In this document: in pieces, positions 1 to 51,538 of the stretch
How positions within the stretch are numbered: the first letter of the stretch is position 1
How the letters are laid out: every line of letters begins with the position of its first letter
From: Patescibacteria group bacterium
GTDB taxonomy: Bacteria > Patescibacteriota > Patescibacteriia > Patescibacteriales > UBA12465
Direction of reading: 5' to 3'
Assembly: GCA_041671365.1 (NCBI GenBank)
Contig: JBAZBP010000001.1
Span: 182,459 to 233,996, forward strand
DNA length: 51,538 nt
Position numbers and translations under genes: made by a program
Notes under the pieces: model-generated
The model's database searches: none
What the model was told of the DNA's origin: nothing
What the model saw: only the letters and a program-made list of their open reading frames with translations

Positions 1-1
1 C

Positions 2-361
2 AGTAAGCGCGACCGTTTCATGATGAAGGACTTTGATCATAATTCTTTGCGGCCAGTCGATTGGCTGATGGGATCATGCTTAATGTTTAAAAAACAAATA
101 AAGCTTACCTCGGGAGAAGTTTGGACGCCGCGTTTCGATGAGCGTTATTTTATGTATTTTGAAGATATCGATTTAGCGCGCCAAGCCTGGGCTAAGGAAA
201 AAAAAGTTGTTTATAATCCGGAAGCGGTGATTATCCATGATCATCAGCGCCAAAGCGCTAAGCATCCTTGGTATCTGGCGGTTTTTTTAGATGCTTTAGC
301 CCGGCAGCATATTAGTTCTTGGTTTAAATATTTTATAAAATGGGGATTAAAATCGAAATAA
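2..361 (+). CDS. Glycosyltransferase family 2-like protein, C-terminal fragment (5' end outside window)
   Basis: Frame stays open from base 2 to the left edge. The segment DWLMGSCLMFKK...YFMYFEDIDLARQAW resembles the C-terminal half of GT2 rhamnosyl/glycosyl transferases. Confidence 0.5.
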   Translation, partial: SKRDRFMMKDFDHNSLRPVDWLMGSCLMFKKQIKLTSGEVWTPRFDERYFMYFEDIDLARQAWAKEKKVVYNPEAVIIHDHQRQSAKHPWYLAVFLDALARQHISSWFKYFIKWGLKSK

Positions 362-364
362 TTT

Positions 365-1240
365 ATGCTGAAAATTAAAAAAGCAATTTTTCCGGTAGCC
401 GGTTTTGGGACACGATTTTTACCGGCGACCAAGGCTCAGCCCAAAGAAATGTTGATGGTTATTGATAAGCCGGTTATTCAGTATTTAGTTGAAGAAGTTG
501 TTCGAGCGGGCATTGAAGAAATTATTTTTGTGACCGGTCGCGGTAAGCGGGCGATTGAGGATCATTTTGATTATTCTTTCGAGTTGGAGAAAACTCTGGT
601 TGAAAAAAATAAACTGGATTTGTTAAAAAAAGTTAAAGAGATCGAGAATTTAGCTAAATTTTCCTATGTTCGCCAGTCGATCCCTCTCGGCGACGGTCAT
701 GCCATAAATTGCGCCGCGCACTTGGTTCAAGATAATGAGCCGGTGCTTATTATGTTTGGCGATACTTTGTATGATGCCGTTATTCCGCCGGTCAAGCAAG
801 TTTTTCAAGCTTATGAAAAATACGGTCATTCTATTGTTGGTTTGTCTGAGGTTGAACATTCAGAGGTCAACAAGTTCGGAGTTATCGACGGTCTTGATCT
901 GGGCAAGGGAAATTATCAAATTAAACGATTTGTGGAAAAACCCAGTTTGGCAGAAGCCCCCTCTAATTTAGCGGCGGTGGGTATTTATGTTATTACTCCT
1001 GAAGTTTTTCAAGTTCTTAAATATATGAAAAGTGGTAAATCGGGAGAAATTCGTTTGGCGGATGCTTTTGATCAAATGCTTGATAATAACCGCCCGATTT
1101 ATGGAAAAAAAATCGAAGGAGAATGGCTTGATACCGGAAATAAATTTAATTTTTTGAAAGCCAGTTTAAAATTTGGTTTGAAAGACAAGGAAATAGGCCA
1201 GGATCTGCAGAATTTAATTAATGACTTAAGCAATCGATAA
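365..1240 (+). CDS. galU: UTP--glucose-1-phosphate uridylyltransferase
   Basis: N-terminal KAIFPVAGFGTRFLPATKAQPKEML nucleotidyltransferase signature. Length is 291 aa. Confidence 0.9.
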   Translation: MLKIKKAIFPVAGFGTRFLPATKAQPKEMLMVIDKPVIQYLVEEVVRAGIEEIIFVTGRGKRAIEDHFDYSFELEKTLVEKNKLDLLKKVKEIENLAKFSYVRQSIPLGDGHAINCAAHLVQDNEPVLIMFGDTLYDAVIPPVKQVFQAYEKYGHSIVGLSEVEHSEVNKFGVIDGLDLGKGNYQIKRFVEKPSLAEAPSNLAAVGIYVITPEVFQVLKYMKSGKSGEIRLADAFDQMLDNNRPIYGKKIEGEWLDTGNKFNFLKASLKFGLKDKEIGQDLQNLINDLSNR

Positions 1241-1261
1241 AATTTAGAAACGTAAGAGTAT

Positions 1262-1297
1262 AAAAAAATAGCCAATTTAATTCGGCTATTTTTTTAT
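1262..1297. terminator. Bidirectional intrinsic terminator between convergent genes
   Basis: Hairpin ATAGCC(1268-1273)/GGCTAT(1284-1289), flanked by an A-run and a T-run. Confidence 0.55.
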
Positions 1298-1304
1298 TTT
1301 TATT

Positions 1305-2636
1305 TTATTGTAATAAGAGGCTATAAATTCCGTTTTGCTGACCGATTTTGGCCCAAAAATATAAAGTATCACTAGTGTCATCAAGTGCTGGCGACGCCAG
1401 GGCATCCGTCGTAAAAATTTTAGTAATTAAACCTATTTTAGGATCATAAGCTCTTAGGCTGTTGGCTGTAGAAAAAATTAAATAATTTTTATTTTTATTC
1501 CAGATAATTTTAACAATTTTTTCTCCGACGCGGGTTAGTAAGGAATTGTTGTTTGTTTGGAGATTAAGCTGATATATTTCCCAGTCGTTGTTGTAGAATA
1601 AGGTTTGATCATCTCGCCACTGCCAGCTGCTGACGCCTGATATAGTTTGGCTGCCGCTCGTGATATTAGACGGATTAATTAAATAAAGAGTTTTATTTTG
1701 GTCGTCATAAAGTGTTAATTTACTCCGACTTTCATGAACGAAAGTATAGTGCCCGATGGTCGGCAACACAAGTTCTTGTTCAATTTTTTTAGTTTTTAGG
1801 GAATATCTTTGCAAGACCGTTTGTCCGTTTTGAATTGTCACTAAAAATAAATTTTCTCCGCGCGGCTCATAGCTAAGATATTTTTCCCCGCTCATAATTA
1901 AAGTACTGGCTCGGTTATTGAGGTTCAAATAATTAAGAGAGTTCTCGTTTTGATAATAAAGACGATTCTGATCTTCGTCGTTATACCAATTACTAGCGCC
2001 CGAGCCTAGCAGTTGGCCGTAATTAATATTATTATCATCGACGGGATTAAATAAATTGCCGTCAATGAGCAGCTGGTCGTTATTTTGCAGCCAAACGCCG
2101 TCTGAACTAGTTGAAAAGGAAAGAATTTTTATTTGTTCGGTTTTAAGATTAATAATTTTAGAAATTTCCGGTAAATATAAATATTTATAGCTGGAACTAA
2201 GTTTTAAATCGCTGGCGGTGGTTGTTGCAATAAGTTGCGGCAGATCGGAACGAAAAAGATTAATATCTTCGACGAAAGTTGTCTGTCCCGAATAAATGGT
2301 AATTTTTTTGGTCAGCGGCAAATAACCGGAAAGTTTTAAGCTCAAATCATAATCTCCCGGCAAAACATTTTTAACTTTATTTGGTGTGGTTAGATATTTA
2401 ATTCTCCAAGGATTAACGGAAAAATTAGTCTGGGCTTGGTCGTTCAGATAAATTATCGCTCCCTCCGGCTCAGTTTTTATCGCTATCATTCCGGTTTTAA
2501 TTAACAGGCGGTTAAAGGTCGGCGGCCAGCTAAAATTAATTTGCAGACCGGAAGCATAGAGAGAGACAATTATTGTTCCCACCACAAACAAGACCACGAA
2601 AGTAAAAAAAATGTAATCGCGAATTTTTTTGGACAT
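1305..2636 (-). CDS. Membrane-anchored PEGA-domain surface protein with beta-rich C-terminal region
   Basis: N-terminal TM helix (IFFTFVVLFVVGTIIVSLYA). PEGA motif IKTEPEGAIIYLND. The remainder is rich in repeated beta-strand-like segments. Confidence 0.5.
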   Translation of the reverse strand: MSKKIRDYIFFTFVVLFVVGTIIVSLYASGLQINFSWPPTFNRLLIKTGMIAIKTEPEGAIIYLNDQAQTNFSVNPWRIKYLTTPNKVKNVLPGDYDLSLKLSGYLPLTKKITIYSGQTTFVEDINLFRSDLPQLIATTTASDLKLSSSYKYLYLPEISKIINLKTEQIKILSFSTSSDGVWLQNNDQLLIDGNLFNPVDDNNINYGQLLGSGASNWYNDEDQNRLYYQNENSLNYLNLNNRASTLIMSGEKYLSYEPRGENLFLVTIQNGQTVLQRYSLKTKKIEQELVLPTIGHYTFVHESRSKLTLYDDQNKTLYLINPSNITSGSQTISGVSSWQWRDDQTLFYNNDWEIYQLNLQTNNNSLLTRVGEKIVKIIWNKNKNYLIFSTANSLRAYDPKIGLITKIFTTDALASPALDDTSDTLYFWAKIGQQNGIYSLLLQ

Positions 2637-2639
2637 AAA

Positions 2640-3941
2640 TTAGCGATCAAGAGTAGTTATTTCTGCCCCGATTTTGTTTAGTCGTTCGTAAAGATTCTCA
2701 TAGCCGCGATCAATAGAGTAAGAATTTCTTAAAATCGATTGTCCTTTGGCGGCTAGCATGCAAATTAAGATATTAATTGACGGCCGCAAAGCCGGTGGAC
2801 ACACAATTTCGTTGGGTCTGAATTCAGTCGGCCCGGTAACGGTTACGCGATGAGGATCGTGCAGCATAATATTAGCGCCCAGACGGCTTAATTCCGTATA
2901 ATAAATCGCTCGATTTTCATAAATCCAGTCATGAACCAGCGTGGAGCCTTCGGCTTGAGTTAAAATCGGCACGAATAAAGGAAGATTATCAATATTTATT
3001 CCCGGATAAGGCTGGGGGTGAATTTTATCCGGCAGAGCTCTTAGACGACTGATTGGTAGCTCTAAATCTACCAAATTAAAATAACCATTTTTTGATTTAT
3101 AACTGCGGCTGATTTTAATTTTTTGGCCCATTACTTTTAATTTTTCAATTTCTAACAATAAGAAATCAATCGGACAGTGGGTAATTTTTATATTAGATTT
3201 AGTGGTAATCGCTAGAGAAATAAAAGCCATAGATTCAATCGGATCGGGCATAATTGGATAATTTTTTACCGGGTGAAGTTCCTTTATTCCGGTAATCTTC
3301 AATCTTATGCCATCCCAATCGATTTTTGCCCCGGCTTTCTTTAAAAAGAATACCAAATCCTGAACCATGTAATTGGACGAAGGAAAATTTATTATACTTT
3401 CTCCGGGAGCGAAGACGGCGGCCATGATAATGTTTTCCGTACCGGTATCGCTGGCTTCATACATTGTGAACTTAGCGGCTCGTTTTTTCTCATGGCTGAT
3501 GTTATAGGTGGTTTTAGTTTCTTTTACTTTAATGCCTAAGTATTTCAAAGAAATAATATAAGGATTGACCGTTCTTTTTCCTAATTTGCAGCCGCCGGAT
3601 TGCGGGAGAGAAAAATTTTTAAATTCAGCTGTTAAGGCGCCCATTAAAAGAAGGGCCGAGCGAGTCTTTAAATAGGCCTCGCGATCGATTCTTTCCGGGT
3701 ATAAGTGGCCATCGTTTATTATTTCTAATTCCTGATCGCCGGTCCAACTAATTTTTAAGCCTAAAGAAGCTAAAATTTCGATAATTCTGTTAACTTCTTC
3801 AATGCGGGGAACGTCAATTAAGGTAGTTTTTCCCTTAATCATGACAGTCGCGCATAAAATAGCGACGGCCGCATTTTTAGCCGAATTAGTCTTTATGGTG
3901 CCGTGTAATTTTTTACCGCCATTTATTAGTAAATTTGCCAT
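2640..3941 (-). CDS. murA: UDP-N-acetylglucosamine 1-carboxyvinyltransferase
   Basis: 433 aa. N-terminus LINGGKKLHGTIKTNSAKNAAVAILCA and an active-site-like SGGCKLGKR loop, typical of the MurA/EPSP-synthase fold. Confidence 0.9.
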   Translation of the reverse strand: MANLLINGGKKLHGTIKTNSAKNAAVAILCATVMIKGKTTLIDVPRIEEVNRIIEILASLGLKISWTGDQELEIINDGHLYPERIDREAYLKTRSALLLMGALTAEFKNFSLPQSGGCKLGKRTVNPYIISLKYLGIKVKETKTTYNISHEKKRAAKFTMYEASDTGTENIIMAAVFAPGESIINFPSSNYMVQDLVFFLKKAGAKIDWDGIRLKITGIKELHPVKNYPIMPDPIESMAFISLAITTKSNIKITHCPIDFLLLEIEKLKVMGQKIKISRSYKSKNGYFNLVDLELPISRLRALPDKIHPQPYPGINIDNLPLFVPILTQAEGSTLVHDWIYENRAIYYTELSRLGANIMLHDPHRVTVTGPTEFRPNEIVCPPALRPSINILICMLAAKGQSILRNSYSIDRGYENLYERLNKIGAEITTLDR

Positions 3942-4006
3942 ATTTTAAGCCATTTTATTTAAATTAGTCGATTGGCTATAATCTAAATCTAATCATAACC
4001 CATTTG

Positions 4007-4034
4007 TTGACATTTTTCAAATATTTGGTATTAT
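4007..4034 (+). promoter_or_regulatory. Putative sigma70-type promoter for rplU
   Basis: TTGACA (4007-4012), 16-nt spacer, TATTAT (4029-4034). Confidence 0.4.
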
Positions 4035-4083
4035 TAACATAAGTTCAGAATTGATTCTGATTTTTTATTAATAATACTATAAT

Positions 4084-4392
4084 ATGCCAAAAATTGCTGT
4101 AATAAAAACTGGAGGTAAACAATATAAAGTTAAAGTGGGAGATACGGTGAAGGTGGAAAAATTGGAAGCGGAGAGGGGGGCGACCGTTAAATTAGATACT
4201 TTATTAATCGCCGATGACGCGAGTTTAGAGCTTGGTCAGCCGTCTTTGGGAGAGAAAGTTGAAGCGGAAGTTCTCGAAACTGCTAAGGGGAAAAAAGTTA
4301 CTGTGGTTAAATATAAAAGTAAAACTCGCTATAAGAAAACGGTTGGACATCGTCAAAAGTTTACGGCTTTGAAAGTGGTTAGTATCGCTTAA
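4084..4392 (+). CDS. rplU: 50S ribosomal protein L21
   Basis: MPKIAVIKTGGKQYKVKVGD... and ...GHRQKFT motifs. Length is 102 aa. Confidence 0.92.
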   Translation: MPKIAVIKTGGKQYKVKVGDTVKVEKLEAERGATVKLDTLLIADDASLELGQPSLGEKVEAEVLETAKGKKVTVVKYKSKTRYKKTVGHRQKFTALKVVSIA

Positions 4393-4394
4393 AT

Positions 4395-4440
4395 TTTTTG
4401 TCATTAAGCTTCGTCGGCTGGCGGGGCGAATGATCTGTTC
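4395..4440 (+). repeat. GC-rich 3' UTR repeat, copy A (partner at 43064-43112)
   Basis: TTTTTGTCAT..GGCTGGCG..GCGAA..ATC.GTTC is shared with copy B. It lies between the rplU stop codon and the terminator. Confidence 0.6.
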
Positions 4441-4464
4441 TAAAATTAAATTTAAGTTTCAATA

Positions 4465-4497
4465 AAAAATCCATTCTAAATTAGGATGGATTTTTTT
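4465..4497. terminator. Bidirectional intrinsic terminator (rplU / recR convergent)
   Basis: Hairpin ATCCAT..ATGGAT, flanked by AAAAAA and TTTTTTT. Confidence 0.6.
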
Positions 4498-4506
4498 GTG
4501 TCAGTT

Positions 4507-5103
4507 TTATTTAATTTCATTTCTATTCTTCAAAGCGCTGCCTAGGGTCAATTCGTCGGCATATTCTAAATTAGAACCGGCCGGTAAACCCTTGGCGAGA
4601 CGGCTAATTTTGAGCTGATTTTTAAAAATTTTAGTTAAATATAAAGCAGTAGATTCACCCTCTAAGGTAAAATTTAAAGCGAGGATGATTTCTTGAATAT
4701 TTTCTGCTTTAATCTTTTTAATTAATTTTTCAATATTTAGGTTCTCGGGCCGCACTTCATTAATAACATTAATCAAGCCGCCCAGTATTAAATAACGGCC
4801 GTCATACTGTTTGGTTGTTTCTATCGCTACCATATCTTGTAGGTCTTCAACAACACAAAGAATTCCCGCGCGGCGATTTTTGTCGGCGCAAATAGGACAA
4901 GGATCGCTTTCGGCAATAGCGAGGCATTCGTGGCAAATAATTATTTTTTCTGATAATTCGCTAATCGCCAATGCTAAACTTTTAGATTTTTCCGGGTTTT
5001 GTTTTAATAAGTAAAAAGCATAGCGTTCGGCCGTTTTAGGGCCGACACTAGGAAAACAGGAGAACTGATCTATTAAATTTTGTAATGCTTTAGGATATTT
5101 CAT
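4507..5103 (-). CDS. recR: Recombination protein RecR
   Basis: N-terminal helix-hairpin-helix FPSVGPKTAERYAF, a C4 zinc finger (CHECLAI...CPIC), and a Toprim-like C-terminus. Confidence 0.92.
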   Translation of the reverse strand: MKYPKALQNLIDQFSCFPSVGPKTAERYAFYLLKQNPEKSKSLALAISELSEKIIICHECLAIAESDPCPICADKNRRAGILCVVEDLQDMVAIETTKQYDGRYLILGGLINVINEVRPENLNIEKLIKKIKAENIQEIILALNFTLEGESTALYLTKIFKNQLKISRLAKGLPAGSNLEYADELTLGSALKNRNEIK

Positions 5104-5104
5104 T

Positions 5105-5380
5105 TTAATTCATTCCCGGCAGGCCGCCCATGTCTTGCAGTTTTTTAGCCATTAATCTCTGGGCGCGTTTTAAAGCTTCGTTAAAGCAATTTTTAAGATT
5201 TTCTTCCTGCGAACTTTTAGTTAAGCTATCGCTTAGTTTTAATTCTAATACTTCCATGTTGCCGTTTAGGACGACTTTCACGCCATTTTTTTCTTCGGTT
5301 ACAACTTCTTGGGCCAGGGCATTTTGCATGGTTTTGGCTTGACTGCGTAAATCTCTAAACTGTTTTAATTTGTTGAACAT
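5105..5380 (-). CDS. ybaB: YbaB/EbfC family nucleoid-associated protein
   Basis: 91 aa in the conserved ybaB-recR pairing. Ends in ...MGGLPGMN, typical of the family. Confidence 0.85.
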   Translation of the reverse strand: MFNKLKQFRDLRSQAKTMQNALAQEVVTEEKNGVKVVLNGNMEVLELKLSDSLTKSSQEENLKNCFNEALKRAQRLMAKKLQDMGGLPGMN

Positions 5381-5409
5381 AATATTTTATTTAATTTATT
5401 TAAAAAAAT

Positions 5410-6810
5410 TTAAAATTCTATCGGGCTCGGTTCGCTTATTTTTTTATTCATGGCTTTAAAGCTGACTGTATTCTCGTCAAAAAATAAATCGACTTTACCG
5501 GTTGGGCCGTTACGATGTTTAGCAATGTGGATTTCCGCTTTATGGCGCTCATCTTGCGGTAAGTCATTAGGATTATAGCCGCGATCGGCCGCTTTACGAT
5601 AGATAAACATAACCACATCGGCATCTTGTTCGATTGAGCCGGAGTCGCGCAAGTGCGATAATTTTGGTATAGCCGGATGAGTTAATTCCACGGCTCGAGA
5701 TAACTGGGCTAAAGCTAAAATTGGAATATTCAGTTCCCGGGCGATGGATTTCAGGCCGCGGCTGATTTCCGCTATTTCCTGAACGCGATTGTCGCCATAT
5801 TTGCCTCGACCTTCCATCAATTGTAAATAATCAATCATAATCATGCCTAGTCCTTTTTCCATTTGCAGGCGCCTAGCTTTAGCCCGAATTTCCATAATGG
5901 ATAAAGTCCCGGAATCATCGATATAAATAGGGGCTTCGGCTAATTTTCCCATCGCCTCGCCGATACGCGCGAAATCATTATCCTCCTCTTTGTCGGATAA
6001 GTTTCCGGTTCGCATTTTCCATAAACTGACGTTAGCTTGAGCGCAAAGCATGCGATCGACTAGCTGTTCTTTGCTCATTTCTAAAGAAAATATTCCTACC
6101 CCCTCTTTGCTTCTAATAGCTGCCTGGCGAGCAATATCAAGAGCGAGAGCGGTCTTACCGACAGAAGGACGGGCGGCCAGGATTATTAAATCGGATTTTT
6201 GTAAACCGGCCAATAAATTATCTAAATCCGAAAAGCCGGTTGATAGGCCTCGTAATTTTCCACTATAGCGGTGAAGTTCGTCAATCCGGTCAAAAGCGGC
6301 TGTGAGTAGATCATCAATCGGCAAAAAGGCGTTTTTTAAATATTTGCGCGAAACGCCAAAAACCTTTTTTTCCGTTTCGTCTAAAATTTCGTCAATTTCT
6401 CTCTCCTCATCGAAACTCATGGTAGAAATTTCAGCGGCGGCTTGCTGCAAACGGCGAAGAGTTGCTTTACGCTGGATAATATTAGCGTAGTTAGCGATGT
6501 TGCCGGAAGTAGCCACGGCGTTAGAAAGTTGCGCTAAATAAGCTCGTCCGCCGATAACGGTCATCTGCTTTTTATCTTCCAGGCGATTAGAAAGAGTAAC
6601 AATATCAATGGGTTCTTGGTTGCCGTATAACTCCTTAATCGTATCATAAATAATTTTATGACTATCTTTATAAAAGTCTTGCGGCATGACCGTATCGGCC
6701 ACTTTAATAATTGCGTCTTTATCGATTAAAAGAGAACCGAGTAACGATTCTTCGGCTTCTAGACTGTGCGGCGGAATTTTAGCGATTATATTTTGGTCGT
6801 TAGTGGCCAT
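5410..6810 (-). CDS. dnaB: Replicative DNA helicase DnaB
   Basis: PPHSLEAEESLLGSLL N-terminus. Walker A ARPSVGKTALAL. Walker B MIMIDYLQLM. Confidence 0.95.
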   Translation of the reverse strand: MATNDQNIIAKIPPHSLEAEESLLGSLLIDKDAIIKVADTVMPQDFYKDSHKIIYDTIKELYGNQEPIDIVTLSNRLEDKKQMTVIGGRAYLAQLSNAVATSGNIANYANIIQRKATLRRLQQAAAEISTMSFDEEREIDEILDETEKKVFGVSRKYLKNAFLPIDDLLTAAFDRIDELHRYSGKLRGLSTGFSDLDNLLAGLQKSDLIILAARPSVGKTALALDIARQAAIRSKEGVGIFSLEMSKEQLVDRMLCAQANVSLWKMRTGNLSDKEEDNDFARIGEAMGKLAEAPIYIDDSGTLSIMEIRAKARRLQMEKGLGMIMIDYLQLMEGRGKYGDNRVQEIAEISRGLKSIARELNIPILALAQLSRAVELTHPAIPKLSHLRDSGSIEQDADVVMFIYRKAADRGYNPNDLPQDERHKAEIHIAKHRNGPTGKVDLFFDENTVSFKAMNKKISEPSPIEF

Positions 6811-6967
6811 ATTTTTAGAGTTAGTTTAGAAAAACCTTGGCTCTAATTTATCTTAGCTTATAGTCAGCGTTTATTCAAGGTTAAAAATACAATAAATTAA
6901 CACAGTTTGTGCGCAATTTATCCCCAAAGGCATTTATGAAAAAACCGCTAATAAGCGGTTTTTAGGG

Positions 6968-7040
6968 AGCCATCTGTCGGGCTCGGACCGACGACCTGCT
7001 GTTTACAAAACAGCTGCTCTACCAGCTGAGCTAAGATGGC
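6968..7040 (-). tRNA. tRNA-Thr (anticodon UGU)
   Basis: The reverse complement GCCATCTTAGCTCAGCTGGTAGAGCAGCTGTTTTGTAAACAGC... folds as a cloverleaf. Anticodon loop is TT-TGT-AA. No encoded CCA. T-loop reads TCCGAGC. Confidence 0.85.
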
Positions 7041-7068
7041 AAATGACCGTTAGTGCGGTCATTTTTAG

Positions 7069-7141
7069 TGCGCCCAGCTGGATTCGAACCAGCGACCATC
7101 AGCTTAAAAGGCTGTTGCTCTACCAACTGAGCTATAGGCGC
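7069..7141 (-). tRNA. tRNA-Lys (anticodon UUU)
   Basis: The reverse complement GCGCCTATAGCTCAGTTGGTAGAGCAACAGCCTTTTAAGCTG...GGTTCGAATCC... folds as a cloverleaf. Anticodon loop is CT-TTT-AA. Confidence 0.85.
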
Positions 7142-7265
7142 AATTATAAATTTGATGATAACAAAAGATTTTATTTTTGACAAGTCCAAAAAGTAACGGT
7201 TTGATTAATTTTTTTATTTTTGTCACTATAAAATCGAAGTCAGCGATTGTTAAGTATAATCAATC

Positions 7266-7826
7266 ATGAAAAAAATAATTAATTTACATCAAAATAGCCT
7301 TGAGTATACGCTTAAATTCAGTCGTCGTGCGCGCCGGATGCGTCTGACGATTTATCATGACGGCAATCTTATTGTAACCGCCCCGCACCGAATGAGTGAA
7401 AAAACGATTGAACAATTTATTCTCGAAAAATCCCGGTGGATTATAGATAAGCTGGCCTATTTTAAAAACCGGCCAAAGCCAATTTTTATAAAAGATAGAA
7501 AAAAAGAGTATGAGGAGTATAGAAACCAAGCCCTGATTTTCGTACAGAAAAGAATTGAGTATTTTAATCAATTTTATGGTTTTAGATTTAAACAAATAAA
7601 AATAAAAAATCAGAAAACCCGTTGGGGGAGCTGTTCTAAGAAAGGAAATTTAAATTTTAATTATAAAATATTTTTACTCCCCGAAAAATTAGCCGATTAT
7701 GTTATTGTTCATGAGCTTTGTCATTTAAAAGAATTAAATCATGCCCAGAAATTCTGGGACTTGGTCGTCAGAACTGTACCCGATTATTGGCAGATTAAAA
7801 GGGAGCTTAGAAAGGTGGGTTTATGA
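7266..7826 (+). CDS. YgjP-like (DUF45/M48-related) zinc metallohydrolase
   Basis: HELCHLKELNH zinc-binding motif near the C-terminus and RWGSCS upstream, typical of the YgjP/SprT-like family. Confidence 0.75.
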   Translation: MKKIINLHQNSLEYTLKFSRRARRMRLTIYHDGNLIVTAPHRMSEKTIEQFILEKSRWIIDKLAYFKNRPKPIFIKDRKKEYEEYRNQALIFVQKRIEYFNQFYGFRFKQIKIKNQKTRWGSCSKKGNLNFNYKIFLLPEKLADYVIVHELCHLKELNHAQKFWDLVVRTVPDYWQIKRELRKVGL

Positions 7827-7985
7827 GGGGAATATCGCCTCGCGGCGCTTAGTCGCGCCGCTCGTTGCCCCTGACGGACCCGCTAAACGCTCGCCAACTC
7901 ACGTTTATCGTCGCTCGATTACTCGGATTCGCTCCGCTCATCCTCGTATCTCGCTCGCCGTCTGTTCGATCCCCCTAGTTGCGAA
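7826..7985 (-). repeat. GC-rich island downstream of tRNA-Glu, bounded by tRNA T-arm copies
   Basis: Sharp GC shift versus AT-rich flanks. 7964-7978 GTTCGATCCCCCTAG is an inverted copy of tRNA-Glu 8036-8050. 7826-7837 AGGGGAATATCG is a direct copy of 8038-8047. Contains GAGCGA/GGCGAGCG motifs. Confidence 0.6.
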
Positions 7986-7992
7986 TATTAAT

Positions 7993-8024
7993 AAAAATAC
8001 TCCAACAAAGTTAGAGTATTTTTA
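7993..8024. terminator. Bidirectional intrinsic terminator after tRNA-Glu
   Basis: Stem AATACTC (7996-8002) / GAGTATT (8014-8020), flanked by an A-run and a T-run. Confidence 0.55.
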
Positions 8025-8029
8025 TTACG

Positions 8030-8101
8030 TAGTCCCTAGGGGAATCGAACCCCTGTTACCAGGATGAGAACCTGGCGTCCTAACCGTTAGACGAAGGGAC
8101 C
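8030..8101 (-). tRNA. tRNA-Glu (anticodon CUC)
   Basis: The reverse complement GGTCCCTTCGTCTAACGGTTAGGACGCCAGGTTCTCATCCTGG...GGGGTTCGATTCCCCTAGGGACTA folds as a cloverleaf. Anticodon loop is TT-CTC-AT. Position 1-72 is a G-U wobble. Confidence 0.85.
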
Positions 8102-8115
8102 GTTTTTTTGATAAA

Positions 8116-9075
8116 TTATTTGATTAGATTTCTGTGACCATTCATAAATTCGTATCCGGTCGTCGCGTCTTTTCCCTCAATTTGTAAGCTTAATATAATT
8201 AAAGCATCTTGTCCACACTGGAGACCAAGTTGGTTATTATATTTAAAAAATTGGCCAGCTTCGGCAAAGTTTCCGGCTAAAACTTTTTTTTCAGTTTGTA
8301 AAATTTTAATTTTTTTCTTCTTTATCCCATCGATAGTTAAATTAAACCAAGTTCCCGGCCAAACATAAAAAGCGCGCGTCATTTTTTCGATTTGGCTGGC
8401 TGATTTATTAAAATCAATTTGCCCGTCTTCTTTCTTAATCATTTTAACATAGGTAGCCTCAGATTCATTTTGTTCTTGTTCTTTAATATCTCCAGCCAAA
8501 TATTCATTTAAAACAGGAATCAAAATTTCGGCACTCAGAGCGCTAAGCTTGTTGTTAATGGTGATAATATTCTCATCAAAGCTTAAATCAATTTTAGCTT
8601 GTTTTAAAATCGGTCCGGTGTCTAATCTGGCGTTCATTTTCATAATCGTTACCCCGCTTTCTTTATCGCCGTTTAGAATGGGAGCCTGCAAACAGGCAGA
8701 CCCGCGATATTTAGGGAGCAGGGAGCCATGAATATTAATACAACCATATTTAGGAATATCTAAAATATTTTGAGGGATAAGGTGGCCATAAGCGACGACG
8801 ATAATTAAGTCGGGTGCAATGTTTTTGATTACACTTTCCGTTTCCTTTATTTTTATGGGCTGATAGAAAGGTAAATTAAAATTTAGGGCTATTTTTTTAA
8901 TCGGAGGTGCGCTAATAGTTTGTTTGCGACCGATTTTTTCGTCCGGATTGGTAAAAATTGCTTTTATCTCAAAGTTATCGGCGGAAATTAAGCTCAACAG
9001 GGGTTTAGTCGCAAACTCCGGCGTTCCCATAAAGATTAGTTTAATTTTTTTATTTTGGGAATTTTCGTTAGTCAT
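8116..9075 (-). CDS. fmt: Methionyl-tRNA formyltransferase
   Basis: IFMGTPEFA N-terminus and the HGSLLPKYRG formyltransferase motif. Confidence 0.9.
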   Translation of the reverse strand: MTNENSQNKKIKLIFMGTPEFATKPLLSLISADNFEIKAIFTNPDEKIGRKQTISAPPIKKIALNFNLPFYQPIKIKETESVIKNIAPDLIIVVAYGHLIPQNILDIPKYGCINIHGSLLPKYRGSACLQAPILNGDKESGVTIMKMNARLDTGPILKQAKIDLSFDENIITINNKLSALSAEILIPVLNEYLAGDIKEQEQNESEATYVKMIKKEDGQIDFNKSASQIEKMTRAFYVWPGTWFNLTIDGIKKKKIKILQTEKKVLAGNFAEAGQFFKYNNQLGLQCGQDALIILSLQIEGKDATTGYEFMNGHRNLIK

Positions 9076-9138
9076 ATTGAGTAGACAATTTAATAGGATG
9101 AATGATATGATAAAAAAGTAATTTAGACATTTTTAATT

Positions 9139-9750
9139 ATGTGGACGCCAATTATTAATTGGATTTTAACGATAACGCAGGGATTAGGGTATTCCGGTAT
9201 TATTGTTTTAATGGCGATTGAGAGTTCTTTTTTGCCCTTACCATCGGAACTTATTATACCCCCAGCCGCTTATTTAGCTAGCCAAGGTAAAATGAGTTTA
9301 GTTTTAATTATTATCACCGGTACCCTCGGTAGTGTTTTAGGGGCTACTATTAATTACTTATTATCTCGATCTCTCGGGCGCTTGGTTATTTATAAATTGG
9401 CGGCTAAACCTTGGGCTCGTTGGTTTCTGATTACACCAGAAAAAATTTCTCAAGCGGAACAATATTTTTTGAGCAATTCCCGGTCGGCAACTTTTTTTGG
9501 GAGATTAATTCCCGTTGTTCGACATTTGGTTTCTATACCCGCCGGATTTTCTAAAATGGCTTATGGTGGTTTTGTCGCTTATACTGCCGCCGGGGCGCTT
9601 ATCTGGGTTAGTATTTTAACCGGACTTGGTTATTTCATTGGGTCTAATCAGGCGTTACTAGAACGATATTATCGGCAAATTTCTTGGGGATTGTTAATTT
9701 TAGGAATAACTTGGATTGTTGGAAAAGTTTATAATAAGCGAAAGAAATAG
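9139..9750 (+). CDS. DedA/VTT-domain family membrane protein
   Basis: ESSFLPLPSELI motif, RLIPVVRHLVSIPAG motif, and multiple TM helices. Confidence 0.8.
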   Translation: MWTPIINWILTITQGLGYSGIIVLMAIESSFLPLPSELIIPPAAYLASQGKMSLVLIIITGTLGSVLGATINYLLSRSLGRLVIYKLAAKPWARWFLITPEKISQAEQYFLSNSRSATFFGRLIPVVRHLVSIPAGFSKMAYGGFVAYTAAGALIWVSILTGLGYFIGSNQALLERYYRQISWGLLILGITWIVGKVYNKRKK

Positions 9751-9793
9751 TAAATACCCAAAAAACTGGGAGTGAAAAAATATTTGAATACTA

Positions 9794-10267
9794 TTATTTT
9801 TTCGCAATTTTATCAATAAATAATATACCATCCAAGTGGTCAACCTCGTGTTGGATAACGCGGGCGAGCATTTTATCGGCCTTTAATTTAGTTTTAAGGC
9901 CTTTTTTGTTCCAGTAGACACAATTAATTTTTTTATAACGCTCGACAAGAGCATAGATAATTTCTCCTTGATCATTTAAGACTGAGAGGCAACCCTCTTC
10001 TGCGATTTCTCGCGCCCAGGACTTTTTAGTAATTTGCGGGTTAATTAAAAATAAAGTTTTTTTACCGTCAGAAACAACTAAAGCGCGAATATTCTGGCCG
10101 ATTTGCGGTGCCGCCAAGCCGGCGCCGTCCTTTTTGATCATCGTTTCCTCCATGTCTAAGAGTAGCTCCTGAAATTCTCGGCTATTAATTTTGTCGGCCG
10201 AAATTTCTAGTGATTTCTTTCTTAATATCGGGTTGGGATTGGTAATTATTGGTAGTTGTTTGGGCAT
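9794..10267 (-). CDS. def: Peptide deformylase
   Basis: GAGLAAPQIG, EGCLS and HEVDHLDG, the three PDF motifs. Confidence 0.93.
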   Translation of the reverse strand: MPKQLPIITNPNPILRKKSLEISADKINSREFQELLLDMEETMIKKDGAGLAAPQIGQNIRALVVSDGKKTLFLINPQITKKSWAREIAEEGCLSVLNDQGEIIYALVERYKKINCVYWNKKGLKTKLKADKMLARVIQHEVDHLDGILFIDKIAKK

Positions 10268-10301
10268 ATATATAATTTCCGTTGTTAGTCAGAAATGATT
10301 T

Positions 10302-10547
10302 TTATTTTTGATCGATTATTTTGAAAAAATATTTCCATTTGGCTCCGCTTTTGCATAATTCCTTGGTATCGTTTAAAGCTAATTCAATTTTGTAGCCGGG
10401 GTTCTCTTTACAAACTTTAAAAATAGCGCCGCGCTTGAAACCGGGGATGGCTAATTCTTTAATAACGCGTAGAGCTAAGTCTTGCCAGGGGTAACTGGGC
10501 GCTTTAATAGTTTTTTTATATTTTATAATGTCCGCTAATGATTCCAT
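10302..10547 (-). CDS. Hypothetical small protein (81 aa)
   Basis: Intact ORF co-oriented with its neighbours. I recognise no motif. Confidence 0.4.
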   Translation of the reverse strand: MESLADIIKYKKTIKAPSYPWQDLALRVIKELAIPGFKRGAIFKVCKENPGYKIELALNDTKELCKSGAKWKYFFKIIDQK

Positions 10548-10567
10548 ATAGTAGGCGACAACTTATT

Positions 10568-11389
10568 TTAGGAAGTAGTTTTAGTTGGCAGCGTGAAATT
10601 AAAATTCATACTCAAATAACCAATACCAAAATCGGTTTGATAGGCCAGGACTTGCGATTGCCAAGTCAGATTATTTAACATTCCCAGAATAATTGTTAAT
10701 GGTTTGAGGCCGCATTCATTCGCTGCTTTAATTAAATTTTGATCAATTTTTATGATATTTTCTACAGCCGTTAGCGGTTCACTTAAATATTCAATTAGTT
10801 TATTATCAAATTTAGCGCCTTTAGGCGAATATCCGCCCGGTGATTTTTTTTTGAGTCGATGTGATAAGTCGCCGGAAGCAATAACGGCGATATTTTTATC
10901 GCTTTTAAATATAACAGCTTGCAATCTTTCTCCGAATTTTATTTGTTCGGCGAGCGACAAATCGGTCGCCGGGGAAATGAGTAATATTTTAAAATTGGGA
11001 AGACTATTTTTTAGTAGATACAAAGGAACAGCACTGCCGCTATCTATAATACTTTCGGAAATTAATTGTAGCGGGAAGTCTGGACGCAAGGCGGCCTGGA
11101 TCTGATCGGCCAATAGGGCGTCTCCGTTTAAAATAGTTTTAGGCGGTATAAAACCAAAATCTTGAAAATTTATTTCCATTTCTGGAGCAACGCTCAGGGT
11201 AAAAGAAGCGGTCTGCGTCGGGCCGTGCGGACTGACTATAATAACGGTGTCAACTTCTTTGGTTTTTAATTCGATTATTATTTGTTCATAGGCGGCCGTC
11301 GTTTTGGCTAAAAAATTATAATTAGCCCGGCCGATTTCTGGTATCAGCAAGGGTGAATGAGGAAGCAAGGCAATAGTAGTTAAAGACAT
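10568..11389 (-). CDS. Class III extradiol dioxygenase / MEMO-like (LigB superfamily) protein
   Basis: LLPHSPLL N-terminus, VSPHGP, and SGDLSHRL histidine motifs, typical of the LigB/MEMO fold. Confidence 0.5.
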   Translation of the reverse strand: MSLTTIALLPHSPLLIPEIGRANYNFLAKTTAAYEQIIIELKTKEVDTVIIVSPHGPTQTASFTLSVAPEMEINFQDFGFIPPKTILNGDALLADQIQAALRPDFPLQLISESIIDSGSAVPLYLLKNSLPNFKILLISPATDLSLAEQIKFGERLQAVIFKSDKNIAVIASGDLSHRLKKKSPGGYSPKGAKFDNKLIEYLSEPLTAVENIIKIDQNLIKAANECGLKPLTIILGMLNNLTWQSQVLAYQTDFGIGYLSMNFNFTLPTKTTS

Positions 11390-11401
11390 AGATTTGGAAA
11401 T

Positions 11402-12928
11402 TTACTCGATTGGGGCCCCTTTGTCATAATTATATAGGAATTGCGAGGAAACGGCGATGACATTATCGTAGTTATAGCCGAGTCCGGTAAAGACAACGTC
11501 GTCAGCAAACGGTCGTTTTTTACCATCGGAAATTAAATAAATCGTAGGGAAGCTCGTTGTTCTAACCAGAGTTCCTTCATTCAACAGAATCGGCGTCGTG
11601 GTGGCATAATTATTTAATTCTTTGGCTGTAGTTTTTATAATTTTTTGGTAAGAAAATTTTATCGGTAAGAGAATTTTATCGACTAAGGCCTTAGTATTGT
11701 TTTGGATATAATAAATATCTCCGGTTTTATTGTCTTGCAATAAGGCACCAGTGATATAGGTAGAGGTTGCGGTAATGGTTGAACCTGTTTGATAGCCGGC
11801 CAAATCGGTCAAACTCGCTGCTTCTATTTCGGCGGGGTTAAAACCGATTTTTTTAAAGACCTCGCTGCTCGCAAATGGTCTTTTCTGTTTGTCTACTAAT
11901 AAAAAAATAGTTTTATCCGGAATTTGGACAACCGAGTAATTAGCGAACTTGATGTCATCACCGGTGGGGTAATTATCTAAGTCACTGCTAGTTACGGTAA
12001 CTACTTGATCGGGATTAAAACGGGAAGTAAAGGCAGACCAATTAGTGAAATGGCGTTTCCGACCATTTTCAATTAGCCAGATTCGAGGGTCTCCTTGCGC
12101 TTGGATTATTGAACCATTGGGGTAAAGCCGGGAAATTTTAGGAAAGTAGCGATTCCAGAGTTGATAGAAATTATAGTTACCGTTAAAAATATGCGGAGTA
12201 TAGCTATATAGAGCCGCCGTGGCTTGATTTTGCGGTATAACACTGACCATATCGGGAGAGCTTATAATATCGTTATAATTACCAGATGATATGGCCTCGG
12301 CGGGCGTCTTTAAAGGGCTGTATTTATCTTTAGCAATATAAGTTTGACCGGCTTTTTTATAATATGGTTGCGGTTCATTCATGTAGGCTAGAAATTGTAA
12401 GGCCGCGCTGTTTACTTGCTTACCAAAACCCTTATAGTAGGGATTACAGACCCAGCTGTCCGGGCAACCGTAACCGGTGGCCCAATCGAGATGAGTTTGT
12501 GAGGGGTTGCTGTCTTCGATTAGACTTTCTTCTTTTTGCAGCAAGACAAGAATAAGTTTTGGATTGACCGTAGTAATATGGCGACATTTAGCAGATTTTT
12601 CTGCTTCAGTCGGGGAAGCGCTTAGGGTTACGCCGTCGCAATCAAAGTTATTATTAGTAGCATCGTAGATAATTTGAGACGCTGATTTTAACACTCCATT
12701 CGTGCTGGTGACTATATAGTTAGCCAGGAAACTGCCTTTGTTCTGTAAAAAATTTTGAATATCTGTCAAATTCATGGAGCTATAATTTAGCAGCTCGCCG
12801 TCCTCTATTATTTTATTGGGATTAAAGTCGGGATCAATAATTTGTTGCGCCCAAGAAAGCCGTGGAAAAAATATTCCGGGCAAGAAAAAAAATGATATTA
12901 CGATAATACTAATTTTTTGATATTTCAT
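11402..12928 (-). CDS. Secreted repeat protein (cell-surface, unknown function)
   Basis: Signal peptide. At least three C-terminal repeats of the pattern I(W/F/Y)L(I/V)..G(K/R)KR(H/P)F....F...G(F/Y)N. Confidence 0.45.
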   Translation of the reverse strand: MKYQKISIIVISFFFLPGIFFPRLSWAQQIIDPDFNPNKIIEDGELLNYSSMNLTDIQNFLQNKGSFLANYIVTSTNGVLKSASQIIYDATNNNFDCDGVTLSASPTEAEKSAKCRHITTVNPKLILVLLQKEESLIEDSNPSQTHLDWATGYGCPDSWVCNPYYKGFGKQVNSAALQFLAYMNEPQPYYKKAGQTYIAKDKYSPLKTPAEAISSGNYNDIISSPDMVSVIPQNQATAALYSYTPHIFNGNYNFYQLWNRYFPKISRLYPNGSIIQAQGDPRIWLIENGRKRHFTNWSAFTSRFNPDQVVTVTSSDLDNYPTGDDIKFANYSVVQIPDKTIFLLVDKQKRPFASSEVFKKIGFNPAEIEAASLTDLAGYQTGSTITATSTYITGALLQDNKTGDIYYIQNNTKALVDKILLPIKFSYQKIIKTTAKELNNYATTTPILLNEGTLVRTTSFPTIYLISDGKKRPFADDVVFTGLGYNYDNVIAVSSQFLYNYDKGAPIE

Positions 12929-12987
12929 TTTTACATTATAATCTATTTTTAGCTGTTCGACAAAGACCAGCCGTTAGGATTTAAAAA

Positions 12988-15627
12988 TTATTCATTAATT
13001 CTTAAAATAACGGCCTCCTTTTCGCCTAGATTAATTTTTACTTTATCGCCCTCTTTAATTTTACCGGCAATAATTTCTCCGGCCAATTCGTCTAAAATCA
13101 TGGTTTGAATAACGCGTTTCAGCGGGCGAGCGCCATAGGTAATGTCATAGCCCTTTTCGGCCAGCAGTTTTTTAATTTTTGGACTGATTTTAACGGCAAT
13201 ATTTTTATTATTTAATCTTTTTTCGACTTTTAAAATTTCTAAATCTACGATTTTTTCTAAAGCTTGAGCGCTTAGACTCTGAAATAGTACAATTTCATCG
13301 ATTCTGTTAAGAAATTCTAGTTTGAAATGATTTTTTAATATTTTATCTATTTTTTCTTGCATTTCTTCATTGCGCATTTTGATCGTTTCAGTTCTGTCTC
13401 CGGTGTCGGAAAAACCGATGGAATATTGTTTGATGATTTCATTGCCCAGGTTGGAGGTCATAATAACTATAGTATTTTTGAAATTTATTACTCGACCCTT
13501 GGAGTCGGTCAGGCGTCCGTCATCTAAAATTTGAAGTAGCATATTGAACATATCGGGATGAGCTTTTTCAATTTCGTCAAACAAGACGACGCTGTAAGGG
13601 TGGCGCCGGACCTTATCGGTTAACTGTCCTCCTTCGTCGTAGCCGACATAACCGGGAGGTGATCCGATTAATTTAGCCACGGAATGTTTTTCCATAAATT
13701 CGCTCATATCCAAACGAATCAGAGCCTTTTCATCGTCAAAAATAAAGCGAGCCAGAGCTTTAGCCAGTTCGGTTTTGCCGACGCCCGATGGGCCGACAAA
13801 CAAAAATGAACCGATAGGTTTTTTCTCTTCGTTAATGCCAGCTCGGCTACGCCGCAAAGCATTAGCGACCGCTTTAATTGCCGGGTCTTGGCCGACGACC
13901 TCTTTATTTAGTTCACTTTCGGCATCACTCAGCTTTTTCATTTCATCTTGGAGCATGCGATTGACCGGAATACCCGTCCAACGAGCGACCACCTTGGCAA
14001 TATCTTCTTCATCTACCTCTTCTTTTAATATTCGTTGCCCTTTGTTTTGAATTTTTAGCAGTTCTTCTTGCAGTTTTTTAATTTTATTTTCTAATTCAGG
14101 AATTAAGCCGTATTTAATTTTAGCTACTTCAGTTAAGTCTGCTCCTTGACGTTGAGAAATTTCTCCTTTAATTTTTAAATCTTCAATTTCTTTTTTAGAA
14201 TTACGAATTTGAGAAATAATATTTTTTTCATTATTCCAGTGTAGTTCTAATTGATTAGCTTTCTCTTTAAGTTTAGCCAGCTCGGCGTTTAATGGTCGAA
14301 GTTTAGGTGATTTTTTATCAGTCGTCGCCAGTCCGGCTTTATTTAGTTCCAGTTGCTTTATTTGACGCTTTAGTTGGTCTAACTCGTCCGGCATAGAGTC
14401 TATTTCCATGCGTAGAGAAGAAGTGGCTTCGTCGATCAGATCGACCGCCTTGTCAGGCAGAAAACGATCACTGATATAACGATTAGATAATTTAGCCGCC
14501 GCGATTAGAGCATTGTCGGTAATACGAACACCATGATGAACTTCATATTTTTCTTTCAGGCCGCGTAACATGCTGATAGTATCATCGACACTGGGCTCGC
14601 TGACGTAAATTGGTTGGAAGCGGCGTTCCAGGGCGGCATCTTTTTCGATATATTTTTGGTATTCCTTGGTCGTAGTGGCACCGATAGTCCGTAATTCGCC
14701 GCGGGCCAGAGCGGGCTTTAACATATTAGAAGCGTCCACCGACCCTTCAGAATTGCCGGCGCCGATTAAAGTATGCAGTTCGTCGATAAATAAAATTATG
14801 CGGCCGCTCTGTGATTTTACTTCCTTTAAGACCGCTTTAAGTCGATCTTCAAATTCTCCTCGGAATTTAGCGCCGGCCACTAGAGCCCCTAAGTCTAAAG
14901 TAACAATTTCTTTATTTTTTAAATTATCAGGAACATCACCGGCGATAATTCGCTGAGCCAAACCTTCTACAATCGCAGTTTTACCGGTGCCGGCTTCACC
15001 GATTAAAACCGGATTATTTTTAGTGCGGCGCAATAAAACCTGCATAATGCGACGAATTTCTTGGTCACGACCGACGACCGGGTCTAATTTTTCTTGTCGA
15101 GCTAGTTCGGTTAAATTAGTGGTATATTTTTCTAGCACCTTATATTTATTTTCCGGAAAAGGATCATTAATAGTTTGCGAACCGCGTAAATCTTTTAAAA
15201 TATTTTTGACCGTTTGATATTCTACTTTAAAATTCAATAAAACACTTTGAGCCGGAGAGGGAACGCCGATAAGTGCCAATAGAATATGTTCCGTAGAAAT
15301 AAACTCGTCATTCATGCCGTCCGCCTCTTTTTGCGCTCGTTCTAGAATTAAGGCCGTTTCCGCAGTGCCGGAAACTGCTTGGACCGGTCCGGAGCTCGGG
15401 TTTATTTTTAGACGCGGTAATTTTTTTATTTCTCTGATAGTAAATTCTTCTATTATTTCCGGATCAATCTTCATTTTTTCTAAAATTGGCTTAATCAAAC
15501 TTTCGTTCTGTTGCAGTAAGGCCAACATAATATGAAGCGCTTCAATATTCGCTTGGCCGTAGGTGGACGCGATAATTTGCGCGTTAATAATGGCTTCTTG
15601 TGATTTGTCGGTAAATTTATTGAACAT
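12988..15627 (-). CDS. clpB: Chaperone ClpB (Hsp100 disaggregase)
   Basis: 879 aa. Both Walker A motifs are intact ([15 protein letters not shown] and [12 protein letters not shown]). Walker B motifs are ILFIDELH and [11 protein letters not shown] long coiled-coil middle domain is present. Confidence 0.93.
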
Positions 15628-15637
15628 ATATTTAGTA

Positions 15638-15742
15638 ATATAAGTGAAGAATATTTATCTTTCTGGCTGCGGAACTCGCCCACCTCACACGGTGGGCTCA
15701 GACAGTCCTCGCTGGCGAAAGCTGAATATTCTTCACTTATAT
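15638..15742. repeat. 105-bp inverted-repeat element with GC-rich core inside the clpB 5' leader
   Basis: Perfect 18-bp arms ATATAAGTGAAGAATATT (15638-15655) and AATATTCTTCACTTATAT (15725-15742). They flank a 69-nt GC-rich core with an inner hairpin CCCACC..GGTGGG. Confidence 0.7.
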
Positions 15743-15745
15743 CTG

Positions 15746-15772
15746 TTAGCACTCTTATTAGTAGAGTGCTAA
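15746..15772. promoter_or_regulatory. CIRCE operator (HrcA binding site)
   Basis: TTAGCACTC-TTATTAGTA-GAGTGCTAA is an exact match to the CIRCE consensus TTAGCACTC-N9-GAGTGCTAA. Confidence 0.85.
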
Positions 15773-15777
15773 TTTAT

Positions 15778-15806
15778 ATCATAATATAAGAATAATTAGT
15801 TGTCAA
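15778..15806 (-). promoter_or_regulatory. sigma70-type promoter of clpB
   Basis: On the minus strand: TTGACA (15806-15801), 17-nt spacer, TATGAT (15783-15778). CIRCE begins 5 nt downstream of the -10. Confidence 0.6.
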
Positions 15807-15866
15807 TTGAGACAAAGATATGTTATGATATAAAAATTAAGAGGTCGATTTTTATTTTTATTTTTT

Positions 15867-16235
15867 ATGATCGATCATAATTTTTTAACTTATAGCGGTA
15901 AAATTATTCTCCAAATTTTAGGAGAAATTTTGTATTTTCCTCTGTGGTGGTATAGTGTTGGTTTTTTTCGATTGTTAGTTTCTCTCTGGAAATTTTGGCG
16001 TAATTTGGAGAAAATTCTCGGGTTCAGCGTCTGGGTTAAAAATATTTTTGTACCCATGTACGGTCAACGCGATTTTGCCAGTCGGCTTATTAGCTTTGTA
16101 ATGCGTAGTGTTCAGATAGTAGTACGCGGGCTCGGACTTTTATTTTTTTTGTTGCCATTACTGGCAATCTTGATTTTGTGGTTGGTTTTTCCGATTTTTT
16201 TAGTCTATGCTTTGTTTTTTCAGTTTTTTAGGTAA
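15867..16235 (+). CDS. Small polytopic membrane protein (122 aa)
   Basis: Three to four hydrophobic helices. Sits directly upstream of, and co-oriented with, the membrane-anchored Clp-like gene. Confidence 0.5.
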   Translation: MIDHNFLTYSGKIILQILGEILYFPLWWYSVGFFRLLVSLWKFWRNLEKILGFSVWVKNIFVPMYGQRDFASRLISFVMRSVQIVVRGLGLLFFLLPLLAILILWLVFPIFLVYALFFQFFR

Positions 16236-16267
16236 ACTATAGATTTAATCAAAATTAGCGTTTAAGT

Positions 16268-18949
16268 ATGGATACCGATAAATTAATTTTTACCACGGAA
16301 CAAGAAGACGGCGGACGGGGCGCTTGGTTTTTAGGACGTTTTTTATTTTGGAATAAGTCATTAAAACGCTCAATTATTAATTTGGAAAGAAGTCGACAAA
16401 AAATTGATCAAGTGTTGGCTTTTTTTGTTTGGCTAATTATTTTTGGAGGTTGGTTTTTATTTGGAGTGTGGCTATTTAACGAACGAGTAGTTTTGAGTGC
16501 CGATCCATACGTCTTATTATTTTTTTGGCGAAAGTTTAATCCGTTAATATTAGGATTTTTATTATCTTTATGGTTTGATTTATTTATGATTTACCGAACC
16601 AGCCAGGCTAGAGCTGCCATCAAGAAAATTAATTATCGCTTGTTTGCTGATGGGGCAAAAAATTTTTCTCACGGTCGTAAAAAATATAATGTGGCCGCTG
16701 CTTATTCTTATCACGGCTTGCGGGCGGTGGAAAATGCCTATTTGTTGGCTCGTCGTTTAGATCAAGAACAAGTCGAACCTATCCATTTATTTCGAATTTT
16801 ATTAAAAGAGAAAGAAATTCAAAATTTATTTATTCGTTTAAACGTGGACGCCAAGAAAATGATCGATTTGGTCGATCATCATTTAGTTAAACCTATATCC
16901 GCTAAAAATCCTGGAGAAATTAAGCTCTCTCCCGGTTTGCAGGAGGTACTGACTCTTGCTTTTGTTGATGCCTATAATTTAAAACAGGCGAGCGTCGATT
17001 CTTTAAACATTGTTTCTTTCTGTTATGCTCATGACCCGATTTTAGCAGAAATTTTGTATGATTTAGAAATCGATCAAGCTAAAATAATTAATACCGTAGT
17101 TTGGTTCCGAGTTAATCGACGATTAATTGAAAATTATCGTAATTATCGTCGTTTGGCAATTTTAAAACCGGGTAGTAATATGAATCGTGCTTATACGGCG
17201 ATTGCTACTCCGACGCTTGATCATTTTTCTTTTGACTTAACCGTCGCCGCAAAAAATGGTTTTTTGGATATTTGTGTGGGAAGAGATAAAGAGGTGACTC
17301 AGATTTTTGAAGCTTTCATGGGTGGGCATAGCGGTGTTTTGTTGGTCGGTCCGGCCGGGGTTGGTCGCAATACGATTGTTGGCGGTTTAGCCCAGTTAAT
17401 GGTGGAAGAAAATGTGCCGGTCTTTTTAAAAGATAAACGTTTAGTCGAATTAGATGTTTCTAAGCTAGTGGCCGGTGCTGACGCCAGCCAAGCAGAAGAA
17501 CGATTACTTATTAGTTTGAATGAAATTAGTCGGTCGGGTAATATTATTTTATATATTAAAAACATCGAACACTTAATTGGAATTAGTTCCGGTCAAGAAG
17601 GGAGCTTGGATCTTTCTGAGGTTTTAGCGGAAGCGTTAAGTCGTAAAAATTTATATTGTTTAGCCTTGGCTACCACGGAAAATTATGTTCGTTATATCGA
17701 AAACAAATCACTCGGTAATGTGCTAACGACCATTGGCATTAAAGAACCGGATACTAATACCGCCATACAAATTTTAGAAAGTAAAGTGGGAGTTCTGGAA
17801 GCAAAATATAATATTTATATCGTTTATGGCGCTTTAGAGGCGGCCGTAGCTATGTCGTCTCGTTATTTACATGATAAATTTTTGCCTCTAAAAGCTATTA
17901 ATCTATTAGAAAAATCAGTAATAATTACCGCCAATAAAGCTAAAAATAATTCGGCCAGTGGTTTTTGTAGTCAGGAAGAAGTGGCGGCGGCGATTAGTGA
18001 ATTAACGGGAATACCGGTGAATAAAGTAACCGCTTCCGAGAGTCAGAAATTATTAAGTTTGGAGTCGGAAATTCACCGGCGTTTAATCGGTCAAGTTGAG
18101 GCAGTTAGTGCCGTGGCGGCCGCCTTGCGCCGCGCTCGAGCGGAGTTAAAAGACAGCCGACGCCCGATTGCTAGTTTTTTGTTTCTCGGGCCGACTGGTG
18201 TGGGAAAAACCGAATTAGCCAAATCAATCAGTGAAGTTTATTTTGGTAATGAAGATTATTTGGTACGTTTGGATATGAGTGAATATCAGTCGGCCGACAG
18301 TGTGCGCAAAATGATTGGCGATGTTGACGGTACGCTCGGCTATTTGACCGAAGCGGTTCGTAAAAAACCTTTTTCTTTAATACTTTTAGACGAAATTGAA
18401 AAAGCTAATCCGGATATTTTAAATTTATTTTTACAGCTTCTGGACGACGGTCGTTTAACGGATGGCCAAGGTCGTACTATTAGTTTTTCCGAATCAATTA
18501 TCATTGCTACTTCTAATATTGGTGCAGTTTATATTCAGGAACAAATTAAAGCTCACACGGCGGTTAATTTAATCCAGCAGGAATTAATTGATAATCAGCT
18601 TAGTAAATACATGCGGCCGGAGCTCATTAATCGTTTTGATGGAATTATTGTCTTTAGGCCTTTAACCGAGGAAAATATTTTTGCCGTGACGACATTAATG
18701 TTAAAAAAGATCAAAAAAAATTTAGCGGAAAAGGGCATTGGCTTAAAAGCTGATAAGAATGGAGTAGATATTTTAGCTCACGACGGCTATGATCCTAAAT
18801 TTGGCGCCCGCCCTTTGCGGCGCTTATTGCAAAATAGAATTGAAGACATTATTGCTAATAAAATTTTAGCCGGCGAGTTGAAGCGGCGCGATACGGTAGT
18901 TATTAATTCTCGGGCCGAGATTGAGATTATTAAAGCGGCGGAACTATAA
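16268..18949 (+). CDS. Membrane-anchored Clp/Hsp100-family AAA+ protein with degenerate first ATPase module
   Basis: N-terminal hydrophobic helices, then two Clp_N-like repeats. D1 carries GPAGVGRNT and ILYIKNIEH in place of GxxGxGKT and hhhhDE. D2 is intact ([22 protein letters not shown]). Confidence 0.75.
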   Translation: MDTDKLIFTTEQEDGGRGAWFLGRFLFWNKSLKRSIINLERSRQKIDQVLAFFVWLIIFGGWFLFGVWLFNERVVLSADPYVLLFFWRKFNPLILGFLLSLWFDLFMIYRTSQARAAIKKINYRLFADGAKNFSHGRKKYNVAAAYSYHGLRAVENAYLLARRLDQEQVEPIHLFRILLKEKEIQNLFIRLNVDAKKMIDLVDHHLVKPISAKNPGEIKLSPGLQEVLTLAFVDAYNLKQASVDSLNIVSFCYAHDPILAEILYDLEIDQAKIINTVVWFRVNRRLIENYRNYRRLAILKPGSNMNRAYTAIATPTLDHFSFDLTVAAKNGFLDICVGRDKEVTQIFEAFMGGHSGVLLVGPAGVGRNTIVGGLAQLMVEENVPVFLKDKRLVELDVSKLVAGADASQAEERLLISLNEISRSGNIILYIKNIEHLIGISSGQEGSLDLSEVLAEALSRKNLYCLALATTENYVRYIENKSLGNVLTTIGIKEPDTNTAIQILESKVGVLEAKYNIYIVYGALEAAVAMSSRYLHDKFLPLKAINLLEKSVIITANKAKNNSASGFCSQEEVAAAISELTGIPVNKVTASESQKLLSLESEIHRRLIGQVEAVSAVAAALRRARAELKDSRRPIASFLFLGPTGVGKTELAKSISEVYFGNEDYLVRLDMSEYQSADSVRKMIGDVDGTLGYLTEAVRKKPFSLILLDEIEKANPDILNLFLQLLDDGRLTDGQGRTISFSESIIIATSNIGAVYIQEQIKAHTAVNLIQQELIDNQLSKYMRPELINRFDGIIVFRPLTEENIFAVTTLMLKKIKKNLAEKGIGLKADKNGVDILAHDGYDPKFGARPLRRLLQNRIEDIIANKILAGELKRRDTVVINSRAEIEIIKAAEL

Positions 18950-18952
18950 ATT

Positions 18953-20008
18953 ATGTTTTATTTTTTTATTTTTTTATTATCTTTGATAATTACGGCGATT
19001 TTAACTATTTTAGTTAAACGAGCGGCTATCTATTTTAACATTATTGATAAACCAGACAGCCTGGCGTCTTCAGGTGGTGGTCGAAAAATTCACACCTCCG
19101 CCATTCCGCTCTTAGGCGGATTAGCTATTTTTGGGGGTTATTTTTTTTGTTTGTTTCTTTTTTCTCCTTATGTATTTGTTGGTAATTTGCGAGCGAGTCA
19201 TATCATAGGGTTTTTTGTTGGTGCATTTATCTTGGTTGTTGGCGGAACATTGGATGATAAATATAATTTGTCGCCGCGGCAGCAAATTATTTTTCCTCTG
19301 CTAGCCAGTCTGGCCGTTATTTTCGGCGGAGTGGAAATAGCCAAATTAACCAATCCTTTCGGGGGTTTTTTAAATTTACAAGTTCTAGGTTTTATTTCGC
19401 CGTTCTTAATTACGTTTTGGCTTTTGGGTATGATGTATACCACTAAATTATTAGACGGCGTGGATGGGTTAGTAACCGGTATAACGGCGATTGGCGGTTT
19501 TATTATTTTTTTATTTACTCTGACAACTCGTTATTATCAACCGGATATCGCTTTCGCGGCGATTTTATTGGCTGGTGCTTGTTTGGGATTTTTGATTTTT
19601 AACTGGCATCCAGCCAAAATATTTTTAGGTGAAGGCGGCTCCTTGCTGTTGGGTTATATTTTGGGAGTTTTGGCCATTATCTCTGGCGGTAAAATAGCTA
19701 TTGCTCTTTTAATTATGGGCATACCGATTTTGGATGTTGTCTGGACAATTAGCCGACGCCTAGCATCGGGTAAAAACCCTTTTAAATTTGCCGATCGACA
19801 ACATCTGCATCATCGTCTTTTGGCCTTGGGCTTGGGCCAAAGGGCGACTGTTTTAATTTTTTATAGTTTGGCCCTGGTTTTTGGTTTAAGCGGTTTATTT
19901 TTGCAAAGCCGTGGAAAATTTTTAGCTCTCATAATTTTAGTCGGCATTATGCTTTTGATTGTTATTGGTTTTTGGTTTTTAGATTATAATAGAACAAAAA
20001 AAGTTTAG
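18953..20008 (+). CDS. Glycosyltransferase family 4 (MraY/WecA-type polyprenyl-phosphate sugar-1-phosphate transferase)
   Basis: About ten TM helices. Motifs LDDKYNLSP, LDGVDGL and NWHPAKIFLGEGGS. Confidence 0.75.
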   Translation: MFYFFIFLLSLIITAILTILVKRAAIYFNIIDKPDSLASSGGGRKIHTSAIPLLGGLAIFGGYFFCLFLFSPYVFVGNLRASHIIGFFVGAFILVVGGTLDDKYNLSPRQQIIFPLLASLAVIFGGVEIAKLTNPFGGFLNLQVLGFISPFLITFWLLGMMYTTKLLDGVDGLVTGITAIGGFIIFLFTLTTRYYQPDIAFAAILLAGACLGFLIFNWHPAKIFLGEGGSLLLGYILGVLAIISGGKIAIALLIMGIPILDVVWTISRRLASGKNPFKFADRQHLHHRLLALGLGQRATVLIFYSLALVFGLSGLFLQSRGKFLALIILVGIMLLIVIGFWFLDYNRTKKV

Positions 20009-20012
20009 TTTT

Positions 20013-20555
20013 ATGAAAAAATTACTTTTACATATTTGTTGCGCGCCTTGCGGCACTTATATTAGTCGTGATCGTTTAGCGCCTCGCTATGATTTGACTT
20101 GGTATTTTTATAATCCTAATTTAGTGTCTCTAGACGAGTATGAAAAACGCTTGGCGCCGGTCAAATTAATGGCTGATAAATTTGCCTGGTCTTTAATTGT
20201 TGAACCGTATGTTCATTCTTCTTGGTTAAAATTAACGTGCGGTCGGTCTACCGATCCGGAACGCGGTGAGCGTTGTCGCCTTTGTTATCGCGATCGTTTA
20301 ACGCGAACAGCGGCGCTGGCCAAAGAAAATAAATTTGATTTTTTTGGAACGACGCTTTTAGTCAGTCCGTATAAAGACGCAACGGCGATTAGAGCTATCA
20401 GTCGAGAATTATCCCAGGAGTATGGAGTAAATTTTTTAGATGAAGATTTTCAGGCCGATAACGCTTATCGTCGATCGCAGAAGCTAGCCAAAGAATTAGG
20501 ACTTTATCGGCAAAAATTTTGTGGTTGTGAATATTCGTTAAATAAAAAATTATGA
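20013..20555 (+). CDS. queH: Epoxyqueuosine reductase QueH (DUF208)
   Basis: LLLHICCAPCGTY N-terminus and the C-terminal CGCEYS cysteine motif. Confidence 0.8.
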   Translation: MKKLLLHICCAPCGTYISRDRLAPRYDLTWYFYNPNLVSLDEYEKRLAPVKLMADKFAWSLIVEPYVHSSWLKLTCGRSTDPERGERCRLCYRDRLTRTAALAKENKFDFFGTTLLVSPYKDATAIRAISRELSQEYGVNFLDEDFQADNAYRRSQKLAKELGLYRQKFCGCEYSLNKKL

Positions 20556-21265
20556 AAAATTATCGGCTCTGGCCAGTAATTGGTTTAAGTGTATTTTTTT
20601 TGGGAATTATCTTTGTCAGAGCGGAAATAACCTGGGCTCAAGTTAAAATTAAGACTGATTTCGATTCTGATTCTGACGGTTATACCGATGCGGCCGAAAT
20701 TAAAAATGGTTATTCACCGTATAATCCCGAAAAAGTAAAGATTGAGAAAAGTGACGTTGATCAGGATGGGCTAAGCGATTATTGGGAATTAAAATTTGAA
20801 ACTGAGCCCTTGAATCCCGATACGGACGGCGACGGTTTTAAAGACGGAGAAGAGGTTGATCTAGCTTATAATCCTTTATCCTCATCTACTAAAAAATTAT
20901 CCCAGAAGATAGAAATAAATTTAAAGAAACAGCAGCTAACTTATTTCGTGGCCGACCAACCCTGGAAACAATTTACCGTTTCTACAGGCAAGGCTAGCAT
21001 GCCGACGCCTCAGGGTAGTTTTAAAATTTTAAATAAAGTTAAAAAAGCTTGGTCAAAAACTTACGGTTTGTGGATGCCTTATTGGCTTGGCTTAAATCGT
21101 GGTGAATTTGGAATGCATGAATTACCAATTTGGCCGAGTGGTTATCGTGAGGGAGCTAGTCATCTTGGTATCCCGGTTTCTCATGGCTGTATTCGTTTGG
21201 GCATTGGTTCGGCACAATATATTTATGATCGAGTAGCTACCGGAACCTTGGTGATTATAAAATAA
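20552..21265 (+). CDS. L,D-transpeptidase (YkuD domain) with N-terminal calcium-binding TSP3-like repeats
   Basis: Signal/TM segment. Repeats DSDSDGYTD, DVDQDGLSD and DTDGDGFKDGEE. Catalytic SHGCIRL motif. ATGA start/stop overlap with queH. Confidence 0.85.
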   Translation: MKNYRLWPVIGLSVFFLGIIFVRAEITWAQVKIKTDFDSDSDGYTDAAEIKNGYSPYNPEKVKIEKSDVDQDGLSDYWELKFETEPLNPDTDGDGFKDGEEVDLAYNPLSSSTKKLSQKIEINLKKQQLTYFVADQPWKQFTVSTGKASMPTPQGSFKILNKVKKAWSKTYGLWMPYWLGLNRGEFGMHELPIWPSGYREGASHLGIPVSHGCIRLGIGSAQYIYDRVATGTLVIIK

Positions 21266-21318
21266 AAAAAATTATGTTATAATCATGATAATAAGGTTAA
21301 CGCTAGATTTTTTGTATT

Positions 21319-23580
21319 ATGTCAAAAAAATTTTTTAAATTATCTCTAATTTTAACGATTACAGCAGTTTTTGTTAGCGGCTGTACTTTCCCCTGGCAAA
21401 AAAAACCACTATCGCCAATAATTAATCAGGCACCGATTGGTGCTAATGCGGCCACCTCGACTACTGGTACGGTTTATACTAATCAATTAAAGAAATTTAA
21501 TAATTACCAGGAATTATCTCAGTTCTTAAGTGATAATAATTCGGATAACGGCAACTCTTATCGGCTTATAGCCGGTAGTGCCGATATAACTGATAGCGTA
21601 CCTAATAATTATTTGGGCCAAGCGCCAATCGCCGACACCCTGACTGGTTATGATCAGGCGGATATTATTAAATCAGACGGTAAATATATTTATGCCTTGG
21701 CACGTAATGAATTATCAATTATTAAAATTACGACGGCCAGCGAAGCTGAAGTAGTAAGCAAAATCACTTTTAAATCTCGGCCGCAAGCTATGTTATTAAG
21801 TGGTAATTTTTTGGCAGTTTACGGAACAGACACCGCTCAATCTTTTTCTCAGACTTCTAAAAATCAGAGCCCTTATACTTTTTTAAAAGTATTTGACATT
21901 AGCGATCAAGCCAGCCCGAAGCAAATGCGAGATTTAAGTTTCGAGGGTTCCTACGTCGACGCTCGTTTGATTAATAATTATGTTTATTTTTTAATTAATA
22001 CGTCCAGTAACTATTTGACTGGTGATCAAATAATTCCTCGAGTTTTAGATAATGGTCAAGTTTTAGCGACTAGTTGCGGGGGCGAGGCCAAATGTCTTGC
22101 GCCGGAAATTTACTATTTTGATATTCCTTATAATGCTTATAGCCTAACGAGTGTTATTGCTATTAATCTTAAAGACAACGCCGCGGCTTTAAGCGGGCAA
22201 ATCTATATTGTTGATAATGAGCATAGTTTTTATTTGACCCCCAATAATCTTAATATTATTTATACTCCAGTCATTAATATTGACGCCTTTAAAAGAGCGG
22301 CTAAGCGAGAATTAGTTTATCCTAAATTAGTGGCTGCGGATCAGGAACAAATTAATAAAATTGAAACAGCTTCCGATTTTATTTTGAATAATAATGAGAA
22401 AGAAATTAAAGTGTCAGGAATAATCGATCGGTTTTTGTTTTCTTTAAAAACGGACGATCAGTCGGCTTGGCGGGCCGCTATTAGTAGTAGTACTGATCAG
22501 AAATTAAATCTTGCCTCCTCAGTTATTGACCGGACCTATATTTATAAAATGGCGATCAAGGATAATCAGTTGACTTACCGTGCCTTTGGTCAAGTTAATG
22601 GAACCATTTTAAATGATTCGTCCCTAGATGAAAATGGTGATTATCTTCGTTTAGTTACAACCAATAAACAACAACCGCCGGATTTAAATGCTACGTCGAC
22701 CGATTACTATAACAATATTTATGTGCTTGGACCGGATTTACAGATAGTCGGCAGTTTAGAGAATTTAACCACGGCGTCAGAAATTTATAATACCCGTTTT
22801 CTTGGTAATCGTCTTTATTTAACTACTTTAAAATCAGATGATCCGCTTTTTGCTATTAGTTTAAATGACCCGACCAAGCCGACAGTATTGGGAGCGCTAA
22901 AGGTCCCCGGAATTTCAAATTATTTGCAGCCGCTTGATTCTAACGGTAACAAGTTTGCGGTTTTTAGTCGCAGCGGTGAAATCAATTATAGTGATGGGAC
23001 AAAAACTACTGGGTTTACCGGGTCTTTATTCGATTTTACTGATTTAAGTAAACCCCAAGAATTAGCCAGCTATCTGATCGGAGATTCTTCTACTGATTCT
23101 ATCGCGTCAAGCGATCACCAGGCTCTTTTTTATTCCCCTGATAAAAGTTTGTTGTCTCTTCCGGTTGCTTTACAAAATAGTAAAGGGAAGGTAGATTTTT
23201 CTGGCGCCCTAGTGTTTGGTTTTAATAATAATGAATTTAACCTGCGGGGCAGGATTGATCATTCGGCGGGAGGGTATTTCGATCAAACGGATAATTGGTC
23301 CGGATTTAATTATTATGATAATACCGTTAAGCGTAGTTTAGTTGTTGGTGACAATTTAGTTACTTTTTCTAATAAATTTTTGGATATTAATAATCTATCT
23401 GATTTAAAATCAGTCGCCAGTATAAAATTAACAACGGCCGGAGATAACGATGTGGTTGCATCGGCCGTGGAAACGGCCACGACGACCGATAATATTGTTT
23501 CGGAGGCCATGGCCACTACAACCGATGATGTCGCTACGACCACTGATAACGCCACCGCCGCGAGTTCTACCCGGCCTTAA
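21319..23580 (+). CDS. Beta-propeller-domain lipoprotein (COG4880-like secreted protein)
   Basis: Lipobox VSGC. The central motif RFLGNRLYLTTLKSDDPLFAISLNDPTKPTVLGALKVPGISNYLQP is typical of the secreted beta-propeller family. The tail is Thr/Ala-rich. Confidence 0.65.
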   Translation: MSKKFFKLSLILTITAVFVSGCTFPWQKKPLSPIINQAPIGANAATSTTGTVYTNQLKKFNNYQELSQFLSDNNSDNGNSYRLIAGSADITDSVPNNYLGQAPIADTLTGYDQADIIKSDGKYIYALARNELSIIKITTASEAEVVSKITFKSRPQAMLLSGNFLAVYGTDTAQSFSQTSKNQSPYTFLKVFDISDQASPKQMRDLSFEGSYVDARLINNYVYFLINTSSNYLTGDQIIPRVLDNGQVLATSCGGEAKCLAPEIYYFDIPYNAYSLTSVIAINLKDNAAALSGQIYIVDNEHSFYLTPNNLNIIYTPVINIDAFKRAAKRELVYPKLVAADQEQINKIETASDFILNNNEKEIKVSGIIDRFLFSLKTDDQSAWRAAISSSTDQKLNLASSVIDRTYIYKMAIKDNQLTYRAFGQVNGTILNDSSLDENGDYLRLVTTNKQQPPDLNATSTDYYNNIYVLGPDLQIVGSLENLTTASEIYNTRFLGNRLYLTTLKSDDPLFAISLNDPTKPTVLGALKVPGISNYLQPLDSNGNKFAVFSRSGEINYSDGTKTTGFTGSLFDFTDLSKPQELASYLIGDSSTDSIASSDHQALFYSPDKSLLSLPVALQNSKGKVDFSGALVFGFNNNEFNLRGRIDHSAGGYFDQTDNWSGFNYYDNTVKRSLVVGDNLVTFSNKFLDINNLSDLKSVASIKLTTAGDNDVVASAVETATTTDNIVSEAMATTTDDVATTTDNATAASSTRP

Positions 23581-23593
23581 TTATTTTTTTATT

Positions 23594-24355
23594 ATGAAAT
23601 ACAAACGTCTTATTCCTTTGATTGTCCCGGTGCTCGTTTGGTTGCTAGCTGAAGTTTTTTTAGCTCAACCAAAATTTTTTTATTTTTCCTTAACTTTCAG
23701 CGTATTGTTGTTGATATTAGGCATCAAGTATATTAGCGGTCAATCTAGAAAAATTTGGTCATTATTTATCATTTCCCCGGTTTTATTTTTACTTAGTTTT
23801 CTGACTTATACCGCTATAATAGTAAATTATTTTTGGATTCAAACTATCTATCTTTTGGTTGTCTGGTTTACCTTTTTTTATTTACGTAATTTTTATTATT
23901 ATTCGACAAATTTAGAAGATAGGGCCGTGTGGATGGCCAAGCAAGATAACTTATTAATTTCCGGAGGATTTTTAACCGCCTTTGCCACTGCGGCCGTACT
24001 TTTTGATTTGTCGGCCTTTATTACTTGGCCAATATATGTTATGTTGCCACTTTGGGCATTAGTAGTTTGGTTGCTATTGATTCAATTTCGTCCGCTCAAG
24101 CCGGATAATTCTTGGCCGGTGGGCGGCTTAATTCCTATTAGTGTTTTGATTTTGACGGAATTGGCTGGAGTCTTTTCACTTCTTCCTTTAAATTATAATA
24201 TTTTAGCTTTATTTTTGGCGATTATTTATTATATAGATTTAATGATTATTCGTTTGATAATCAGCGGTGCCTTAAATCGTCGCGCCTTAAAATTACCTTT
24301 AATTCTAAGTTTTATGGCAATTTTATTTTTATTTTTAACGGCTAGCTGGCTTTAA
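23594..24355 (+). CDS. Polytopic membrane protein, unknown function
   Basis: Start moved to ATG 23594 (MKYKRLIP...) to remove the overlap with the upstream gene. About seven hydrophobic helices. Confidence 0.5.
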   Translation: MKYKRLIPLIVPVLVWLLAEVFLAQPKFFYFSLTFSVLLLILGIKYISGQSRKIWSLFIISPVLFLLSFLTYTAIIVNYFWIQTIYLLVVWFTFFYLRNFYYYSTNLEDRAVWMAKQDNLLISGGFLTAFATAAVLFDLSAFITWPIYVMLPLWALVVWLLLIQFRPLKPDNSWPVGGLIPISVLILTELAGVFSLLPLNYNILALFLAIIYYIDLMIIRLIISGALNRRALKLPLILSFMAILFLFLTASWL

Positions 24356-24364
24356 CTTTTATTT

Positions 24365-25546
24365 ATGTCTATTCTTAATTCATCAAAACCCGATCGTAAT
24401 TTTTGGACTTTAGTAATTATTGCGGTAACCTGCGGCATTTTTGCTGGTGTTTTTGGGGAAATTATTGCTAAAGTATATATTTCTTCCGATATTTATTCTC
24501 CTTTTTCTAGCGAAATAAATTTAGCTAATTTGAATACCAGTAATGCCGGGTTAGTTATTCGTAACGCCCAGAAAGTAGTAGTCAATCAGGATGTTAAAAC
24601 CACGGAAACTATCAATAATATCAAACCGGGATTGGTTGGTATTTTTAAAACGATTGGCCTTGATAAAGCTACGAGCAGTTTAATAAAGAGCGCGGAAAAT
24701 AATCGACCGTCGGATTATTATAAATTAGATCAGCCTTTATTTATCGGTTTAATTATTACTTCCGATGGCTGGGTGGTGGCTTTGGCGCCCAGTGAGCTGA
24801 AAACCGATTTTAAATTTAAAGATTATGTGGTCATTAAGAGCGATCGTCAAATATATAAAATTGATCAAGTGGCTGATTTTAAAAAATTACCGGGAGATTT
24901 GTTGGTTTTTCATTTAGCCGGTGCCGCTAATTTACCGATTAAAAAAATCGTGGCGCGAACCGATTTAAGCTTAGGTCAAAGTTTATTAATTGTTAATGGA
25001 ATAAATACGGTTTGGCCGACTACTTTAATTTCATTGGTTAAGATGCCGGCGGTTTTAAGCAGTGACGCCTTAAATGTTAATTTAAATATAGCGGACGGAA
25101 CAAATGTGAATTTTAAAAATTCTTTTGTTTTTAATTTAGCTGGTGATTTAACGGCCATTATTACGGCCAACCAGGAAATTGTCCCGGCTTTTTCTTATAA
25201 GGACTCTTGGTCGGCTTTATCGCAAAAAATTATAGTTCCTCGACCTTTTTTAGGAGTTAATTATTTAGATTTAAGTTTGGTCGAAACGGCCACTCTTCGT
25301 TTAAACCAAGGTGCTTGGTTATACCCGACGGCCACTCAGCCGGCAGTAATTAAAAATAGTCCGGCAGAATTAGCCGGTTTGCAGGCGGGCGATGTTATCA
25401 CCTGGATTAATAATCAGGTAATTGACGCTAATAATGATTTAGCCGATTTATTATCCACTTATAAGGCCGGCGACACGATCACCTTAACTTATTGGCGCGC
25501 TGGCGCAGAGAAATTTGCCGATATTAAGTTGGGAGAATTGAAATAA
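24365..25546 (+). CDS. Membrane-anchored HtrA-like protein with C-terminal PDZ domain (catalytic residues apparently absent)
   Basis: N-terminal TM helix. PDZ motif SPAELAGLQAGDVITWINN. FNLAGDL sits where GNSGGPL is expected. No His in the TNNHV-equivalent segment (VVALAPSEL). Confidence 0.55.
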   Translation: MSILNSSKPDRNFWTLVIIAVTCGIFAGVFGEIIAKVYISSDIYSPFSSEINLANLNTSNAGLVIRNAQKVVVNQDVKTTETINNIKPGLVGIFKTIGLDKATSSLIKSAENNRPSDYYKLDQPLFIGLIITSDGWVVALAPSELKTDFKFKDYVVIKSDRQIYKIDQVADFKKLPGDLLVFHLAGAANLPIKKIVARTDLSLGQSLLIVNGINTVWPTTLISLVKMPAVLSSDALNVNLNIADGTNVNFKNSFVFNLAGDLTAIITANQEIVPAFSYKDSWSALSQKIIVPRPFLGVNYLDLSLVETATLRLNQGAWLYPTATQPAVIKNSPAELAGLQAGDVITWINNQVIDANNDLADLLSTYKAGDTITLTYWRAGAEKFADIKLGELK

Positions 25547-25581
25547 TTTTTGTTGCTTGTTTGTCGGCCGGCGATTGATTG

Positions 25582-26769
25582 ATGTTTATGAAAATACAGA
25601 GTATTAAAAAAATAAAAAATCTAAAAAATAAAATCGTTTTTTTGCGGGTGGATTTTAATGTGCCTCTTTCAAAAGGGAAGATTAAGGATGATTATAAAAT
25701 TAAAGCAGGATTAGAAACCATTAAATATTTAGTAGAACGGGGCGCACGAATAATTGTCGCTACTCATCTCGGGGAACCGGTTAAAAAATTTGAAGTCGCC
25801 TATTCGGTTCGGCCGGTGGCCGCGCGATTAAGAACTTTATTAAAACGATCAGTTAAGTTTTTGCCGGAGGCCGTCGGTTTAAAAACTAGAACAGCAGTTA
25901 AAAACATGAAACCGGGGGAAATTATTATGTTTGAAAATTTACGTTTTTATCCCGGTGAGTATAATAATGATCCGAGTTTCGCTGCGGAGTTAGCCGCTCC
26001 GGCCGATATTTATATTAATGATGCCTTGGCGGTTAGCCATCGCGCTCAGGCCTCCGTTGACGCTATTAAAAATTATTTGCCTTCTTACGCCGGTTTATTG
26101 TTGGAGCAAGAGCTTTATGCCCTTAATAAAATTTTGCAACCCCAAAAACCATTAGTGGTGATTATTGGTGGCGCTAAAATTAAAACCAAGGCGCCTCTGA
26201 TTTTAAAATTGCAGAAGGTGGCTGATAAAATTTTAGTCGGCGGCGGCTTAGCTAATAATTTTTTTAAATTTCAAGGATTGGAAATCGGTCGCTCATTAGT
26301 CGATGATAACAGCGCGGCGGTAATAAAAAAATTTTTTAATCGAAAGAAATTAAATTCTAAAATTATTTTACCGAGCGATGTTGTAGTGAAAACTAAAAAC
26401 GGTCAGATTAAAGTCGTTAAGCCGGGGGCAGTCCAGGCGACTGATCGTATTTTAGATATCGGTCCGTCAACCATTGCCGATTTTGCTGTTTACATAAAAA
26501 CCGCCCAAACTTTGGTTTGGAACGGACCATTAGGTCTATTTGAAGAGGCTAGTTTTAAACATGGTACCCTGGCCATTGCCACTCTCATGGCTGCTCGTTC
26601 TTCGGGGCGGGCTTATGGTTTGGTCGGTGGCGGGGAAACGGTTGAAGCTTTAAAATTAACAAAAATGACCAAATATATTGATTGGATATCTACCGCCGGC
26701 GGGGCAATGCTTACTTTTCTGGGCGGAGGAAAGATGCCGGGGCTAAATAAAATAATAAGTAATTATTAA
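25582..26769 (+). CDS. pgk: Phosphoglycerate kinase
   Basis: RVDFNVP N-terminus, FENLRF, and GGGETV motifs. The start is ambiguous among TTG 25579, ATG 25582 and ATG 25588. Confidence 0.92.
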   Translation: MFMKIQSIKKIKNLKNKIVFLRVDFNVPLSKGKIKDDYKIKAGLETIKYLVERGARIIVATHLGEPVKKFEVAYSVRPVAARLRTLLKRSVKFLPEAVGLKTRTAVKNMKPGEIIMFENLRFYPGEYNNDPSFAAELAAPADIYINDALAVSHRAQASVDAIKNYLPSYAGLLLEQELYALNKILQPQKPLVVIIGGAKIKTKAPLILKLQKVADKILVGGGLANNFFKFQGLEIGRSLVDDNSAAVIKKFFNRKKLNSKIILPSDVVVKTKNGQIKVVKPGAVQATDRILDIGPSTIADFAVYIKTAQTLVWNGPLGLFEEASFKHGTLAIATLMAARSSGRAYGLVGGGETVEALKLTKMTKYIDWISTAGGAMLTFLGGGKMPGLNKIISNY

Positions 26770-26773
26770 TACT

Positions 26774-28024
26774 ATGGTAAAAATAAAAAATATTAGCGCG
26801 CGAGAAATTTTGGATGCGCGCGGCTTACCCACTATTGAGGCGCGAGTATTTTTGGATGATGATTCGACTGCCGTAGCGAGTGTGCCGAGCGGTTCTTCTT
26901 TCGGAAATAATGAAGCTTGGGATTTGCGCGATGGCGACGCTCGGCGTTATCAAGGGCAAGGGGTTTTAAAAGCGGTCAGAAAAATTCAAGAAATCATCGC
27001 ACCGGCTTTACAGAAAAAAAAAATAACGGAGCAAACGGCGATTGATCAAATTTTGATTGATTTGGACGGGACGGAGAATAAAAAAAATTTAGGGGTTAAT
27101 GCTGTTTTGGCCGTTTCTCTGGCAGTCGCTCGAGCGGCCGCCGGGAGCGAAAAACAAGAGTTATTTGTTTATTTAAAAAATACATTTTCTCTGGCCGCGC
27201 CTAAAATTCCCGTACCGCTTTTTAATATTTTTAACGGCGGCAAGCATGCCGACACTAATTTAGATTTTCAGGAATTCTTGTTAATTCCGAAATTAGCTAG
27301 TGCCGGAGAAATGGTTAGAATGGGCGCGGAAGTCTTTAAGGAATTAGGAGTGGTTTTACGTGAATCCGGTTATGATACTGATACCGGCGTCGAAGGTGGC
27401 TATGCGCCTAATTTAGATTCCAGTATTGAAGCCTTGGAGCTTATTTTAGCGGCCGCCTTACGCGTTGGTTATAAGCCGGGCAAAGATTTGCATTTAGGAA
27501 TCGACGTCGGCTCCTCGATTTTGTATGAAGAGAAAAAGCAAAAATATATTTTTCCTTTAGATCAGGCTTATTTTACCTCCAGCAACTTGATCGGTTTGTA
27601 TAATGAGTGGTTTAAAAAATACCCTCTAGTTTATTTAGAAGACGGTTTAGCTCCCGAAGATTGGTCGGCTTGGCGAGAGCTGACCGCCGAGCTAGGGGCA
27701 AAAATGTTAATTGTCGGCGACGATTTATTTACAACTAGCTCTGCCCGTCTGAGCCGTGGTTTAAAAGAAAAAACGGCTAATGCCGTAGTGGTTAAACCTA
27801 ATCAAGCCGGAACTTTGACTGAAACTATCGCTTTTTTAAAGTTGGCTCAGAAAAATAAATATAAAATTATCGTTTCCCAGCGCAGTTGTGAAACAAATGA
27901 TGATTTTATTGTTGATTTAGCCGTAGCTAGCGGCGCTGATTATTTAAAGGCCGGCTCTCTCTCGCGGGGAGAGCGCGTGTCTAAATATAATCGCTTAATG
28001 GCTATAGCTGATATTATTAAATAA
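26774..28024 (+). CDS. eno: Enolase (signature variant)
   Basis: REILDARGLPTIE, VEGGYAPN, LEDGL, VGDDL and VKPNQAGTLTE are present. The usual SHRSGETED reads SQRSCETND. Confidence 0.88.
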   Translation: MVKIKNISAREILDARGLPTIEARVFLDDDSTAVASVPSGSSFGNNEAWDLRDGDARRYQGQGVLKAVRKIQEIIAPALQKKKITEQTAIDQILIDLDGTENKKNLGVNAVLAVSLAVARAAAGSEKQELFVYLKNTFSLAAPKIPVPLFNIFNGGKHADTNLDFQEFLLIPKLASAGEMVRMGAEVFKELGVVLRESGYDTDTGVEGGYAPNLDSSIEALELILAAALRVGYKPGKDLHLGIDVGSSILYEEKKQKYIFPLDQAYFTSSNLIGLYNEWFKKYPLVYLEDGLAPEDWSAWRELTAELGAKMLIVGDDLFTTSSARLSRGLKEKTANAVVVKPNQAGTLTETIAFLKLAQKNKYKIIVSQRSCETNDDFIVDLAVASGADYLKAGSLSRGERVSKYNRLMAIADIIK

Positions 28025-28027
28025 GTT

Positions 28028-28942
28028 ATGATTACGAAAAATACTGTTGATAGCGATGTTGCGCCGGAGATTTTTCAGAAACATCGGCCGGTGGTTTTAT
28101 TATTGATAGATGGTTGGGGGGTGACTCCGGCAAATGAATTTAATGCTACCACCCTCGCAAAGACTCCAGTTTTTTTAAATTTAATAAAAGAATATCCCGT
28201 CGCTCTACTTAGCCCCGGAGTTGGTAGTTGGAATGCGCGTTATTTAACTATTGGCGCCGGTCAAGAGATTGTCTCCGAGGATACTGAACCGGCCGTGACA
28301 TTGACGGCAGTTTTGGCGGCCGCTAAATTAAAACAGATTAAAATTTCCGAGACGGAACGTTTTGCCGCTTTAACTTATTTTTTTAATGGTCGCGCAGAAC
28401 AAAAAATGCCAGGGGAGGAATGGAAAATTATTTCATCCGTCGGTGGTCAAGCAGCCGTTAGACCTTCATTGGCGCTGCAGCGCACAGTTAAAGAAATTAT
28501 AAAAACCATAGAAGCTGATGAGCCCTTTGATTTTATAGTCGCCGCCGTGCCTTTCTTAGATTTAGTAGCCGCTGGCGGCGACCTGGCTGTAGTAAAAAAA
28601 GCAGTAGAGCTTTTAGATAAAAATTTGCGCCCGATTTTAACGGCGGTGGAATCTAGAAACGGAGTATTAATAATATCGGCTGCCGGCGGTAATGCCGAAC
28701 GAATGTGCCATCCCGGTACAGATTTAGTCGATAACCGTAAAACTAATAATCCGGTGCCGATTATAATTATTGGTTCGGAGTTTGAAGGCAAGACTATCGG
28801 CTTGTCCGATCCTTTAAATAATGATTTGAATTTATTGGCTTCAGTCGGCACCTTAGCTGACTTAGCCCCGACTATTTTACAAATAATGAACCTAAATAAG
28901 CCGATAGAAATGACCGGCCAAGGCTTGCTTTGTAAAAATTAA
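28028..28942 (+). CDS. Truncated, degenerate cofactor-independent phosphoglycerate mutase (iPGM)-like protein
   Basis: 304 aa. LLLIDGWGV, TIGAGQ, SETERFAALTYFFNG, GGNAE and NNPVPIIII align by eye to GpmI motifs. The roughly 200-aa transferase domain is missing and several metal-ligand positions are substituted. Confidence 0.55.
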   Translation: MITKNTVDSDVAPEIFQKHRPVVLLLIDGWGVTPANEFNATTLAKTPVFLNLIKEYPVALLSPGVGSWNARYLTIGAGQEIVSEDTEPAVTLTAVLAAAKLKQIKISETERFAALTYFFNGRAEQKMPGEEWKIISSVGGQAAVRPSLALQRTVKEIIKTIEADEPFDFIVAAVPFLDLVAAGGDLAVVKKAVELLDKNLRPILTAVESRNGVLIISAAGGNAERMCHPGTDLVDNRKTNNPVPIIIIGSEFEGKTIGLSDPLNNDLNLLASVGTLADLAPTILQIMNLNKPIEMTGQGLLCKN

Positions 28943-28956
28943 TTTTTTAGTATTTT

Positions 28957-28990
28957 AAAAAAAACTCCAAATTATTTTGGAGTTTTTTTT
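28957..28990. terminator. Bidirectional intrinsic terminator
   Basis: Stem AAAACTCCAAA / TTTGGAGTTTT, with an A-run and a T-run on either side. Confidence 0.65.
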
Positions 28991-29005
28991 GTAAAGAAAA
29001 TTATA

Positions 29006-29437
29006 TTAAAATAACCAATATCCAGCCAGACTTGTAATCATGCCGATCAGAAGTCCGATAATTACTTGAAAAGGCGTATGTCCGATATGTTCCAGAAGTT
29101 TGGGATAAGTATGATCTAAAAATTCATCATCTTTCAAGTCTTTGACTAAAATATTTAAAGTTTTGCCGTGTTGTCCTAGATAATTTCTTAAACCAATGGC
29201 ATCCACAATTACAATCATCGCGAAAACAAGAGCGGCGGAAAAAATTGGGGAACTCAGACCTAATTTTAAGCCCAGAATCGTTACTAAGGCGATAACGACA
29301 GCGGTGTGACCGGAGGGCATATCGGAATAAGCAAAAATATCGCGCCAAGTAATTTTATGATGGAATGAACGGATGATTATTTTTAAACCCTGAGCTATGG
29401 CAAACGCGATTATTGGACAAAATAAGTAAAGATACAT
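29006..29437 (-). CDS. Divergent PAP2 (DUF212) family membrane protein
   Basis: 143 aa with four TM helices and the DMPSGHTA motif. Confidence 0.7.
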   Translation of the reverse strand: MYLYLFCPIIAFAIAQGLKIIIRSFHHKITWRDIFAYSDMPSGHTAVVIALVTILGLKLGLSSPIFSAALVFAMIVIVDAIGLRNYLGQHGKTLNILVKDLKDDEFLDHTYPKLLEHIGHTPFQVIIGLLIGMITSLAGYWLF

Positions 29438-29441
29438 ATTA

Positions 29442-31502
29442 TTAAATATCTAAATTTTCAACTTTTTTAGCATGAGTCTGAATAAAATTTTTGCGCGGAG
29501 CGACGTTGTCGCCCATTAGCATATCAAAGATTTGGTCGGCCTTGGCGGCGTCCTCAACCGTAACCTGTTTTACTATGCGGCGTGCCGGGTCCATGGTTGT
29601 TTCCCATAATTGTCCCGGGTTCATTTCTCCTAAACCCTTATAACGTTGAATATGAATTTTAACATTTTTCTTTTTGTCTTCTGTTTCTTCATTTTTTTTA
29701 CTTTTTTTGTTTCCAGTCTCGTCGCTTGTTTCCGTTAATTCTATTTCTGAGCTCTCGCCCTCATCATTTTCCGTTCCTTCCTCTACTGCGCCAGCTACTC
29801 CTCCGCCCAATTCCATAATAATTTGATCTTTCTCTTCATCACTGTAAGCATAGCGGACATTGACTCCTTTTTTTAATTGGTATAATGGCGGCTGGGCAAT
29901 ATACATATATCCGCCAGAAACTAATGGGGCAAAATGGCGAAAAAATAGAGTTAATAATAATGTGCGGATATGGGCGCCGTCGACGTCGGCATCGGTCATG
30001 ATTATAATCCGGTGATATCTTAGTTTTTCTAGATCAAACTGGTCATCGATATTCGTGCCGAGAGCGATCACCAGATTTTTTATTTCATTATTGGCCAACA
30101 TTTTATCTAAACGTGCTCTTTCCACATTTAAAATTTTACCGCGTAAAGGCAGGATTGCTTGAAAGCGACGGTTACGGCCTTGTTTAGCACTGCCACCGGC
30201 GGAGTCTCCCTCGACGATATATAATTCGCATTCTTCCGGATGGCGGCTGGAGCAATCAGCTAATTTTCCCGGCAAAGTCATGCCTTCTAATGCCCCCTTA
30301 CGTAGAATTGTGGCTCGAGCACTGCGAGCGGCGAGGCGAGCTTGAGCAGATAAAAGACATTTACCGATAATTGCCTCGGCTTCTTTAGGATGTTCTTCCA
30401 GAAAAGTATTGAAATTTTCACCAAAAATAGTTTCGACATAGCCTTTCATTTCAGCGTTACCCAGTTTACCCTTGGTCTGTCCCTCGAATTGAGGTTCCGG
30501 CAATTTAACACTAATAATTGCCGTTAAACCCTCGCGAACGTCGTCGCCGGTTAAATTTTCTTGTTTTTCTTTTATCAGGTTCTTGTTCCGGGCATAGTTA
30601 TTTAGAGTTCTGGTTAAGGCTGTTCGGAAGCCAATTAGATGTGTTCCTCCTTCGGGATTGTGAATATTATTGGCAAAAGCTAAAACAGTTTCATTATATT
30701 CATCGTTATATTGCAAAGATAATTCTATTTTACAATTATTAAAATCTTTATCAACATAAAATATTGTTTCATTTTTAACGGTTTTATTTCGATGCAGAGA
30801 TTTAATATACGATTTAATCCCGCCTTCAAAATGAAATTTATATTTTTTTTGTCGATGACCATTACGTTTATCTAAAATATTAATCGTAATACCTTTAGTT
30901 AAATAGGCTTGCTGTCTTAAGCGATCAAGAATTTTTCCCCAACTATATTCTAGTTCGGTAAAAATTGTTTTGTCAGCTTTAAAAGTTATAGTCGTGCCGT
31001 TTCCCTTAGCCGGTCCAACCGGTTTAGCCGCTCTGAGGGGTTTGCCGAATTTATATTCTTGTTCCCAAGTTTTGCCATCCCGGCGAACTTCAGCTTTAAG
31101 ATATTCACTCAGGGCGTTCACGACAGATACGCCGACGCCATGTAAGCCGCCGGAAACTTTATAGCCGTCACCGCCGAACTTGCCGCCAGCATGCAATTTA
31201 GTTAGAACCGTTTCTAGGGCGGAAACCCCGGTAACTTTATGCTTATCAACCGGAATACCGCGGCCATTGTCAATTACCTCTACCAGGCCGTCAGGCAGCA
31301 AGGAAACGGAAATTTCCGTGGCGTAGCCAGCCATAGCTTCATCAATAGAATTATCTACTACTTCCCAGATTAAATGATGTAAGCCGGCGGCGGAAGTTGA
31401 ACCAATGTACATGCCGGGACGCTTGCGTACCGGGTCTAAACCCTCGAGGACAGTGATTTGATCAGCTCCGTAATTACTGATTTTTTTCGTATCTTTGGCC
31501 AT
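29442..31502 (-). CDS. gyrB: DNA gyrase subunit B
   Basis: Start set at MAKDTKK (ATG 31502). Motifs LEGLDPVRKRPGMYIG, EGDSAGGSAKQGR and QRYKGLGEMNP. An acidic/lysine-rich low-complexity insert of about 45 aa precedes QRYKGLGEM. Confidence 0.95.
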   Translation of the reverse strand: MAKDTKKISNYGADQITVLEGLDPVRKRPGMYIGSTSAAGLHHLIWEVVDNSIDEAMAGYATEISVSLLPDGLVEVIDNGRGIPVDKHKVTGVSALETVLTKLHAGGKFGGDGYKVSGGLHGVGVSVVNALSEYLKAEVRRDGKTWEQEYKFGKPLRAAKPVGPAKGNGTTITFKADKTIFTELEYSWGKILDRLRQQAYLTKGITINILDKRNGHRQKKYKFHFEGGIKSYIKSLHRNKTVKNETIFYVDKDFNNCKIELSLQYNDEYNETVLAFANNIHNPEGGTHLIGFRTALTRTLNNYARNKNLIKEKQENLTGDDVREGLTAIISVKLPEPQFEGQTKGKLGNAEMKGYVETIFGENFNTFLEEHPKEAEAIIGKCLLSAQARLAARSARATILRKGALEGMTLPGKLADCSSRHPEECELYIVEGDSAGGSAKQGRNRRFQAILPLRGKILNVERARLDKMLANNEIKNLVIALGTNIDDQFDLEKLRYHRIIIMTDADVDGAHIRTLLLTLFFRHFAPLVSGGYMYIAQPPLYQLKKGVNVRYAYSDEEKDQIIMELGGGVAGAVEEGTENDEGESSEIELTETSDETGNKKSKKNEETEDKKKNVKIHIQRYKGLGEMNPGQLWETTMDPARRIVKQVTVEDAAKADQIFDMLMGDNVAPRKNFIQTHAKKVENLDI

Positions 31503-31687
31503 ATATATTTTAAACGTTAAAATAAAAAATTCCCGCATTAAAAGGGCATTTTTATTATCATTTCCGTATTAACGGAAACCTATTTTTAAGCTCATTATCT
31601 AAGATTATTTTAGCAAAAAATATCTGTTTTGGCAAATGTCTAACTAGGAGCTTTTTTTTCTTTAAAAACCGTGTTAATATAAGATAT

Positions 31688-32605
31688 ATGTCTAAAATTC
31701 TTGTGACTGGCGGAGCCGGATTTATCGGTTCCACTCTAGTTGATAAATTAATTTCTGGCGGAAATCAGGTGGTTGTTATCGACGATTTGTCTTCAGGACG
31801 AAAGGATTACGTGAATTCGGCCGCTAAATTCTATCAAATTGATATTGGTTCTCCGGAGGTCGCCGAAATTTTTAAAATTGAAAAATTTGATTTTGTTTAT
31901 CATTTGGCGGCGCAAATTGAAATTAGTAAATCAATGATTAACCCGGTCAGAGATAATAAGATTAATGTTTTGGGCGGATTGAATATTTTAGAAAATTGTC
32001 GGATTAATAAAATAAAAAAAATAATTTTTTCTTCCACCGGCGGAGCGATTTATGGCGATGCCGAAGAAATACCAACAACCGAATCGTTTCCCGCTTATCC
32101 GGTATCATTTTATGGCATCCATAAATTAACTTTTGAAAAATATTTAAATTGCTATTATCGAATTTATGATTTAGATTATACTATTTTACGTTTTGCCAAT
32201 GTTTTCGGTCCGCGACAATTTAAGGGCGGAGAAGCCGGAGTGATCGCGATTTTTATTGACAATGCTGTTAAGAATCTAGAGAGCACACAAAACGGCGATG
32301 GCCGGCAGACTCGCGATTTTGTATATATTGATGATGTGGTGCGCGGTCTATGCTTAGCTAAAGATATAACTTGTCACGGAGAAATAAATATTGGTTCGGG
32401 TCTAGAAACGAACTTGCACGATATTCGTCGGGATATTGAGAAAGCTCTCGGACGGCCGATACTTATTAAAGAAGCGCCAGCTAAACCCGGAGAGCAGCGA
32501 CGTAGCTGTTTAAGTTATCAACGCGCCAGTACAGTTTTAGATTGGCGTCCGGAAATAAGCTTAGCCGAGGGAATTAAAAAAACGATTGAATGGGCGCAAG
32601 AGTAA
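31688..32605 (+). CDS. NAD-dependent sugar epimerase/dehydratase (UDP-glucose 4-epimerase-like)
   Basis: ILVTGGAGFIGS Rossmann motif and a YxxxK-type segment (YGIHK). Confidence 0.8.
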   Translation: MSKILVTGGAGFIGSTLVDKLISGGNQVVVIDDLSSGRKDYVNSAAKFYQIDIGSPEVAEIFKIEKFDFVYHLAAQIEISKSMINPVRDNKINVLGGLNILENCRINKIKKIIFSSTGGAIYGDAEEIPTTESFPAYPVSFYGIHKLTFEKYLNCYYRIYDLDYTILRFANVFGPRQFKGGEAGVIAIFIDNAVKNLESTQNGDGRQTRDFVYIDDVVRGLCLAKDITCHGEINIGSGLETNLHDIRRDIEKALGRPILIKEAPAKPGEQRRSCLSYQRASTVLDWRPEISLAEGIKKTIEWAQE

Positions 32606-32615
32606 AAATAATATT

Positions 32616-33356
32616 ATGAAAAAATTAATCGTCACTAACTGGAAAATGCAGCTAACTATAAAAGATGGTTTGAGTCTGGCTAAAAAAATAACGAAAAACA
32701 TAAAAACTTTTCAATCGGAAGTGGTCATTTGTCCTGATTATCTTTCGCTGCCTTTTATTAGTCCGGTTTTAAAAAAATCTAAGATAATTTTAGGCGCGCA
32801 AGATAGCGCCATGGCTAATTTCGGTGCTTATACTGGTGAAGTTTCTCCGGTCAATTTAAAAACCCTGGGCGTTAAATATGTTATTATCGGACATAGTGAA
32901 CGACGTGAACATTTACATGAAAATTCGGCTATTATCAAGGATAAAGTTAATGCCTCCTTAGCTAATAATTTGATCCCGGTTTTATGTATCGGCGAAAAAT
33001 TAAGCGAAAAAGAAAGCGGAGAGACTAAAAATTATTTAAAGACGGAGTTGCGTCACGCCCTCCGGGGCGTTAGAATTAAAACGGCGGCCGATTTGGTAAT
33101 TGCCTATGAGCCGATTTGGGCGATTAGTTCTAATAAAAATTCTCGGCCGATGCTAGCCGCCGAGGCCGATTCTATCCAATTATATATCAAGGCTCAGGTT
33201 GCCGGTATTTTAAAGAAAACCGTGCGAGTTTTATATGGCGGCAGCGTTAACGCCGATAATGCTGGAGAATTCTTAAGGCAAAAAAATATTGACGGTCTGC
33301 TTATCGGCGCGGCATCTCTTCGAGTTAAAGATTTTAATTCCATATGTTCAATTTAA
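32616..33356 (+). CDS. tpiA: Triosephosphate isomerase
   Basis: Start set at MKKLIVTNWKM (ATG 32616). Motifs IGHSERR, AYEPIWAI and YGGSV. Confidence 0.9.
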   Translation: MKKLIVTNWKMQLTIKDGLSLAKKITKNIKTFQSEVVICPDYLSLPFISPVLKKSKIILGAQDSAMANFGAYTGEVSPVNLKTLGVKYVIIGHSERREHLHENSAIIKDKVNASLANNLIPVLCIGEKLSEKESGETKNYLKTELRHALRGVRIKTAADLVIAYEPIWAISSNKNSRPMLAAEADSIQLYIKAQVAGILKKTVRVLYGGSVNADNAGEFLRQKNIDGLLIGAASLRVKDFNSICSI

Positions 33357-34147
33357 TTTCCATTATTTTAATTATATTATCGGCGTTAATTATATTAACG
33401 ATTATTGTAAAAAAATTTCCAGCTCTGGCACTTTTAGATGTGGTTAATATTCCTGGCGAAAAGGAGGTTAAATTTAAACATAAGATTATTAAGGCTCGAG
33501 TCGAGCGTGATTTAGCGCGCTGGAGTGGGTTTTTTGGTAGAGCCTGGCTATTTATTCACCAACGATTAGTTATTTTTTTGCAAGCACGACAGGCTGGTCT
33601 AAAAAAAATAAAAGCTAGCTACGCTATTAATATTAAAGTTCCCTGGCTGGAAAGACAAAAACGTATTCGGGAACTGGCGGTATCCGTTAAAGAATCTTTA
33701 AAAAAAGAAGATGAGAATTCGGCGGAAGAAAAACTAATGGAGATTATTAGTTTAGATCAAAAAAATTTAGAAGCTTTTTTTCGTTTGGGTAGTTTATATG
33801 CCGGCCAGAAAAAATTGTCGGAGGCGCGTCAAACTTATGAATACGCCTTAAAGTTGGCCAAACAGCGAGATCAGGCAGATTTAGTCGGAGACATTACGCT
33901 TCAAGAAATTTATTTTTCTATGGCCGAGATGGAAAGAGAGGAAGATAATTTTGAAGAGGCCCTGGAAAATATTCGGGAAGCCTTAGAGCTTGAACCCAAT
34001 AGTCCGCGTTATCTTGATTTAATTTTAGATTTAAGTATAATAAAGAAAGATAAAAATTTGGCTCAAGAATATTGGAACAAATTAGCCGCTGTAAACCCGG
34101 AAAATAATAAATTACCGGAATGGCAGAAAAAAATAGAAAAATTATAA
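33344..34147 (+). CDS. Membrane-anchored TPR-repeat protein
   Basis: N-terminal TM helix. TPR-like helical repeats (AFFRLGSLYAGQKKLSEARQTYEYALKL...). Confidence 0.55.
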   Translation: MFNLISIILIILSALIILTIIVKKFPALALLDVVNIPGEKEVKFKHKIIKARVERDLARWSGFFGRAWLFIHQRLVIFLQARQAGLKKIKASYAINIKVPWLERQKRIRELAVSVKESLKKEDENSAEEKLMEIISLDQKNLEAFFRLGSLYAGQKKLSEARQTYEYALKLAKQRDQADLVGDITLQEIYFSMAEMEREEDNFEEALENIREALELEPNSPRYLDLILDLSIIKKDKNLAQEYWNKLAAVNPENNKLPEWQKKIEKL

Positions 34148-34159
34148 ATTAAAATTAAG

Positions 34160-34232
34160 GCCGTTGTAGCTCAGCTGGTAGAGCATCTCCATGGTAAGGA
34201 GAAGGTCACCGGTTCAAACCCGGTCAACGGCT
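34160..34232 (+). tRNA. tRNA-Thr (anticodon GGU)
   Basis: GCCGTTGTAGCTCAGCTGGTAGAGCATCTCCATGGTAAGGAGAAGGTCACCGGTTCAAACCCGGTCAACGGCT folds as a cloverleaf. Anticodon loop is AT-GGT-AA. Confidence 0.85.
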
Positions 34233-34323
34233 CAGAAGAAAACCGATTTATTAGATCGGTTTTTCCGTTATGATTGTTCGCCTTCTTCCTTTATGGGTGT
34301 TTCCATACTATACTGTTAGAACT

Positions 34324-35631
34324 ATGAAACAAAAAGAAGCTTTAGCAATATTGGAGGCGGGGCATAATATTCTTTTAACTGGTCCGGCGGGCAGCGGGAA
34401 GACTTTTTTATTAAATCAATACATCGGCCATTTAAAAAAGAAGAACATCGGAGTGGCCATAACCGCCTCAACCGGTATCGCGGCGACTCATCTAGGCGGA
34501 CGAACTATACATTCCTGGGCCGGAATCGGAATTAAGGATCGGTTAAGTTCGAGAGATATTCAGGCACTTACAAAAAAATCTTATTTGAAAAAGCAATTTG
34601 AAAAAACTGCAGTTTTAGTGATTGATGAAATATCTATGTTGCCCGCCCATCGTTTAGATTTGATTGATTCAGTTTGCCAAGCTTTTAAAAAAAATTCTTT
34701 GCCATTTGGCGGCCTTCAGATTATTATGTCCGGAGATTTTTTTCAGCTTCCGCCGATTTCTTCCGGCGGAGTCGAAGTGGAGTTTGTTTATAAATCAAAC
34801 GTTTGGTCGGAAATGGATTTGCGCGTTTGTTATTTGGACGAACAGCATCGTCAGAATGATAAAAAGATGATTAGCATTTTAAAAAGTTTAAGAGAGGATG
34901 CTGTTGATGCAGAAACTATTAAGTTACTGAAAAGCCGAATGAATCAAAAAATTAATGACGAAGTTAAGCCGATTAGATTATTTACGCACAATATTGATGT
35001 TGATGTTATTAACGATGTTGAACTTAAAAAGATTATCGCTCCCGAATTTGTTTATCGTATGACCAGCGAGGGTGAAAAGAGATTAGTGGAATCTCTAAAG
35101 AAAAATTGCTTGGTTCCGGAGAAGTTGACCTTAAAGAAAGGAGCGCAGGTCATGTTTGTTAAAAATAAGTTTAAGGAAGAAAAAGCTGTATATGTTAATG
35201 GCAGCATGGGGATAGTTATAGGTTTTGAGGAAAATAATTTTCCCCTGGTTCGTTTAAAAACCGGCGAAGAAATTTTAGTGACGCCGGATAGCTGGACAAT
35301 TGATGATGAGCAAAGAATTTTAGCTAAAATAAATCAGCTTCCGCTTCGTTTGGCTTGGGCCATAACCGTCCATAAAAGTCAGGGCATGACGCTTCAATCG
35401 GCTGAGATTGATTTAAGTCGTTCCTTTGGATTCGGAATGGGTTATGTGGCTTTATCTCGATTAACCAGTTTAGAGGGTTTATACCTGTTGGGAATTAATG
35501 ATATGGCTTACAAACTCGACCCTAGAATTTTTTCTTATAATCAAGAACTCTTAATTCTTTCTCAGCAGGCTAAAGATGATATTAGGCCTAAGGTTTATAA
35601 AAAACAGGGAGAATTGTTGACAGATTTGTAG
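34324..35631 (+). CDS. PIF1/RecD-like superfamily 1 DNA helicase
   Basis: Start set at MKQKEAL. Walker A GPAGSGKTF, Walker B VLVIDEISM, GDFFQLPPI, and C-terminal VHKSQGMT. Confidence 0.75.
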   Translation: MKQKEALAILEAGHNILLTGPAGSGKTFLLNQYIGHLKKKNIGVAITASTGIAATHLGGRTIHSWAGIGIKDRLSSRDIQALTKKSYLKKQFEKTAVLVIDEISMLPAHRLDLIDSVCQAFKKNSLPFGGLQIIMSGDFFQLPPISSGGVEVEFVYKSNVWSEMDLRVCYLDEQHRQNDKKMISILKSLREDAVDAETIKLLKSRMNQKINDEVKPIRLFTHNIDVDVINDVELKKIIAPEFVYRMTSEGEKRLVESLKKNCLVPEKLTLKKGAQVMFVKNKFKEEKAVYVNGSMGIVIGFEENNFPLVRLKTGEEILVTPDSWTIDDEQRILAKINQLPLRLAWAITVHKSQGMTLQSAEIDLSRSFGFGMGYVALSRLTSLEGLYLLGINDMAYKLDPRIFSYNQELLILSQQAKDDIRPKVYKKQGELLTDL

Positions 35632-35695
35632 TGTTGTGATATATTTTTCTATTACTTTAACAATTAAATTAAATCAATAAATAAAGGATAAAATC

Positions 35696-37312
35696 ATGGA
35701 AATGGAATTAGCTGAAGAGAAAGTCGACCTATATTCATGGCTTATGGATAAAGTCAATTTGTTGTTGGCCGGGTTATATGAACTTGACGACAAAGAAGAT
35801 GTTGAGTCTCGATATTATCAACAAATTAACGTTGATTCTTTTCAATCAATGAGTTTGCGGATAGTCGAGCGAGAAATAATTTATAGCCCGAGAAGGTTGT
35901 TGGAGGCTATGGTCGGTATGGTGGCGGAATTTGCCATGCTTGAATTGGATAAAAAAACTAAAACTAGGTTGTTAAAAAATACGACCTGGCCAAAAGTTTA
36001 CGCCTTGGATTTTTTAAGGAGCCAGCTGGTTCAGTATGTCGGGATTAAATGTTTGACTATATCGAACAAAAAATTAACCGCCTCCTTCAAGTCTCCACTA
36101 GAGATAAAAAAAATTCAAGATGTTTTTCAGACACCCTATTTGGCTATTGGTAAATTAAGTGTTGAGAAGCGAGAAGAGAAACAGATTATCAATTATTATT
36201 TTAAAATAAATGATAGGGATGTTTTCGTAGCTTCGAACTATAGTTTTAGCTTCTTGTATCAAATCGAGTCAGACTTGTGGACAGAATATCTGCAGATGTT
36301 TGCGGAATTAATTGTTCGGATTCATCAGAATTTAATTTATAAAGAAGGCATTAGAAGTGTTTTTATGAGCAACTATAATCCTTTTTATCGCTTGATGAAT
36401 TCAGGGATGTTCGATAATCAATTATCCTTGCTGTTTGAGAGTATCGAGCAGTTAGCTTCGACCGGAAGAATTCCAACGAGTGAATTTTTTTCTGAGACCA
36501 GAAAATCAGCCCTCTATCTTAAAAGTAATAAACTTTATAAGTTTAAAGACGAAATAGCGCATTTACATTATGTAGTTGTTTGCCCGGATAAAGAGGAGAT
36601 CTATATCAATTTCAAGCCTTTTTTAAATTTTAAAGAGATTAATGATTATTTAAAAACAATTAATTTATCATTAAATCAGAGAAAAGAAAAATTAACTTTT
36701 AAAAAAGTGTTTAAAAAGGGAGGTGGCCAAAGAAAGATTGAGAGAGTTAGGCGCTTAACTTCCGATGATGTCATCGATCAAGCTGGGCGAAGAATCGCTT
36801 CGTTTAGTGGTAAATCAACCGTTGTTTTATATTTGAAGGATAAAAATAATTTTAAAGATGGTTTAGAGTTATTAACCCATATTTACTATTATTGGCTTTA
36901 TTATACTTCTTGGATGCCGACTGCCGACATTCCCCATTCAGATTTGACCAGTATTGATCGGACGGTAATTACTAACTTGGACATTCTCTTCAATCTTTAT
37001 TCAACTTTTTTGGCGCCGGTTTTCGGAAGGGAATTTTTCAGTTCAGACGATGAAACTATTTATTTGTCGGAAAAAGAATGGTTAATTAATTTTTTAAAGA
37101 AAGATCCAGCTTCTCGATATGAAGAAAAGATGCTTCATTTGCTGGAATATATCAAAGAAAAAATTGATTTACCTGAATTTCTGAGTCATGTAACCGGAAA
37201 TAGTCGCGTGGACATCGAAGCTAGAAAAAGATTAGTCGATTTGTATGATAAATTGATTAGGCAATTATCACTTACTCAGGGCTTCATAAATTCTCCCAAT
37301 AATTTTAATTAA
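35696..37312 (+). CDS. Hypothetical cytoplasmic protein (538 aa), no recognisable domain
   Basis: Long intact ORF preceded by AAAGGA. No TM helix or signal peptide. I recognise no motif. Confidence 0.5.
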   Translation: MEMELAEEKVDLYSWLMDKVNLLLAGLYELDDKEDVESRYYQQINVDSFQSMSLRIVEREIIYSPRRLLEAMVGMVAEFAMLELDKKTKTRLLKNTTWPKVYALDFLRSQLVQYVGIKCLTISNKKLTASFKSPLEIKKIQDVFQTPYLAIGKLSVEKREEKQIINYYFKINDRDVFVASNYSFSFLYQIESDLWTEYLQMFAELIVRIHQNLIYKEGIRSVFMSNYNPFYRLMNSGMFDNQLSLLFESIEQLASTGRIPTSEFFSETRKSALYLKSNKLYKFKDEIAHLHYVVVCPDKEEIYINFKPFLNFKEINDYLKTINLSLNQRKEKLTFKKVFKKGGGQRKIERVRRLTSDDVIDQAGRRIASFSGKSTVVLYLKDKNNFKDGLELLTHIYYYWLYYTSWMPTADIPHSDLTSIDRTVITNLDILFNLYSTFLAPVFGREFFSSDDETIYLSEKEWLINFLKKDPASRYEEKMLHLLEYIKEKIDLPEFLSHVTGNSRVDIEARKRLVDLYDKLIRQLSLTQGFINSPNNFN

Positions 37313-37342
37313 AATTTATTTTCATTAATTATCATCCCCCCG

Positions 37343-37846
37343 TTAGCTGGTCTGACGGGGTTTTTTAAATTTTTGGCGGTGATAAATAATAAAGCCGATA
37401 TTAATTCCGACAATTAGGATCCAATTAACAATACTAGTCCAAGGATTTTCCCACCAATTCAAACCCCAAAGACGTTGAGAATTATAATTTACTAAAGGAT
37501 AAAATAAACGGGCCAGAGGGTCGCCGTTGTGGGTAAATAAATCCAGAAAAATATGAAAAGCGTAAGGAAGAATTAAAATTAAGTAGTGGCGGGCAAAAAT
37601 AATTATTAAAAGGGAAAAAACCGCCAGACCAATCAGGCCATGGCTATAACCATACAAAGAACGACTCCAATCGGGTAGAGCTTTCCAGTCGAAGATTAGA
37701 CTCGGACCGCGACTAATTTCTAGATAAATAAAACCGGCGACCGTTGAAATTAAATCCGGTAGCAGGCCGCTGATAAAAATCGGTATTAATAATTTTGGCC
37801 GGCGGACGATAGTCGTCCCCCAAAGGCCATGAGAAATCATATCCAT
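37343..37846 (-). CDS. YdjM-like (DUF457) membrane-bound metal-dependent hydrolase
   Basis: MISHGLWG N-terminus, the FHIFLDLFTHNG motif, and four to five TM helices. Confidence 0.6.
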   Translation of the reverse strand: MDMISHGLWGTTIVRRPKLLIPIFISGLLPDLISTVAGFIYLEISRGPSLIFDWKALPDWSRSLYGYSHGLIGLAVFSLLIIIFARHYLILILPYAFHIFLDLFTHNGDPLARLFYPLVNYNSQRLWGLNWWENPWTSIVNWILIVGINIGFIIYHRQKFKKPRQTS

Positions 37847-37917
37847 ATATTTAATTATATCATAAAAATAAATTATAGCGATTTTTTTTCGGCTACTGGT
37901 TAATTTTTAAGTTAATC

Positions 37918-37962
37918 TTGCCTTTTTTAAATTTATTAACTATAATACGATTACTTATAGTT
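37918..37962 (+). promoter_or_regulatory. Promoter of the Rrf2-suf operon with overlapping palindromic operator
   Basis: TTGCCT (37918-37923), 17-nt spacer, TATAAT (37941-37946). The palindrome AACTATAA-N9-TTATAGTT (37938-37962) overlaps the -10. Confidence 0.5.
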
Positions 37963-37973
37963 ATAATCTTTTT

Positions 37974-38372
37974 ATGTTTCAAATTAACACACGAGTGGAC
38001 TATGGTTTGATGATTATGTTTGAGTTGGCGCAAAAACCGAAACTGGTTACGCCGGTTACCAGTATCGCTAAACGAATGCAAGTTTCCTCCATTTATTTGA
38101 TTCAAATTGCTCAGTCATTATTTAAGGCGGGATTGATTAAGAGCAAGGAAGGGGCGCAGGGCGGTTATTATTTGGCTAAACCAGCCGGTCGAATTTCCAT
38201 TTTGCAAATTCTGGAAGCCTTGGAAGGAAAAATAGAAGTCAGCTGCACGATTAATCAGGCGCACAAATGTCCTAATATGAATGGTTGTCGAATTCGTAGC
38301 ATCTGGGGAGAAATTTTACCGGACATAAAAACAGTTTTGAAAAAAAGGAGTCTGGCTTCATTATTAAAATAA
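37974..38372 (+). CDS. Rrf2-family transcriptional regulator (IscR/SufR-like)
   Basis: N-terminal winged-helix RVDYGLMIMFELA and three C-terminal Cys (C..C.....C). Heads the suf operon. Confidence 0.8.
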   Translation: MFQINTRVDYGLMIMFELAQKPKLVTPVTSIAKRMQVSSIYLIQIAQSLFKAGLIKSKEGAQGGYYLAKPAGRISILQILEALEGKIEVSCTINQAHKCPNMNGCRIRSIWGEILPDIKTVLKKRSLASLLK

Positions 38373-38417
38373 GTTATTATCGCCTTTGTCTGTTAAAAGA
38401 AGACAAAACAAACAAAT

Positions 38418-39173
38418 ATGAAAAATATTTTAGAAGTAAAAAATTTGAATGTGTCCGTCGGATCAAAAAAGATTTTAAACAGCTTTAATTTAACCGTCAA
38501 GGCCGGAGAAACCTGCGTCGTCATGGGACCAAATGGTTCCGGTAAGAGTACTTTCGTTAATACTTTAATGGGGCATCCTAATTATAAAGTAACTTCCGGT
38601 CGAATTATTTTTAATAAAATTGATATAACCCGTAAGAATCCGGAAGAGCGAGCCGCCCTGGGATTATTTATGACGTTTCAGCAACCGCGGGAAATCGCCG
38701 GTTTGGATTTTTATCCTTTTCTGTTTGATGCTTATAAATCTTTACAAGCGGCGCGCCGGAAATCGGCGCTTAGCGTTTTTGAATTTAAACCGGAACTCGA
38801 CCAAGAAGTATCTCTATTAAAAATATCTTCCGATTGGAGTAATCGTAATTTAAATCAAGGGTTTTCCGGCGGAGAAAAAAAGAAATCAGAAATGTTGCAG
38901 TTAGCCCTGCTTAAGCCAACTTTCGCAATTTTTGATGAAATTGATTCCGGTCTGGATGTTGACGCCCTGGAAGTCGTCGGTCAGGCGATTAAAAGGTTCA
39001 AGACCCCTAAGACTGGCGCCTTAATTGTTACTCATTATCAAAAAATTTTAAAATATATTAAGCCAGATAAAGTTGTTGTGTTAAATGGTGGAAAAATTAT
39101 TAAAAGCGGTGATTATAAATTAGCGCTGAGATTAGAAAAAGAGGGTTTCAAAAAAATTATTAATCCGGAGTAA
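38418..39173 (+). CDS. sufC: Fe-S cluster assembly ATPase SufC
   Basis: Walker A GPNGSGKST, ABC signature FSGGEKKK, Walker B FAIFDEIDSGLD. Confidence 0.92.
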   Translation: MKNILEVKNLNVSVGSKKILNSFNLTVKAGETCVVMGPNGSGKSTFVNTLMGHPNYKVTSGRIIFNKIDITRKNPEERAALGLFMTFQQPREIAGLDFYPFLFDAYKSLQAARRKSALSVFEFKPELDQEVSLLKISSDWSNRNLNQGFSGGEKKKSEMLQLALLKPTFAIFDEIDSGLDVDALEVVGQAIKRFKTPKTGALIVTHYQKILKYIKPDKVVVLNGGKIIKSGDYKLALRLEKEGFKKIINPE

Positions 39174-39187
39174 ATATAGTTGTCAGT

Positions 39188-40636
39188 ATGATTAAGCGAA
39201 ATAACAAAATTAAATTTTCTTCTAGATTATCGTTAAAATCGACTCCAAAATCAAGTAATAGCCATGACTCCATGTGGAACTCTTATAATAAGTCGGACTA
39301 CATGGCTAAGACGCGCGTCGGTTTGGACGAAAAGTTGGTTCGTTTTATTTCTAGTGAAAAAAAAGAACCGGCCTGGATGTTGCAGCATCGCCTGGCGTCT
39401 TTAAAAGAATATTTGGCGATGCCGCTGCCAACCTGGGGTCCGGATTTAACTAAATTAAATTTAGATAAGATTACTTATTACGCCAGAGCGGCCGACAAAC
39501 AAGCCGAAAGTTGGGCGGATGTACCGGCGGATATTAAAAGTACTTTTAATAAATTAGGCATTCCGCGGGCGGAACAAGAAGTTTTAGCCGGCGTGGGCGC
39601 CCAGTATGAGTCTACGGTTATTTATCATAGCTTAAAAGATAAATTTAAAGAGCAGGGCGTTATTTTTGAGGACATGGATGTCGCCTTGCATGAACACGAA
39701 GATTTGCTTAAATCTTATTTTATGAAAGCTGTGCCGGCCACTCTGCATAAATTCGCGGCTCTACATGGCGCTGTCTGGAGCGGCGGAACTTTTTTGTATA
39801 TTCCGCGCGGAGTCATAATTGAGCAGCCGCTCCAAGCCTATTTTCGGATGAACGCTAAGGGCATGGGGCAGTTTGAACACACTCTGATTATTATTGAAGA
39901 AGAAGCGCAAGCACATTACATTGAAGGTTGTAGTGCGCCGCGATACGGCGTGGATTCTTTACATGCCGGTTGCGTCGAAATTTTTGTTAAACCGCGAGCG
40001 CGTTTTCGTTATAGCAGCGTCGAAAGCTGGAGTAAAGACGCTTATAATTTAAATACTAAACGCGCATTGGTAGAAAAAGAAGCGCATATGGAGTGGGTTG
40101 GCGGAAATTTTGGCAGTAATGTCACGATGCTTTATCCTTGTTCGGTTCTTCTGGGAGAGAGTGCTACCGCCGATCATTTAGGCGTAGCTTTTGCCAATCA
40201 GGGACAAATTCAAGATACCGGCGCCAAAGTTATTCATTTAGCGCCGCACACCAGTTCTAATATTATTATGAAGAGTATTAGTAAGGGCGGCGGCCAAGCG
40301 ATTTACCGCGGATTAGTAGATATTAGTCCGCAAGCTGAATACGCAATTTCGAATATTAAATGCGATGCTTTAATTTTAGATGATCGGTCGCAATCTGACA
40401 CCATTCCGACAATTAATATTAAGAATCAAACGGCAGTTTTAGCTCACGAAGCGACGGCCGGGAAATTAAATGCCGAGGATATTTTTTATTTGCGTAGTCG
40501 CGGTCTAAGCGAAGAACAAGCCAGCGCTATGATTGTGAACGGTTTTATAGAACCGATTACTAAGGAGTTGCCTTTAGAATATTCTGTCGAAATGAATCGG
40601 ATGGTTGAATTGGAGATGGAGAATAGTGTTGGTTAA
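39188..40636 (+). CDS. sufB: Fe-S cluster assembly protein SufB
   Basis: Conserved C-terminal beta-helix region (...HLAPHTSSNIIMKSIS..GG...YRGLV...). The N-terminal ~38 aa may be extension; an alternative start is ATG 39302. Confidence 0.9.
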   Translation: MIKRNNKIKFSSRLSLKSTPKSSNSHDSMWNSYNKSDYMAKTRVGLDEKLVRFISSEKKEPAWMLQHRLASLKEYLAMPLPTWGPDLTKLNLDKITYYARAADKQAESWADVPADIKSTFNKLGIPRAEQEVLAGVGAQYESTVIYHSLKDKFKEQGVIFEDMDVALHEHEDLLKSYFMKAVPATLHKFAALHGAVWSGGTFLYIPRGVIIEQPLQAYFRMNAKGMGQFEHTLIIIEEEAQAHYIEGCSAPRYGVDSLHAGCVEIFVKPRARFRYSSVESWSKDAYNLNTKRALVEKEAHMEWVGGNFGSNVTMLYPCSVLLGESATADHLGVAFANQGQIQDTGAKVIHLAPHTSSNIIMKSISKGGGQAIYRGLVDISPQAEYAISNIKCDALILDDRSQSDTIPTINIKNQTAVLAHEATAGKLNAEDIFYLRSRGLSEEQASAMIVNGFIEPITKELPLEYSVEMNRMVELEMENSVG

Positions 40637-40672
40637 TTTTTAAGAAATTTGATTTTAAAGAAAATATTTATT

Positions 40673-41437
40673 ATGAAGCAGTTAGTCAAAAAAAATATTA
40701 AGGCCAGCGATAAGAAAATTATTGTCGCCGATAAAACGAGGGTTTTTATTTTGGATTATGTTGATCGCTTATCGGCTGTTTCAACTTTGCCGATTTTTAT
40801 CGGTCGGGAGTCTCAGGTGCAATATGTTTTTATTTTAGATCATAATCTTTCCTCCAGTTTAAAAATTAATCGGGAAATTCATATTGCTGACCGGGCGAAA
40901 GTTGACAGTTATCAGGTTTATTTTGGCCGAGGAGATTATCAAGTTAATATTAATAATCATTTAGGGAAAAATGTGATTTTAAATAGTCAGGGTTTATTTT
41001 GGCCAAAAAAGCAGCAGATTTTACAGGTACAGGATAATGATATTTTTACTGCGCGATCGGCTGTCGGTAAATTTAAAGTTATTGGTTTGGTTGATGATTC
41101 GGCCAGCGCTCAGTATTATGCGAATGTTACTCTCAAACCGGAGGCACAATTAAGCGAGGCGCGGATTGATTTGAGCTTGCATTTATTAAGCTCGACTGCC
41201 CGCGGTCGATTATTGCCCGGTTTAAAAATTGCTGCTAACGACGTTAAAGCCGGGCATAGCGCCAGCACTTTTCATTTAGCACCGGAGGATTTATTCTATT
41301 TACAGACGCGCGGATTAAGTCCGGCGAAAATCAAAGTCTTGGTCATTAATTCAATAGCCGGTCAGTTCGTGTCCGGGATTAAAGACGAAACAACTAAAAA
41401 TTTAATTTTAAAATTAATTAAAAAACGTTCGGACTAG
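40673..41437 (+). CDS. sufD: Fe-S cluster assembly protein SufD (short form)
   Basis: SufB/D-type C-terminus (AGHSASTFHLAPEDLFYLQTRGL). Position between sufB and sufS. The start is ATG 40673 or TTG 40649. Confidence 0.75.
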   Translation: MKQLVKKNIKASDKKIIVADKTRVFILDYVDRLSAVSTLPIFIGRESQVQYVFILDHNLSSSLKINREIHIADRAKVDSYQVYFGRGDYQVNINNHLGKNVILNSQGLFWPKKQQILQVQDNDIFTARSAVGKFKVIGLVDDSASAQYYANVTLKPEAQLSEARIDLSLHLLSSTARGRLLPGLKIAANDVKAGHSASTFHLAPEDLFYLQTRGLSPAKIKVLVINSIAGQFVSGIKDETTKNLILKLIKKRSD

Positions 41438-41464
41438 TTAGAAATTAGTTTAAATAGAAATTAT

Positions 41465-42679
41465 ATGATTAGACGCTCCGATTTTCCAATTTTATCAAAA
41501 AAAATTAACGGTCATAATCTGATCTACTTTGATAATGCCGCGACGGCTCAAAAACCGAAGGCGGTTATTTTAGCGCTGGATAACTATTACCGTAATTATA
41601 ATTCTAATGTCCATCGAGGCATTAATCCTTTAGCGGAGGAGGCGACAAAAAAATATGAAGCGGCTCGTGATGTTATAGCTGACTTTGTTTCTGCCGCCAG
41701 AGAGGAAATTATTGTTACTCGAGGAGCGACCGAGGGAATTAATTTAGTCGCTCGGACTTGGGGCGAAGCGAATTTACGCGCCGGCGATTTAGTGATTTTA
41801 AGTATCGCCGAGCATCATGCCAATATTGTTCCTTGGTTGCAATTAAAAAATAAATTAGGCATTAAATTAGCCTATATTCCCGTGAAGCCTAGCGGTGAAT
41901 TCGATTTTGCGGCCGCCAAAAAAATATTAGCTCGGCCCCGAGTAAAATTATTGGCCTTGACGCAAGCCTCGAATGTTTTAGGAATTATTAATCCGGTTAA
42001 AGAACTTATTAGTATAGCTCGGCGTCATAACGTAATTACACTAATTGATGCCGCGCAGAGCATTACCCATATAAGAATTGATGTTCGTTCTTTGGATTGC
42101 GATTTCTTGGTCTTTTCCGGACATAAAATCTGGGGTCCGACCGGCGTGGGCGTTTTATATGGACGGCGGGAGTTGTTGGAAAAAATGCCGCCATTTTTAG
42201 GCGGGGGCGATATGATTAAATCGGTTTATACCGATCGTTTTACCACCAACGAATTGCCGTATAAATTTGAGGCAGGTACGCCGCCGATTGCCGAGCTTAT
42301 CGGTTTAGCCGCGGCTATTAGTTACGTTAATAAATTGGGTTGGAAAAACATTATTAGCCAAGAAAAAAGGTTGACCGCTTATTTTTTGAAACAAATCCAA
42401 CCGCTAAAATTTATTAAAGTTTTAGGTTCGGTTAATTCGATAAAGATAAAGTTACCGGTTTTTTCTTTAGTTGTTGACAGTTTACATCCCCATGACGCCG
42501 CCGATTTATTGGGTCAGGAGGGAATAATTCTGCGCGCCGGCCATCATTGCGCGCAACCGATCCACGATTTTTTTGGCGTCTCGGCCACACTGCGGGCTAG
42601 TTTAAGTTTTTATAATACTACCAAGGAGATTGATATTTTTATTAAAAAATTAAAGAGCTTATATCAAGTTTGGAAATAA
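41465..42679 (+). CDS. sufS: Cysteine desulfurase SufS
   Basis: Class V aminotransferase. Motifs FSGHKIWGPTGVGVLYG (PLP lysine) and RAGHHCAQP (catalytic Cys). Confidence 0.92.
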   Translation: MIRRSDFPILSKKINGHNLIYFDNAATAQKPKAVILALDNYYRNYNSNVHRGINPLAEEATKKYEAARDVIADFVSAAREEIIVTRGATEGINLVARTWGEANLRAGDLVILSIAEHHANIVPWLQLKNKLGIKLAYIPVKPSGEFDFAAAKKILARPRVKLLALTQASNVLGIINPVKELISIARRHNVITLIDAAQSITHIRIDVRSLDCDFLVFSGHKIWGPTGVGVLYGRRELLEKMPPFLGGGDMIKSVYTDRFTTNELPYKFEAGTPPIAELIGLAAAISYVNKLGWKNIISQEKRLTAYFLKQIQPLKFIKVLGSVNSIKIKLPVFSLVVDSLHPHDAADLLGQEGIILRAGHHCAQPIHDFFGVSATLRASLSFYNTTKEIDIFIKKLKSLYQVWK

Positions 42680-42680
42680 T

Positions 42681-43049
42681 ATGGATATTTACGCACAAAA
42701 TATTTTAGATCATTATAAACATCCGCATAATGAGGGCGTTATAGCTAAAGCGGATGCCAGTCATCACGAGACGAATGATACTTGCGGCGACGATATTTCT
42801 GTCAGCGTTAAAATGGCCGGGAAGAAGATTAAACAGATTAAATTTGTCGGGCAAGGTTGCGCTATCTCGCAGGCGGGAATATCTATATTAAGTGAAGAGC
42901 TGGTCGGTAAGACTAAAGCTGAAGTAATGACTTATGAATTTAAGAATTTAGAAAAGAATTTTGGGATAAAAATAAGCGAGCGACGCTATAAATGCGCGCT
43001 GCTCGGTCTTTGGGCGATTCAACATGCTCTGGAAAAGTATAGGATGTAA
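42681..43049 (+). CDS. sufU: SufU/IscU-type Fe-S scaffold / sulfur acceptor
   Basis: ILDHYKHPHN N-terminus. Cys motifs NDTCGD, GQGCAIS and KCALL. Confidence 0.85.
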   Translation: MDIYAQNILDHYKHPHNEGVIAKADASHHETNDTCGDDISVSVKMAGKKIKQIKFVGQGCAISQAGISILSEELVGKTKAEVMTYEFKNLEKNFGIKISERRYKCALLGLWAIQHALEKYRM

Positions 43050-43063
43050 ATTTATTTAATTCG

Positions 43064-43112
43064 TTTTTGTCATCCTGAGCTCCACTGGCTGGCGTAGCGA
43101 AGAATCCGTTCC
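43064..43112 (+). repeat. GC-rich 3' UTR repeat, copy B (partner at 4395-4440)
   Basis: TTTTTGTCATCCTGAGC..GGCTGGCGTAGCGAAGAATCCGTTC, lying between the sufU stop codon and the terminator. Confidence 0.6.
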
Positions 43113-43121
43113 TTTAATTAT

Positions 43122-43150
43122 AAAATTACCTAATATTAGGTAATTTTTTG
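43122..43150 (+). terminator. Intrinsic terminator of the suf operon
   Basis: Perfect palindrome ATTACCTAATATTAGGTAAT followed by TTTTT. Confidence 0.7.
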
Positions 43151-43188
43151 TTAATTATTTAAAAATTATTGCTGAATAAATTTATTGG

Positions 43189-43217
43189 TTGACAGAATTA
43201 TGAAAAAGTGATATAAT
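43189..43217 (+). promoter_or_regulatory. Perfect-consensus sigma70 promoter
   Basis: TTGACA (43189-43194), exactly 17 nt, TATAAT (43212-43217). Followed by a leader of about 100 nt and a GGAGG ribosome-binding site. Confidence 0.7.
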
Positions 43218-43320
43218 TCTTTGAATACATAATGAGACTTCGGATGCCCTCGCAAAAGGAGTTCGTTAAAAATTGAATAATAAATAAAAATAAAAAATAT
43301 AGGCAGGAGGCCTAAAAAAA

Positions 43321-44190
43321 ATGTCAAAAAATCAGAGTTCTAAAAATTCTCAAGGAGCGCCAAAGGTGCCAAAAATTGAGATTAAGCTCAGACCAGAATT
43401 AAAAGTAGACAGTAATAATAACACTTTTAATCTATTGGTAGAATGTTCGGTGTTCTCGAATGGGAAAGCGGTATCCGGCCAGCAGGTAATAATAAAGGAA
43501 GGCGTTGGCATTAATAAAACCGCTACGACTGATATTAACGGAGTTTTTGTAACAACCCTAAATGGTTCTCTCTTAAAAGATGAACAAAATAGAACTTTCA
43601 GGTTTTGTTTGGCTGGTTTAATGTATGAGTCAGAAATTACCGTTACTATTCCAGTCGAAACTCCAAAGGCGACAATCGATAATGATCCTGAATCGCTATC
43701 GTTATATCGTTATCATGACGGGCAAGGAAATTTTAATATTTTTGCTCGTGTTCTAAAAACAAAGGGTTACGGAGTGTTTCTTCCGTTAGTCATTTGGTAT
43801 CGAGGTCAAAAAATTAATTATCAAACAGATACAAGCGGAGAAGTAGCCTTTAGTTTGCCCGGGACAGTTCAGCCTGGTGAAAACGAGGAATTAATAGCGT
43901 TTGTCGATGGAATTGAAGAAGGGGCTAGGATTAAAATTAGACGCCATTGTCATCGAAACAGTTTTCTTAATCAATCAAATTGGTTATTTACTACTAATAA
44001 TGGCAGAGGTTTAATATTCCTGGGCGTTTCTTTGTTGTTTTGGTTACTTGTTTTGTTAAAAGGTTTTAGTAATTCTCCGATTATTAATTCTGATTTATTT
44101 CGGGATGAAAGCACCGGCTTATCATCCGCAGAGTCATTGTATAATGAGGCGGCAGAAATTGCTGGAAGTAGTGTAATATCTCATCCTTAG
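43321..44190 (+). CDS. Hypothetical membrane protein with two Ig-like/CarboxypepD_reg-like beta modules and a C-terminal TM helix
   Basis: Strong RBS. TDINGVFVTTL and TDTSGEVAFSLPG motifs. TM helix GLIFLGVSLLFWLLVLL. Ends at TAG 44188-44190. Confidence 0.55.
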   Translation: MSKNQSSKNSQGAPKVPKIEIKLRPELKVDSNNNTFNLLVECSVFSNGKAVSGQQVIIKEGVGINKTATTDINGVFVTTLNGSLLKDEQNRTFRFCLAGLMYESEITVTIPVETPKATIDNDPESLSLYRYHDGQGNFNIFARVLKTKGYGVFLPLVIWYRGQKINYQTDTSGEVAFSLPGTVQPGENEELIAFVDGIEEGARIKIRRHCHRNSFLNQSNWLFTTNNGRGLIFLGVSLLFWLLVLLKGFSNSPIINSDLFRDESTGLSSAESLYNEAAEIAGSSVISHP

Positions 44191-44232
44191 ATTAATTCAT
44201 CTATTCCTAGTTTTATTATTTTTGTTGCTATT

Positions 44233-44565
44233 ATGTTTACGTTCTTTGCTATTTTCTATGCGGCACTATCTTGGCGTGAAGAAATAATAGATGGAATTGA
44301 AGAGGGGATTGAAAAAATAATTGATCGAGATCATGGTCGAAGCGATGATCCAAGATTAGAAAAATGGTTAAAATATCTCGGAATGAGGCATGTCGTAAAA
44401 AATCCCAAGATTCAAATCACTACTACTAACACCTCAGAAGCAGCGTCTGTATCTGAAGGCACCAAAGGACATCCGTCTTTGGCTACATTATTTCAATTGG
44501 ATCTATTTAGCGACTTGCTAGTCACAATAGTTCCAAAAGTATTAAAAAATATCTTTGGAAGATAA
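44233..44565 (+). CDS. Hypothetical protein (110 aa), possibly the detached C-terminal part of the upstream gene
   Basis: Same reading frame as 43321-44190 and no RBS. The hydrophobic helix starts upstream of the first ATG. Confidence 0.4.
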   Translation: MFTFFAIFYAALSWREEIIDGIEEGIEKIIDRDHGRSDDPRLEKWLKYLGMRHVVKNPKIQITTTNTSEAASVSEGTKGHPSLATLFQLDLFSDLLVTIVPKVLKNIFGR

Positions 44566-44580
44566 AAGAAGGAGAAAAAA

Positions 44581-45366
44581 ATGAAAAAAATAGAAGATTT
44601 CTTAAAAGATAGAGTGGGTGAAGTTATTCTAATATTTGCGTTGGTGATAATATCTATATATGCGGGCGTTGGTTTAGGAATTTTATTAAGCTTAGTTCTG
44701 GTTTTTCTACTATTGGCTATTGCTGCCCATATGTCTAAAATAGGTAAATCGGTGTATCCGATTTTACAGACCGTTGTTGTTTTACTTGTAATTGGAAGTA
44801 TAGTTGGAGCTTTTTTTCCTAGATCTAGTGCTAAAAAAGGAGTGGCCATGGCATATCTTGATCAGGGCGTCGCTGAGTTAATGGGTGATAAAACTAAATT
44901 GCTTGCCAAAGACATCTTTAATATAAATAAGGATGAAAAAGGTAAAAAATTTTTAACTTACTATAACGCCCTATTGTCTGATGGAAAAGTTCAGGAAGCT
45001 CAAGATACTTTAAATGGCTGGATGAATGTTTGGAATTTTGATCGAAAGAAAGAAAATAATTTTCAATCTCAACTTCAATCTCAGACGCAAAAACAATCAG
45101 ATTCAGTATTAACATCCCCCGTTTCAATCCCGACATTTTATGATGCTGTTGGTTCATATCCGCTAGTATTGAAGAATGGTCAAGAATCCGACTGGATAAC
45201 AGTTGGGCCGTGTCATCGTTATAATTTCAGTTCGGATTTTATAACTCTAAAATACGAGGACGGTACGATTCTTAATGTCTGGAGTGCGATCCGTCTCCGT
45301 GATGAAGCAACATTTAAAGTAATTAACAGAAGTAACAAGGAGGTAAGTCTGTTGGTTAAAACTTAG
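44581..45366 (+). CDS. Hypothetical membrane protein (261 aa)
   Basis: AAGGAG RBS. Three N-terminal TM helices, a Gln/Ser-rich linker, and a beta-rich C-terminal domain. Confidence 0.55.
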   Translation: MKKIEDFLKDRVGEVILIFALVIISIYAGVGLGILLSLVLVFLLLAIAAHMSKIGKSVYPILQTVVVLLVIGSIVGAFFPRSSAKKGVAMAYLDQGVAELMGDKTKLLAKDIFNINKDEKGKKFLTYYNALLSDGKVQEAQDTLNGWMNVWNFDRKKENNFQSQLQSQTQKQSDSVLTSPVSIPTFYDAVGSYPLVLKNGQESDWITVGPCHRYNFSSDFITLKYEDGTILNVWSAIRLRDEATFKVINRSNKEVSLLVKT

Positions 45367-45385
45367 TCTTATAAATAAGATTTCC

Positions 45386-45425
45386 CAGGTTGGTCTATTA
45401 ATTTAGATCAACCTGTTTTTATTTT
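45386..45425 (+). terminator. Intrinsic terminator
   Basis: Stem CAGGTTGGTC / GATCAACCTG followed by TTTTT. Confidence 0.65.
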
Positions 45426-45436
45426 TATAAACATTA

Positions 45437-45445
45437 TGGTATAAT
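45437..45445 (+). promoter_or_regulatory. Extended -10 promoter for the pilin-like gene
   Basis: TGGTATAAT (TGn + TATAAT), 25 nt upstream of the ATG. Confidence 0.45.
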
Positions 45446-45470
45446 ATTAAATAATAAAATTATAAAAAAT

Positions 45471-45836
45471 ATGAAAAAGTATTTATTTATTTTGATTTTT
45501 TCTCTACTAATAGTAATCCCAATAATGAGTGTTTTGGCTGCGGATGACGCAACGTCACCCTGCACCGGCGGCACTTGCACTCTCGGCAATCCTTTGGGTA
45601 TAGATTCGCCTCAAGAATTAATCGGTAGGATTATTACTTCGGTCATGGGAGTAGTCGGATCTTTAGCACTTCTAATGTTCATTTATGGCGGCTTGACCTG
45701 GATGACGTCTTCCGGCAGCGCGGAAAAAGTTAAAAAAGGACGAGATATTATTCTCTGGTCGGCAGTCGGTTTGGTGGTAATTTTCATGTCTTACGCCTTG
45801 GTTCGTTTTGTTTTAAGCACAATGATCGTTAAATAA
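45471..45836 (+). CDS. TrbC/VirB2-like type IV secretion pilin-like small protein
   Basis: Signal peptide. The NPLG..SPQELIGRII motif is followed by two TM helices separated by SSGSAEKVKKGRD. This architecture is typical of the mini-pilins abundant in CPR genomes. Confidence 0.7.
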   Translation: MKKYLFILIFSLLIVIPIMSVLAADDATSPCTGGTCTLGNPLGIDSPQELIGRIITSVMGVVGSLALLMFIYGGLTWMTSSGSAEKVKKGRDIILWSAVGLVVIFMSYALVRFVLSTMIVK

Positions 45837-45889
45837 AACTTTTTGCTAATCTAAAAATAAATTATTGTTAAAGGATAATAAGCACCAGT

Positions 45890-45918
45890 TTGACAATTAC
45901 TGTAATTTTTTTTATTAT
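45890..45918 (+). promoter_or_regulatory. Putative promoter of tRNA-Tyr
   Basis: TTGACA (45890-45895), 17-nt spacer, TATTAT (45913-45918). Confidence 0.5.
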
Positions 45919-45970
45919 ATTTAAGCAATTGATAAAATAGGTTTATCTTTATTAATCGCAATTTACATCG

Positions 45971-46054
45971 GGGTCGATACCAAAGCGGTCAACTGGGGCA
46001 GACTGTAAATCTGCTGGCCTTGCGCCTTCGTTGGTTCGAATCCAACTCGGCCCA
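45971..46054 (+). tRNA. tRNA-Tyr (anticodon GUA), long variable arm
   Basis: GGGTCGATACCAAAGCGGTCAACTGGGGCAGACTGTAAATCTGC... Anticodon loop is CT-GTA-AA. Class II variable arm. T-arm is GTTGGTTCGAATCCAAC. Confidence 0.85.
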
Positions 46055-46063
46055 CATTAAGTC

Positions 46064-46089
46064 AAGACTCCCATTTTGGGGGTCTTTTG
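46064..46089 (+). terminator. Intrinsic terminator after tRNA-Tyr
   Basis: Stem AGACTCCCA / TGGGGGTCT followed by TTT. Confidence 0.6.
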
Positions 46090-46176
46090 TAAATTAGCTG
46101 ATAAAAACTTTTTTTATCGCAGTATTCTGGAATAGTTTGATTTTATTAGTGTTTTTATATGTAAATTGGCAAATCA

Positions 46177-46205
46177 TTGACATTTTATTAAAAGTATGCT
46201 ATTAT
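46177..46205 (+). promoter_or_regulatory. Promoter of lipoprotein cassette A
   Basis: TTGACA, 17-nt spacer, TATTAT. Confidence 0.55.
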
Positions 46206-46207
46206 AT

Positions 46208-46301
46208 AAACATTAAAATAGTTCGTTTACAAATAAGGTTAAATTTGGTTAATTACTAAGTTCGTATAAATTTAGGTGAATTTAGTAATTAATCAAATAA
46301 T
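46208..46301 (+). repeat. Conserved 5' leader, cassette A (partner at 47012-47106)
   Basis: About 90% identical by eye to the cassette B leader. Contains an 11-bp stem TTAATTACTAA (46249-46259) / TTAGTAATTAA (46282-46292). Confidence 0.7.
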
Positions 46302-46324
46302 ATTAACTTTAAAAAGGATGTGTC

Positions 46325-46804
46325 ATGAAAAAAAGTTCGTTATTTTTCGTTGCTGTTATCAGTATAGTGTTTATCGCCGGATGTTCAAAAACTTCAAATA
46401 ATTCAGTAGCAAACCAGATTAATAAGCAGACGATATTAAAGTCTATTAATTCATCTGATTCGTTGGACAAAGGTTATGGGTTTTTAGAAGGAGAAAAAGT
46501 TTATTTCGTCAGCTGTGATTTAATTGAAAAATACGACGGCGATATTAACTTGGTTATTATTGAAATCAATCCTCATACCTCGGATGGAGAAGTTTTTGAG
46601 AGTTTTTCTAACAGGGAAACAATCAAAATGGATAAGGTCGGAAAGTATTTTGTTGGAAAATCAACAAAAAAATATATAAATCCCGCCTTTTATTTTAAGG
46701 CTGGAGAAAAATATTTCCCCGGCGATAATCCAGAAAAGTTTAAAAGTAAGGATTTAGTTCGCAACCAATGCGACGGAATCCTTCTAAACCCTAGTCGGCT
46801 CTAG
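46325..46804 (+). CDS. Lipoprotein, unknown function (159 aa)
   Basis: Signal peptide with lipobox FIAGCSK. RBS AAGGA. Confidence 0.6.
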   Translation: MKKSSLFFVAVISIVFIAGCSKTSNNSVANQINKQTILKSINSSDSLDKGYGFLEGEKVYFVSCDLIEKYDGDINLVIIEINPHTSDGEVFESFSNRETIKMDKVGKYFVGKSTKKYINPAFYFKAGEKYFPGDNPEKFKSKDLVRNQCDGILLNPSRL

Positions 46805-46831
46805 GCGTTTAGTCGTATTAATAATATGCCG

Positions 46832-46860
46832 AAGCCACTTTTAATGTAGTGGCTTTTTTA
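46832..46860 (+). terminator. Intrinsic terminator of cassette A
   Basis: Stem AAGCCACT / AGTGGCTT followed by TTTTT. Confidence 0.65.
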
Positions 46861-46903
46861 TTTGTCCAAAGCTATAATATTAATAACTTTATTATTAACG
46901 AGC
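46854..46903 (+). repeat. Conserved 3' tail, cassette A (partner at 47864-47913)
   Basis: TTTTTTATTTGTCCAAAGCTATAATATTAA..TTATTATTAACGAGC. Includes TATAAT at 46873-46878. Confidence 0.65.
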
Positions 46904-46935
46904 GTTCCAATATAATACCAAGCTCTCCACATTAA

Positions 46936-46967
46936 GAAAAACACCATTTTTACAATGGTGTTTTTTG
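46936..46967 (+). terminator. Second intrinsic terminator between the cassettes
   Basis: Stem ACACCATT / AATGGTGT followed by TTTTT. Confidence 0.6.
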
Positions 46968-46981
46968 TTTTTTTATTTTGC

Positions 46982-47010
46982 TTGACTCAAGTTAATAAAA
47001 GTGGTTTAAT
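46982..47010 (+). promoter_or_regulatory. Promoter of lipoprotein cassette B
   Basis: TTGACT, 17-nt spacer, TTTAAT, at the position homologous to the cassette A promoter. Confidence 0.5.
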
Positions 47011-47011
47011 T

Positions 47012-47106
47012 AAACATTAAATATAGGTCTTTAAAAAATAAGGTTATATTTGGTTAATTACCGAGTTCATCTAAATTTAGGTGAAGTTAGTAATTAATCA
47101 AATAAT
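47012..47106 (+). repeat. Conserved 5' leader, cassette B
   Basis: Homologous to 46208-46301. Stem arms are at 47054-47064 and 47087-47097. Confidence 0.7.
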
Positions 47107-47142
47107 CAATTAATCAATAATCTTAAAAAAAGGAACTTTTCT

Positions 47143-47820
47143 ATGAAAACAATTAAATTATTCTTCGTGTTGATAGCCATAGTATTGCTGACTGGCTGTC
47201 AAAAAAATGAATCAGTAGTTGCGCCGGAATCGGAATTACAACCGATTATATTAGAAGATGTATATTATACTGGCTCATTTAAGTATGACCAGACTACTGA
47301 TAAAACACAACTTCAGCTTTATTACCTAGGAAAATTGGGCGACAAGTTCATTTTCGATGGTTATTTTACCGGTAACCTCCTGCGACAAACAAAAGATAAT
47401 GTTTATATTGGTGCCAGCGCCGCTATGGGTGGCTACATTCTATACGGTAAATACACGGTTATTTATAAATACACTCGGGCTAATCATTCATTAATAACTC
47501 TTAGCGAGAACGATGCGACTGATGTGGATTTTGATTCTAAATTGGAATTTATGGTTTATAGTCGAGATAAATTCTTAGTTATTAAAAGATTAGTTGACAC
47601 TTCCGAGCAGGTTTTTACTCCGACCTGGGCACAAGACAATAGCCAAATGGGTGATTTCAAATTTTCACCAGATGGCAAAAAAATTGCTATAGCAGTCGGC
47701 TGGGGTCCGGACAATGAACATGGGGCTATATATACCCTGGACTTGATAACTAATAAATTTCAATTAGTTAAAGAAACATCTGGTATTCCTCAGGTTATTG
47801 GTTGGGGTTTGTATAAATAA
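47143..47820 (+). CDS. Lipoprotein, unknown function (225 aa)
   Basis: Signal peptide with lipobox LLTGCQK. RBS AAGGAA. The mature part shows no visible similarity to the cassette A protein. Confidence 0.6.
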   Translation: MKTIKLFFVLIAIVLLTGCQKNESVVAPESELQPIILEDVYYTGSFKYDQTTDKTQLQLYYLGKLGDKFIFDGYFTGNLLRQTKDNVYIGASAAMGGYILYGKYTVIYKYTRANHSLITLSENDATDVDFDSKLEFMVYSRDKFLVIKRLVDTSEQVFTPTWAQDNSQMGDFKFSPDGKKIAIAVGWGPDNEHGAIYTLDLITNKFQLVKETSGIPQVIGWGLYK

Positions 47821-47838
47821 TTGAACAGGCAGTTGTAA

Positions 47839-47870
47839 AGGAAGTCTAGAACATCAGACTTCCTTTTTTA
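47839..47870 (+). terminator. Intrinsic terminator of cassette B
   Basis: Stem AGGAAGTCT / AGACTTCCT followed by TTTTT. Confidence 0.65.
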
Positions 47871-47913
47871 TTTGTCTAAAGCTATAATATCAACATATCT
47901 ATTATTAACGAGC
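47864..47913 (+). repeat. Conserved 3' tail, cassette B
   Basis: TTTTTTATTTGTCTAAAGCTATAATATCAA..CTATTATTAACGAGC. Includes TATAAT at 47883-47888. Confidence 0.65.
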
Positions 47914-47947
47914 CAGATCCCCAAATCATATCAGGCTCCCCGACTAT

Positions 47948-48052
47948 ATGCCTTTTATTAATCCGGAAAAAATCGGTCTCGGTCTTCTTAAAATTTTTGT
48001 CGTGGAAATTATTGTCCTAACTATTGTCATTATTGCTTTAGTCTCTTTTTAA
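47948..48052 (+). CDS. Possible 34-aa hydrophobic micro-protein upstream of mutM
   Basis: ATG..TAA ORF encoding MPFINPEKIGLGLLKIFVVEIIVLTIVIIALVSF. It ends 1 nt before the mutM ATG. No clear RBS. Confidence 0.25.
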   Translation: MPFINPEKIGLGLLKIFVVEIIVLTIVIIALVSF

Positions 48053-48053
48053 T

Positions 48054-48965
48054 ATGCCTGAAATGCCGGAAGTGGAAACTATCGCTCGCGATTTAGCCTT
48101 TAGTCTTATTGGCCAGAAAATTGAGTCGGTTAAAATTTTGTCGGCTAAAACAGTCTCTCAATCCGAGACTTTTTTTAAAAAAAATTTAGTCGGTCGGAAA
48201 ATTATAAAAGTAGCGCGTCGCGGTAAACTTTTGATTTTTTCTTTATCGCCCGCCCGCCGACAGTCGCCGGATTATTTATTGATTCATCTTAAAATGACCG
48301 GCCAGTTAATTTATTTAAATCGGCGAACTAAAATAGTGGGCGGTCACAGCTTAAACTCGAACCGCCGCACTAATGATAATTCTTTAGCGGCAGCGGTCGG
48401 AGGAGAACTACCTAATAAATATACGCGAGCGTTGCTTGGCTTTAAACCCAGCGGTCAATTATTTTTTAATGATCTACGAAAATTTGGTTATTTAAAATTA
48501 GTGACTGGCGTAGAATTAGAGCGATTATTAAAAAATAATTATGGTCCGGAACCGTTATCACCGGCCTTTTCACGGTCAGTTTTTCAAACAATTCTTAAAA
48601 ATAGAACGACGAAAATTAAAGCCTTACTTTTAAATCAAAAGTTAATCGCTGGCTTGGGAAATATTTATGTGGACGAATCTTTGTGGGCGGCGCGAATTAA
48701 TCCCGAACGACCGGCCGGATCCTTGAATCTGGAGGAAATAAAAAAATTATGGCAGGCGATTAATAGAATTATCAGACAGGCGATTAAGGAACGGGGAACA
48801 ACTTTTAGCAATTATGTCGATTCTAAGGGGCAAAGAGGGAATTTTTCTCGTTTTTTACGGGTTTATGGGCGACAGGGAAAAAAATGTTCAAATTGTCAAA
48901 ATTTACTGTTAAAAAAGAAAGTAGCGGGTCGAGGAACGCATTATTGTCCACATTGTCAAAAATAA
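48054..48965 (+). CDS. mutM: Formamidopyrimidine-DNA glycosylase
   Basis: N-terminal MPEMPEVE (catalytic Pro2/Glu3), H2TH region, and C-terminal zinc finger CSNC...CPHCQ. Confidence 0.9.
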   Translation: MPEMPEVETIARDLAFSLIGQKIESVKILSAKTVSQSETFFKKNLVGRKIIKVARRGKLLIFSLSPARRQSPDYLLIHLKMTGQLIYLNRRTKIVGGHSLNSNRRTNDNSLAAAVGGELPNKYTRALLGFKPSGQLFFNDLRKFGYLKLVTGVELERLLKNNYGPEPLSPAFSRSVFQTILKNRTTKIKALLLNQKLIAGLGNIYVDESLWAARINPERPAGSLNLEEIKKLWQAINRIIRQAIKERGTTFSNYVDSKGQRGNFSRFLRVYGRQGKKCSNCQNLLLKKKVAGRGTHYCPHCQK

Positions 48966-49066
48966 GCTTAATTTAAGGGAAAACCACGGTCGGCCTGGTT
49001 GACTTTTATCTTATTTTTTTATATTGTTAAATTAAACTAATTAATTATTATTTATATTAAGGTGAT

Positions 49067-49222
49067 ATGTCTCAAGATAACATGATTAAAATGGAATGTA
49101 CGGTTTGCAAAACGGTTACGCACCATTCTCATAAAAATAAAAAAATTCTTAAGAATCGTTTGGAGTTGTCTAAGTATTGTAATCATTGTAAAAAAAATAC
49201 ACTCCATAAAGAAACTAAATAA
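49067..49222 (+). CDS. rpmG: 50S ribosomal protein L33
   Basis: 51-aa ORF absent from the ORF track: MSQDNMIKMECTVCKTVTHHSHKNKKILKNRLELSKYCNHCKKNTLHKETK. It has the L33 CxxC...CxxC pattern and HKETK end. RBS AAGGTGA. Confidence 0.85.
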   Translation: MSQDNMIKMECTVCKTVTHHSHKNKKILKNRLELSKYCNHCKKNTLHKETK

Positions 49223-49258
49223 GAGTTGAGCCGATCTCTCGATTGGCGCTATAATTCT

Positions 49259-50341
49259 ATGCCTAAAAATCTAGCCAAACCATTTATTTTAATTTTGGTG
49301 GTTTTAGTTTTGATCGGTTGTTATTTGGTATTCGCTCCTTTTTTAACAGAAATTTTAATGGCGGCGATCATGGCCTCGATTTTTTATACGCCTTACGAAA
49401 AATTTTCTAAATTTTTAAAAGGGCATAATCATTTAGCGGCAATTTTAATGTGCTTGTTGCTTTTGGTGATTATCATTTTGCCGTCGGTAGAATTTATAAC
49501 TTATGCCGGCGAGAAATCGGTAACAGCTTATAATTTGACGGTCGATTTTTTCGATAATCATACTATTAATGATTTTTTTAAAAATGATTTTTTTTCTCGC
49601 GGCGCCCTGCATTATTTAAATTTAGGAAATTATAATTTTAATGACGGGGCTTTTAAGGAAACGGTTCTGAGTCTGCTTAAACAATCCAGCAATTGGCTGC
49701 TTTCCGGCGCTACTTTTGTTTTAAAGGGAACGACGGATTTTATGTTTTCTCTGGTTTTAATAGTTCTTACCATGTATTTCTTTTTTGTTGATGGAAAAAA
49801 AATGTTGGAACGATTAATGTCTCTGGTGCCGTTGCCGCTCGAATATAATCAGGAGTTATTTCGAAAATTCCGAGCGGTCAGTCGAACAACTTTTCTGGCA
49901 ACTTTCGTGGCCGCTGCCGCGCAAGGCCTAGTTGGCGCCATAAGTTTTGCCGTAGTCGGTTTTCCGCTGTTTCTGGCTCTAATCATAATTACTTTTCTTT
50001 CTCTTCTGCCTCTAGGTTCGATGGTTTTCTATATTCCGATGGGAATTTACTATCTTTTAGTCGGGGATATTTGGCAGGGAGCCTTTGTAATTTTATGGGG
50101 TATTTTTGTGGTCGGTACTATTGATAACGTTATTCGGGCTTATATGATTAAGGATAAAGCGGAAATAAATCCAATTTTTGTGTTCTTTGCTGTCTTGGGC
50201 GGGATTATTATTTTTGGTTTTTGGGGAGTCATTATCGGTCCGTTACTGGTAGCCTTGGCCGTAACCGTCCTGCATATTTATGAATTAGAATTTTGCGGTT
50301 CATTGGAGAATGGACCCTGTGAAAAAATAAGAAAAAATTAA
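49259..50341 (+). CDS. AI-2E family transporter (PerM/UPF0118)
   Basis: Start set at ATG 49259. About eight TM helices. The segment GTIDNVIRAYMI is typical of the family. Confidence 0.7.
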   Translation: MPKNLAKPFILILVVLVLIGCYLVFAPFLTEILMAAIMASIFYTPYEKFSKFLKGHNHLAAILMCLLLLVIIILPSVEFITYAGEKSVTAYNLTVDFFDNHTINDFFKNDFFSRGALHYLNLGNYNFNDGAFKETVLSLLKQSSNWLLSGATFVLKGTTDFMFSLVLIVLTMYFFFVDGKKMLERLMSLVPLPLEYNQELFRKFRAVSRTTFLATFVAAAAQGLVGAISFAVVGFPLFLALIIITFLSLLPLGSMVFYIPMGIYYLLVGDIWQGAFVILWGIFVVGTIDNVIRAYMIKDKAEINPIFVFFAVLGGIIIFGFWGVIIGPLLVALAVTVLHIYELEFCGSLENGPCEKIRKN

Positions 50342-50384
50342 TTATTAATTTTTTTAAATATTCGGCTTAGCCGAAAATAAAAAT

Positions 50385-50915
50385 ATGATGGGGCCTAAGA
50401 CTAAAAAAAATTTGGAAGATGCTTTTGCCGGGGAGTCAATGGCGCGAAATAAATACGATTATTTTGCTTCCGTTTTTCGTCAGGCCGGTTATGAGCAGAT
50501 TGCTAATTTATTTGCGGAAACCGCTTTAAACGAAAAAGAGCATGCTAAAATCTGGGCTAAACAGTTGGGTATTATTAGTTTCGATCTTAGCGTCGATTTG
50601 AAAGCGGCTATTGCCGGGGAACACTATGAGAATTCCGAAATGTATCCGCGCATGGCTGCAGAAGCTTTAGAAGAAAATCATCCCGAAATTGCTAAACTTT
50701 TTAAGGAAGTCGGTGAAGTTGAAAAAAAGCATGAAGCGCGTTATCAGAAGCTTTTGGCAAACATCGAGAAAGGCGAGGTCTTTAAGCGATCAGAAGTTAA
50801 AAAATGGAAGTGCCTTAATTGTGGTTATATTTATGAAGGGACAGAACCGCCTAAAGTTTGTCCGGCTTGTAACCATGCGCAAGGATATTTTGAAATTTGG
50901 GTCGAGACTTATTAA
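50385..50915 (+). CDS. Rubrerythrin
   Basis: Ferritin-like diiron motifs (ESMARNKY, EKEHAK, EHYE) plus a C-terminal rubredoxin-like CLNCG...CPACN. Confidence 0.88.
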   Translation: MMGPKTKKNLEDAFAGESMARNKYDYFASVFRQAGYEQIANLFAETALNEKEHAKIWAKQLGIISFDLSVDLKAAIAGEHYENSEMYPRMAAEALEENHPEIAKLFKEVGEVEKKHEARYQKLLANIEKGEVFKRSEVKKWKCLNCGYIYEGTEPPKVCPACNHAQGYFEIWVETY

Positions 50916-50929
50916 TAATTTTTAAATAT

Positions 50930-51070
50930 ATGGCGAATCGAGTCGGTAAAATTTATTTTTGCCCGATTTGTGGCAATGAAGTAAGATTTGAAAAAGATGG
51001 CGGTGGAGTATTAATCTGTTGCGGTCAGGAAATGAAAATTAAGAAAGAAGGATCAGATGGGGAAGAATAA
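50930..51070 (+). CDS. Desulforedoxin-like small iron protein
   Basis: 46-aa ORF absent from the ORF track: MANRVGKIYFCPICGNEVRFEKDGGGVLICCGQEMKIKKEGSDGEE. The CxxC...CC pattern matches desulforedoxin and the Dfx N-terminal domain. Confidence 0.75.
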   Translation: MANRVGKIYFCPICGNEVRFEKDGGGVLICCGQEMKIKKEGSDGEE

Positions 51071-51084
51071 GAAAATTATGAATT

Positions 51085-51110
51085 AAATTTCGACCGCGGT
51101 CGAAATTTTT
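51085..51110 (+). terminator. Intrinsic terminator
   Basis: Palindrome AAATTTCGACCGCGGTCGAAATTT followed by a T-run. Confidence 0.6.
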
Positions 51111-51181
51111 GCGGGATTCGTATAGTGGTAGTACAGGAGTCTCCAAAACTTCTAGCGGGGGTTCGATTCCCTCATCCCGTG
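51111..51181 (+). tRNA. tRNA-Trp (anticodon CCA)
   Basis: GCGGGATTCGTATAGTGGTAGTACAGGAGTCTCCAAAACTTCTAGCGGGGGTTCGATTCCCTCATCCCGTG. Anticodon loop is CT-CCA-AA. G73 discriminator. Position 1-72 is a G-U wobble. Confidence 0.8.
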
Positions 51182-51538
51182 CTTAAACAAAAATACAGAG
51201 CGTAGTTCTGTATTTTTGTTTATGTTTGGAAGGGAATCGGACAGGATTGAAGTGAGCTAGATATTTGCCAGCAGGCAAATATCGCAGTGAACGATCGACA
51301 AGCCCGCCCGGGGCGGGCTTGTCGCAATCCCGGACAACGAATGAGCGAGCGACGGCGAGCGAATGAGGCGGAAATTCCCTCATCCCGTGCTTAAACAAAA
51401 ATACAGAGCGTAGTTCTGTATTTTTGTTTATGTTTGGAAGGGAATCGGACAGGATTGAAGTGAGCTAGATATTTGCCAGCAGGCAAATATCGCAGTGAAC
51501 GATCGACAAGCCCGCCCGGGGCGGGCTTGTCGCAATCC
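51166..51538 (+). repeat. Perfect tandem repeat, 208-bp period, starting inside the tRNA-Trp 3' end and running off the window
   Basis: 51166-51330 is identical to 51374-51538 (165 nt compared by eye, no mismatch seen). Each unit holds 17 nt of tRNA 3' end, a terminator hairpin and a GC-rich structured core. Confidence 0.85.
51186..51220. terminator. Bidirectional intrinsic terminator after tRNA-Trp (repeated at 51394-51428)
   Basis: Stem AAAAATACAGA / TCTGTATTTTT with loop GCGTAGT. Confidence 0.65.

Follow-up and report, generated by a model that had tools for sequence, protein, structure and literature searches.

Close to the end of the window (the whole stretch of 51,538 nt of Patescibacteria DNA that was analysed here), the 3' end of a tRNA-Trp gene and everything behind it recur after 208 nt, which raises the question of what this repeated DNA is, how it came to stand behind a tRNA gene, and whether the duplication is real. 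Candidate phyla radiation (CPR) bacteria have tiny genomes with little non-coding DNA, and for this reason a conserved structured element of 166 nt behind their tRNA genes is unlikely to be idle. The account put forward below, which we give a little over an even chance of being right, is that a GC-rich island within the repeat would belong to a new family of ~166-nt elements linked to tRNA genes, which are active as one folded strand (RNA being the simplest case) and probably came in by insertion; recombination between two copies of a 17-mer would have produced the duplication.

The composite 208-bp unit behind tRNA-Trp

The direct repeat starts at position 51166, within the T loop of tRNA-Trp, and positions 51166-51330 are identical to 51374-51538 at 165/165 nt (period 208); a perfect repeat of this length cannot have arisen by chance. 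The first-pass annotation of this DNA had described this duplication together with a 17-mer, a hairpin, an inverted motif and three stems (P1 to P3), all of which were recovered at the following positions:

51111-51182, + strand: tRNA-Trp, anticodon CCA (ARAGORN; Rfam tRNA, 58.5 bits)
51166-51182 and 51374-51390: 17-mer ATTCCCTCATCCCGTGC, as the tRNA-Trp 3' end (copy 1) and as copy 2
51184-51222, + strand: AT-rich terminator-type hairpin of tRNA-Trp (inverted repeat I5; 16-bp perfect stem)
51225-51390, + strand: island copy 1, 166 nt (folds, orthologues in three other assemblies, pair counts; covariance model R1, 200.5 bits)
51231-51237 / 51374-51380, + strand: outer helix P0, which encloses the junction
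51231-51242: inverted T-loop-like motif AGGGAATCGGAC, matching GTTCGATTCCCT at 11/12 positions (inverted repeat I10)
51244-51249 / 51325-51330, + strand: helix P1, GGATTG/CAATCC
51260-51269 / 51274-51283, + strand: helix P2, 10 bp, perfect, loop AGCA
51296-51308 / 51312-51324, + strand: helix P3, a perfect hairpin of 13-14 bp
51331-51373, + strand: conserved purine-rich strand of about 44 nt after P1
51392-51430, + strand: second terminator hairpin, identical to the first (inverted repeat I6, direct repeat D1)
51433-51538, + strand: island copy 2, truncated at the window end behind the P1 3' strand, 100% identical to copy 1

The arms of the terminator-type hairpin (TAAACAAAAATACAGA/TCTGTATTTTTGTTTA) pair perfectly over 16 bp, with an A tract before and a T tract after them. 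AT-rich hairpins of this kind fall below the G-C rule of a simple terminator scan, which missed the one at tRNA-Trp because it has fewer than 3 G-C pairs. The gene block that leads up to it (rpmG, AI-2E transporter, rubrerythrin, a small Dfx_N protein and tRNA-Trp) was compared across related Patescibacteria. In an island-less relative (L003/L004) the tRNA-Trp is identical to that of the window at 72/72 positions and is directly followed by a homologous hairpin (AAAAATACAGAGC...CTCTGTATTTTTGTT), beyond which come an AT-rich spacer and an unrelated gene, the GC-rich island being absent. The similarity between this relative and the window stops right after the hairpin, and the extra DNA of the window starts near 51223; the hairpin is therefore native to the tRNA-Trp locus and lies outside the island. 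On this comparison the 208-bp unit reads as a composite of the last 17 nt of the tRNA, the native AT-rich terminator, and a GC-rich island of ~166 nt that itself ends in ATTCCCTCATCCCGTGC, and not as a single mobile unit.

Fold, conservation and relatives of the island

The window has 38% GC, and only two of its non-coding stretches reach ~66-69% GC, namely the tRNA-Trp island and positions 7827-7975; the GC content of the island is 57-59%. The unit folds far better than its shuffles (z = -7.25 on the + strand and -8.49 on the - strand), and the island appears to work as a folded single strand, with a three-way junction of P1, P2 and P3 set inside P0. P0 is formed by an inverted copy of the tRNA T-loop and T-stem 3' half on one strand and a direct copy on the other, and the 3' end of the island repeats the acceptor 3' strand of tRNA-Trp. 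Copy 2 scores 122.1 bits with covariance model R1 over model positions 1-106 (truncated 3'). A comparison with Rfam, which the first-pass annotation had called for, was made with the window at gathering score, with the region at E ≤ 10, and with the contigs L011 and L014 described below, and returned matches to tRNA only, everything else being far below threshold. As far as these comparisons go, we would describe the island as a tRNA-linked, tRNA-mimicking structured element that belongs to no Rfam family and behaves like an insertion.

The second GC-rich stretch lies behind a tRNA-Glu gene on the other strand:

8029-8101, - strand: tRNA-Glu(CTC) (ARAGORN, Rfam)
7989-8027, - strand: AT-rich terminator hairpin of tRNA-Glu (palindromic blast match)
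7823-7975, - strand: divergent single-copy island with the same order of parts (nhmmer E = 0.0036; covariance model E = 0.072)

This island starts with GGGGGATCGAACAG, ends with GAGGCGATATTCCCCT, shares the 12-mer GACGGCGAGCGA with the Trp island, and offers possible equivalents of P0-P3 plus an extra hairpin (GCGGCGC/GCGCCGC). With covariance model R1 the alignment of this island spans positions 7-160 and includes counterparts to all four helices (E = 0.072), and its fold is no better than that of shuffles (z = -1.8). The link between the two islands that had been noticed earlier is real as regards the shared 12-mer and order of parts and weak as regards overall similarity, and we take the Glu island for a weak but consistent relative of the Trp island. 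Any direct repeat of its tRNA end is at most 8 nt long, and there is no displaced tRNA end.

Stronger relatives were obtained with a two-motif pattern taken from the ends common to both islands, which it matches with an identical span of 148 nt. When run on JGI metagenomes the pattern led to two contigs (L011 and L012), and one from a third sample (L024) was added by protein-anchored look-up. These three independent assemblies hold one organism with the gene order of the window (rpmG - AI-2E - rubrerythrin - Dfx_N - tRNA-Trp), followed by a terminator, a single 166-nt island (TTTGG to GTGC) that ends in ATTCCCTCATCCCGTGC, a second terminator, and a flavodoxin-like gene. A search for the unit in related genomes, also proposed earlier, was thus answered by a single-copy orthologue behind tRNA-Trp. 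The AI-2E protein of this organism is 60% identical to that of the window (71-74% in island-less relatives), and the organism appears to be a distant lineage of Patescibacteria.

Between the window and L011, identity is about 69% for tRNA-Trp, 72% for rubrerythrin DNA, 92% (111/121) for the island outside P2 and P3, and 48% for the P2 and P3 stems. These two stems contain 10 pairs in which both partners have changed, no pair with a single changed partner, and 3 broken pairs; none of 500 shuffles reached the observed result, and sliding the partners by 1-3 columns left 0-2 double changes. In the underlying alignment MAFFT had misplaced P3 because of two compensating 1-nt indels, which was corrected by hand with N as placeholder. 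P0 and P1 do not vary between the two full DNA variants of the Trp-type island that were compared and are therefore uninformative on covariation. The joining regions are conserved (AAGUGAGCUAG, the loop AGCA, CGCAGYGAACG, and the purine-rich strand), and their conservation next to freely rewritten helices points to selection on a folded single strand. The combination of compensatory pair changes and conserved unpaired positions that characterises structured RNAs is thus present, on few sequences, and a folded DNA strand would score alike, as the same covariation is expected from it.

Two further homologues came in translated form, when an ORF on the antisense strand of the island was searched against 1.84 billion representative proteins: P0304 (66 aa, on a 109,912-nt ENA contig) and P0307 (130 aa, on a 1,704-nt ENA contig). 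After degenerate back-translation on the L011 frame all P1-P3 pairs were pairable, the sole determined mismatch being the A.G of L011, and further double changes appeared, among them two in P1 of P0307 (G-C to A-U). Back-translated by hand, P0307 extends beyond the island across the opposite strand of a tRNA gene with a GNA anticodon, so that this copy of the island would accompany a third kind of tRNA. Two other matches were rejected as relatives: P0306, a 349-aa ORF with a 91-aa tandem repeat and a weak match that gave it the look of another tandem array, has a P2 region that is unpairable when back-translated by hand and repeats that inflate the score, and P0305 is a repeat-domain protein with a spurious match.

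The arms of the island are AGGGAAT/ATTCCCT beside tRNA-Trp (T arm GATTCCCT) and GGGGGAT/ATTCCCC beside tRNA-Glu (T arm GATTCCCCT), and seem to follow the T arm of the partner tRNA type (Trp, Glu, and probably the tRNA with the GNA anticodon). A match to the local tRNA is nevertheless dispensable, as the arms in L011 differ from the T arm beside them: the tRNA-Trp of L011 is unusual (T arm GCAGG-GGCGGCA-CCTGC, the same in its relative L014), and its island keeps the canonical ATTCCCTCATCCCGTGC. Since L011 carries both the 17-mer and the inverted motif despite its different T arm, both are intrinsic parts of the island. The inverted copy of the T arm reported in the first-pass annotation is therefore present, at 11/12 positions, but was not copied from the tRNA next to it.

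We have little doubt about the existence of the element and of its fold, and what had been suspected from the stems by eye has held up: the three-way-junction core has stems that are present, covary and fold better than shuffles, and it is a genuine conserved structured non-coding element linked to tRNA genes, outside any Rfam family. The best explanation for this core is probably membership in a small undescribed family that sits directly after tRNA-gene terminators in Patescibacteria.

Origin of the island and of its duplication

The island is present in 2 of ~10 syntenic lineages. The other ~8 (L003/4, L005/6, L007-10, L026, L013, L014, and L015-22) have the gene block, tRNA-Trp and the terminator without the island, a model search being included in the comparison, and the gene 3' of tRNA-Trp is a different one in each of them; L014 has the same odd tRNA-Trp as L011 and no island. 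Judged from this distribution, the island was probably acquired through insertion and not by vertical descent. The tRNA-Glu copy may preserve a trace of such an event, as its far end supplies the TGA stop of a convergent YgjP-like gene that encodes 186 aa, compared with 189 aa in nearly all of 120 homologues. Against the closest homologue (L025, 78% identity) the homology ends at ...TTTATG, after which the island sequence AGGGGAAT creates the TGA stop; the end of the gene, clipped by three codons, looks like the footprint of an insertion. Of the idea that foreign DNA had been inserted at a tRNA gene, the insertion itself is upheld by the patchy presence and the clipped gene, and the att-bracketed integrative element is not.

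Mobility genes and further copies were also sought. Among the ~45 ORFs of the window, all of them housekeeping genes or unknowns, there is no integrase, transposase, recombinase or nuclease, in agreement with the first reading as far as recombinases are concerned. No DEDD recombinase gene adjoins any copy of the island (a test for IS110), and P2 and P3 are plain hairpins. Neither blastn against phage and plasmid records nor five patterns run against viral contigs gave a match, and the two-motif pattern had a single match in genome contigs (species representatives, without the source genome), which was dismissed as a chance match inside a Bacteroidales gene. The inverted ends of the island measure 7-10 bp, the island occupies two loci only within the window, and no target-site duplication was found at its flanks by reading the window and L011.

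The tRNA 3' ends on either side could alternatively mark a miniature integrative element of the CIME type, i.e., a 208-bp circle that a recombinase encoded elsewhere inserts at the last 17 nt of tRNA-Trp as att core, with accretion leading to the array. CIMEs, which are decayed elements that integrate at tRNA genes, and their tandem accretion have been reviewed (PMC5704250), and fragments of a tRNA 3' end that lie beside a tRNA gene are recognised as traces of integration and have been described as attR scars (PMC9897764). The perfect 17-nt direct repeats arranged head-to-tail, the 10-nt repeat CATCCCGTGC that flanks terminator and island in L011, the patchy distribution at one tRNA locus, and an independent contig that breaks at the last base of the tRNA, where an att boundary would be expected, all agree with this view. 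However, a CIME requires the DNA between the repeats to be all foreign, and this is contradicted by the terminator of the island-less L003, homologous to the one inside the unit and unexpected if the hairpin were borne by the element. The att-type repeat of the tRNA 3' end shrinks from 17 nt at tRNA-Trp of the window to 10 nt in L011 and to 8 nt in the tRNA-Glu copy, where no tRNA end is displaced; conserved unpaired sequence with freely rewritten stems is unlike att arms; a DNA circle of 208 bp would be very small; and the window is without a recombinase, as the phage, plasmid and viral-contig collections are without a match. We therefore regard a CIME-like element as unlikely, and the earlier proposal that the 208-bp unit is a mini integrative element with att copies of the tRNA end is not supported, given the native terminator (L003), the 17-mer intrinsic to the island (L011) and the repeat of at most 8 nt in the tRNA-Glu copy. 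In practice, the presence of a tRNA 3' fragment beside a tRNA gene need not point to an att scar.

The duplication is better traced to the island itself. As tRNA and island share their final 17 nt, the 208-bp segment could be gained or lost by recombination between the 17-mers: unequal crossing-over or replication slippage between the two would duplicate, or delete, one 17-mer together with the native terminator and the island. This mechanism is preferred over accretion through an integrase, which had been suggested for the array, because of the native terminator, the 17-mer borne by the island, and the tRNA-Glu copy without a repeat above 8 nt. We are moderately confident that the perfect 208-bp repeat is secondary and arose in this way; the array itself ends beyond the window. 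A recent event would account for the identity of the copies, and the number of units probably differs among members of the population. A Logan contig from SRR18595301 (L001) matches 3300 nt of the window at 100% identity and breaks off precisely at 51182, the last base of tRNA-Trp. In a simulated k=31 graph a tandem repeat alone produced a stop at 51195, a single unit ran through, and a stop at 51182 was obtained only with a second sequence after the last base of tRNA-Trp. On the assumption that the k=31 graph of Logan acts like the simulated one, the stop of L001 indicates a second junction in the population, and this one contig end suggests that cells with another arrangement, e.g., zero units, may coexist in it.

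The same data bear on the trivial alternative that the duplication is an artefact, a single genomic unit having been looped by the assembler at a contig end. The perfect identity of the two copies and the truncation of the second by the end of the given sequence would be expected in that case, and an assembly cannot reveal copy number. Yet the overlap between tRNA and island is 17 nt, shorter than the k-mers that assemblers usually use, so that (by inference and simulation) a loop in the graph would require real reads from the island through the 17-mer into the terminator, and this junction should occur in the reads. Moreover, the source contig measures 529,534 nt, so the end of the window need not be a contig end, and the window stops 60 nt short of the branch point expected from the graph. 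The independent SRR18595301 contig breaks at this locus, which a genome with a single unit would not cause, and the island itself is real, being found in the independent assemblies L011, L012 and L024. With the island recovered independently and only 17 bases of overlap at the junction, a pure artefact is unlikely.

Active strand, possible roles and known systems

The simplest reading, and the one preferred here, makes the island a small RNA from the tRNA-sense strand. Its transcription would start at an unrecognised promoter or continue from the tRNA gene, and would stop at the terminator hairpin that comes next. All three broken pairs appear as A.G when read on the tRNA-sense strand and as C.U on the opposite strand, and a predicted 3-bp extension of P2 (outside the model) contains a pair that is G.U in the window where L011 has G-C; both are a hint that may favour the tRNA-sense strand, on which the L011 island also has a terminator downstream. 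Promoter scans revealed no consensus promoter for the island on either strand, and folding energy made no useful difference between the strands. The tRNA-Glu copy, which faces a convergent gene and has no terminator behind it, fits an RNA from the tRNA-sense strand poorly. The tRNA-like outer helix and the acceptor strand suggest that the island either imitates the 3' half of a tRNA or helps to recognise the tRNA gene as its target.

On a more far-reaching reading the island would be the non-autonomous core of a tRNA-homing system, in which a recombinase encoded elsewhere uses the folded strand (RNA or DNA) as a guide or target mimic to put the element behind the tRNA gene that matches, and the arms are rewritten when the tRNA partner changes (Trp, Glu, a tRNA with a GNA anticodon). 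The folded strand would present both strands of the T arm, the inverted copy lying 5' and the direct copy, together with the acceptor strand, lying 3'. Folded single-strand recombination sites or guide RNAs are known from integron attC, the attP of CTX phage, and the bridge RNA of IS110, the last of which lies in the non-coding end of an element with a DEDD recombinase and carries target and donor guides in two internal loops. The island resembles them, by analogy only, in that structure counts over stem sequence, in a base helix that copies the target (the tRNA T arm) and has two bulged bases, and in tandem arrays. The island has no R boxes like those of attC, is without an IntI, Xer or DEDD recombinase in its neighbourhood, and shows none of the internal guide loops of the IS110 bridge RNA in P2 and P3. 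We consider tRNA homing quite improbable; if true, it would amount to a new, very small nucleic-acid-guided mobile element in bacteria with reduced genomes.

A small protein gene opposite the tRNA strand (a 55-66-aa ORF starting ATGAGGGAAT) is very improbable: all four variants (window, L011, P0304 and P0307) have it open, gene callers called it in two of them, and several differences in conserved blocks are synonymous when window and L011 are compared by hand, but +1 and -1 indels 38 nt apart put the conserved P1 bases (GGATTG) into different frames in these two sequences, P2 and P3 keep complementary bases but code for unrelated residues, the ORF of the window passes through the terminator hairpin, that of the tRNA-Glu copy meets a stop after 9 codons, no ribosome-binding site was seen by eye, and an exact look-up of nine ORFs of the window island in a collection of 15 billion proteins found none. 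The antisense ORF was rejected as a gene on the frame not being kept over the conserved P1 bases. Other RNA classes were rejected too: a tmRNA or permuted tRNA (ARAGORN negative, acceptor 5' strand missing), a group I intron in the T loop (a terminator inside, and no 5' T-stem in L011), a riboswitch (the tRNA-Glu copy faces a convergent gene), and a TIGR or type III antitoxin array (wrong unit size and structure).

Should the island act as an RNA, it would found a new family with built-in mimicry of tRNA (a closing helix like the T arm and the acceptor 3' strand), and would point to tRNA processing, CCA addition, or tRNA-binding proteins. As a mobile element, the island would rank with the smallest known and would select tRNA genes by means of arms that copy the target. 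Either way the island can be put to the test, a covariance model and defined helices being available for it and its locus seemingly differing in copy number within one population.

Known systems match the island in part. It shares with tRNA-integrating elements and CIMEs its location at a tRNA gene, the repetition of the tRNA 3' end (17 nt; 10 nt in L011), the lack of genes, the head-to-tail arrangement and a patchy distribution. It differs from them in its size of ~166-208 nt, in a repeat whose terminator is the host's own, in an intrinsic tRNA-like end for which a match to the local tRNA is unneeded, in a tRNA-Glu copy without an att-type repeat, in covarying stems with conserved unpaired parts, and in that no integrase is seen in the window.

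MITE-like elements, such as the Correia/NEMIS elements of Neisseria and the palindromic elements of Rickettsia, are small non-autonomous palindromic repeats, recognised by terminal inverted repeats, a target-site duplication and many dispersed copies. The island is like them in its 100-200 nt range, its non-coding nature, its terminal inverted repeats (AGGGAAT / ATTCCCT), a folded form if transcribed, and a possible overlap with the end of a gene, as in the tRNA-Glu copy. Unlike them, it occurs at 1-2 loci in 51 kb, has an interior conserved across distant lineages and ends that mimic the neighbouring tRNA, and is without a target-site duplication.

Orphan structured non-coding RNAs have been sought in long GC-rich intergenic regions of AT-rich bacterial genomes (PMC6429828, PMC8632094, PMC8723152). 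The features in common with these RNAs are a GC-rich island in a genome of 38% GC, a junction of several stems, conserved joining regions, covarying helices, and the lack of an ORF. In contrast to them, the island is invariably found 3' of a tRNA gene, has a closing helix that repeats the T arm, ends in a tRNA acceptor strand, and is distributed as patchily as an insertion.

The tRNA-Trp locus across lineages

No two lineages carry the same gene after tRNA-Trp, whether relatives that lack the island (L003, L005, L007, L013, L014, L015 and L026) or L011, an assembly with the island orthologue:

L003, L005, L007 and L013: UPF0182, Fic, response regulator and FAD oxidoreductase, respectively
L014, L015, L026 and L011: aldose epimerase, NUDIX, LigT and flavodoxin, respectively

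Unlike this downstream gene, the block upstream of tRNA-Trp is kept across the same lineages. Judging from gene order, the 3' side of tRNA-Trp is a hot spot for recombination or insertion. On the 5' side, the window has a palindrome in the gap that separates tRNA-Trp from the small Dfx_N-like gene; the upstream operon's terminator and a protein-binding site are both candidate roles that it could fill:

51085-51108: perfect 24-nt palindrome, AAATTTCGACCG/CGGTCGAAATTT

Other tRNA loci and an ORF weakly similar to the island

The end of the divergent island copy behind tRNA-Glu supplies the last codons and the TGA stop of a gene whose product has 186 aa, compared with 189 aa in nearly all homologues:

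7266-7826 (+): YgjP-like (DUF45) metallopeptidase gene

At the tRNA-Thr locus, the place of the following gene is taken in L003 by a protein of 243 aa that belongs to no known family, and in L013 by one of 331 aa:

34270-35631 (+): Pif1-type helicase gene, directly after tRNA-Thr(GGT)

The called ORF P0306 (349 aa, three 91-aa tandem repeats), from a 90,259-nt NCBI contig of a GC-rich organism, shows weak similarity to the antisense translation of the island (E = 7e-6, a score inflated by the repeats). It is probably unrelated, since the island hairpin P2 cannot pair in it, as checked by hand through back-translation; its 273-nt tandem repeat is still of interest, island kinship aside.

An unusual tRNA-Trp and an additional ORF

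In one Patescibacteria lineage, tRNA-Trp(CCA) is non-canonical:

L011 465-535 (-)
L014 2930-3000 (+)
L024 about 860-931 (+)

The T arm reads GCAGG-GGCGGCA-CCTGC, with T54, psi55 and A58 absent from the T loop, and the D loop lacks its GG pair; both partners of the D-loop/T-loop contact appear to have been lost jointly. ARAGORN did not detect these tRNAs, and the Rfam tRNA model gives them 42.6-43.6 bits.

An additional ORF lies between the Dfx_N gene and tRNA-Trp, overlapping the 5' end of the latter by 15 nt:

L012 1055-1759 (-): 234-aa ORF
L011 521-1225 (-): same-locus ORF, split into 84 + 148 aa
L024 213-917 (+): 234-aa ORF

The close relative L014 has no such ORF between these two genes. 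The sole Pfam match is a weak N-terminal helix-turn-helix, and the motif LALLYWGEGAK is putatively LAGLIDADG-like. The ORF possibly represents an insertion of the homing-endonuclease type at this same tRNA locus.
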